From Promethearchaeota archaeon (GTDB taxonomy: Archaea; Asgardarchaeota; Lokiarchaeia; Sigyniarchaeales; SOKP01): 32,000 nt of DNA. The stretch covers positions 300,001 through 332,000 of the forward strand of contig JAUWGH010000001.1 of assembly GCA_030606485.1 (NCBI GenBank), in the 5' to 3' direction. Of this stretch, positions 1 through 32,000 are shown piece after piece. Position numbers and translations under genes: made by a program. Position 1 is the stretch's first letter. The number at the start of each line of letters is the position of its first letter. Under the pieces are notes generated by a model. The model did not search any database. It was not told the origin of the DNA and was given only the letters and a program-made list of their open reading frames with translations.

Positions 1-200
1 AAATTGAGCCAGTTACCGAAGAAGAAATTCCATTACTATTAATGAAAGGATTTGAAGAAGAAGACTTGGACTTTTTGCACCATCTAGAAAAACATTTTGA
101 TGGGAACTGCTCTCTGCATTACTTATCTTCTCTAACTGAACAAAGTCCCCAGAAAATAAAGCAACTACTCAATCTATTAGAAAAAAAGATTAAACATTAA
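1..200 (+). CDS. 3' end of a gene truncated by the window edge; hypothetical protein
   Basis: Open frame from position 3 (IEPVTEEEIPLLLMKGFEEEDLDFLHHLEKHFDGNCSLHYLSSLTEQSPQKIKQLLNLLEKKIKH) to TAA at 198-200. Short helical pattern, possibly HTH-like; function cannot be assigned. Confidence 0.6.
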   Translation, partial: IEPVTEEEIPLLLMKGFEEEDLDFLHHLEKHFDGNCSLHYLSSLTEQSPQKIKQLLNLLEKKIKH

Positions 201-250
201 TTACTATTACAAAAATCAATAATCATTTCTATTAATTGACGATTAATTTC

Positions 251-512
251 TTTTTTTAACAAAAAATGGTTTTAATGAAAAAAAATTTAGAAAAATTATA
301 AATTTTAAAAGATAAATTTGATGTTAATTGCTATTTGAAATGTTTTTTTTCCATAATTGAAAATAATTCTCAGAGACTAAAGTAATTCCTCTATATTTCT
401 GAGAAAAACATTATATATTAATTACAATTACAAAAAATGAATATAAATTTTATAAAATTCAATTCTAACAATATAAAAAATTAAAGAGATAATTAAAAGA
501 GTGATAATAAAA
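251..512 (+). repeat. Duplicated upstream/promoter region, copy 1 (paralog at 1968-2228)
   Basis: Non-coding region aligns colinearly with 1968-2228 at a constant offset of ~1716-1717 nt, e.g. ataaattttaaaagataaatttgat and ataattgaaaataattctcagaga occur in both. Confidence 0.9.
401..418 (+). promoter_or_regulatory. Archaeal BRE/TATA promoter of ACAD paralog 1
   Basis: Purine-rich gagaaaaaca followed by ttatatat (411-418), ~95 nt before ATG 513. The same motif sits at the same distance before paralog 2. Confidence 0.6.
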
Positions 513-1796
513 ATGGTAAGATATCAAGACAAGGCAATAAACGATGAAATACTAGAAAAATTATCATTAAAAAATCGATATGCTTTTTTAAATAACAATC
601 TAACGGCAATTTTAAAACCAGAACAATTTAATTGGTTAAGAACCGTTCAAAAATTTTGCATGAGATTTGAAAAAAAAAATAACATCCAACATTCCCTAGA
701 TGAGGATTTTTATGAATGGATACCTGAATTCGGTAAAGCAGGATTTGTAACTCGCGCTTATAAATTTGAAGAAATTGATCTTAATTATGAGTATTATGGA
801 TTAACTGCTGATATGTTAAGAGCAATAGCCATCGATATGTTTGATACTCAATTCGATATGGCTTTAGGAGCTACAATATTAGCAATAAATCCAATCAAAG
901 CTCATCACGAAGGAAGGCCAGAATGTTTGAAAGCGCTCAAAGAACTAGTCACAGGTGAATCTCCAGGCGCAATATTGATAACAGAACCCGAAAGAGGTTC
1001 TGATGCTGTGCATATGTTAACTGAATGCACGCAGAATGAAGATGGCAGTTTTACTCTTAATGGTGAAAAAATCTACAATAGTAACGCTCCAAAATCAAAG
1101 TGGGTCGTTGGCTACGCATGCGCAGAAAAAGATAATGGAAGGACAATGGCACAGTTCTTAATCAACACAAATTGGGAAGGATTTAATGTCAAACGAGTTT
1201 TTATTCCTTGGGTTCCTAAAATATGGCTTGGCCATGAGCACTTCGTAAATTTAAGAGTTCCTCCGGAATATGTCCTTGGAGGGATAGGTCAGGGTAGAGA
1301 TCATCTTTTTGATGGATTAACTCCTGAAAGGATAATGATTGCAATGGGTAATATCGGCCAAGCATGGGGCGCACTCTCAATTGCATTTCTCTTCATTAAC
1401 ATGAGAAAGCAATTTAAACAAGAAGTCTTAAAGTTTCAAGGAGTTGGTTTCACATTTGCCGATTATTGGGCAAGGTGCTCGAACTTGACCCTCGGGCTAT
1501 TGAAATTTTGTGAAGAATATGATGCAAAAATGGTGAAATTTGGCGGCGAAATACCAAGAAACATTTCACAAGCTATTGTTGCTTCTGCCAGTCACCTTAA
1601 ACTGGAAGCATCAAGGCTATCCGAACGCTGTTGTTATGAAATGGCGAATCTTATGGGTGGTGCAGGAGTGAACGATAATACAATGATGCAGGATCTCTTG
1701 GGACTTTCAAGAATACAGGAGATTGTCGGAGGAACCCGTCAGATACAACAATACATCATTTCTATGGCTACTCGTCAATTATATAAAATGATATAA
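513..1796 (+). CDS. Acyl-CoA dehydrogenase (ACAD), paralog 1
   Basis: Motifs ILITEPERGSD, LNGEKIYNSN, RKQFKQEVLKFQGV, MGGAGV, RIQEIVGGT. Start moved from GTG 501 to ATG 513 because MVRYQDKAIN aligns with MPMYQDQAIN of paralog 2 and the GTG lies in the SD-like gagtgat. Confidence 0.93.
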   Translation: MVRYQDKAINDEILEKLSLKNRYAFLNNNLTAILKPEQFNWLRTVQKFCMRFEKKNNIQHSLDEDFYEWIPEFGKAGFVTRAYKFEEIDLNYEYYGLTADMLRAIAIDMFDTQFDMALGATILAINPIKAHHEGRPECLKALKELVTGESPGAILITEPERGSDAVHMLTECTQNEDGSFTLNGEKIYNSNAPKSKWVVGYACAEKDNGRTMAQFLINTNWEGFNVKRVFIPWVPKIWLGHEHFVNLRVPPEYVLGGIGQGRDHLFDGLTPERIMIAMGNIGQAWGALSIAFLFINMRKQFKQEVLKFQGVGFTFADYWARCSNLTLGLLKFCEEYDAKMVKFGGEIPRNISQAIVASASHLKLEASRLSERCCYEMANLMGGAGVNDNTMMQDLLGLSRIQEIVGGTRQIQQYIISMATRQLYKMI

Positions 1797-1882
1797 AGGC
1801 CTGGAGACTCTCCTCTATATAAAGAATCTTTTAAATATTTTTAATATTTTTTAATATTTTTATTTTTTTTTAATATGTCTTG

Positions 1883-1918
1883 TCTATGGCAACACGTCAA
1901 TTATGGAAGAGGATATAA
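1883..1918 (+). pseudogene. Isolated 36-nt copy of an ACAD 3' end (SMATRQLWKRI*)
   Basis: tctatggcaacacgtcaattatggaagaggatataa matches 1761-1796 at 30/36 and 3477-3512 at 29/36 (hand count), including the stop codon. Confidence 0.8.
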
Positions 1919-1967
1919 AAATTACGTATCTCGTCAGTTATTAAACGATCAACTGACAATTAAAACC

Positions 1968-2228
1968 TTTTTCTAACAATAAATGGTCTTAATTAAAAAA
2001 AATTTAGAAAAACCATAAATTTTAAAAGATAAATTTGATCTTAATTGCCTTTTGTAATGCTTTTATTTCAATAATTGAAAATAATTCTCAGAGAATAAAG
2101 TAATTACTTATTGTATTTGAGAAAAAAATTATATATTAATCACTATTACAAAAAATATCAAAAAATTTGATTTTTTATTTCTACTAATACATAATTTAAA
2201 AACTAAATTAAAAGAGTGATATAAGAAT
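1968..2228 (+). repeat. Duplicated upstream/promoter region, copy 2
   Basis: Colinear with 251-512; retains BRE/TATA (2121-2136) and SD-like aagagtgat. Confidence 0.9.
2121..2136 (+). promoter_or_regulatory. Archaeal BRE/TATA promoter of ACAD paralog 2
   Basis: gaaaaaaa + ttatatat, ~93 nt before ATG 2229; conserved with 401-418. Confidence 0.6.
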
Positions 2229-3512
2229 ATGCCAATGTATCAAGACCAAGCAATAAATGATGAAATAATAGAAAAAATGAGCCTAAAAAATCGGTACACC
2301 TTTTTTAACAATAATTTAATGGCAATCTTAAGCCCCGAACAATTTAATTTCTTAAGAAAAGTACAAAGATTCTGTATGAGATACGAGAAAAAAAATAACA
2401 TCCAACACAGTATGGATGAGGATATTTACCAATGGATTCCCGATTTTGGTGCAGAAGGATATGTAACACGTTCATATAAAATGGATGAACTTGATATTAA
2501 TTATGAAGAACATGGTGCTGCTGCTGAAACGATGAGAATTCTTGCAGTTGATCAGTTTGATACCCAGTTTTGTATGGCTATGGGCGCCACAATATTAGCA
2601 ATAAATGCAATCAAAGCTCATCATGAAGGTATCCAAGAACGTTTAGATGCCCTAAGAGATCTAATGACCGGTAAAGAATGCGGAGCAATTTTAATAACAG
2701 AACCCGAAAGAGGTTCGGATGCTGTACATCAATTGACAGTCACCGAACCCCAAGAAGATGGCAGCTTAATTATTAATGGTGAGAAAATTTATAACACCAA
2801 CTCCCCCAAAGCTAAATGGGTTGTTGGATATGGTACTGCAGTAGCAAATGAAGGCAATCAAATGACCCAATACTTAATTAATACAAGTTGGGACGGATGG
2901 AGGAGCGAAAGAGTATTCATTCCGTGGACTCCAAAAATTTGGATTGGCCATAATCACCTAACTAATATAAGAGTCCCCCCAGAATATGTTTTAGGGGGCG
3001 TTGGAAAAGGGAGGGATCACCTATTTGAAGGATTAATACTAGAAAGAATTGGGATCGCAGTAGGAAATGTTGCTCAAGCATGGACCGCCCTTTCACACGC
3101 ATTTATTTATATCAACATGAGAAAGCAATTTGGCCAAGAAGTCTTAAAATTCCAAGGAGTTGGTTTCACCTTTGCCGATTATTGGGCAAGAACAACAAAT
3201 TTAACTATAGGATTATTAAAATTCTGCGAAGAATATGATAAAAAAATGGAAAAATTTGGGGGTGAGATTCCAAGAAATATCTCCCAAGCAATGGTTGCTT
3301 CCTCTAGCCATTTTAAATTGGAAGCATCTCGATTATCCGAACGTTGTTGTTATGAAATGGCGAATCTTATGGGAGGTGCTGGTGTCTGTGATAATACATT
3401 AATGTGGGATCTCGTAGGAATCTCAAGAATACAGGAGATAGTTGGCGGGACAAGACAGATACAACAATACATCATTTCTATGGCGAATCGTCAATTATGG
3501 AAAATGTTATAG
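2229..3512 (+). CDS. Acyl-CoA dehydrogenase (ACAD), paralog 2
   Basis: Same ACAD motifs (ILITEPERGSD, RKQFGQEVLKFQGV, RIQEIVGGT); 61/81 identical to paralog 1 over the first 81 residues (hand count). Confidence 0.93.
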   Translation: MPMYQDQAINDEIIEKMSLKNRYTFFNNNLMAILSPEQFNFLRKVQRFCMRYEKKNNIQHSMDEDIYQWIPDFGAEGYVTRSYKMDELDINYEEHGAAAETMRILAVDQFDTQFCMAMGATILAINAIKAHHEGIQERLDALRDLMTGKECGAILITEPERGSDAVHQLTVTEPQEDGSLIINGEKIYNTNSPKAKWVVGYGTAVANEGNQMTQYLINTSWDGWRSERVFIPWTPKIWIGHNHLTNIRVPPEYVLGGVGKGRDHLFEGLILERIGIAVGNVAQAWTALSHAFIYINMRKQFGQEVLKFQGVGFTFADYWARTTNLTIGLLKFCEEYDKKMEKFGGEIPRNISQAMVASSSHFKLEASRLSERCCYEMANLMGGAGVCDNTLMWDLVGISRIQEIVGGTRQIQQYIISMANRQLWKML

Positions 3513-3572
3513 ATAATAAAATTATATCCTTATTATAAAATTATTTTCATTTTCTTTTTTTTCCTTATTCTT

Positions 3573-4361
3573 TTAATTCAGTGAATTAAAAATTAAAATT
3601 ATCGCCAATACTATACAAATTAATATGATAATTAGCCCTAAAAAGTTGTATTTACGTTTAAATCCCCGGTTTTGAGATAATTCACTTGGGTTATTGGTAT
3701 TATCATATTGAGTCATTACTGTTTCTGTTTGTGTGGTCTCTATCATTTGAGTGGTTGCCTGTTTTTTAATTATCTTATCTAATGAATTCCATGCTTTATC
3801 AATTGATTCTTTTACTTCTTGAGAAATTTCCTCATCAGGTATTTCAAATATTTGGGTTGTAGTATCTAATCCTACAGTCAGTTTGTATTGTTCGGTAAAT
3901 TCTTTATCAACTAATGCACTTAGAATGGTAGTTTTGCCAACGGCTGCTGGTCCTGCAAGAACGACTTTAAAATTATAATTTTCTTTATCAATAATTTGCC
4001 CCAATTTAGGGGGAGAGCGTATATCCATTAAGGCTAATAAAGCCATCTTGTCAAATAACTTTTTAATATTTAAACCTGATAACGCTGAAGTTTCTATATA
4101 TTCCAGTAAGCTATACCTATGAACAACATCAAGGATTTTTTTTTTCCCCATTAAGATGCCAAGATCTTTCTCGAGATCCTTTTTATTTCCCACGAGAATA
4201 ATTGGGATATTTCCAGCTTTTACTCGTATCTCATTATAATATTTTTCAAGTCTATCGAAAGTATCCGGGCGGGCTAAATCAAATATTAGAGCGATTATCG
4301 AAGCGCCTTTAAAGAAATCACTCTTAAAAAATTCGAATCTTTCCTGTCCACCGATCTCCAA
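3573..4361 (-). CDS. Rab/Ras-like small GTPase, circularly permuted (G3-G4-G5-G1-G2), with C-terminal transmembrane anchor
   Basis: EIGGQERF (G3-like, aa 2-9), LVGNKKD (G4, 59-62), ETSAL (G5, 90-94), KVVLAGPAAVGKT (G1, 137-144), TVGLD (G2, T162), then a T/Q-rich linker and hydrophobic FLGLIIILICIVLAIILIF (240-258). Start uncertain: the frame is open up to 4391. Confidence 0.85.
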   Translation of the reverse strand: MEIGGQERFEFFKSDFFKGASIIALIFDLARPDTFDRLEKYYNEIRVKAGNIPIILVGNKKDLEKDLGILMGKKKILDVVHRYSLLEYIETSALSGLNIKKLFDKMALLALMDIRSPPKLGQIIDKENYNFKVVLAGPAAVGKTTILSALVDKEFTEQYKLTVGLDTTTQIFEIPDEEISQEVKESIDKAWNSLDKIIKKQATTQMIETTQTETVMTQYDNTNNPSELSQNRGFKRKYNFLGLIIILICIVLAIILIFNSLN

Positions 4362-4544
4362 AACGGAAAGAGTTATTCTTACGATAATCCCTCACTTATT
4401 ATTAATGATTGAAGTGTTCAATATATTAATAAGTTGGAGAAAAATAATTAATTTATCTTATTTACCAGAAAATAATTTCAATTTCCCCAATAAACTACTT
4501 GTTCTGTATAAGTTAATCGTAAAATGAAAATAAAAAAAGTAGGT

Positions 4545-7301
4545 TTAAATTTTTAAGACTTTCTTTTCCAAGGTTAATTCTAATGCTTCTTGCATAGCTT
4601 TTTCGTATATATCAATCTTAAATTTATTATGAAACGGGGATATTTTTGTCCCAAGTTTTGCCATTTTGTATAAAGCTTTTGGAAAGACTCCGATAGCTCC
4701 TTCCACAAGATTTGCTGCTCTCTCCAATTCATTAATTGTATTATCATCATAACCTCCGAAAAGTCCATCAAGGAAAGCATAGAAAAATATAAATCCAAAA
4801 ATTCCGATTATGAACAAGATAGCTGTGTTTATTATCAAATCACCTAGAGGAATCATCCAGATTAAATCTCCGACGATTGATAATACCAAAAAGTTTACAA
4901 TAGCTGCAAGGGCAGGAACTAAGAATGTTTTAAATGGATATACTTTATATGTTGTTATCTTGTAGCGAACAATAATCCACAGTAGGATCCCCTTCAAAAT
5001 TACTGCCGGTATATAAGCGAATAATACTGCCTCCATATTTTTCAGCCAAATGACTAAAATTATTATTAGTATAGCCCTCGACGTTTGTTCCATTATCCAA
5101 ACAAAAGCAGCTAAGCCTGTTTTTCCGGTTCCTTCAAGGATTGCATCACCTAGCCAACAAAATACTCCAAATGTATGAAAAATCAGTAAAGGATACAGAA
5201 ATTTTACTGCTGGCCCCCCATATTCAATTCCTGCTGCACCCACAATAAATTTTGCACCAATTGCAAAAAGAACCGAGACTATAAAAAACGCGAAATAATT
5301 GGCCCACCTAAAGCCCTGATAGATATATAGTCTTGTTAAGGTTGGCTTTCCATGTTCATATGATTCACTATATGCTCCTAATAATGATTGGGCATATAAT
5401 GCAACAATTTGTACAATCATGCCAATCCCCCAACATAAATTAAAATATCCTAGCTCGTTTGAATAATTCGCAATAAACATACTCGTGACTATTATCTGTA
5501 TAAACCAGCCAATTTGTACAAAAGATTCTCCAAATGCTAATTTTGATCCATATTTTATAGATTCGTTAAATTCATCTTTTGTAAAATCAATTCGAAAAAC
5601 AGTTTTAACAGAAAATCCCTGTTTTTTGAATAATATCATGGAGAATAAAAATGTAACCCAATAATCGAAATATCTTGCAATAGCATATCCAATTCCTGCT
5701 CCCAATGCTTCTCCAATAATCGGATTTGCAGCGCCCCACATTCGACCCAAATAACAAAAGATCATTTGTCCTACCAAAAGCCAAATCACTTCCCATGCAA
5801 CATAGGTTATAAGATGTAAGTCTGCTTTTTGCATTCCTTGGAAGGTGTACATAAATACTAAGAAGAAACCGGGATATTGAACCAAAGAAAAAGTTACAAA
5901 AATCCAACTCATGTGTGCTATATTTGTCATTGGAAATATTATTGACCCAATAAACGCGAATATACATACCTGAATTAAACCAGTTAGTAGTTGCCACCAA
6001 ACAAAGATTTGTATGTAATGTACTGCCTTCTCAGGATTTTTTACTCTATATTGAGCAAAGTATTTGGCTAATGCGAATGACGTACCAAGGTCAAACACCA
6101 GCCAAGCAATTTGGAATATATTATAAGCGTAATAATACCAACCAGCAGCTTGAGGATAAGGTTGGATAATTTGGGGCATTACAAAACTGGAAATTAATAA
6201 TTGAGGGATAACCAAGATTAAGCTGATAAAAAGAGTAAAAAGAAAGCCACCCAATTGCCTATGAATTCCAATTACTTCCCAATCATCTTTTAAGTCAATT
6301 TTTGCCTCGATTTTCCCTTTAAGTTCTTCTTCTTCTTCTCTCCTTTTTCTCTCCTCTTCTTCTGCTTGTAATCTCAATGTTTCAATAGTTGCTTGATCCA
6401 TTTTGGATTCGGATTTTTTCCTCATCATTACGAATAATGAAACTGCCAAGATTGCCAAGCATATAACAACTATCAGTATAATTATCTGATCTCTGAGATG
6501 TGGAACTGGGGAAAATGCCCATTGACTGTATTTTTGATATTGTTCACCTATACTTTCAAACGCCATTGTGTATAGTAAATAATTAAAATAGGGCCATAGA
6601 ACAAAATGAATATTAGCACCTTCTTCCACCCATCCTGTAAATAAAAGTATATTTCCGTTTCCTTTTGCCATTTCTACTAATATAGGCTGGCGATACAGAT
6701 CAATTTCTAAATTTTTTGAAGCCGGATAAACATCAATCACTCTATCAATGGAATTGTTAAAATCTTGAGTTGGAATAACTGTCATATTCCCTATAATCAT
6801 ATCAGGAGCAGAATTCCAATCAATATTTTGGCTGATTGGATGTGAAATATCTCCTACGACGAATAAATTTGATTCACTATTTTTTTGAAAATTTGCATCG
6901 GTAATTATTATTTGAAAATCTTCTAAGAGTGTAGCATCATTATGTAAATTTTGCCCCATAAAGATTATACACGAACCGCCACTATCCACGAAATTTCCTA
7001 TAAGGGATATCTCTGAGGTGTCCAAAGAAGCATCAAATAGAACGATGATATCAACCGAAGGATCGATCGAGGTAATTGGAGTTAAATCTGAAACGATTGT
7101 AATATCAAAATTATCCTGGTCGACTTGTATGCTCTGTCGAAAATGAGAATCGGTTCCTTTACTAATTACCAAGAGATTTTTTTTATCTGCTCCTTGACCG
7201 CCTGAAGGAATAATTAAAAGAATAAAACTCATACCACTTATAAACAGCGCAATTAGGCCTATTACTAATAACTTTGATATTTTTTGATTAGATTTTACCA
7301 T
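4545..7301 (-). CDS. MOP-superfamily (polysaccharide/oligosaccharide flippase, MATE-like) transporter fused to an N-terminal extracytoplasmic domain
   Basis: N-terminal TM/signal, ~230-aa soluble alpha/beta domain (LLVIS..., DIIVLFD..., GGSCIIFMG), a TM helix, charged coil (EEEERKRREEEEE), then ~12-14 TM segments with MOP-like features (FDLGTSFALAKYFAQYR, ILEGTGK). Confidence 0.7.
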   Translation of the reverse strand: MVKSNQKISKLLVIGLIALFISGMSFILLIIPSGGQGADKKNLLVISKGTDSHFRQSIQVDQDNFDITIVSDLTPITSIDPSVDIIVLFDASLDTSEISLIGNFVDSGGSCIIFMGQNLHNDATLLEDFQIIITDANFQKNSESNLFVVGDISHPISQNIDWNSAPDMIIGNMTVIPTQDFNNSIDRVIDVYPASKNLEIDLYRQPILVEMAKGNGNILLFTGWVEEGANIHFVLWPYFNYLLYTMAFESIGEQYQKYSQWAFSPVPHLRDQIIILIVVICLAILAVSLFVMMRKKSESKMDQATIETLRLQAEEEERKRREEEEELKGKIEAKIDLKDDWEVIGIHRQLGGFLFTLFISLILVIPQLLISSFVMPQIIQPYPQAAGWYYYAYNIFQIAWLVFDLGTSFALAKYFAQYRVKNPEKAVHYIQIFVWWQLLTGLIQVCIFAFIGSIIFPMTNIAHMSWIFVTFSLVQYPGFFLVFMYTFQGMQKADLHLITYVAWEVIWLLVGQMIFCYLGRMWGAANPIIGEALGAGIGYAIARYFDYWVTFLFSMILFKKQGFSVKTVFRIDFTKDEFNESIKYGSKLAFGESFVQIGWFIQIIVTSMFIANYSNELGYFNLCWGIGMIVQIVALYAQSLLGAYSESYEHGKPTLTRLYIYQGFRWANYFAFFIVSVLFAIGAKFIVGAAGIEYGGPAVKFLYPLLIFHTFGVFCWLGDAILEGTGKTGLAAFVWIMEQTSRAILIIILVIWLKNMEAVLFAYIPAVILKGILLWIIVRYKITTYKVYPFKTFLVPALAAIVNFLVLSIVGDLIWMIPLGDLIINTAILFIIGIFGFIFFYAFLDGLFGGYDDNTINELERAANLVEGAIGVFPKALYKMAKLGTKISPFHNKFKIDIYEKAMQEALELTLEKKVLKI

Positions 7302-7431
7302 ATGAAATCAATTTAATAAAATTTTTATTGCTTTTAGATAGAATTAGGAAATATATAAATAGTATCTTTTTTAACAATTTATTAATTGTCCATAGTTCTC
7401 GTTTAAAGGTCTTAAATCCAAATTCGACCAT

Positions 7432-8298
7432 TTAGAATTTCAATTTAATCCAGAGCTCTTCTCCTGGTTGTTTAAAGAAGGGATAATAAGGTTTAAGACC
7501 TGTTATTAAACCCCAGATTATTGAACAAGTAATGAAAATAAGTGCTTCAATTAGTACCACCCAAACAAATGGATGATCGCGAATACAATTTTTTTTTTTT
7601 AATTTTGTAGCAACAATAAATAAGACTAGACCAATATTAATTAACAATAGGACAAAAGTTGCTTGACCTTCAGTGAATCCATAAAACCATACGATCCCAT
7701 ATCCAATTCCCACAAGTGTGATAAATAACCATTCAAACCATTTCAAATCTCTCGAAGGTGGACTGAATAATAATCCCCCCATAAACATACTCATTAATAT
7801 CATTAGTGGGACGGCTAAAGCCATATGCCCAAAAATTTCATCCCAAAAATAAATTGCATAATAGAGATCTGCGTAAAAAGGGTCTGAAAGAATTTTTGTA
7901 ATATCAAAGGCTCGTCTATTTAAATCATTGACGACTTTATGAATAGCATTTCCTAAGCACATCGTGCAAACTGTAACAAAAAATATAACTTCTAAGGCAG
8001 CTATCCATTTCGTGGACAATTTTTCTTTTAATAAGATTTGTTCATCAAGGAAAATGCTCTTAAAAACTTTCCATGTGATAACAGAAAAAACAGGCCCCAT
8101 CAAGAATATTTCTATTAAATCTTGCGCTGGAATGACAAATGATACTTCCTGATCAAGTTCTGAAATCCAATAACTAATTGTAATTGAAAAATAATCTCCG
8201 AGTAATGTAATCAAATAACACATTGCATATCCTATGAAAAACCATAAAAAAAGCTGAAACTCTTTTTTAGAATTTGCATTAATGTGATTAATTGACAT
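7432..8298 (-). CDS. Polytopic membrane protein of unknown function (~7-8 TM)
   Basis: 288-aa ORF with repeated hydrophobic segments and intramembrane polar motifs GNAIHKVVND and WDEIFGH. Confidence 0.75.
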   Translation of the reverse strand: MSINHINANSKKEFQLFLWFFIGYAMCYLITLLGDYFSITISYWISELDQEVSFVIPAQDLIEIFLMGPVFSVITWKVFKSIFLDEQILLKEKLSTKWIAALEVIFFVTVCTMCLGNAIHKVVNDLNRRAFDITKILSDPFYADLYYAIYFWDEIFGHMALAVPLMILMSMFMGGLLFSPPSRDLKWFEWLFITLVGIGYGIVWFYGFTEGQATFVLLLINIGLVLFIVATKLKKKNCIRDHPFVWVVLIEALIFITCSIIWGLITGLKPYYPFFKQPGEELWIKLKF

Positions 8299-8455
8299 TA
8301 TTTATTTCTCTTATTAATCTATTTTGAAATTATGTTCATTACAAATAGTTTTGAAATTTTGTTATTAGATTTTGATATATGAATCGATTTATTTTAATTA
8401 CATATCAACTGCTAAAATATAAAATTTAGATCATTTTTTTTAAATAATCGTTGAT

Positions 8456-9307
8456 TTAGATGTGGATTAATTTTTCACTAATCTCCCATACTTTTTTTTG
8501 AATAGTTTCATCGTATGTCATCTTATGCGATTTTACAGGTATACATTTTTTAAAGTATTTTCCCGAAATCTTTTCAACTTCAGGCGACGACGCGAGATAT
8601 ACAGATGTTTCGGCTGCTTCTTCCGGACTTTTAGAAAACAAATTCATAATTTTTTTAATAATCCAAGAGACATTTGTCTGTGTCATTTTCGTTCTGGCAT
8701 GACCAGGGTGGAGGGCATTAACAGTTACTCCTGTTCCATCTAACCTGCGTGCTAGTTCGTATGTAAATAGAATAATTGCGAATTTTGCTGAACCATAAGC
8801 TTTTTGGGAAGAATATTTTTTTTCAAACATTAAATCATCCAAATTTATTTTAAAATAACGGTGGATATCCGATGATACATTGATTATTCGTGATGGGGCA
8901 CTTTTTTTTATAATATCAAGTAAGAGTTTTGTTAATAGAAAGTGAGAAAGATAATCAGCCGCAAATGTGCTCTCATATCCATCTTCGGTTAATACTTTTT
9001 TACTATTAAATACACCGGCGTTGTTTATCAAAATATGCAACTTGTCATATTTTTTCTTAAATTCATCAGCTAAATTTTTAACTGATTCTAAAGATGCGAG
9101 GTCTGCAATTATGAGGTCAACATTACTATTTCCAGATTCTTCTTTTATTTGTTTTTGTGCATTTTCCCCTCGTTCTTTATTTCGACAGACCATGACAATA
9201 TGGATTCCCATTTTTGCTAATTGAATAGCAGTTGCTTTACCGATCCCAGAATTAGCACCCGTAATCATGCAAGTTTTTCCTTTCAATTGATAATTATTCT
9301 CGCTCAT
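8456..9307 (-). CDS. Short-chain dehydrogenase/reductase, retinol dehydrogenase/WWOX-like
   Basis: TGANSGIG Rossmann motif, LINNAG, catalytic YGSAK (YxxxK), VNALHPG. Confidence 0.93.
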   Translation of the reverse strand: MSENNYQLKGKTCMITGANSGIGKATAIQLAKMGIHIVMVCRNKERGENAQKQIKEESGNSNVDLIIADLASLESVKNLADEFKKKYDKLHILINNAGVFNSKKVLTEDGYESTFAADYLSHFLLTKLLLDIIKKSAPSRIINVSSDIHRYFKINLDDLMFEKKYSSQKAYGSAKFAIILFTYELARRLDGTGVTVNALHPGHARTKMTQTNVSWIIKKIMNLFSKSPEEAAETSVYLASSPEVEKISGKYFKKCIPVKSHKMTYDETIQKKVWEISEKLIHI

Positions 9308-9377
9308 CCTTTTCAGCTTAGAATTTTAACTAAATCTTTCAATAACTAAATGAGATTCAAATAGCATATTTTAGTGA

Positions 9378-9433
9378 AGGTATACTCCTTATTAAAAATC
9401 TTCATCTAAAAGTAATATTTAATCATGAGATTT
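9378..9433 (+). repeat. 56-bp direct repeat, left copy; decayed copy of the helicase 3' end
   Basis: aggtatactccttattaaaaatcttcatctaaaagtaatatttaatcatgagattt matches 11741-11796 at 53/56. On the minus strand it reads KSHD*ILLLDEDF* versus helicase KSHDKILLFDEDF*. Confidence 0.95.
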
Positions 9434-9613
9434 ACATATATTTTAGACTATCTTTTTTTGAATATTCTGTTGTAAATATTATAAAAATTCTGCGCCCCTC
9501 TCTTACTTAAATACCCAAATTCGTTAGATTTTTTAATAAAAATAGAATTATCAATAAATTTCTCATGAAATCCTAATTAAATCTTATCTTAAAATAAAAA
9601 TAATGATTAAAAA

Positions 9614-11758
9614 GTGACTAAAAATTTTTCTCAAGTAGAATTAAACTTCTTAAAAAGTAAAGGGATTAATATAAAAAATCTTAAGACAAGATGGGCATGG
9701 GTTAATGAAAATCTTGCTGTTGAATTTTACCGCGATTTCTTAATACCTTATTTTAAAAAAGTACCAACCAATAACGAGTTGGACGCTCATGGATTTAGAG
9801 GATTTAGATATGCAGTTGGTCGTATTAGGAAAAAAATGACCGAAATCACAAAAGCGGCGGGATATAAACCACATTTCGAAGTAAAATATAGGGATTTGTC
9901 ATTTGAAGATTTGGTTGAGCTCTATATATATAAAATTTACCCGGAATTAAAGGAGAAACTCAAACTTTCCAAAGAACAACCTCCAACTCAATTGCAAATG
10001 GAAACAAATGGATATCGCGGATTCATAGATGCAATTTATAAGAGAGGTAGAAATATTCCAGATTTACAAAAAGCTGCGGGTTTTAAACCACTTAAAGAAT
10101 TTAATTATGCAGGCAAATCGTTCGTAGAACTAGTGGAGATGTTTTTAAATGAAATTTACCCAGATTTAAGGAAGAAGTTAAAACTACCAGAGGGGGAACA
10201 CCCCAAAAAGGAAGATATTGATAAATACTATAATGGTTTACTTAAAGCACTTGGACGAATAGGTAAAACTTATAATAACCTTGCGAAAGCAGCTGGCTTC
10301 ATGCCGAGGATGGAGCATAAATATATTGAAAAATCTTTTGAAGAACTCGTTGAAATGTTTAAAAATGAAATATATCCAGCTCTCGTGAAAAAATTATCAT
10401 TACAGAAGAGTGTGGCTCCAACTAGAGACCAAGTAGAAAAAAATTTTCGTGGTTTTACAAATGCTTTAACCAATATGAAAAAATATTATCCTGAATTATT
10501 AAGAATAGCAGGATTTGAACCGAAATATGAGCAAAAATATAGAGATATGAATTTAAAAGATTTAGTGGAATTTTTTTTAGAAGAAATATATCCATTTGTA
10601 AAAACAAAACTCACAGAAAAGGGATTGAATCTTGGAGATAAAGAAGCTCCCACCGTAAAGCAAATTCGAAAATATGGATATGGCGGTTTTATTCAGAAAT
10701 TATATAAAATTACATCATATAATGATTTAATAGAAGCTGTTGGGTTAGAACCTAATGTTGAATATCGATATGTAGATATGGATTTTAAAGATTTAGTCGA
10801 TTTTTTCAAAACACAAATTTATCCTGATGTGAAATCCCAAATAATAATTGGAGAAAATGAAGCTCCTAGCAAATTAGAATTATGCGATTTGGGCTATACT
10901 GGATTTTTTGATGCAATTTATCGAACTGGAAAAACTTATTTTCAATTAGTGAAAGAAATGGGTTTTATACCAAGACAATCAATTGGATCTGAATTAGGAA
11001 CATTAAATCATAAGGCTATTAATTTTTTAATCTCAGATTGGGTTAACCAAGATAAATCTCCTAATATAATATATTATATCGAGGTAAAATTATTCGATCC
11101 AGTGAATGAATTTAGAATTGATGGATTTTTAATTAACAACAAGATAATCCAAAACCATATAACTTACAATTTTAAAAATTGGATATATAAACAAATTGAT
11201 AATCTCTCTCAGAAAAAGCTTTTGGTTGGATTAATTGATAAAATAATCGATAAAAAATTCTATTTATTTGATTATTCCAATGCATACTTTAACCGTTTTA
11301 ATAAAGTAAATTTAAAAATGGTGGCATCAAAAATTATTAAGTATCGGAAAAATAATTTAGCGAATTTATTTCTTGTGGGGACAAAATGGCCATATCATGG
11401 ACTGTATATTATTAAACTTCCAGAATACATAAATTATGGTATTAAAAAAGTACATACCGCAAATACAATTCTTATCAGTCATGTTCTTTTTGCCAAATTG
11501 ATAGGATTGGATGGTTCATTTCTCCAAAAATTTAAAGAAATTATTTCTTGTAATCAGAAAGATGATTTAAATAATTTATTTAAAATCATTGAAGCTTATG
11601 AAAAGAAAGAAATAAGAACACATCAAACTAAGGATTTAACGAAATTCCTTAAGAAATCATCTAATGTTCAAATAAAAATAAATAGCTATTTGTCTGAATT
11701 ATTTAATTTCTATATTGATTTTACAACTTTAGATAAATGGAGGTATAGTCCTTATTAA
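9614..11758 (+). CDS. Tandem-repeat protein (six ~72-77 aa repeats resembling homing-endonuclease-associated repeats) with a putative C-terminal PD-(D/E)XK-like nuclease
   Basis: Repeat consensus IYPxL..KL.L....P(T/S)..ql...gyrGF..Al.r.gk.y..L.kaAGF.P..e.kY.d.sf.eLVe.F. C-terminus has GTLNH, YYIEVKL, RIDGFLI, YLFDYS, KIIKY. Nuclease assignment is by motif resemblance only. Confidence 0.65.
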   Translation: MTKNFSQVELNFLKSKGINIKNLKTRWAWVNENLAVEFYRDFLIPYFKKVPTNNELDAHGFRGFRYAVGRIRKKMTEITKAAGYKPHFEVKYRDLSFEDLVELYIYKIYPELKEKLKLSKEQPPTQLQMETNGYRGFIDAIYKRGRNIPDLQKAAGFKPLKEFNYAGKSFVELVEMFLNEIYPDLRKKLKLPEGEHPKKEDIDKYYNGLLKALGRIGKTYNNLAKAAGFMPRMEHKYIEKSFEELVEMFKNEIYPALVKKLSLQKSVAPTRDQVEKNFRGFTNALTNMKKYYPELLRIAGFEPKYEQKYRDMNLKDLVEFFLEEIYPFVKTKLTEKGLNLGDKEAPTVKQIRKYGYGGFIQKLYKITSYNDLIEAVGLEPNVEYRYVDMDFKDLVDFFKTQIYPDVKSQIIIGENEAPSKLELCDLGYTGFFDAIYRTGKTYFQLVKEMGFIPRQSIGSELGTLNHKAINFLISDWVNQDKSPNIIYYIEVKLFDPVNEFRIDGFLINNKIIQNHITYNFKNWIYKQIDNLSQKKLLVGLIDKIIDKKFYLFDYSNAYFNRFNKVNLKMVASKIIKYRKNNLANLFLVGTKWPYHGLYIIKLPEYINYGIKKVHTANTILISHVLFAKLIGLDGSFLQKFKEIISCNQKDDLNNLFKIIEAYEKKEIRTHQTKDLTKFLKKSSNVQIKINSYLSELFNFYIDFTTLDKWRYSPY

Positions 11759-11796
11759 AAATCTTCATCGAAAAGTAATATTTTATCATGAGATTT
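11741..11796 (+). repeat. 56-bp direct repeat, right copy; contains the live helicase 3' end and the stop of the repeat-nuclease gene
   Basis: 53/56 identical to 9378-9433; the convergent stop codons overlap at 11755-11758. Confidence 0.95.
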
Positions 11797-14106
11797 TTCC
11801 AAAAGATATTCTAATATATAAATTGCGCCAGGACGAGATAATGGCCGATTATTGTTGCCACATTTTGGCGAGTATGTACAACCAGGACAGCCCGTATAAG
11901 AAGTGCATTTACATTTTTTAAGTAAATCAAATGTAGCCTCGAGTAATTTTCGAATAATTGGGTATAAACTTTCAGTGATTCCAATTCCACCTTTATACCC
12001 ATCATAAACATAAATAACTGGTTGGTTATGGTATGTATCCACATCAATAGAGACTCCACCGAGGTCCCATCGATCTATCAATGCAAATATTGGAGAGATT
12101 GCAATTATTGCATGTTCTAGGGCATGAATTGAGCCCCCCAAATTATAATTAAGAGTATCTAACTCACTCTCAAGATGTTCTGGAATTAATAACCAAAATG
12201 CTTTTGTTTCAAATTCTATGGTTGGGAGGTCTAAATCGTAATAATTTAGTATCTCTTGAGTAAGTGTTTCGACTTCTCTATATGCATAATAATCATGCTT
12301 AACTTTAACATCTCCATAATAAATATGAATTTTATCATTGAAGATCTCATTGTCTACTTTAATTTGTGATATTTCGGTATGTTTTAATGATTCCGTGTAA
12401 AAATTCAAATCTGATTTTCTAATATAGACTTTTTTCTGTTCAAAGTCAATTTCTTCTACTAAATAACTCTCCGCTTCAAATAAATATACTGCACCAGTGT
12501 GTAAATCTCTAAAGATATAACTCTCGTCCTCAGATGTTAGAATTTCCTCTTTTTTTTCTCTGGATTTTAGAATAATTTTATAATTATTCTCTGACAAATC
12601 GTCAAGGTTATATCTTCCATTTGGAAAGAATCCACCTGTCCAAAAATATTTTTGACCTCTTTTATTTAGAAGTCCTTGATTTACCAGATAACTCAAAATT
12701 TCCTTAAAATATTGTTTATCTTCAATTCCAAATGATAAGTTTTCATTTTCAGATAGTGGAATTTCATTTGCTGCACAACTAAGTTGATTTCTAAGAAGGT
12801 ATTTATTAGTTAAGGTAATAAGAAGTTTCTCGTTAGGGGCTCCAAATAATTTTTCGGGATGATGAACATAAAAGAGATCGAGAGGGTTTGGCATTGCTAC
12901 GTAAGTTGCAAAAGATATATCCTCTCCTCTGCCTGCTCTTCCAATTTGTTGGCGAAAGCTCGAAATTGTGCCAGGAAATCCAGAAATTATAGTAGCATCA
13001 AGGGTTCCTATATCCATTCCTAATTCAAGTGCATTAGTTGAGCTCACTCCCAGAATTGTATTCTCTCTCAGACCTTTTTCAATTTCTCGTCTTGTTTCTT
13101 TTCTTATTCCTGCCCTATAGCTTCGCACTCTATTTTCAATTGAAGGCATTTCCAATTTAAGGGCGTTCTTAGCCCAGATGGCGTGCAATTCACTCATTTT
13201 GCGCGAAGTTGTGAAAGTTAAAGTTTGAATTCCTTTCTTTAAATGTGCTAGGTAAATATTTTTAGTCTCTTGATGGGCTGATCTATAAGAATTTAGAATT
13301 TCATTATAAGGTAAATCCCATAAAAATACTTTTTTTTCTCCAGTAGGTGAAGTATCTTTATCAATAACATTCACCTCCTCTCCAATTAGTTTCTCCATGA
13401 ATTCTTTTGCTTCTGTTCCCATTGTTGCACTTGCGAGAATCCAAATTGGTTTAATATTAAGAGTATTTAAAATTCTTTTTAATCTTCTAATCATTAAGGC
13501 AAAATTAGAGCCAAAAATTCCCCGATAAGTATGAACCTCATCAATAACAATATATTTCAGGTTTTTTATTATTCGGTTCCAACGTCTCTTGAAACTTGGC
13601 AAATATTGATGCAATGCGTAAGAATTCGTTAGGATAATGTTTGAAGTTCGAAGAATTTGATCTTTTTTTGATTTCTCTACACTACCATCATAAACACCGG
13701 CTAAAGATGGGTCTAAATTTAAATCTTTCAAAAATTCTTGGAGTTTAGACTGCTGATCCCGAGTAAGGGCTTTTCTAGGAAAAATATAGATAGCGCAGTT
13801 ATTTTGATTTTTAAGAATTGAATTCATGACGGGGATATTGTAGCATAAGGTCTTTCCTGAAGCCGTTGAAGTGATAATCGCAGTATTTTTTTTACCAAGT
13901 ATGCTATTTACTGCATCTGCTTGATGTTTCCATAAAATAATCCCTTGATTTTTTAACCAATTACTTAACTTTTTATCTATTGGTAGGTTTAGTTCTCCAA
14001 ACTCTGCCTTCCTTTTTGGAATTGTCTCAATATGGGCTATTTGTTCATCATAAAAATCTTGATGTTTTAAGTAATTTAGAAAATCAGTAAAATCAATCAT
14101 ATTCAA
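11755..14106 (-). CDS. DEAD/DEAH-box helicase with DUF1998 C-terminus (Hrq1/MrfA/YprA-like)
   Basis: STASGKT (motif I), DEVH (II), SAT (III), TNALELGMDIG (V), QQIGRAGR (VI), HALEHA, and C-terminal Cys cluster CKCTSYTGCPGCTYSPKCGN. Confidence 0.93.
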   Translation of the reverse strand: MNMIDFTDFLNYLKHQDFYDEQIAHIETIPKRKAEFGELNLPIDKKLSNWLKNQGIILWKHQADAVNSILGKKNTAIITSTASGKTLCYNIPVMNSILKNQNNCAIYIFPRKALTRDQQSKLQEFLKDLNLDPSLAGVYDGSVEKSKKDQILRTSNIILTNSYALHQYLPSFKRRWNRIIKNLKYIVIDEVHTYRGIFGSNFALMIRRLKRILNTLNIKPIWILASATMGTEAKEFMEKLIGEEVNVIDKDTSPTGEKKVFLWDLPYNEILNSYRSAHQETKNIYLAHLKKGIQTLTFTTSRKMSELHAIWAKNALKLEMPSIENRVRSYRAGIRKETRREIEKGLRENTILGVSSTNALELGMDIGTLDATIISGFPGTISSFRQQIGRAGRGEDISFATYVAMPNPLDLFYVHHPEKLFGAPNEKLLITLTNKYLLRNQLSCAANEIPLSENENLSFGIEDKQYFKEILSYLVNQGLLNKRGQKYFWTGGFFPNGRYNLDDLSENNYKIILKSREKKEEILTSEDESYIFRDLHTGAVYLFEAESYLVEEIDFEQKKVYIRKSDLNFYTESLKHTEISQIKVDNEIFNDKIHIYYGDVKVKHDYYAYREVETLTQEILNYYDLDLPTIEFETKAFWLLIPEHLESELDTLNYNLGGSIHALEHAIIAISPIFALIDRWDLGGVSIDVDTYHNQPVIYVYDGYKGGIGITESLYPIIRKLLEATFDLLKKCKCTSYTGCPGCTYSPKCGNNNRPLSRPGAIYILEYLLEKSHDKILLFDEDF

Positions 14107-14271
14107 AGAGATTTGAACATATTTATTTATAATATATAAGAATCACATAAATTAGAAAATTTATCCTTTTAATTATAAAAGAGACTGAAGAAATTTAAAA
14201 TTACAAATCTACTTTATTAATTTATATAAATTTTAAATCTCTATGAATTTTAATTAAATGAGGATATTGAA

Positions 14272-15294
14272 ATGGAAGATTTTACATGGAAACTGATTGA
14301 GCCAGAGCGAATAAAGAGCGAAAATTTAGGACAATATATATTGCAGAACGCACCTCCTCTATTATATACTAAAAATGATAAAGAGAAAACGTCGGTAAAT
14401 TATTTGATCTCCTTCTTTTTTATAGTTGGATTCTACCTAATCTTTCTCAGTATTTGGACTTTTATAGAAATTGATCTTGGTGGGTTTGAATTATATTTAT
14501 TTTTTTTCATTACAATCATAGTTATTGTTATTGCCTTGCCCCTATTAATACTTTATATTCGCAGAAATGTGTATAACAAGCCTATTCAATCATATTATGA
14601 ATGGTTTATTGCTCAATCTGATAATATTGAAACCATATATTCATGTTTAGTTCAATATCCGATTTTCTCGGGTAAAACTCATCCTGATAAAGGATTCAAT
14701 AGAGCTTATAAGATCTACGAAGAAACGGTGTTATCTAATACAATTGATATTACTCAAATTGAGATTTATTTTAAAATCAACAGTAAGAATCCTAATAATT
14801 TAGAATCTCTTGAACTTATCGGATATTTTTTTAAATATGGAGAAGGGCAACAATTTTTTGATGAAAATACAAATCGAGATGTATGGAGATTTTTTGAGGC
14901 GTCTAAATCAAAAGAAGATAATTTTATTTCGGTGGCGAGCTGGGATCACTTATATGAATGGAGAGATGATTTGGTTTTTGATTTTGATAAATTACATGAA
15001 TTAGCACCATGGATAATACTTCGCTGGAATAATTTAAATCTGATTCCATTAACTCCAGAAGCAAAAAAAAAATTGAGATTTGACAAAAGAAATATCACCC
15101 CCTCGCCCAAATTAAAACCATGGGCTGGAGATTTATTTAAGCAAGAATATCATAATGAAGCTGAGTATAATGATTTAAAAGTTACTCAAAATGCAATTAA
15201 AACAATTTTAGGTGATATCATTTTAAGTAAAAACTCTAAACAAATTAAGAAGAATTTTAATAATTTTAAAGAATATTTTGTAAAAAATGCCTAA
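14272..15294 (+). CDS. Hypothetical membrane protein (2 N-terminal TM + soluble domain)
   Basis: 340-aa ORF; hydrophobic segments at about aa 43-66 and 73-95; no recognised motif. Confidence 0.75.
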   Translation: MEDFTWKLIEPERIKSENLGQYILQNAPPLLYTKNDKEKTSVNYLISFFFIVGFYLIFLSIWTFIEIDLGGFELYLFFFITIIVIVIALPLLILYIRRNVYNKPIQSYYEWFIAQSDNIETIYSCLVQYPIFSGKTHPDKGFNRAYKIYEETVLSNTIDITQIEIYFKINSKNPNNLESLELIGYFFKYGEGQQFFDENTNRDVWRFFEASKSKEDNFISVASWDHLYEWRDDLVFDFDKLHELAPWIILRWNNLNLIPLTPEAKKKLRFDKRNITPSPKLKPWAGDLFKQEYHNEAEYNDLKVTQNAIKTILGDIILSKNSKQIKKNFNNFKEYFVKNA

Positions 15295-15354
15295 AACCTA
15301 CATTCCATCAATTAAAATCAAAATCCTAAATTAGTAAGTTTTATTATTTTTCTT

Positions 15355-15693
15355 ATGCCTTTAGAAAGAAGAGAAGATCTTTCTGAATCATGGAGTAAAC
15401 ACGATAAAACAGTTGATCAAACTCGAGAATTTCATGCTCTTTATCTAAAAGCAGTAAATCATCCTATTAGGCGTGCAATACTTGAAATTCTTAATCAAAA
15501 ACCTATGACAAAGGATGAAATATTTGAGCTTTTAAAGAAACAAGATATTTTAAATGAAAAAGATATGTTGAAATATCATCTTGACTTTTTAAAAAAGGGA
15601 TATTGCATTGAAATGATAAGTGATCAACAGACCAAAAAAATCCTTTATAAAATCACTCAGGAAGGAACAGTAGTGGATTATTTAGATAAATAA
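15355..15693 (+). CDS. ArsR-like winged helix-turn-helix transcriptional regulator
   Basis: KAVNHPIRRAILEIL...LKYHLDFLKKG...LYKITQEG fits the ArsR/wHTH pattern. Confidence 0.8.
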   Translation: MPLERREDLSESWSKHDKTVDQTREFHALYLKAVNHPIRRAILEILNQKPMTKDEIFELLKKQDILNEKDMLKYHLDFLKKGYCIEMISDQQTKKILYKITQEGTVVDYLDK

Positions 15694-15748
15694 ATATTTT
15701 AATTAATAGATAAATTATAGACATTACTTTTAAGATAAAACAGATTCT

Positions 15749-15905
15749 CTATTCAATAGGAAGTTGGACCTCAGTAATTAATTCTTTTTTGGGTTTTTCC
15801 CTTGGATTTGTAAGAAAAATTTCTCTTGTAGGTCCAATTGCCTTAAAACTATTTTTAATGGCAAATTAAAATATTTTTAGGTAGTTTTAGGTATTTGGGG
15901 AACAT
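15749..15905 (-). pseudogene. C-terminal remnant of a GyrI-like small-molecule-binding domain
   Basis: 15859-15749 reads IKNSFKAIGPTREIFLTNPREKPKKELITEVQLPIE*, the typical GyrI C-terminus (GPxxExY/FLxxP...L.TEIxxPI). Upstream continues via a frameshift and a stop (PQIPKTT*KYFN); no intact start. Confidence 0.7.
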
Positions 15906-15959
15906 GGGAAACACATCGCACATATTATATAGATAATGTTCAAATTATTATCGTTAAAA

Positions 15960-15996
15960 GGCTTATTTAAGCCATTCTTTAATTTAAATTAAAGAA
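15960..15996. repeat. Two adjacent palindromes
   Basis: ggctta-tt-taagcc (15960-15973) and a perfect 22-bp palindrome ttctttaatttaaattaaagaa (15975-15996). Confidence 0.8.
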
Positions 15997-16007
15997 AAAA
16001 AAAAAAA
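15995..16007 (-). terminator. Oligo-T terminator of cdhD
   Basis: 13 A on the plus strand (T13 on minus) immediately after the cdhD stop at 16013. Confidence 0.6.
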
Positions 16008-16012
16008 GAGAT

Positions 16013-17218
16013 TTACTGTTTTATCACAGTTGAAACCCAATCCATATATGATTCGGGTATTACTTTTGGAGCTTCTTTAAAGAAATCATTTACGGTTTCT
16101 TTCACAAATTGAGCAGCAACTGGATGAAACATCATAGCAAGATCTAATCCCACAACAATAAGCGAGAGGGCATTATATATCTCCCAAAGAGGACCACGAT
16201 ATTCTCTTTTACCCCAATCTGGAGCTCTTTTCTCACTCATCCAGGCTTCTCTCGCACCCCAAGCGTTTGTTGTCCCTCCAGAAATTGGAAATGCAAGATT
16301 ATCCTCACCCAAAAGTCCCGCTAATCTCATACGTTGATACATTGAGAAAGAATACTCTAATCCGTAGCCCAAAGTCGCACACGTTGGATCCATTACTATT
16401 CTATCTCTTGCAAGTCCTAATTCCATGGCATCTTTATTCATCTTAATCTGGTTGTTCATATCCAAGCTTGTCCAAAGAAGACAATTATGGTCATATTTTA
16501 CGGCAAGAGGAACAACTTCTTCCCAAGTTGCCTTATCAGCTGCAGATAATAATAATCTCTCGCTTTCAGACACTTCCGCAGTGAGTTTAAACATTTCTAC
16601 ATCTTTTTCTTTATTCCCAGAACAACCAATAAGAATTGGAACCTTAACAGCTTGTAATAACTCCTCCAACATCTTCATGGAATTCTCTACGGGAGCATCT
16701 TTTAATCCTGGGTCAATTGATAAAGAATGGAATGTAATACAATCTGCACCAAATTTATCGACTGCAAATTTTGCCCATTCAACCGGATTATCAAGATAAC
16801 CTTTATATTCTACCTTTATCGGTTTAGGTAGCATCATATCAGCGCCCATATCGAATACATCATATGTTACAACAGGTGGATGCGGATTACGTTTTTCTAA
16901 ACCCAAAAAATTATAAAAGGGTGGAACGGATTGACCTCCCAGGGTAACTTTAGTCCCATTTGATCTCACAAATTCGATCGTTTCAATTGTACCGGGATAA
17001 GAAACCTCCCCAAGTTTTAAAACCGCTTCAGTCCATTCTATTGGTCCTTTCACTTTTCCAATTCCGGGTAAAGCAGCTTGAACTGCGCCTGTAACAACAC
17101 TGGGGAAAAAATCAAATTGTAATTGCTCAGCAAGCAAATCTACGTTTATTAATTCCATCTGATCTGTATCTTTCATTAATTCTGCTAATTTCTTTGATAA
17201 TTCTTCAAATTCTGACAA
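16013..17218 (-). CDS. cdhD: Acetyl-CoA decarbonylase/synthase delta subunit (corrinoid Fe-S protein small subunit)
   Basis: TLGGQSVPPFY, VFDMG, NPVEWAKFAVDKFGADCITFH, PILIGCSGNKEKD, MDPTCATLGYGLEYSFSMYQRMRLAGLLGE, AWGAREAW, MMFHP. Confidence 0.92.
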   Translation of the reverse strand: MSEFEELSKKLAELMKDTDQMELINVDLLAEQLQFDFFPSVVTGAVQAALPGIGKVKGPIEWTEAVLKLGEVSYPGTIETIEFVRSNGTKVTLGGQSVPPFYNFLGLEKRNPHPPVVTYDVFDMGADMMLPKPIKVEYKGYLDNPVEWAKFAVDKFGADCITFHSLSIDPGLKDAPVENSMKMLEELLQAVKVPILIGCSGNKEKDVEMFKLTAEVSESERLLLSAADKATWEEVVPLAVKYDHNCLLWTSLDMNNQIKMNKDAMELGLARDRIVMDPTCATLGYGLEYSFSMYQRMRLAGLLGEDNLAFPISGGTTNAWGAREAWMSEKRAPDWGKREYRGPLWEIYNALSLIVVGLDLAMMFHPVAAQFVKETVNDFFKEAPKVIPESYMDWVSTVIKQ

Positions 17219-17327
17219 TATGAAAACTTCGTAATTTTTTATTTAATATGAATTAGTATATTTAGAAAATTGATGAAAATAATTTAAAATTTCTTTTTTT
17301 CATTTTTAAATATATTAAAAAGAAGCT

Positions 17328-17849
17328 TCATACTCGAAGTTTCCTTTTTTTGAGTATAAGAAATGTTATTGTTGATATTGTAAAAATAGTTGTTACCCAA
17401 ATAATTTCTAAAGGGTAAGAATCTATCAGCGGTAAATAATAACGTCCCAGTTCTTTATTGCTATAAATAGTAATTAGGTTGGAACTTGCATTATGTACAA
17501 TTATTTGAATGTAATATATTAAAGTTTCCTTTGCAACATAATTTAATTCGGGATACTCCCCTTCATAAAACGTTATTGATAAATTATATAGCTCTGAGCT
17601 GTATATTCCATCTGGATTTTTATAATTTGATGTTGGACGAAAATTAAATAAAAATAAAGAATAACTTAATTGATACTTACTTGAACAGGTGATATTTAAC
17701 GTTTCGCTCTTATTTAGGCTAACAAGATAGAAAATGGTGCCATTGCTTTTAACTTCTTGATTATCAGTATAAGTCAGACATTGAGGAATTGAAATAGAAA
17801 GTAGAAATAGAAAAATAGTAAGTATAATAATTATTTTAAATTTCTTCAT
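17328..17849 (-). CDS. Secreted/surface protein with C-terminal membrane anchor (Loki-CTERM-like sorting signal)
   Basis: N-terminal signal MKKFKIIIILTIFLFLLSISIP; C-terminal IDSYP + hydrophobic helix + KKRKLRV. Confidence 0.7.
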   Translation of the reverse strand: MKKFKIIIILTIFLFLLSISIPQCLTYTDNQEVKSNGTIFYLVSLNKSETLNITCSSKYQLSYSLFLFNFRPTSNYKNPDGIYSSELYNLSITFYEGEYPELNYVAKETLIYYIQIIVHNASSNLITIYSNKELGRYYLPLIDSYPLEIIWVTTIFTISTITFLILKKRKLRV

Positions 17850-18025
17850 AAGTTAAATAGTTCCTTTATTTTCTAATAAAATAAAACTTATATTATAAAT
17901 TTTTATGCAGATCAATTAAAATTCTTAATTTTTATAATTCCATATAGAGAAAGTTATGAGTAGATATATCTTTGCTTTAATTTAAATAACTAAACTTTTA
18001 AAAGATTAAACTCTTACAAATTGAT

Positions 18026-18907
18026 ATGAAAACAATTAAAATAAAAGAGTTCTCATTTTCTAAATATCATGGTTTAGGGAATGATTATATCATAATTAAT
18101 GATTTAATTTCAGTTGTTCCCGAAGAAAAAAAGGGAATTTTGGCTAAAAAATTATGCGAACGACGTTATTCTGTTGGAGCTGATGGATTGATTTTTGTCA
18201 GTAATTCTGAAAAATATGATATAAAGATGCGAATTTTTAATAATGATGGTTCTGAAGCAGAAATGTGTGGAAATGGAATGAGGTGTTTTTCAAAATATGT
18301 ATTTGAAAATAATCTTGTTGATAAAATTTCATTTAAAGTTGAAACTTTAAGAGGATTAATAATTCCACAATTGGTTGTAGAAAATGGAAAGGTAATTGAA
18401 GTCAAAGTTAATATGGGGATACCTATTTTGGAATGTGATAAGATTCCAGTAATTGCCGGTAAAGATCCAATGCATTGTATTAATGAGAAGATTCAAGCTG
18501 GAGATAAAAATTATAATTTTACAGCGGTTTCTATGGGAAATCCACATGCTGTTATTTTCAAAGAAGGAGATTTAAACAATCAAGAAGTGGATAAATATGG
18601 GAAAATAATCGAATCTCATGAAAGATTTCCTAATAAGACAAATGTTGAATTTGTCAAGGTAATATCAAGTCAAGAAGCGCATATAAAAGTATTTGAACGT
18701 GGTGTAGGGATTACAATGGCATGCGGAACGGGTGCTTGTGCTTCGGTAGTTGCAGGAACTATTCTTGATAAATTCAAGACAAATAAACCAGTCACAATTC
18801 ATACGGATGGTGGTGATTTAATTATTACAGCTACCGCTGATGGCGTTTATATGGAAGGCTCAGTAGAAAAAGTTTTCGATGCTAAAATTGAAAACTTCGA
18901 AATTTAA
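18026..18907 (+). CDS. dapF: Diaminopimelate epimerase
   Basis: KYHGLGNDY, GADG, EMCGNG, SMGNPH, NVEF, ERGVGITMACGTG; both catalytic Cys present. Confidence 0.96.
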   Translation: MKTIKIKEFSFSKYHGLGNDYIIINDLISVVPEEKKGILAKKLCERRYSVGADGLIFVSNSEKYDIKMRIFNNDGSEAEMCGNGMRCFSKYVFENNLVDKISFKVETLRGLIIPQLVVENGKVIEVKVNMGIPILECDKIPVIAGKDPMHCINEKIQAGDKNYNFTAVSMGNPHAVIFKEGDLNNQEVDKYGKIIESHERFPNKTNVEFVKVISSQEAHIKVFERGVGITMACGTGACASVVAGTILDKFKTNKPVTIHTDGGDLIITATADGVYMEGSVEKVFDAKIENFEI

Positions 18908-19032
18908 ACTGCTAGTTGGGAAATTTAATTAATCCATTTTATCTTCGGCTTTTAAGTTTCTTTAAATCTTTTTTAATATTAAAATAATAAATTAGTTAAA
19001 ATACCATTTCATTTTAAAAGAATGAGATTAAT

Positions 19033-20349
19033 ATGGAAAATTCTGATTGGTTAAAACGAAAGCATTTGGAATATATTAATGATCAGTTATATTTTGGCGG
19101 AATAAGAACAACGGATTTAACGAATCAATATGGAACCCCTATTTATGTTATAAACGAAGAACTCATACGAAATAGATACAGGGTGCTAAAAAAAGTAATC
19201 TCAAAAGAATATGTGAATAATAGAATACACTACTCAGTTAAAGCAAATACAAATATTGCTGTTTTAAAGATTTTAGAATCAGAAGAGGCATCTGTAGATT
19301 GTGTTTCAACAGGTGAGATTCATCTATGTCTTATTGCTGGTTTTTCTCCCGAGAGAATTGTCTATACAAGTAATAATATTACAAACGATGAGCTACGATA
19401 TGCTTTAGAGAAAAGGGTAATTATAAATCTTGATCATGGCAGTCAACTATTAAGATTGATTAAAATTGCCGATTCATTCGGTATTAATCCAAAATTCATC
19501 TCATTTAGAGTAAACCCCGAGATTGGGGGTGGATATCACGACTATTGTATAACAGCGGGAAGGAATGTTAAATTTGGAATACTTGAAGAAGATATCGTAG
19601 AAGCATATAAACTAGCAATTGAAAATGGATTTACTAATTTTGGTATTCATATGCATATTGGTTCCGGAATTCTTGAAATTCTAACATTCAAAAAGTCTAC
19701 AGAAAAATTTCTTTCTATCGTAAAGAAGGTTCGGCAAGAAACAAATATCCAATTTGATTTCATTAATTTTGGAGGCGGTCTTGGAATTCCTTATAAACCA
19801 TCAGATAATCCGCTTAATTTAAATGAGTTTTCAGCCACAGTTTTATCAATGTATAAATCAGCAATAGAGGATATGGGATTAGATAATCCAACTTTTTGCA
19901 TTGAACCAGGACGTTTCTTAACTGCTGAAGCTAGTATTATTCTTGTTGAAGTTAATACAATTAAAAAAACTAAAGAAAAGAACTTTGTTGGAACAAATGG
20001 TGGTTTTAATATCTTAATTCGACCGACTATGTATGATTCTTATCATCATATCATTAACTGCAATAAGAAAAACCGAGATAATTTGATCCAAGCGGATATA
20101 GTTGGACAAATCTGTGAATCTGGTGATGTTATTGGCAGAGATAGAAATATTATTGAACCCGAAGAGAATGATTTTTTGGCAATTTTAGATACTGGAGCAT
20201 ATGGATTTTCTATGGGAAGTATATATAATTCAAGACCTAGACCAGCTGAAATTCTGATAAATAAGGGAAAATCATATGTCGTAAGAGAACCCGGTTCATT
20301 TTATGATTTAGAAAGATCTCAACATATTCCAGATTATTTAAAAAAATAA
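19033..20349 (+). CDS. lysA: Diaminopimelate decarboxylase
   Basis: YGTPIYV, YSVKAN (PLP Lys), KFG, HMHIGS, GGGLG, EPGRFL, CESGD, GAYG, YNSRPRPAE. Confidence 0.96.
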   Translation: MENSDWLKRKHLEYINDQLYFGGIRTTDLTNQYGTPIYVINEELIRNRYRVLKKVISKEYVNNRIHYSVKANTNIAVLKILESEEASVDCVSTGEIHLCLIAGFSPERIVYTSNNITNDELRYALEKRVIINLDHGSQLLRLIKIADSFGINPKFISFRVNPEIGGGYHDYCITAGRNVKFGILEEDIVEAYKLAIENGFTNFGIHMHIGSGILEILTFKKSTEKFLSIVKKVRQETNIQFDFINFGGGLGIPYKPSDNPLNLNEFSATVLSMYKSAIEDMGLDNPTFCIEPGRFLTAEASIILVEVNTIKKTKEKNFVGTNGGFNILIRPTMYDSYHHIINCNKKNRDNLIQADIVGQICESGDVIGRDRNIIEPEENDFLAILDTGAYGFSMGSIYNSRPRPAEILINKGKSYVVREPGSFYDLERSQHIPDYLKK

Positions 20350-20475
20350 TTCTACAATCCAAAAATTATTTAATACAATTTACCCTATTTTATTATTAGA
20401 AGCAAATTGGGCTGGATACCTTCAATTTGTTTCGATGATGAGATAGCGAGTTGAAATTATTCTAAATAAGAATAA

Positions 20476-20510
20476 TTAATGAAAGAACTTGATCTGCTCT
20501 GAAAAAGTTG
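20476..20510. repeat. Degenerate partial copy of the tgatctgc module
   Basis: ttaatgaaaagaacttgatctgctctgaaaaagtt resembles 20862-20912. ctggatacc also recurs upstream of both (20412 and 20802). Confidence 0.55.
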
Positions 20511-20577
20511 AATTCAATTGAATTCGAACTTCTTTATAGGAAAAAGGTATTATTATTTTACACGGTTAGCGCTAGGG

Positions 20578-20744
20578 TTTGTAAGGAACACTGTAGATAG
20601 GGAAGTGTTTTAGCTACTGCATTGTTGCATACTATAGGAAATCTTACTTTTGAGTTTATACCAGTGACTCTTGCATCAGATATTATTCAAATAGTGATAC
20701 CGATTATGCTTATAATTATTGATCGAATGTGGAAAAAGATTTAA
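20578..20744 (+). pseudogene. C-terminal remnant of a CPBP (CAAX/Abi) intramembrane protease-like gene
   Basis: FVRNTVDR then a frameshift into GSVLATALLHTIGNLTFEFIPV...IVIPIMLIIIDRMWKKI*. It resembles the CPBP N-T-x-x-S...H-x-x-x-N motif followed by a TM helix. Confidence 0.45.
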
Positions 20745-20770
20745 AATCTAATTAACCTTAATTCTTATAG

Positions 20771-20906
20771 GATAAAATTATAAAAAAGGAATGTTTAAGG
20801 ACTGGATACCCTTTAGACATTCTAAATGAAGAGTTGGCATTATGAAACCTGTGAATTCAGGTTAATGATAAAACTGATCTGCTCTAAGAATTTTTATAAT
20901 TTTATC
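20771..20906. repeat. Perfect 16-bp inverted repeat enclosing 104 nt
   Basis: gataaaattataaaaa (20771-20786) and tttttataattttatc (20891-20906). Confidence 0.75.
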
Positions 20907-20912
20907 TTACTT
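20862..20912. repeat. 51-bp non-coding module, copy A
   Basis: 45/51 identical to 24827-24877 (hand count). Confidence 0.85.
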
Positions 20913-21244
20913 TTTAAGATGCTATTGAAGTGCTTAAAACTTCTGGAAGTTTATAGTAATAAGAAAATAATTTAATTTTAAATATACTTTATTAAATTAA
21001 TTTGATTAAAGATTTCGACATGCATCCAAATATGACATTTATAGAGGATTATCGGAAAATCTTACGGAGAATGATTAAGGATTATCATTGGAACGATATT
21101 CAAATCGAAATTGAATAATTTTTCAATGAAATAAAGAGAGCTAACATTCCAAGACAAGAATGCCTTAAAAGATTCATTATTTCTGAGTCCGAAATATTAG
21201 AGAAATTTTCTCTAACTCAAGAAAAGCTAAAAGATCCGCTTTAC

Positions 21245-22447
21245 TTGGATCGAATCTATAAATTACTCGAATACATAAAAGAAATTAATTTTGAATGTTT
21301 TCCGAATAATTGGTTTACCTATAAGTACCATCATCATGATCATGCTAATAAAATCAAAAGACTCCTTGAAGTAATTGATGATATTGTACAAGAACTTGTA
21401 AAATTTAAAGCAGATAAATTTGATTTATTTATTGAAAGTCAACATGGGGAAAAAGATTTCCAAACAAAAGAGAAATTTATTGATCTTAATTTTCAAGATT
21501 ATGAATTATCATATTATAACTCATATATTGATTTAATTAATGGGATTGCCTACCATCCTGATTTTCACATGATCTTACCATACTTATTGAGGTCTTTGTT
21601 TGAAAATATTCTTCACGAGATATTTTCTCAGAGTTTAGATGATTCACACGTAGATCTGTATTATCAAAAAAGGAACAGAAGGAGACAAGATTTTTCAAGG
21701 TTGATCTCCCTGCTAGATAATCTAAGAAATCAGGAGTTTGCTCATTATGTTGATCTTAAAATTACTCCAGATATGATAATTGTATTAGAAAATATAAGAA
21801 AAATAGGAAATTTATCCATTCATGACATTATTGAGAAAATAACTCCATCTTTTGCACAAGAATGTAAGGATAAAATCAGGATTACCTTAACTCCTCTTTT
21901 AATATCATATCAAAAATTAAAAGGAAAGAAGATTAAAATTGACGCTAATCGAGAATTTGTGATTAAGAAAGAACTTGGAATTATAAAAAAAGAGCATATA
22001 CAAAAGAAGAAAGTTGTATCTAAAGATAAACCTTACGAAAAGGAACTTCTGAAATATTTCGAAGATTTATTTGATCGTATCGAAGAGGTCGAGAAACCAA
22101 AAAATGATATTAATGTCAAGGATAATGTGAATTACCTTTATTTTAAATATAAAGTGAAATCGTGGGATAAAGATGAATATTTGGATAGTAATGAGCTTAA
22201 ACATTTAATAATAGATGCTTCTGATAGATTGAAAAGATTATTAGTAGAATGTAAAGTATTAAGCTATAGTGAGGTGGACGAATTAATTCATGGAAACTAC
22301 CTAAAATTACCATATTCGAGAGTAAAAATTATACCACATGTGATCTCCTTACACAGAAGTAAGGAAAATCTATTAAGTGGAAATGATCCATTTCGCGAAG
22401 TATTAAATTACTTTTTAGAAGAATTATTATCTCTTATATCTATATAA
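21245..22447 (+). CDS. DUF4145-like HEPN domain protein; probably starts at 21020 and is interrupted by one TAA
   Basis: LLRSLFENIL...FSRLISLL...IRKIGNLSIHD matches the DUF4145 pattern (lR..lE...lR..GN...H). The frame from ATG 21020 is open except for TAA at 21116-21118. Confidence 0.65.
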   Translation: MDRIYKLLEYIKEINFECFPNNWFTYKYHHHDHANKIKRLLEVIDDIVQELVKFKADKFDLFIESQHGEKDFQTKEKFIDLNFQDYELSYYNSYIDLINGIAYHPDFHMILPYLLRSLFENILHEIFSQSLDDSHVDLYYQKRNRRRQDFSRLISLLDNLRNQEFAHYVDLKITPDMIIVLENIRKIGNLSIHDIIEKITPSFAQECKDKIRITLTPLLISYQKLKGKKIKIDANREFVIKKELGIIKKEHIQKKKVVSKDKPYEKELLKYFEDLFDRIEEVEKPKNDINVKDNVNYLYFKYKVKSWDKDEYLDSNELKHLIIDASDRLKRLLVECKVLSYSEVDELIHGNYLKLPYSRVKIIPHVISLHRSKENLLSGNDPFREVLNYFLEELLSLISI

Positions 22448-22593
22448 TTTACTGATACTCAAAAAGAATAGCGTAGAGAGTTAGCCTTTTTATACATCTT
22501 AATAATTACTAAAAAAACTAAAGTATTTTTTTGAAAAATGATTAAAAGAGGAGATAACCTTAAAAGCAAGAAAAAGAATTATTAATGTAGAAA

Positions 22594-24021
22594 TTGACGA
22601 AAATAAATACAAAGATTCCTGATGTTAAAGACTTGTTATGGAAAATTACATTACAAGTCTTTAAAAATAAACTATTAATAAATAATCTATTTTCCACAGA
22701 TATTGGGAAACTCTTAATTGAAAAATTAGATCAAGAGACTGATATTTCGAAATTTCAATGGAATTTTAAATCTAATGGAAGTCGTAATTTATTACAATCT
22801 TATTTTATTCCACACTTTCTCGAAAAATGTATTAATATAGTTAATTCTAAATATAACGAGTTTTCGAAACTATTTGAAATTTTAGAAAAAGAAATACTAT
22901 TATCTAATGATTTCACCTATAGATTAAAAATTCCAATTTTTAGGATATGGTTTCCTGAGAATGTGAAAATTATACACTTCGATAAAAAACACCATTTAAG
23001 AGATATTAGAGAAGAAGAATTGCCATATGGAGATAAAGAACCGTTATGCAAATTCAAAGATATCCCAAGTAGTTGGTCAAGACTTAGAGAAAAACAACCT
23101 GAAGCTAGTTTCGAAATCGAGTTGAGAATCCCTAAAAGATTGAATCATGAGGCTGTTTATGAGCCAAATTTCACTCCAACAGCTCCTTTTAATCCTCTAG
23201 AGGGAACAAATCCTATTTTAGAAAAGGTTAGAAGTCTTTATGCATTTTTCTTAATTTATAATCCACTTTATAGTATTCGTCCATTTACTATTGGAGATAA
23301 ATTTTTTGTTAAATTGCCACCTTTTTCTTTGAATTATCAAGATTTCACTATTCATACTTATAATGAATTTCCTCCTCCTAGTGGCGTATTAGATTTGAAA
23401 AATAATAATAAATTGAATGATTGGAAAGATTGCTGGAAAAATAATTACTCCGCGTTCTATAAAAAGTATTATCGTTGGACTAAAGTTGATGAGGATATTA
23501 GGATTTTCAGATATGCACTTGAAGTATTAGGTACGATACCTAGTATACATTATGTAAAAATTAAGAATTTTTTAATCATTTCGACTTTAGAGGGTTTACT
23601 TTTTCACGAAAAAATTAAAAAAAAACTAAAAATTACTACAAATGAAAAAAGAAGACCTGTTATTCATGCATTCTGTAAAGTATGTGGAGATCAAAATGAA
23701 TATTGGCAATTTATTTTTCAACGTAAATTTCCACTTAAAATTAAATTAAATTCATTTAAAACTGAAAAAGAACTGAAAGAATTACTAGGATGCGCATATA
23801 ATTATAGAAATAATATTGCTCACCCCAACAAGATTAAGACCATTAAACTTAAACCAAAAAGTTTATGTCCTCCGCTTTCTAATGAATCAGATGAAAAAAT
23901 TCTAGATGGTGTTATTTCTAGTAATTTTCACTTATTTATTTTATTTCTATTAAAAACTTGGGTTAAAAAAAAGTTCAAGAATGTTGATGAATGGATGGAT
24001 TATTTATTAAAAATTTCTTGA
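22594..24021 (+). CDS. HEPN domain protein (ApeA-like architecture: N-terminal domain + C-terminal HEPN)
   Basis: NFLIISTLEGLLF helix and AYNYRNNIAHPN (R-x4-H) in the C-terminal ~150 aa. TTG start uncertain. Confidence 0.7.
   Translation: MTKINTKIPDVKDLLWKITLQVFKNKLLINNLFSTDIGKLLIEKLDQETDISKFQWNFKSNGSRNLLQSYFIPHFLEKCINIVNSKYNEFSKLFEILEKEILLSNDFTYRLKIPIFRIWFPENVKIIHFDKKHHLRDIREEELPYGDKEPLCKFKDIPSSWSRLREKQPEASFEIELRIPKRLNHEAVYEPNFTPTAPFNPLEGTNPILEKVRSLYAFFLIYNPLYSIRPFTIGDKFFVKLPPFSLNYQDFTIHTYNEFPPPSGVLDLKNNNKLNDWKDCWKNNYSAFYKKYYRWTKVDEDIRIFRYALEVLGTIPSIHYVKIKNFLIISTLEGLLFHEKIKKKLKITTNEKRRPVIHAFCKVCGDQNEYWQFIFQRKFPLKIKLNSFKTEKELKELLGCAYNYRNNIAHPNKIKTIKLKPKSLCPPLSNESDEKILDGVISSNFHLFILFLLKTWVKKKFKNVDEWMDYLLKIS
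23877..23952 (+). repeat. 76-bp direct repeat, left copy (inside the HEPN gene near its 3' end)
   Basis: 74/76 identical to 29052-29127. Confidence 0.95.
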
Positions 24022-24277
24022 TTAAGAAACTTTTTTAGTTAATTGGACCATTTTATCTGGAGTAACTCTGTTTGTTTCAATCTACTGTCTAATTATTTGA
24101 AGTCTTTTAAATAGTCCATAAAAGAATTAGAATTTTGAATGTTAAAGAAAAGAAAGAATCGATTCACTTAAATTTATAAAAATAAAATTACTTATTTGAT
24201 AAGACAAAAATGTTATTATATTCTTGTTTTATTAAGTGGTTTAATTCTTATACTTTTGAAATGATTCAATTATTAAA

Positions 24278-24796
24278 TTACTGTGTTTTAATAATATAAT
24301 TCAATATTGGTGTAATAACTTGATCTGCAGCATTAATTACTTTTTCATTTACATCTAAGAGAGGTGCCTTTTCACCATGAAAAAGTCTACATCTAACTTT
24401 GTAAGCAATTTTTATCATATTCCTCGCTTTTAATTCTATTTTTTCCTCACAATCCAAATTTTTGAGAAGATCTCCAATTCCTCTGGTATCTTTTTTGATC
24501 TCTTTTTTAAAAATATTTTTGATAGTATCTGAATATATTTCTGCTGCGAGAATTTCATTTGTCAAGATAAAATTATTGAAAAAATATTCCATTTTTTCAT
24601 TGTCACGAGCATTTTCAGTCTTTTCTTGACCATGTTCCATTGAATATAAAACAGAATATAATCCATTGAATGATATCCATCTAAAAATGAATTTTTTTAT
24701 TTTATCTGGCTCATTATCTGCATACTTATTCCACTTTACAATTCTTGTATAAGCATTCCTTTTTCTAAATTCCTTAAAAGAAAAAACTATATTCAC
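24278..24796 (-). CDS. Stand-alone HEPN domain protein
   Basis: FIFRWISFNGLY and AYKVRCRLFHGEK (R-x4-H). The called GTG overlaps an SD-like GAGGTGA, so the start is uncertain. Confidence 0.72.
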   Translation of the reverse strand: MNIVFSFKEFRKRNAYTRIVKWNKYADNEPDKIKKFIFRWISFNGLYSVLYSMEHGQEKTENARDNEKMEYFFNNFILTNEILAAEIYSDTIKNIFKKEIKKDTRGIGDLLKNLDCEEKIELKARNMIKIAYKVRCRLFHGEKAPLLDVNEKVINAADQVITPILNYIIKTQ

Positions 24797-24826
24797 CTCG
24801 TTAATGAAATCTATATTTATTATGGA

Positions 24827-24877
24827 TTAATGATAATACTGATCTGCACTGTTAGTTTTTATAATTTTATCTTACTT
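24827..24877. repeat. 51-bp non-coding module, copy B; promoter-like on the minus strand
   Basis: 45/51 with 20862-20912. On the minus strand it reads aagtaagataaaattataaaaa..., a BRE/TATA-like motif upstream of the 172-aa HEPN gene. Confidence 0.85.
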
Positions 24878-24949
24878 AATTATTAAATCTATTCACTCTC
24901 TTTAGAGATAACTCAAAAAAATAAACCTTTGTAAAATATTATCATTTTT

Positions 24950-25198
24950 TTGGGAATTTTGCATGAAAAAAAAAAGAATATGAGAAACAATTCAATTGAG
25001 AGTTTCCTCACGAGAGTCAAAGATTCCCCAACTATGGATAGATTAGGAAGGTGCACATTTTGTATGTGTACAGTTATAGGATTAACAATAGATAAAAAGA
25101 GAAGGGCTAAATTTGTAAATGTCCGTCCTACTGACCAACCCTTTAAGGAATTTAAAGATGATATTATCAATTCATTACGAGAATACCTAAGAAATTAA
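24950..25198 (+). CDS. Small hypothetical protein or gene remnant
   Basis: 82-aa ORF filling most of the gap between two genes; contains CTFCMC; no recognised family. Confidence 0.3.
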   Translation: MGILHEKKKNMRNNSIESFLTRVKDSPTMDRLGRCTFCMCTVIGLTIDKKRRAKFVNVRPTDQPFKEFKDDIINSLREYLRN

Positions 25199-25247
25199 AT
25201 TAGATAATTCTTTCTCATTACTTTTGATTAGTAATTATCATCATTAT

Positions 25248-28070
25248 TCAAAATATAGTCTCTATCACATTGTTAAGTAATTCAATGATTTTCGTTCTAA
25301 GAGCAATGACATACTCAATATTATGGATTTTTATGTGAGATGATGGGTTCCTTTCCTTGACCATATACTTGCAAGCATTATGAATAACTTCTAATTCAAC
25401 ATCATTAAATTTAGCAACCAAACAATCTTTATATTCCTTTAGTTCCTTGTCCATAATAGGTTTTTTAAAAGCTTTCAATATCCTAACCCAATCACCTAAT
25501 CCTATAGATTTCTTGTAAAATAAATTCCCAAACTTTTTTCGAACATCAATGGATAAACTCTTGTTAAAAAAGTGACTTTTTTGTTTACGGATAAGATCCT
25601 GAAAAATAGGAGATACACATATATGGAGCATCGCTTCCAATGATTTTCCGTATTCGATGAGGATTAATGACGCGTCAAGGGTGGACTGTGACCGCCAAAA
25701 GTTCAGATATAACATTTCAGCAGTCAACATAAGTTTTTTAATATCATCATCAGGTATCTTATCTATTAAAAGTGAATGTTTTAGCTTGATTTGAAGTGCA
25801 TTTAGCTCACCTCTGTAAAAGTTTGCATTTTCCTCATCTCTATTTTTCTGTGCAACCTTAATAGCTTTCTTAAATAAGGTTACGGCTTTAGCGAATTCTG
25901 ACATCCGTACGTAGGTTTGAGCCATATTTCTATAACAAAAAGCGTACTCAGGATTGAGTGTGACAGCCTTTTCAAAAAACTCGAAAGCTTGCCCGAATTC
26001 ATTGGTATCCGAGTATACCGTGCCGATGTTGTTGTAATATTTTGCTTTTATGTTGGTATCGTTGGTGATTTCTAATTCTTTCTTGAATAATATGACACCT
26101 ATTTCTGCAAAACCATAATTAGCGAGAATATTACCAAAATTATAGATGAGATCCCATCTCTCATCTTCCTCTACATTTTCTAATAACGAGATAAATTCCA
26201 AGAATCTTTCTCTACCAATACTATTAATAAAGTCAAGAGCAATGTTTTCTAACCCCCATTTAATCTTTTCTTTGTTGTCCTTAGCGAGCTTGCATGCTTT
26301 CGATAACATTAATTTTGCTGAATCCAACTTCCCTGAGATGAATAAAGCAAGACTGAAGTAGAGTATTGATACATAATCCTCATTTTTGATCGATAATGCC
26401 TTATCGAATGAATTTTCCATTTCTTCCCAATCTCGTAGAAGAAAGGAAGTAAAACCAAGATTTTTCCATGCTAAGAACTTGAACTGATCCTCTTTTGTAC
26501 TTTCTAGATAGGTTAAACATTTTTTTAAGAAATTAGCTGATTCTCGATGATAAAAGCATTGTTGTGCACTTTTTCCCAAGTCAAAATATAATTGAGCTTG
26601 TTGGATATTTTCGATCTCCTTTAACTTGGAAGGACTCATTTCTGTCTCTAAAAAAGCTTTTGATCTGAGATCGATATAATTCAGATAATTCATTGTTATC
26701 TTTTCTGACATTAAATCTACTGCTTTTGCTAAATGTTCTTGTTCTTGTTTGAATTGCCCCAATTGCCTGTAACTTAATGAGATATAATAATTGATAAAGA
26801 ACTTCTGTGGATCATCAAGATTTCCTCCTATTTTAATTGCTTCATTAAAATTTTCTTCCATTTTATCTTGATCACCAAGATGAGCATGGGATTCCCCAAT
26901 TATTATTAAAGCTTGAATTATTTTTTGGTCAGCGTTTTTTTGATCCTTCAGTAATTCGATGAATCTTGAGTTATTTTCAATTACTTTATCGTATTTTCTT
27001 AAAAAGTAATATAATCTCCCGAGAGCATGATAGAACTCACCTTTTTCAAAGCGGTTAAATGAGAGAAACAAGGTTTTTCTAAAATATTCCATCAAGTTCA
27101 ATGCTTCTTGAAAATATTTATTATCAAAAAGGGTATCAATTAATAACGACCACACAGATTTATCAATTGGAATATTGTGATGAATAATGAAATTAATGAA
27201 ATCTTTCACACCAAATTCCCTGTTAAGCACTTCAAGCTTTTCTTTTAAATCCAGAGTGTTAAAAAAGATCCAAGATCCTATAGCGAGTAAGTTTTGGATG
27301 AATTTGTGGTAATGTAGATACATTTCAGGAGTCTTCTCAATTTCAAATACACTAAACACTTGATTTATGATTTTCAGTTTTATAGAATGACCTAAAATTT
27401 CTTTCATGCCTTGAAGATGAGGAGCAATCTCTTCTCCAAAATTGAGATATCTGCGATAATTCTTGAGTTTTAATGTAGCATAGGCCCTCATGGTGTAATC
27501 ATACTTCTTATGTGCATCAATATTATGCGAGATTACCCGTTCAGCAAAAAATGGCGCAATTGAAAGAGTATAGCTCATAGTTGCGGTTAACTCATTGAGT
27601 TCAGCGGAGATTAGTAAGACATCTTCTAAATCACCAAGAATTAACTTATGCTTTAGTAAGTTTTCCATAAAGATGACTCTTTTCAATTGATTTGACATAT
27701 CTTTATTTCTCCGTGCCCTGAAAGTGTCATACGGCATCTTTAATTCTGCCCAAAGACCTTCCCCAGATAAAATTCTTTCAATTTCCTCTTGATCTATGAT
27801 ATAATTATATATTATTTTCGTTAGTTCCGCAAGAATTTTACGATAGTGTTTCTTATTGCTAATAATTTTGTAATAAATGAGGTTGCGAAACCCCAAGTGC
27901 ACTTGTCTTTTTAATAAGAATGGATATTCCAATCCGAGTTCTTTAGCTATCTTAACTTTTGTCTCTTCATCAGTTTGTAATATTTTTTTTCTTAAGCTCT
28001 TTCGATAATCCAGTTTCCACAAATCCCACGCATAATCGAGTTTCATCACATTAATTTGTTTCTCCTCCAT
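25248..28070 (-). CDS. Large TPR-repeat protein with C-terminal HEPN-like domain
   Basis: Clear TPRs (e.g. KYYNNIGTVYSDTNEFGQAFEFFEKAVTLNPEYAFCYRNMAQTYVRMSEFAKAVTLFKKAI). C-terminal DASLILIEYGKSLEAMLH...IGLGDW...ERNPSSH (R-x4-H). Confidence 0.75.
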   Translation of the reverse strand: MEEKQINVMKLDYAWDLWKLDYRKSLRKKILQTDEETKVKIAKELGLEYPFLLKRQVHLGFRNLIYYKIISNKKHYRKILAELTKIIYNYIIDQEEIERILSGEGLWAELKMPYDTFRARRNKDMSNQLKRVIFMENLLKHKLILGDLEDVLLISAELNELTATMSYTLSIAPFFAERVISHNIDAHKKYDYTMRAYATLKLKNYRRYLNFGEEIAPHLQGMKEILGHSIKLKIINQVFSVFEIEKTPEMYLHYHKFIQNLLAIGSWIFFNTLDLKEKLEVLNREFGVKDFINFIIHHNIPIDKSVWSLLIDTLFDNKYFQEALNLMEYFRKTLFLSFNRFEKGEFYHALGRLYYFLRKYDKVIENNSRFIELLKDQKNADQKIIQALIIIGESHAHLGDQDKMEENFNEAIKIGGNLDDPQKFFINYYISLSYRQLGQFKQEQEHLAKAVDLMSEKITMNYLNYIDLRSKAFLETEMSPSKLKEIENIQQAQLYFDLGKSAQQCFYHRESANFLKKCLTYLESTKEDQFKFLAWKNLGFTSFLLRDWEEMENSFDKALSIKNEDYVSILYFSLALFISGKLDSAKLMLSKACKLAKDNKEKIKWGLENIALDFINSIGRERFLEFISLLENVEEDERWDLIYNFGNILANYGFAEIGVILFKKELEITNDTNIKAKYYNNIGTVYSDTNEFGQAFEFFEKAVTLNPEYAFCYRNMAQTYVRMSEFAKAVTLFKKAIKVAQKNRDEENANFYRGELNALQIKLKHSLLIDKIPDDDIKKLMLTAEMLYLNFWRSQSTLDASLILIEYGKSLEAMLHICVSPIFQDLIRKQKSHFFNKSLSIDVRKKFGNLFYKKSIGLGDWVRILKAFKKPIMDKELKEYKDCLVAKFNDVELEVIHNACKYMVKERNPSSHIKIHNIEYVIALRTKIIELLNNVIETIF

Positions 28071-28200
28071 AAAAAAACAATGTGATTAACTTTATTTATT
28101 TCTTTGGTAGAATTAGATTTGAAATGCTAAAAGAAACAAGTGTATTCTATAAATATAGTCAAAGATTAAAATAAATATTAATCGAAGTGTGTAGAATTTA

Positions 28201-29043
28201 ATGTATTTCGCATATGTTGATGAATCAGGTAATAAAGATATAAACAATAAGCAAAATAAACTCTATGTTATAGTAGCTATAATTATTCATGAACAATATT
28301 GGGATTATATTCATAAAGAATGTAAAAACCTAAAGCAAAAAATTTGGAATCTAGTCAAAAATGAAGAAGATCCGATAGATATACCAGAAGATTTTGAACT
28401 CCATATGAAAGAAATTTCTCGTAAAGAAGGATATTATGCCTCTATTGGAGATGATGATAAAAAATTACGAAAAATCTGGCAAGAAATGTATTATTTTTTG
28501 TCTAAACTTTTTATAAAAATTGTATCAATAGTAGTACATAAGGAACATTTTCTAAAACAAAATTACTTAGGAGTGGCAAATTGGGCATTTAAACTATTGA
28601 TTGAAAGATTAAACCGCTATGTTATGGATAGCAATCCGGAAAAACAGCAACATATTATGATAGTTATGGATTCGGTTGATTCCGAATTTGATGAGCAAAA
28701 ACGTCATGAAATCGAAACTTTCATAAAATATGGTACGGGACAAGGTTGGGATGAATTTCCCGAGCAAGTTATCGAAACACCTTTTATTGTTGATTCAAAA
28801 ATTCATAATGGCGTTCAATTGGCGGACATAGTAGCATATTTAGTGAGAAGGTATGCTATGAAATATTTTGGTTTAAGTCCAGGTGCCTTTTTTAATGACT
28901 ATTGTGATGATTTATTGACACTAATTGAGGATAAGTTTTATAGGCATAATAGCTATACACTTAAGGGATATGGTATGATGATCTTTCCCCGAAATTCCCC
29001 CATCGACGAACAATTTTGGAAAGTTTTTTACGGATATAAATAA
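28201..29043 (+). CDS. DUF3800 family protein (RNase H-like fold)
   Basis: N-terminal YFAYVDESG, ELH, and C-terminal GVQLADIVAY. Confidence 0.88.
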   Translation: MYFAYVDESGNKDINNKQNKLYVIVAIIIHEQYWDYIHKECKNLKQKIWNLVKNEEDPIDIPEDFELHMKEISRKEGYYASIGDDDKKLRKIWQEMYYFLSKLFIKIVSIVVHKEHFLKQNYLGVANWAFKLLIERLNRYVMDSNPEKQQHIMIVMDSVDSEFDEQKRHEIETFIKYGTGQGWDEFPEQVIETPFIVDSKIHNGVQLADIVAYLVRRYAMKYFGLSPGAFFNDYCDDLLTLIEDKFYRHNSYTLKGYGMMIFPRNSPIDEQFWKVFYGYK

Positions 29044-29051
29044 TCCACTTG

Positions 29052-29127
29052 TTCTAATGAATCAGATGAAAAAATTCTAGAAGGTGTTATTTCTAATAAT
29101 TTTCACTTATTTATTTTATTTCTATTA
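29052..29127 (+). repeat. 76-bp direct repeat, right copy (intergenic, displaced fragment of the 475-aa HEPN gene)
   Basis: 74/76 identical to 23877-23952; begins 9 nt after the DUF3800 stop; reads SNESDEKILEGVISNNFHLFILFLL. Confidence 0.95.
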
Positions 29128-29224
29128 TTAAATATTATTCTTAAATAAATTGTCTTTTTATATTAATTAAATAGTTTTTATGATGGTGAAAAAATTTTTA
29201 TTTAAAATGTTTTAGGTTGTAATT

Positions 29225-29836
29225 ATGGAAGATGAGAATTCAAGGATAATATTATGTTATAAAATGAAATATACGATTGCTGATTATGAAAAGGATAAAA
29301 AGGAAGGAAACAGAAAAAGAATGGCTGAATTCATCTATGAAAGATTTAATGAGCGTTACATAGAGCCATTCGATGCAATAATAGACAAGAAGAAAAAAAA
29401 AAGCGGTTTTAGCTTAATGGCGATCTCGTGCTTGATGATTGAGGCACTAGAAACTTTTTGGCAAGGTTTAAAAGATTCAAGAGAAAAGGAAAATGGTGAA
29501 AATATAAGGGGGGGGGATTTCTTTGAAGCTTTTTTTTCGCATTGTAATGAATTAAGGGAATTCGGAGGGTTCGGAAAGAAATTCTATAAGCACATTCGAT
29601 GTGGGATTCTACACCAAGCAGAAACTACTGGTGGGTGGAAGATCAGTAGAAAGGAAGAAGTTCCACTCTTAGATAAAGCGACAAGAACCATCAATGCTAA
29701 CAAATTTTTCAACCAATTAAAGAAGTATCTGAAAAGGTACAGAACTGAATTAGAAACGCAAGAGTTAAATAGCGATATTTGGGTGAAATTTAATAAAAAG
29801 ATGGAAGCTATTATAAGCAATTGTGTTGTGGGATAG
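29225..29836 (+). CDS. Stand-alone HEPN domain protein
   Basis: GFSLMAISCLMIEALETF and FYKHIRCGILHQAE (R-x4-H). Confidence 0.72.
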   Translation: MEDENSRIILCYKMKYTIADYEKDKKEGNRKRMAEFIYERFNERYIEPFDAIIDKKKKKSGFSLMAISCLMIEALETFWQGLKDSREKENGENIRGGDFFEAFFSHCNELREFGGFGKKFYKHIRCGILHQAETTGGWKISRKEEVPLLDKATRTINANKFFNQLKKYLKRYRTELETQELNSDIWVKFNKKMEAIISNCVVG

Positions 29837-29846
29837 AGTTCATATA

Positions 29847-29870
29847 ATTAGATCAATTTAATGATCTAAT
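29847..29870. terminator. Stem-loop just after the 203-aa HEPN gene
   Basis: attagatca (29847-29855) pairs with tgatctaat (29862-29870), 6-nt loop. Role not established. Confidence 0.35.
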
Positions 29871-30135
29871 AGTTTGATAAATTAATTTATAATTACCATC
29901 TTTTAATTTTTATAAGATTGACTAAAGAAAGAAAAAAAGAATTTATTTATTTTGCTCGTTTAGCACTCCAAGCTACAAATAAAGATAATACAGATGCATC
30001 AGACAAATCACTACAAGAAGCTGAGATATGCAAAAAGGAATTGACATCTAACCCTAAAATTAATTTTAAATTAAAATAGGGAAAAAAATAGTAATTTTTT
30101 ATACTATTTCTTTTGATTTCATTATTTTGTTTGTT

Positions 30136-30957
30136 TTATAGATTTAAGACATCTTTCATAGTATAGATACGATTTTTATTTTGTCTAAAAATATACTTCA
30201 TTGCTTTTATTGCTCCTTCTGCAAAACAATCTCTACTGATCGCTTTATGTTGCAATTCAATGTATTCCCCTGGACCTGCATAGAGTACTGTATGATTTCC
30301 TATAATATCGCCAGCTCGAATGCAATGTATTCCAATTTCGTTCTTTGCACCTTTCTTTCTTAAAGCTGGACCTTTTGGACGCCCATACTTAATAACATCA
30401 TCCATTTTAACTCCAAGAGTATCGCAAATTATTTTTGCTATAGTTAAACTCGTCCCTGAATAATTATCTCGTTTTCTTTTATGATGACCTTCAATTATTT
30501 CAATATCCCAATCGTTTAAATATTCAGTTAAAATTGATGCCATTTTGAATAAAATGTTTACACCCGTTGCCATATTAGGCGAAATCACTGCTGGAGCCTT
30601 CTTTGTTTTTACAAGCTTTTCGAATTCATCGAGAAAATCTTGGGTCATTGCTGTTGTTCCAATTACGCATTTAATTCCGTTTTCAACACAGATTTTGCAA
30701 TTTTTTTCTGTTGCTTTTGCCACAGTAAAATCTACGGCGACATCTGGTTTAGTTTCGTCTATAACTTTTTGAAGATAATTAACATCACTGATTTTGATTT
30801 TATTCCTATCTTTTACGGCTAGGAGCCCTCCTAATTCTTCGCCGATGTTATTTACATCGCAAGCGGCAACTATTTCAATTTCATCGTCATTTAATGCTAA
30901 TCCACTAATGAGTCTCCCCATTATACCCGTAGGACCTAAAATTAGTAATTTTATCAT
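30136..30957 (-). CDS. dapB: 4-hydroxy-tetrahydrodipicolinate reductase
   Basis: GPTGIMG, VDFT, VIGTT, SPNMATG, EGHHKRKRDNYSGT, IRAGDIIGNH, FAEGA. Confidence 0.95.
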   Translation of the reverse strand: MIKLLILGPTGIMGRLISGLALNDDEIEIVAACDVNNIGEELGGLLAVKDRNKIKISDVNYLQKVIDETKPDVAVDFTVAKATEKNCKICVENGIKCVIGTTAMTQDFLDEFEKLVKTKKAPAVISPNMATGVNILFKMASILTEYLNDWDIEIIEGHHKRKRDNYSGTSLTIAKIICDTLGVKMDDVIKYGRPKGPALRKKGAKNEIGIHCIRAGDIIGNHTVLYAGPGEYIELQHKAISRDCFAEGAIKAMKYIFRQNKNRIYTMKDVLNL

Positions 30958-30983
30958 TATATTCTACCTTAAATCAAGCTTTT

Positions 30984-31886
30984 CTAAATTAATTTTAAAT
31001 TTTTTAATACTATTTTAATTTTTTCTTGATTGTCTAATAACGGAGGCGTTAGTGGCAACCTCATCCTTTTATTCATTAAACCGAGCAATTCAGCCGCAAA
31101 TTTTACCGGACCTGGATTTGTTTCAACAAATAATACTTTAAAAAGATCATAATATAGTAATTGCTGTTCCCTTGCATTATTCCAGAGATCCCTTTCCATT
31201 GTTTCGTAAAATTCGACCATTTTAAACGGGATAATGTTCGATGCGACACTAATTACTCCCTTACCACCCAGAGCCATAATATGAAAAGTTAGTGAATCAT
31301 CTCCGCTAAGGACGATAAAATCATCAGGGCATAATTTGAAAATCTTAGTGATTTGGTCAATGTTTCCACTTGCGCATTTTATCCCCACAACATTATCATT
31401 CTTTTTTGCAATAGTAGCTACCGTTTCTGGATTAATATTCCTAACCGTACGTCCCGGAACATTATACACAATTATTGGAATCTTGACTTGCTCAGCAATT
31501 GTATTGTAATGATCTATAAGTGAATGTTGAACGGGTTTGTTATAATAAGGAACAACAATTAATGCTCCATCGGCTCCAGCTTCCTCTGCTCTGGTTGTTA
31601 GCGAGATTGCCTCGTTTGTGGAATTACTTCCCGTTCCAGCTAACACAAAGGGATCTTTCCCGGTTTTTCTTGCTTCATCAACGGAAATTTTTACCGCTTC
31701 AATATGTTCCTCATGAGAGAGAGTTGCCGCCTCTCCCGTTGTACCCATAGTTAAAATATTTGCACCGTTATTAACTTGAAATTTTATAAATTCCCGATAT
31801 TTCTCTTCATCCAGAGAAAAGTCTTCCTTAAATGGCGTAATTAAAGCGGTTATCACATTTTTAAGTTTTTCTAATTTATCAGACAT
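30984..31886 (-). CDS. dapA: 4-hydroxy-tetrahydrodipicolinate synthase
   Basis: TALITPF, GTTGE, AGTGSNST, PYYNKP, YNVPGRT, VGIK (Schiff-base Lys), SGDD, ETNPGPVK. Start placed at ATG 31886 rather than 31916. Confidence 0.96.
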   Translation of the reverse strand: MSDKLEKLKNVITALITPFKEDFSLDEEKYREFIKFQVNNGANILTMGTTGEAATLSHEEHIEAVKISVDEARKTGKDPFVLAGTGSNSTNEAISLTTRAEEAGADGALIVVPYYNKPVQHSLIDHYNTIAEQVKIPIIVYNVPGRTVRNINPETVATIAKKNDNVVGIKCASGNIDQITKIFKLCPDDFIVLSGDDSLTFHIMALGGKGVISVASNIIPFKMVEFYETMERDLWNNAREQQLLYYDLFKVLFVETNPGPVKFAAELLGLMNKRMRLPLTPPLLDNQEKIKIVLKNLKLI

Positions 31887-32000
31887 TGTAATCAAACTAT
31901 AACCAGTTAACATCATATAAAATTGGTTGAGAATAAGATATGTCCAATTTATTTAATAATCTTATGGAATATTCTATTAATAATAAGATAAAAATGAGTT

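Follow-up and report, generated by a model that had tools for sequence, protein, structure and literature searches.

The closest described counterpart of the protein family reported here is cpRAS, a RAS-family domain with the motif order G3-G4-G5-G1-G2, in which the chain is cut in the β2-β3 turn and α5 is joined to β1 (Elias & Novotny 2008, Biol Direct 3:21, PMC2430557). This domain carries a 'TIE' G2 motif, was considered eukaryote-specific and is found in eukaryotic proteins of 840-3933 residues, together with a VWA/Sec23-24 trunk or COG2373/macroglobulin-like regions (PMC2430557). In the form in which their argument is cited in PMC2430557, Anand and colleagues held that a β2-β3 cut should prevent GTPase folding, a claim that Elias & Novotny explicitly corrected in 2008 (PMC2430557). 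Until now, cpRAS had been the only natural counter-example to that argument. The YRG/YlqF/RsgA proteins, too, are naturally occurring, circularly permuted P-loop GTPases, still able to fold and to hydrolyse GTP, but their cut lies between β3 and switch II, which gives the order G4-G5-G1-G2-G3, and they are TRAFAC ribosome-assembly GTPases, universal and not membrane-anchored (PMC2430557). The original prediction for the present locus took the latter order to be the only one among known circularly permuted GTPases; that picture is incomplete, as cpRAS has exactly the order G3-G4-G5-G1-G2 (PMC2430557).

The locus studied here lies in a 32,000-nt stretch of a Promethearchaeota archaeon contig (JAUWGH010000001.1, positions 300,001 to 332,000), called the window below, and belongs to an archaeal family that shares with cpRAS the motif order, the β2-β3 cut and the α5-β1 join. 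As in CPRas1-type proteins, the permuted domain is placed near the N-terminus and is followed by a poorly conserved linker. Differences concern both motifs and architecture. The G2 motif of the archaeal family is T[VI]G[LV]D[F] (YKLTVGLD in the window) and its G3 motif is WDxxGQERF, both Rab-like and without the 'TIE' signature, and the proteins are archaeal, predicted to be membrane-anchored and either stand-alone or fused to another C-terminal domain. No VWA/Sec23-24 or COG2373/macroglobulin domains are present in the 272-residue window protein, and in its long relatives another domain, without Pfam match, is found together with putative TM helices. The family is therefore like cpRAS in topology but not a member of it, being set apart by the published description, and represents a separate case of the 2008 topology, not a new topology. 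The YRG/YlqF order does not apply to it either: G3 precedes G4, and NCBIfam YqeH hits are sub-threshold only.

No description of a permuted archaeal small GTPase was found in the full-text literature, papers on Asgard small GTPases included, and only cpRAS surfaced; most subscription journals lay outside this scope, so that absence is no proof, and the archaeal family is apparently unpublished. A second lineage with the same cut, strongly conserved and kept in single copy over more than 60 species-level genomes, shows that the topology is evolutionarily accessible and stable. An 871-aa EukProt protein, apparently from Filamoeba (P0292), which a search with a long form of the family returned, was also considered as a cpRAS and rejected, its GTPase being in canonical order; it combines a Rab1-like domain, a four-Cys zinc finger and a VWA domain, which is the CPRas1 architecture with a GTPase that is not permuted.

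Motif order and predicted fold of the G domain

A stop-to-stop frame of 272 codons occupies positions 3573-4391 on the minus strand of the window. Its product does not follow the canonical order G1-G2-G3-G4-G5; each G motif occurs in one copy, in the order G3-G4-G5-G1-G2. The features of the frame are as follows:

3573..4391, minus strand: stop-to-stop frame of the permuted small GTPase, 272 codons, stop TAA at 3573-3575
4335..4385, minus strand: strand β3 and start of switch II (IVRITLSVLEIGGQERF), placed by the Rab7 alignment and the model
4344-4361, minus strand: G3 LEIGGQ, with Glu replacing the usual Asp
4176..4190, minus strand: G4 GNKKD, guanine specificity; N69, K70 and D72 invariant in 118 sequences
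4080..4094, minus strand: G5 ETSAL
3975..4028, minus strand: new α5-β1 connection (MDIRSPPKLGQIIDKENY), family consensus DLKPRLGEI with an invariant Gly
3930..3953, minus strand: G1 / P-loop GPAAVGKT
3864..3887, minus strand: G2 / switch I YKLTVGLD, with invariant Thr172
3840..3863, minus strand: strand β2, closing element of the G domain
3759..3839, minus strand: family-specific PxE cap (P190, invariant E192) and amphipathic helix after β2
3669..3758, minus strand: T/Q/N-rich linker, predicted to be partly disordered
3588..3668, minus strand: basic patch RGFKRKY followed by the C-terminal TM helix (tail anchor)

The circular permutation of a Rab-like G domain, which had been proposed from the motif order, is borne out by split matches to Rab7 and Pfam Ras. 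Pfam Ras (PF00071) is matched in two stretches (E 3.2e-30). In a phmmer search against PDB, residues 6-121 align with Rab7 57-174 (β3/G3, G4, G5 and α5) and residues 139-187 with Rab7 7-55 (β1/P-loop, α1, switch I and β2), with a whole-sequence E of 1.4e-20. Since the break points on Rab7 are complementary, the cut falls exactly in the β2-β3 hairpin, where the original prediction had placed it. Judged on sequence, this permuted match to Rab7/Ras is far beyond chance. Membership of the Ras superfamily is indicated by the presence of all five motifs with key residues invariant in 118 homologues, the G3 Asp being Glu here.

The designation Rab-like follows from best sequence hits only. With Asgard and eukaryotic Rabs the protein shares the G motifs and the β3-α5 fold, and the Thorarchaeota Rab PDB 7EZB was matched at E 5.5e-17 (phmmer against PDB). 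It differs from Rab7, Rab11 and canonical Asgard Rab-like proteins in its permuted chain, in the TM or polybasic helix after β2 and in RabF motifs that are only partly kept. Compared with the Rab family proper it lacks a Cys prenylation motif, and its switch II reads RFEFFK, not RFRSIT.

AlphaFold2, run with the 118-sequence alignment, modelled the whole protein with a mean pLDDT of 79 and a pTM of 0.69, and residues 1-200 with a pLDDT of 83 and a pTM of 0.83. The modelled order of elements is β3, switch II/α2, β4, α3, β5, α4, β6, α5, linker, β1, α1, switch I and β2; switch I is the only stretch with pLDDT below 50, and switch II is also of lower confidence. The predicted model has the Ras-like α/β fold and forms a single G domain, as the original prediction had anticipated, and its high pTM together with the conserved new linker predicts that the two halves close into one sheet. 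Foldseek and VIA matches reach residues 2-126 only (β3 to α5), and an ESM Atlas shape search gave TM values of 0.57-0.68 against ordinary small GTPases.

The archaeal family, its distribution and the integrity of the locus

A search of 5.8 billion proteins returned 376 homologues at E <= 0.001. Most of the best 120 of these 376 cover 65-98% of the query in a single collinear alignment, and identity among the matches listed is 88-92% within the genus and about 40-57% for most others. The motif order is the same in 18 out of 18 homologue sequences read. Their N-termini read M[V]K[IVL]TLSLWD[ITV][AG]GQERF and the chains continue through GNKxD, ETSA, the DLKPRLGEI linker, FRFK[IV]LLVGAAAVGKS and YKLT[VI]GLDF. 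Across 118 sequences, residues G15, Q16, N69, K70, D72, T101, S102, A103, G147, G152, K153, T172 and D176 are invariant, along with a Gly in the new α5-β1 linker and a Glu just past β2. The family G3 is WD[ITV][AG]GQ, with D12 retained in at least 90% of the 118 sequences; Trp-Asp is replaced by Leu-Glu (W11L, D12E) in four of the five species of the window's genus. The Glu in place of the DxxG Asp, to which the original prediction had drawn attention, is real but turns out to be a genus-level quirk and not a family feature, and would be a conservative change of the Mg-water ligand.

Searched with the full-length query, 67 of the 400 genomes of the phylum have the gene, in a single copy each and all within one order: 63 of the 134 genomes of the window's family, 3 of the 14 of a sister family in the same order, and the window's own genome. 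No copy was found with this query in the remaining families among the 400 genomes. A junction-only query (G5-α5-linker-β1-P-loop), applied to the window's family with as many as 41 candidates scored in each genome, gave full-length matches in 64 genomes, all of them also found by the full-length query; elsewhere it returned half-matches only. With the junction query, the gene is therefore truly absent from complete genomes of other genera. The carriers are labelled Promethearchaeota or Promethearchaeia MAGs, a few of them bearing other Asgard labels and none a cultured strain, which agrees with the Asgard archaeal host suspected from the outset. The suggested bearing on the origins of trafficking stands in an indirect form only, because the family is limited to part of one Lokiarchaeia-type order; its restriction to some genera likewise limits the message for eukaryogenesis, and interest in it is bounded by the narrow taxonomic range and the absence of any functional link.

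One copy (G256:C223:4381-4944) belongs to the sole carrier among 42 genomes of its genus. It is 77% identical to P0013 over the 79-residue junction query, P0013 in turn matches a largest-genus genome at 100%, and the copy could reflect bin contamination or a recent transfer. The window's own genome (G000, 3.75 Mb) yields about 56 six-frame small GTPase matches, only one of them permuted.

The gene occupies a conserved slot, flanked by acyl-CoA dehydrogenase genes at one end and an MrfA-type helicase block at the other. On the helicase side a methyltransferase, a 683-aa protein, a thioredoxin-like protein and a Ras-like GTPase occur in varying combinations ahead of the MrfA-type helicase, and the backbone neighbours also include a cupin, aIF-1A, an Spt5-NGN-like protein and an HD protein. 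Where the gene is missing, the slot contains nothing or unrelated ORFs, and no remnant was detected by tblastn. Naming a partner from gene context was considered and rejected, the conserved neighbours being chromosomal backbone and not a module; at the loci inspected no conserved neighbour points to a GEF, a GAP or an effector, and none is constant enough for a partner to be proposed.

In the window's genus the methyltransferase/683-aa/thioredoxin-like/Ras-like block is replaced (window 4545-11758) by genes for a 918-aa Polysacc_synt-family membrane protein, a 288-aa protein without Pfam match, an SDR and, on the opposite strand, a 714-aa repeat protein; the first three are the genes directly upstream in this genus. 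The 683-aa gene lies elsewhere (G147:C25). At two loci (L056 and L062, in G204 and G213) two canonical Ras-like genes stand in tandem a few genes from the permuted one, so local tandem duplication of GTPases does occur in this neighbourhood.

We consider a functional, single-domain permuted Rab-like GTPase, acting as a tail-anchored GTP switch, to be the best explanation of these observations and a likely one; GTP would be bound and hydrolysed by the permuted protein. That the frame is an assembly chimera or a truncated remnant of a tandem double GTPase is extremely improbable. Tandem canonical GTPase genes are indeed present in the same neighbourhood of some relatives, and in eukaryote-like tandem Rab proteins the domain junction is spanned by matches to the family profile, but such two-domain tandems have E of about 1e-47 or worse, against 1e-92 or better for full-length members. 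This stretch is present in sequencing runs of at least eight studies, which sampled cold-seep, marine and subsurface sediment; no RNA run is listed among them, and two tagged as possible RNA are probably DNA. Contigs from two other studies span 3454-4640, a segment that takes in the α5-β1 junction, the N-terminus and the upstream intergenic region, with no indel and no joint, and an independent contig covers the α5-β1 linker without differences, so that all joins are spanned by contigs from other studies and the frame is not chimeric. The same arrangement recurs in 67 genomes, with a start codon and an SD-like motif at each locus inspected, and the gene has a 153-nt intergenic region upstream and a helix and TM segment downstream of β2. 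With their own start and SD before β3 and a helix, with or without a TM segment, after β2, the homologues are not fragments of tandem GTPases but single permuted domains, and the chimera or remnant reading, which the original prediction had itself raised as a way to fail, is refuted as far as sequence data reach. Another alternative concerns how the domain works: a domain-swapped or partner-dependent dimer, in which β2 pairs with β3 of another chain, or a non-cycling nucleotide-binding scaffold (pseudo-switch). The cut hairpin leaves both strand ends free, and one long form (P0286) has a degenerate G3, WDPPGDQYF. We nevertheless regard this alternative as unlikely, since the chain is modelled as a compact monomer with high confidence (pTM 0.83) and neither the catalytic Gln16 nor Thr172 of switch I varies within the family.

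Translation start and selection

Relatives of the window gene have an ATG or TTG directly before β3, with GAGG or GGAGG 8-12 nt ahead, and read ATG GTA AAn ATy ACn (MVKITLS...). In place of this, all five species of the window's genus (including L017-L020) read ATC GTA/GTC AGA/AAA ATA/ATT ACT/ACG (window 4385-4371), and no ATG, GTG or TTG occurs ahead of β3 in frame 3573-4391. The elements around the presumed start are:

4383..4385, minus strand: ATC at the position of the family 'MVKITLS...' ATG, a candidate non-canonical start present in all five genus species
4389..4395, minus strand: Shine-Dalgarno-like GTGAGGG, containing the in-frame TGA (4392-4394) that closes the frame upstream
4420..4432, minus strand: A/T-rich TATA-like stretch (TTATTAATATATT) in the 153-nt intergenic region, conserved in the genus and suggestive of an own promoter

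A promoter and terminator scan, with bacterial consensus only, found nothing above shuffled background. Read-through of the TGA from a short upstream frame (TTG...TGA 4392-4394) was rejected, as that frame overlaps the TATA-like and SD-like elements and has no family counterpart.

The first canonical start is TTG 4361, inside the G3 motif, from which public calls P0003-P0007 of 262 aa begin. Initiation at this codon would remove β3 and leave a product with some other role, which is very unlikely: no SD-like motif stands before it, it is TTC in the orthologue of G148, the most distant congener, and the rest of the family begins before β3. Moreover, the 11 codons ahead of it are conserved at the protein level; they show 7 synonymous differences from the G148 copy against 5 non-synonymous ones, and from this pattern they are very probably translated. 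We infer a translation start at or next to ATC 4385, and conserved AUC initiation in the window's genus is possible. With ATC in place of the family ATG, public gene calls probably truncate β3, and those of 262 aa (from TTG) and of 224 aa (P0009, G148-type) are probably N-terminally truncated. An ATC at the start position offers a concrete test case for non-canonical initiation in Asgard archaea and flags truncated gene models.

The same changes would also be expected if the copy of this genus were decaying, having lost its ATG and its G3 Asp, with a GTPase that no longer works. ATG to ATC, W11 to L and D12 to E are found together in the window and three sister species, and the window orthologue has the longest branch of the short-form clade (0.47). 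Set against this, the frame is open over 268-272 codons in all five species despite saturated synonymous divergence to the G148 copy, pairwise dN/dS values among congeners range from 0.1 to 0.36 (0.06-0.31 when only the G domain is compared), all other G1-G5 residues are retained, Asp to Glu is conservative, and the codons upstream of the TTG change mainly synonymously. The substitution pattern indicates a gene under purifying selection and leaves decay only a slim chance. As a working permuted GTPase, the window orthologue is the most derived of its family, given its missing canonical start before β3, its G3 Glu and its non-basic helix after β2.

Predicted membrane tether and origin of the permuted form

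Past the G domain, model and hydropathy bear out the helix, T/Q-rich linker and C-terminal TM helix that had been read from the sequence: a helix at residues 191-231, a low-confidence T/Q/N-rich linker at 228-247 and a TM helix at 249-271 of 272, with a mean Kyte-Doolittle value of 3.6 over 19 residues and the basic RGFKRKY ahead. A single TM helix at the extreme C-terminus with basic residues before it, a preceding cytosolic domain and no N-terminal signal are the marks of tail-anchored proteins, to which the window protein is predicted to belong. The chain ends in ...LIFNSLN after the TM helix, without a Cys prenylation motif, in line with the suggestion that a TM anchor stands in for Rab prenylation. 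ArsA/Get3-family ATPases are encoded in the genome, as they are in 14 of 14 control genomes. A prokaryotic small GTPase with a built-in anchor would make a simple system for the contact of Asgard GTPases with membranes without prenylation.

Besides the window's genus, TM tails occur in the long forms, in three further genera and in part of the largest genus. Among the loci inspected, forms without a TM helix (207-230 aa among the protein hits) are confined to the largest genus; by parsimony the anchor is probably ancestral. The helix after β2 is strongly amphipathic in 16 of the 20 members sampled (μH 0.60-0.76) and basic, with a net charge of +2 to +12, in all except the window protein, whose amphipathic helix has a net charge of -1, which leaves the TM helix as the only obvious anchor there. 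Through such an amphipathic basic helix, TM-less forms could bind membranes peripherally.

In the mechanism that we propose, the chain would begin at β3/G3, pass through G4, G5 and α5 and cross the conserved linker into β1/P-loop, α1, switch I and β2; the amphipathic helix, flexible linker and TM helix that follow would make it a GTP switch anchored by its tail, the G domain facing the cytoplasm. Insertion into the membrane and the orientation on it are presumed accordingly from the predicted topology. The tether would leave the G domain at the interswitch end, in contrast to prenylated Rabs, whose tether follows α5. Arf-family proteins turn their interswitch face to the membrane. The likeness to Arf-type anchoring is that in most relatives the amphipathic polybasic helix adjoins the interswitch; the anchor here is C-terminal to β2, however, and that of Arf is an N-terminal myristoylated helix. 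This allows us to speculate that the nucleotide state is coupled to the tether. The uncoupling of the switches by the cut, which the original prediction had suggested, is equally speculative. A non-neutral permutation, selected for coupling of interswitch and tether, is a doubtful proposition, together with the non-exclusive one that the Asgard family was the source of eukaryotic cpRAS. If true, nucleotide-dependent shifts of the interswitch would be transmitted mechanically to the membrane tether, and a Rab-like scaffold would have arrived independently at an Arf-like solution; descent of cpRAS from this family would entail a later fusion to an Asgard-type Sec23/24-like ZnF-vWA protein.

For the phylogeny, sequences were un-permuted in silico, junction-specific columns were removed and 47 canonical archaeal and eukaryote-like GTPases were included. 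Short and long forms make up one clade (support 100/96), with the long forms as sister clade of the short ones, and the permutation thus arose once in this lineage. The join of the clade with P0167 has support of 44/16. The unusual GxAAVGK[ST] P-loop recurs, together with the WDIAGQERFxFF switch II, in the closest canonical archaeal proteins, and the family would be a vertically inherited, single-copy derivative of a canonical archaeal Rab-like GTPase. The syntenic canonical Ras-like GTPase, three or four genes away in most genomes, was considered as its sister and rejected, as it does not hold this position in the tree.

The long forms (P0128, P0132, P0135, P0139, P0142, P0271, P0286 and locus L060 in G132:C17) measure 410-755 aa. 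In them the permuted G domain is followed by a Pro-rich linker, then by a conserved domain of about 150 aa without Pfam match (signature KRKTTVFY..NPxT.NK...FPGC..VP...PLDA...TPTKVVKQT) and a hydrophobic C-terminal segment read as TM helices. Outside the Asgard clade, one further protein has the order G3-G4-G5-G1-G2, the Rab7-like P0187 (243 aa), which may be either an independent permutation or an artefact of gene calling at a eukaryotic locus with tandem Rabs.

Follow-up and report, generated by a model that had tools for sequence, protein, structure and literature searches.

How can a single gene enter or leave a chromosome at the 3′ end of a conserved neighbor? In a Promethearchaeota archaeon, one gene (P0001) is bracketed by the two copies of a short direct repeat at the end of a helicase gene, and the locus offers a base-pair view of single-gene entry and exit in an Asgard archaeal chromosome without an element-encoded recombinase. 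An earlier note on the window, i.e., the whole 32,000-nt stretch of DNA that was analyzed, had read the repeat as a target duplication and suggested that the insert may be an undescribed selfish element. Our analysis points elsewhere. With middling confidence, we regard the 59-bp repeat as the scar of a homology-anchored recombination with one illegitimate joint, which then spread via ordinary recombination. P0001 itself is an old, patchily kept accessory gene, which stands tail-to-tail with a core helicase where a variable region of cassette-like character begins.

A repeat search of the window detects a 59-nt direct repeat whose copies A and B are identical at 55 of 59 positions (Table 1). 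It equals the 53/56 repeat of the earlier note, which had slightly tighter ends, and brackets one gene as described there, P0001 being the lone substantial ORF between the copies. Across the 3.75-Mb genome, a search returns exactly two copies (E 2.6e-19; next match, E 0.01), and no homology extends past either edge of the repeat (shuffle tests, p 0.32 and 0.11). Two-copy direct repeats as such are numerous in this genome. Copy B comprises the final 13 codons and the stop codon of the 783-aa DEAD/MZB (DUF1998) helicase (11755–14106, minus strand) together with the final seven codons of P0001 on the plus strand; the two genes are convergent and their stop codons overlap. Copy A, whose first nucleotide lies 68 nt upstream of the start codon of the SDR gene, reads KSHD(stop)ILLLDEDF(stop) on the minus strand, a decayed helicase tail with a premature stop. 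The sequence confirms the earlier description of a decayed copy A, a live helicase end in copy B, and a stop codon shared in part with P0001.

Table 1. Features of the P0001 locus, in window coordinates.
Feature	Coordinates	Strand	Basis or remark
SDR oxidoreductase gene	8456–9307	−	Pfam adh_short, 1.6e-40; left neighbor of the bracket
Intergenic segment IG(w), specific for the filled haplotype	9308–9374		Alignment A1; nearly identical in G002 site 2
Copy A of the direct repeat	9375–9433		Decayed P0001 3′ end (TGA replacing conserved Trp codon) overlapping decayed helicase tail
P0001 upstream region (presumed promoter)	9434–9613	+	No homology to helicase or G002 insert
P0001, 714 aa, nuclease-like accessory gene	9614–11758	+	Single copy in genome
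Six tandem ~73-aa units of P0001, residues 21–453	9674–10972	+	219-nt periodicity; unit alignment
C-terminal domain of P0001, residues 455–714	10976–11755	+	Predicted restriction-endonuclease-like (PD-(D/E)xK) fold
Copy B of the direct repeat	11738–11796		Live P0001 end (WRYSPY, stop) overlapping live helicase tail (KSHDKILLFDEDF, stop)
Helicase 3′ segment (~last 60–80 codons), traveling with P0001; filled-haplotype tail	11755–12000	−	pS
Helicase body, core MrfA-type DEAD/MZB	12001–14106	−	Pfam DEAD, Helicase_C, WHD_HRQ1, MZB; backbone ancestry

The absence of an integrase from the bracket, as previously stated, is borne out by ORF and domain scans: a recombinase domain was found neither in P0001 nor in the neighboring genes scanned (2229–15294), and there is no transposase domain in the bracket and no terminal inverted repeat at its ends. 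P0001 is oriented opposite to the SDR gene, a 288-aa gene, and a 918-aa gene. Two candidate classes were rejected. A transposon or insertion sequence would call for a transposase and inverted repeats, neither of which is present, and 59 bp is far above typical target duplications. An integron cassette (“59-base element”) was dismissed because the repeat consists of helicase coding sequence from the gene's tail, P0001 runs opposite to the neighboring cassettes, and no integrase was found among the scanned neighbors. As the genome is metagenome-assembled and the repeat length is near common assembler k-mer sizes, an assembly artefact was considered as well. Yet the copies differ at four positions, seven independently assembled loci display the same bracket structure, and contigs from other runs and studies span both copies. 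Moreover, copy A is identical in all four strains compared base by base (L088, L089, L091, and L092). The artefact is thereby refuted, its residual probability being negligible.

The repeat opens with conserved codons from the C-terminus of P0001 itself (TTLD[KR]WR), which are also present in the 57% identical ortholog P0004. The Trp-Arg codons at the repeat start are conserved at the P0004 C-terminus, and P0005, G024, and P0016 retain the Trp as well. Thus, the supposed “target” had already hosted P0001. Copy A is accordingly the relic of an older P0001/helicase junction.

Comparison with relatives establishes a presence/absence polymorphism at this site. Filled sites occur in G000 and strains L086–L092, on an ERZ24794679 contig, and in G024 and L102; empty sites occur in G002–G004, L084, L093, and L095. 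In G003 and L095, which belong to the same genus, the SDR gene is directly followed by the helicase without P0001. The earlier note had anticipated an empty allele with one repeat copy, which is not what these loci hold: the empty alleles (G003, G002 site 1, and L095) contain no 59-bp sequence and differ in helicase tail and intergenic DNA. Within IG(w), merely ~25 nt beside the SDR start resemble the intergenic DNA of the empty alleles (alignment A1). The filled helicase tail carries the signature EAT...PLSRPGAIYILEYLL, which is also found in the 73% identical helicase beside P0004, and empty alleles have PLDKDGAL at the signature position. This tail dimorphism is linked to the presence or absence of P0001. 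An intact P0001-less allele with a filled-type tail was not found, and every 781-aa helicase form seen adjoins P0001. The P0001 cluster comprises 16 near-identical proteins, and all six with contigs examined lie between the SDR gene and the 781-aa helicase form. The helicase is a single-copy gene in 21 of 25 relatives; P0001 is patchy within genera (1/5 in g1, 1/3 in g2). The SDR gene is a cassette that is present or absent independently in relatives (L095 and G003 carry it, L093 lacks it), and the region next to the helicase behaves like a series of independent cassettes (P0001, SDR, and the 288-aa gene).

The pairing of P0001 with the helicase is old, while the duplication is young. P0004 and P0034 (ERZ24794679) form a convergent, overlapping P0001-family/helicase pair, in which the helicase is 73% and the P0001 ortholog 57% identical. 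In G024 and L102, which belong to one and the same lineage in another genus, P0001 relatives lie at the same helicase 3′ end, the helicases being 56–58% identical. No flanking duplication is present at these two sites. Similarly, set against the empty site of G000 (C8 377221–377373), the insertion site of the paralog in G004 (L080) shows no flanking duplication. A second relic is found in G002. This orthologous 68-nt sequence shares its left junction as well as the TGA and C variants with copy A. It reaches 9 nt deeper into helicase sequence, and an unrelated 3.15-kb insert comes next. The shared junction and variants indicate that a P0001-less allele with a filled-type tail existed and was hit twice. 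Such recipient-type sequence is seen as relics only (G000 copy A and G002 site 2). A tandem-duplication origin of the repeat was ruled out by the 9 additional nucleotides of the G002 relic.

The relics and empty alleles bear on a further explanation, a remnant integrative or trans-mobilized element, in which the 59 bp would represent attL and attR, the recombinase gene would be lost or located elsewhere, and the element would have supplied a replacement helicase 3′ end. The 3′ ends of genes frequently serve as insertion sites for archaeal integrative elements. As in integrase elements that restore the 3′ end of a tRNA gene or another target gene, the insert is enclosed by direct repeats, and the live, restored end of the target is on the element side. 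In contrast to such elements, no integrase is encoded in the bracket or the scanned neighbors, the repeat contains the conserved C-terminal codons of the cargo gene, the empty alleles lack the repeat and thus the supposed attB, and same-site relatives have no att-like repeat. Further, the boundary of the G002 relic differs (68 versus 59 nt) and its partner structure is unrelated. In the contigs, the site is crossed by a single joint (run X13, 9310 to 11940), which corresponds to the divergent empty allele, and no circle or back-joint at the locus was seen in the contigs of four runs, although contigs miss rare forms. Overall, we judge an integrative origin very improbable. The short-sided joints of X1 (9705 to 10070 and 11203 to 11693, side 21) were dismissed as internal-repeat or foreign matches.

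Divergence between strains delineates the unit that moves. While pS amounts to 0.11–0.24 in the flanks (helicase body, SDR, Ras, and a 340-aa gene), it is 0.019 in P0001 and 0.019–0.058 in the final ~240 nt of the helicase. The helicase is a mosaic with a breakpoint ~60 aa from the C-terminus: pS of its body is 0.10–0.25 to filled and empty strains alike, and pS of its 3′ segment to empty strains is 0.33–0.48. On the other side, the SDR gene displays a pS of 0.11–0.13 to other filled strains, and is thus backbone-like and outside the recently shared module. P0001 and the helicase end form a mobile module that has recently spread between strains. To this extent, the earlier reading as a homing-like element was reasonable; its interpretation of the duplication as a target duplication is not supported. 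At sites sampled in at least three studies, the module has a sixfold lower pS, which suggests that drive or selection acted in addition to passive recombination.

The order of events behind the proposed recombination scar can be reconstructed as follows. An ancestral allele would have lost P0001 except for its last ~21 nt, which stayed beside the SDR gene together with the filled-type helicase tail. P0001 would then have been regained from a filled allele, with one incoming end recombining by homology inside the helicase and the other forming an illegitimate joint 42 nt into the helicase tail of the resident allele. Such an event would qualify as homology-facilitated illegitimate recombination or, equivalently, one-ended double-strand break repair. 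The incoming DNA would have brought the complete helicase end (copy B) and stranded the resident end as copy A, and the finished structure, from ~9000–9400 to ~12000, may have spread among diverged strains by homologous recombination. The locus displays the features of such a scar, namely, a helicase anchor with a mosaic breakpoint, sharp non-homologous repeat edges, and a displaced relic in copy A. Homology-facilitated illegitimate recombination is not known from Asgard archaea. For Rhs, CDI, and T6SS effector loci, orphan 3′ fragments have been described as its remnants (PMC5361080, which cites de Vries and Wackernagel 2002). Like these loci, the P0001 site combines a conserved anchor homology, an incoming new 3′ end, and a displaced, decaying resident end without an element-encoded recombinase. 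In contrast to them, the anchor is a housekeeping helicase, the cargo is a separate convergent gene rather than a toxin tip with an immunity gene, the host is an Asgard archaeon, and just 59 nt were left behind.

Whether P0001 drives its own spread depends on what it encodes. The protein belongs to a rare, unannotated family: searches against Pfam, NCBIfam, and PADLOC yielded nothing above threshold and one sub-threshold TPR_22 match, and relatives number just 26 among 1.84 billion representatives. The six-unit array is presumed to be a modular DNA-binding array resembling a homing-endonuclease-associated repeat. Its language-model neighbors, the nearest named clusters, carry PF18780 (HNH_repeat) and PF26683 (Tyr_recomb_halo_N) with scores of 0.85–0.88, and there is a faint precomputed match to PF26683. 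As in these families, the tandem helical units end in an A-G-(F/L)-x-P-like motif. In contrast to PF18780, the units span ~73 aa compared to 54 aa for the family, and the PF18780 HMM finds no match in P0001 in a six-frame genome search.

The C-terminal domain is modeled by AF2 with a pLDDT of 88, and its predicted topology and structural neighbors fit an alpha-beta-beta-beta-alpha-beta core. After re-alignment, almost all entries of the Foldseek list are PD-(D/E)xK nucleases (Z 4–6.2 over 110–150 residues), and Eco47II/EcoO109I emerge as structural neighbors in the atlas at a moderate TM of 0.43. A plain Foldseek search of the PDB gave no match below E 0.04, a profile search of PDB sequences with alignment A2 gave no match, and comparison of the fold with all PDB representatives (VIA-align) returned generic helical bundles from long helices, which are uninformative. 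Conserved motifs of the domain comprise YYxE, (I/P)DG, FD[FY][ST]N, KxxKY, and GTxW (alignment A2). The Asp residues of (I/P)DG and FD[FY] are conserved, the position of the (D/E)xK Lys is occupied by Ser/Thr in FD[FY][ST]N, and the conserved K119 and K122 are located on the next helix. The domain resembles type II restriction enzymes (Eco47II, EcoO109I, and the Cfr10I/NgoMIV/SgrAI group), and presumably also the PD-(D/E)xK homing endonuclease I-Ssp6803I, in its alpha-beta core and conserved beta-strand acidic residues. It deviates from them by the lack of any sequence-level match in PDB, Pfam, NCBIfam, and PADLOC, by Ser/Thr in place of Lys, and by the absence of a visible partner methyltransferase. 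Based on the predicted structure, P0001 is likely a sequence-specific nuclease that joins a modular repeat array to a PD-(D/E)xK-like domain. The repeat array and the predicted fold are in line with the homing-like reading of the earlier note.

A nuclease of this kind could act as a free-standing homing endonuclease that cuts helicase 3′ ends lacking P0001, with repair co-converting the last ~240 nt. In this case, both the 59-bp duplication and the relic in G002 would be footprints of breaks imprecisely repaired on the side without homology. Active homing is a possibility that we take seriously but do not favor. Besides the nuclease-like fold and the modular array, the gene invariably adjoins one core gene at its 3′ end across several lineages but is patchy within genera, and divergence is low throughout a sharply bounded block of P0001 plus helicase tail. 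The tail polymorphism linked to P0001 (SRPGAI versus DKDGAL) could be a target immunity variant, and the pN/pS of P0001 (~0.4–0.6) fits relaxed constraint after invasion. The two illegitimate rearrangement joints in the tail (G000 and G002) are 9 nt apart, which is unexpected if they were random and hints at a site-specific break. Free-standing homing endonucleases of phage T4 cut a neighboring conserved gene and co-convert its flanks (PMC2988022). The “intronless homing” of the T-even seg and mob genes shares with our locus a single nuclease gene beside a conserved gene, presence/absence, a co-inherited stretch of the neighbor, and no integrase (PMC2988022). In contrast, the T-even enzymes are GIY-YIG or HNH nucleases of phages, whereas P0001 has a predicted PD-(D/E)xK-like domain and a six-unit array, resides in a cellular archaeal chromosome, and is accompanied by a duplication.

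Several observations weigh against homing. The nuclease activity and the target of P0001 are putative, fold matches are just moderate (Z up to 6.2, TM 0.43), and catalytic competence is uncertain with the canonical (D/E)xK Lys replaced by Ser/Thr. Moreover, P0001 and the helicase diverge in parallel (57% with 73%; 32–40% with 56–58%), as in vertical descent with loss, a duplication is not normally left by homing, and ordinary recombination at the edge of a variable island yields the same population pattern. The architecture, fixed address, and sixfold lower synonymous divergence make this rare family a candidate homing-type selfish nuclease in a cellular archaeon. That it constitutes an undescribed Asgard homing endonuclease, combining a ~73-aa array with a divergent PD-(D/E)xK domain and spreading with an immune helicase tail, can be put forward only tentatively and is rather doubtful. 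P0001 could also serve as a modular scaffold for DNA recognition. Should the nuclease be inactive or have no part in the spread, what remains is an ordinary recombination scar.

Relics of similar kind occur at other loci. A 76-nt direct repeat at 23877/29052 in the window brackets an insert without a P0001-type gene. On contig C1, a 266-nt copy of the 3′ end of a GH3 gene lies beyond a PadR and ABC transporter operon; at the corresponding locus of G003, the cargo is present and the relic is absent. Relics can therefore arise or vanish separately from their cargo. This locus, together with the many two-copy direct repeats of the genome, would also suit a local event unrelated to the gain of P0001, either the templated or duplicative insertion of a short piece with the P0001 end and the helicase tail between the SDR gene and P0001, or a tandem duplication with a subsequent deletion. 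However, the G002 relic is 9 nt longer and not followed by the P0001 upstream region, and a templated insertion needs extra events, which makes such an origin improbable. A 59-bp target duplication defining a new element class finds no support in view of the empty alleles without the repeat, the P0001 end inside it, the unduplicated relatives, and these similar repeats elsewhere. Under the preferred reading as a recombination scar, gene-end relics record successive displacements, which bears on gene flow in the closest prokaryotic relatives of eukaryotes. A further case is found in G001, where a 507-nt coaBC relic (91%) lies beside a 7-kb insert and the live coaBC is more diverged (84%).

Within the window (GC ~30%), where Ras-family GTPase genes are also found, the closest NCBI homologs of the MrfA-type helicase P0002 (783 aa) carry the label Promethearchaeota (Asgard), and runs bearing the locus derive from cold-seep, marine-sediment, subsurface, and hydrothermal metagenomes. 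The direct repeat that the earlier note described around a single gene, P0001 (714 aa), is confirmed by a repeat search as 59 nt with 55/59 identical positions. It has two copies only in the genome (E 2.6e-19; next best match E 0.01), and homology ends sharply at both edges. The anatomy of the locus likewise stands as described: copy B holds the final 13 codons and stop of the live helicase and contains the overlapping stop codons of P0001 and P0002, while copy A, which begins 68 nt before the SDR oxidoreductase start codon on its upstream side, is decayed and reads KSHD*ILLLDEDF* on the minus strand. Independent assemblies bridge both copies, which rules out an assembly artefact.

Coordinates of the features discussed, in the window unless a locus is named
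Feature	Position	Strand	Remark
Window	contig C10:300001-332000		3.75-Mb genome, 13 contigs
Ras/Roc-family GTPase	3573-4361	minus	Pfam Ras profile
TTAGATTTT-type sequences	7290-7316 and 8366-8410; L093 9377-9431 and 10446-10520		
SDR gene	8456-9307	minus	
Low-divergence block	~9000-9400 to ~12000		
Copy A	9375-9433		
P0001	9614-11758	plus	last seven codons inside copy B
Copy B	11738-11796		
Helicase P0002	11755-14106	minus	Pfam DEAD, Helicase_C, WHD_HRQ1, MZB/DUF1998
475-aa ORF	22594-24021		
76-nt direct repeat	23877-23952 and 29052-29127		74/76 identical, 5175 nt apart
G002 insert	L051 (G002:C247) 6148-9298		3.15 kb, between SDR 5' fragment and helicase-tail relic
143-aa protein	L055 (G014:C88) 6647-7078	minus	
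266-nt repeat	G000 contig C1 279737-280002 and 285261-285526 (L096 738-1003, 6262-6527)		95% identical
coaBC locus	L083 (G001:C27) 2254-2742 and 9768-11078		

Copy A is the remnant of a former junction between P0001 and the helicase. The repeat starts at TGG AGG (Trp-Arg); P0001 ends in TTLDKWRYSPY and its ortholog P0004 (57% identity) in TTLDRWRKP, the Trp also being kept in P0005, P0016, and the G024 relative. Copy A has TGA where this conserved Trp codon stands. An orthologous relic in the related genome G002, adjoining a full SDR, shares the left junction, the TGA, and the C variants, keeps the intact tail coding LLEKSHDKILLFDEDF*, and is followed by an unrelated insert, a 230-nt SDR 5' fragment, intergenic DNA, and a helicase; this intergenic DNA and the helicase tail are both of the empty type. 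The joints lie 42 (copy A) and 51 nt (G002) before the helicase stop; since the G002 relic thus reaches 9 nt deeper into the helicase, an origin by tandem duplication is excluded. Together, the two relics suggest an ancestral allele with a filled-type helicase tail, yet without P0001, that was rearranged twice. The G002 insert carries four ORFs (137, 164, 206, and 480 aa) of no known family, the 480-aa ORF passing through the relic in a different frame.

The pairing of P0001 with the helicase is of long standing; the duplication is young. P0004 is convergent with, and one base from, a 779-aa helicase 73% identical to P0002; a 1358-aa relative in G024 (32-40% identity) overlaps the helicase stop, as does the 830-aa P0016 in GCA_019894855.1 (L102), of the same lineage. 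The earlier note asked whether homologs are also flanked by target duplications: neither G024 nor L102 has a helicase-tail duplication, though the same helicase end is occupied. The L055 locus codes, immediately downstream of the helicase and in the same orientation, for a 143-aa protein that has just one N-terminal unit of the P0001 type (47% identical to residues 4-85 of P0001) and may be a remnant or minimal member of the family.

Empty alleles exist as foreseen, with SDR, 56 nt, and helicase in succession, in G003 (same genus) and L095, but the single repeat copy expected there is absent. The intergenic DNA is unlike that of the window beyond ~25 nt adjoining the SDR, and the helicases read ...PLDKDGALYI... 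near the end, with short tails such as ...FLEIDED*. Between the window and the filled strains L088 and L091, the proportion of synonymous differences (pS, Nei-Gojobori) is 0.019 and 0.019 for P0001, 0.019 and 0.058 for the last 243 nt of the helicase, 0.116 and 0.122 for the helicase body, 0.108 and 0.131 for the SDR, and 0.225 and 0.235 for a neighbouring 340-aa gene. In the helicase body, empty strains are no more distant from the window than filled ones (pS 0.10-0.25). In the tail, their divergence is much higher (pS 0.33-0.48, pN 0.14-0.20). The window's helicase protein switches type ~60 residues before the C-terminus: the part upstream shares 90-100% identity with genus-mates, and the part downstream bears the signature EAT...PLSRPGAIYILEYLL, common to the helicase beside P0004. 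The 781-aa helicase form is found only on P0001-bearing contigs, and all sampled P0001 contigs long enough to show the helicase have it; 772/773-aa forms with examined contexts lack P0001. P0001 and the helicase tail therefore form a discrete module, acquired recently by several diverged backbones. Strains L088, L089, L091, and L092 have an identical copy A, so the duplication arose a single time and is now carried along by the module. At 12000-12400, in the helicase gene just inside the module boundary, otherwise close strains show 8-16% nucleotide divergence.

Active homing, with P0001 as a free-standing homing endonuclease, is the serious rival, though we judge it less likely than not. Such enzymes sit between conserved genes, cut the neighbouring conserved gene in genomes without them, and are inherited with flanking sequence (PMC2988022). 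The constant position beside a single core gene in different lineages, the patchy occurrence of P0001 within each genus, the low-divergence module with its linked tail variant, and joints only 9 nt apart would all suit this reading; the same pattern, however, arises from ordinary recombination, and P0001 divergence tracks helicase divergence. The protein itself is nuclease-like in architecture. Residues 21-453 form six units of ~73 aa, each closed by an A-G-(F/Y/L)-x-P motif. Its nearest named language-model-feature neighbours carry PF18780 (homing endonuclease associated repeat) and PF26683, the latter with a faint match on record for P0001; the PF18780 HMM does not match, so the repeats resemble this family without being members. 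The C-terminal 260 residues are a rare domain (26 matches among 1.84 billion representatives), preceded in relatives by ordinary helix-turn-helix repeat arrays, which fits a DNA-binding array with an effector domain. A confident AlphaFold model of this domain (alignment A2; pLDDT 88, pTM 0.87) predicts an alpha-beta-beta-(alpha-alpha)-beta-alpha-beta core. Re-aligned Foldseek candidates are almost all PD-(D/E)xK nucleases (Z 4-6.2 over 110-150 residues): HerA-associated nuclease, Can2, McrC, the R2 endonuclease domain, Cap4, Bse634I, SgrAI, Cfr10I, and NgoMIV; Atlas neighbours are Eco47II and EcoO109I (TM 0.43). Conserved motifs are YYxE, (I/P)DG, FD[FY][ST]N, and KxxKY. Ser/Thr replaces the usual motif lysine, so catalytic competence is uncertain; cleavage is putative, and the atypical catalytic motif counts against homing. 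Sequence searches of Pfam, NCBIfam, PADLOC, and PDB found nothing, and the family is uncharacterised. Should P0001 prove a homing nuclease, its architecture would be new, and the first for Asgard chromosomes.

A scar of recombination without nuclease drive is, in our estimate, an even prospect. The bracket contains nothing able to transpose or integrate on its own. The remaining readings (integrase remnant, local duplicative event, artefact) together appear unlikely. The helicase offers an anchor of homology, the joint at the opposite end is sharp and non-homologous, and a resident gene end is left stranded; this anatomy matches homology-facilitated illegitimate recombination or one-ended double-strand-break repair. 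The former has been proposed for Rhs, CDI, and T6SS loci (PMC5361080), whose orphaned 3' fragments resemble the stranded helicase end. As a structure the scar is of a familiar type; its setting is new. The same genome holds ~20 two-copy direct repeats of 56-900 nt. One, of 76 nt, surrounds a ~5.1-kb multi-gene module, its left copy falling within a 475-aa ORF. Another, of 266 nt, is the 3' end of a GH3 glycosidase gene copied beyond a PadR and two-gene ABC transporter operon convergent on GH3, with no recombinase at the locus; in G003, the cargo is present and the relic absent, which urges caution over linking the two. In G001, a 507-nt coaBC 3' relic lies across a 7-kb insert from live coaBC; the insert, convergent on coaBC, carries genes for a HerA/mad8-like ATPase (1032 aa) and for a protein of 1129 aa bearing P0001-type repeats. 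The live copy is more diverged from G000 (84%) than the relic (91%), as if imported with the insert. Such repeats speak for a general recombinase-independent mode of gene gain.

Genes in this region behave as independent cassettes, occurring in the orders helicase-917 (L084), helicase-288-917 (L093), helicase-SDR-288-918 (L095, G003), helicase-P0001-SDR-917 (L091), and helicase-P0001-SDR-288-918 (window), where numbers are protein lengths. A similar short sequence, TTAGATTTT..ATATGAA.TC.ATTTA..., sits upstream of both the 288-aa gene and the 917/918-aa polysaccharide-synthesis gene. The junction in L091, which lacks the 288-aa gene, is a hybrid of both copies, as would fit a cassette lost or gained when promoter-like repeats recombined.

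Elsewhere in the window, the Ras/Roc GTPase matches the latter half of the Pfam Ras profile over its first ~107 residues, while residues ~128-215 give P-loop NTPase-type matches (AAA_14, ATP_bind_1, nSTAND3), an order that fits the circular permutation suggested for it earlier.

Follow-up and report, generated by a model that had tools for sequence, protein, structure and literature searches.

The open reading frame at 9614-11758 (plus strand) of the window, the 32,000-nucleotide stretch of DNA from a Loki-type Asgard archaeon that was analysed here (G+C about 30%), is on balance probably an accessory gene for a site-specific DNA endonuclease of modular build, homing or selfish in type, composed of a repeat array and a PD-(D/E)xK domain. 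In the proposed mechanism, an N-terminal array of six divergent HNH_repeat-like units would bind a long DNA site, and the PD-(D/E)xK domain would cut DNA with the aid of a divalent metal. The putative metal ligands are H466 in helix 1, E490 in strand 1, D503 in strand 2 and D553 in strand 3, and the catalytic lysine would be supplied by the following helix (K573 or K576) rather than by strand 3. The gene is a single-gene insertion/deletion difference located where an Hrq1/MrfA-like helicase gene has its 3' end, and its product most likely acts as a free-standing selfish nuclease of the homing type that is gained and lost at the helicase site.

The frame encodes 714 aa from a GTG start, and the gene calls on record include one of identical length. 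An ATG at 9604 was considered as an alternative start; it is out of frame with the open reading frame, and the GTG start was therefore retained. The features of the locus are as follows.

9614-11758, plus strand: open reading frame (P0001, 714 aa), repeat array and nuclease-like domain.
9614-9700, plus strand: N-terminal conserved segment, aa 1-29 (ELNFL ... NLKTRW), invariant in the three closest homologues.
9701-9892, plus strand: repeat 1, aa 30-93, shortened and lacking the linker (defined by profile and identity).
9893-10111, plus strand: repeat 2, aa 94-166.
10112-10327, plus strand: repeat 3, aa 167-238.
10328-10543, plus strand: repeat 4, aa 239-310.
10544-10774, plus strand: repeat 5, aa 311-387, predicted by the model to form one long helix and three short helices.
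10775-10990, plus strand: repeat 6, aa 388-459 (model).
10973-11413, plus strand: restriction-endonuclease-like core, aa 454-600 (AF2 model, structure searches, conservation), in the order helix 1 (H466), strand 1 (E490), strand 2 (D503), two-helix insert, strand 3 (D553-x-S555), helix 2 (K573/K576/Y577), strand 4.
11414-11755, plus strand: conserved C-terminal strand/helix subdomain, aa 601-714.
9375-9433, no strand assigned: left copy of a 59-nt direct repeat, a degenerate duplicate of the gene's last codons and the helicase tail.
11738-11796, no strand assigned: right copy of the 59-nt direct repeat; the two copies are identical at 55 of 59 positions.
9332-11801, no strand assigned: segment of 2470 bp replaced by 54 bp in the same-genus genome G146 (similarly in G145).
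11755-14106, minus strand: convergent Hrq1/MrfA-like helicase (DEAD, Helicase_C, WHD_HRQ1, MZB), whose 3' end overlaps the open reading frame by 4 nt.

The whole protein gave no significant family match in Pfam, NCBIfam, PADLOC or PHROGs, and a two-repeat piece matched nothing in Pfam or NCBIfam. Two candidate labels were set aside: a TPR_22 match of 18.7-21.1 bits, which lies under the cut-off of 27.2, and a precomputed PF26683 (Tyr_recomb_halo_N) label that reaches only the 'faint' level.

The N-terminal array consists of six tandem units of 64-77 aa with pairwise identities of 25-47%. The six-repeat structure proposed in the initial annotation is confirmed by a leave-one-out comparison: profiles built from five of the units detect the sixth at 39-82 bits, and 200 shuffles give no score above 9.3 bits. 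All of the scaffold motifs that the annotation had listed (IYP, P-T/S, GF, AGF-x-P and LVE-x-F) are found in the repeats. At the DNA level the repeats are visible as 68-nt copies spaced at 216-219 nt; they are too diverged to be reported by Tandem Repeats Finder. The array is net basic (pI 9.1), with basic units 1-4 and acidic units 5-6. In the model of aa 311-714, each unit is predicted to consist of a long helix, of about 20 residues, and three short helices behind it. Its neighbours in the PDB are weak (Z 4.4-4.6) and comprise residues 617-668 of SauUSI, the Slx4 C-terminal domain and an MCM N-terminal domain; no significant match to the unit was found among solved structures.

HNH_repeat (PF18780), the homing-endonuclease-associated repeat, is the known family to which these units appear to be related. 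The units fall short of the Pfam gathering threshold of 26 bits: hmmscan yielded no HNH_repeat match even at E <= 10, and a scan of the archaeon's own genome with the Pfam model leaves the open reading frame undetected. Twelve bona fide HNH_repeat units from another Asgard genus, which score 24-55 bits and exceed the 26-bit cut-off in 11 cases, were used as a comparison set. Alignment of 34 units of the present family with these 12 by hhalign gave a probability of 93.7% and an E value of 1.9e-7 over 42 columns, extending from P-T to AG-F-x-P, and the spacing from P to G is 32 residues in both. A language-model search, taken as a lead only, placed the array nearest to the HNH_repeat and Tyr_recomb_halo_N clusters (0.85-0.86). 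Because of the hhalign match, the equal P-to-G spacing and the language-model neighbours, the units are regarded, at the level of sequence comparison, as distant, enlarged relatives of HNH_repeat, so that the link to homing endonucleases drawn in the initial annotation holds as a distant kinship. HNH_repeat proteins likewise carry tandem helical units with a P-T ... G ... AG-hydrophobic-P signature fused to nucleases. The present units differ in their length of 72-77 aa, in an extra long N-terminal helix (LVE-x-F ... IYP) with a linker, and in scores below the Pfam threshold, and their nuclease partner is PD-(D/E)xK-like rather than HNH. Neither a solved structure nor a tested function of HNH_repeat was found in the literature.

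TAL effectors and TALE nucleases offered the initial annotation a model for the layout of the protein, as a possible programmable DNA reader. In the full form of this reading, each repeat would recognize one or a few bases through few variable residues, with targets that could be predicted and redesigned. The resemblance lies in a tandem array thought to bind DNA and, in artificial fusions, an adjoining nuclease. Such a layout would also fit the variable number of units among homologues (3 to 6) and the location of the most variable columns, which occupy the helix that follows P-T and one side of the GF helix, where the annotation had placed them. These columns are nevertheless spread across many surface positions and do not form a hypervariable pair, the analogue of the TALE di-residue is thus missing, and the repeats, at 25-47% identity, are far from the near-identical units of a TALE array, with which they share neither fold nor origin. 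Each unit is also much better conserved between orthologues than between neighbours: against the corresponding unit of P0003, a protein 57% identical overall, identity is 51-72%, compared with 23-45% against the other units. Judged from these alignments, the six units are old and each is conserved individually, which fits a fixed long target rather than a shuffled code. The TALE-like reading is accordingly not borne out and is considered most improbable.

The conserved C-terminal domain, which spans about 250 aa behind the array, has no match in Pfam, NCBIfam, PADLOC or PHROG, and a profile of it found nothing among PDB sequences. Whereas a word-based search recovered only two homologues, a profile search of 1.84 billion representatives yielded about 60 family members, nearly all of them from Lokiarchaeia. 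The domain lies at or near the C-terminus of almost all full-length members, which range from 300 to 1300 aa. Among 400 Asgard genomes it occurs in 50, including 46 of the 134 genomes from the source genome's own family, and in some relatives a single genome carries several diverged copies. A search of the literature did not bring up any account of this family; the aloposon paper (PMC8813620), which was considered in this context, concerns unrelated elements.

The modules preceding the domain differ between branches of the family. In the close subfamily the domain follows 3-6 of the repeats described above, while in distant members it follows classic HTH arrays (HTH_23, HTH_6, HTH_IclR, HTH_28, Sigma70_r4 and others). 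This exchange, in which paralogues carry classic HTH arrays in the place of the present array, is the best available evidence for DNA binding by the array and points, indirectly, to such a role. The initial proposal that each repeat is an HTH-like DNA-binding unit thereby gains indirect support in its functional part; its structural part stays hypothetical, the predicted unit being one long helix and three short helices with weak PDB neighbours.

Several members of the family show features of their own. Single members also carry Laminin_G_3, Big_13 or LysM domains; such company is unusual for a nuclease domain and may stem from gene calls that fuse separate genes. In a relative from genus g12 (L048), a 1372-codon open frame contains three tandem copies of 219 nt (73 codons) at 4902-5558, with 63-79% identity, and three further copies at 54-nt spacing at 4131-4319; these copies suggest recent unit duplication inside such genes. 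The member P0009 (609 aa; L058 6001-7830) lies, together with a leucine-rich-repeat gene, inside a 2-oxoacid:ferredoxin oxidoreductase cluster, where the two genes separate the alpha/gamma part (POR, POR_N) from the beta part (TPP_enzyme_C), and looks like an operon insertion.

The fold of the C-terminal domain was predicted with AF2. With three sequences the model was poor (pLDDT 56), and with 47 rows the region of aa 311-714 reached a pLDDT of 90.8. The predicted core has the order alpha-beta-beta-beta-alpha-beta, formed by a helix at 454-477, strands at 487-492 and 501-507, two inserted helices, a strand at 549-555, a helix at 567-577 and a strand at 583-589. In an exhaustive VIA structural search, most of the listed matches that cover the domain were PD-(D/E)xK nucleases, including Can2, AF1548, McrC, R2 endonuclease, Card1, Cap4, Avs3, Bax1, BglII, EcoRII, NucS and SfsA, at Z 3.9-5.5; according to the tool's own warning, Z values of 4-5.5 lie in the range where a common arrangement alone can give a match. 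The assignment to this fold class is therefore based on the consistency of the hits and not on their strength. A shape search of the Atlas returned TM scores of 0.50-0.56, with RE_Eco47II (0.52), UPF0102 (0.50) and one unnamed cluster. Foldseek, run with the good model against the PDB and BFVD, gave nothing at E <= 0.001, and restriction enzymes recurred in its list at E values above 0.01.

The candidate active site comprises the motifs noted in the initial annotation, G462-x3-H466, E490, R501-I-D503-G504 and F552-D553-Y-S555, all of which are present. Across the family H466 is conserved in 33/34 members, E490 in 34/37, D503 in 36/37 and an Asp or Glu at 553 in 36/37; S or T occupies position 555 in 37/37, and K573, K576 and Y577 are each found in 36/37. 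The position of the classical strand-3 lysine is thus S or T in every one of the 37 members, and the (D/E)-x-K signature is absent. The AF2 core, the structural neighbours and the conserved residues together support the suggestion of a PD-(D/E)XK core with a variant motif, in which a lysine of the following helix, K573 or K576, probably takes the role of the strand-3 lysine. Many PD-(D/E)xK folds are inactive, and a non-catalytic DNA-binding protein, such as a regulator or chromatin component whose nuclease-like domain would only dimerise or bind DNA, would account for the missing canonical lysine. However, the near invariance of six residues (His, Glu, Asp, Asp/Glu and two Lys) that lie on the structural elements where they would be expected, in a family whose members are otherwise 22-47% identical, makes this interpretation very unlikely.

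The PA endonuclease of influenza virus illustrates how such an active site may work. In PA, H41, E80, D108 and E119 bind the metal and K134 is catalytic (PMC3410856). The present domain shares with PA-Nter the alpha-beta-beta-beta-alpha-beta core and the order of residues: His in the helix, Glu in strand 1, Asp in strand 2, Asp or Glu in strand 3 and Lys in the following helix. It differs in lacking detectable sequence homology and in its two-helix insert between strands 2 and 3. Since PA is missing from the structural hits, the likeness concerns active-site composition only, and may indicate how the domain works rather than the group to which it belongs.

The Hrq1/MrfA-like helicase gene forms the constant surroundings of this nuclease-like gene in part of the family. 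The gene stands beside the helicase in the window, in L023 and in genus g12, and contigs of three additional runs, belonging to different studies, contain the gene-helicase junction. Around P0003, where the layout is the same, the helicase is 73% identical and the gene 57%; in genus g12, which also shows it, the corresponding values are 55% and 32-38%. Overlapping or abutting convergent 3' ends are thus kept in three lineages with helicase identity down to 55%, while the upstream neighbours differ. This persistence would favour a repair or recombination nuclease that partners the helicase, by analogy with the bacterial MrfA helicase and MrfB nuclease. MrfB, however, has a different fold, and the convergent orientation means that the gene and the helicase do not form one operon. 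Close relatives retain the helicase without the nuclease-like gene, and other members of the family (P0009, P0023 and the HTH-array forms) do not adjoin any helicase. A role as a dedicated repair partner is therefore regarded as quite unlikely.

A 340-aa protein (p340; 14272-15294, plus strand) is encoded divergently from the helicase and has no match in Pfam, PADLOC or PHROG. It is kept beside the helicase in all lineages examined, at 37-88% identity, and may be the helicase's real partner.

A presence/absence polymorphism of the gene at this fixed site is observed in related genomes. In the same-genus genomes G145 and G146, whose helicases are 91-92% identical, an SDR gene directly follows the helicase with no nuclease-like gene between them. 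Genome G147 (helicase 95%), which is 100% complete, is devoid of any family member, and the gene next after the helicase in G148 is a different one. The right copy of the direct repeat that flanks the gene in the window contains the last 7 codons of the open reading frame and, on the other strand, the final 13 codons of the helicase together with its stop. This copy supplies the present helicase tail, and the left one is its degraded duplicate. Flanking direct repeats were sought around 11 other family members and none was found. Metagenome contigs from four runs, which are fragmentary, contained no gene-skipping joint, empty site or circular form, and none of the runs listed as containing the sequence is an RNA run.

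The 59-nt repeat and the missing segment admit several candidate mechanisms, namely a single crossover of a small circle, the footprint of homing, or a local rearrangement. Each of the lineages compared (the window, L023, L039, L042 and L043) ends its helicase with a different stretch of 5-15 residues, although the Zn-binding domain that immediately precedes this stretch is conserved; the helicase tail seems to be remodelled wherever the neighbouring gene comes or goes.

The strain variability of the gene would also fit a defence nuclease that acts alone, similar to restriction or type IV enzymes, whose array would recognize foreign or modified DNA for degradation by the PD-(D/E)xK domain. Such a role would be compatible with the multiple diverged copies that some relatives have within one genome, as well as with structural neighbours that include the effectors Can2, Card1, Cap4, McrC, Avs3 and LmuA. 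Nevertheless, PADLOC and PHROG returned no match, the nearby genes include neither a methyltransferase nor a sensor partner, and the gene sits among housekeeping genes at a fixed place beside one helicase gene across genera, which is unusual for defence genes. A defence function is thus unlikely.

Repeated gain by homing at one site is a candidate reading of the gene's history, and simple inheritance is another. The gene diverges in step with its neighbours: in the lineage of P0003 its 57% identity accompanies 73% for the helicase and 51% for p340, and in genus g12 its 32-38% accompanies 55% for the helicase and 37-40% for p340, the comparison as a whole covering few taxa. Because the divergence scales in this way, an old vertical residence with losses fits as well as homing.

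Free-standing homing endonucleases with modular DNA-binding regions are known from the I-TevI type, and I-Ssp6803I is a PD-(D/E)xK example. The present system resembles these enzymes in that a lone nuclease gene occupies a set position next to a conserved gene in some genomes and is missing there in others, and in that the nuclease domain is linked to distinct DNA-binding modules, putative in the present case. It differs from the I-TevI and I-Ssp6803I types in its nuclease family, its six-unit array and the lack of an intron or intein, and the flanking 59-nt direct repeat is not typical of homing. A more far-reaching proposal is that Lokiarchaeia possess a private family in which a His-Glu-Asp-Asp-Lys variant of the PD-(D/E)xK fold is combined with exchangeable small modules of HTH type, either 3-6 HNH_repeat-like units or classic HTH. 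With every unit contributing a small number of base pairs, the recognition site would be long and able to evolve, and the protein would propagate its own single-gene element, with no integrase, into the helicase 3' end, leaving the 59-nt duplication. Taken as a whole, this extended proposal is speculative and rather improbable.

The combination of DNA-binding modules with a nuclease, encoded by an accessory single gene, is already known, and no new principle is involved. What is new is an uncatalogued, Loki-restricted nuclease domain with a His-containing motif and a lysine whose relocated role is putative, a repeat unit of enlarged size, array exchange inside a single family, and an insertion/deletion difference with a flanking repeat at the helicase 3' end. 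These observations document a lineage-restricted nuclease domain that is absent from Pfam, together with an integrase-free single-gene insertion/deletion difference in an Asgard genome. If six separable modules do read a long cut site, the protein would constitute a natural scaffold for long-site recognition and would provide the first functional handle on the widespread HNH_repeat unit.
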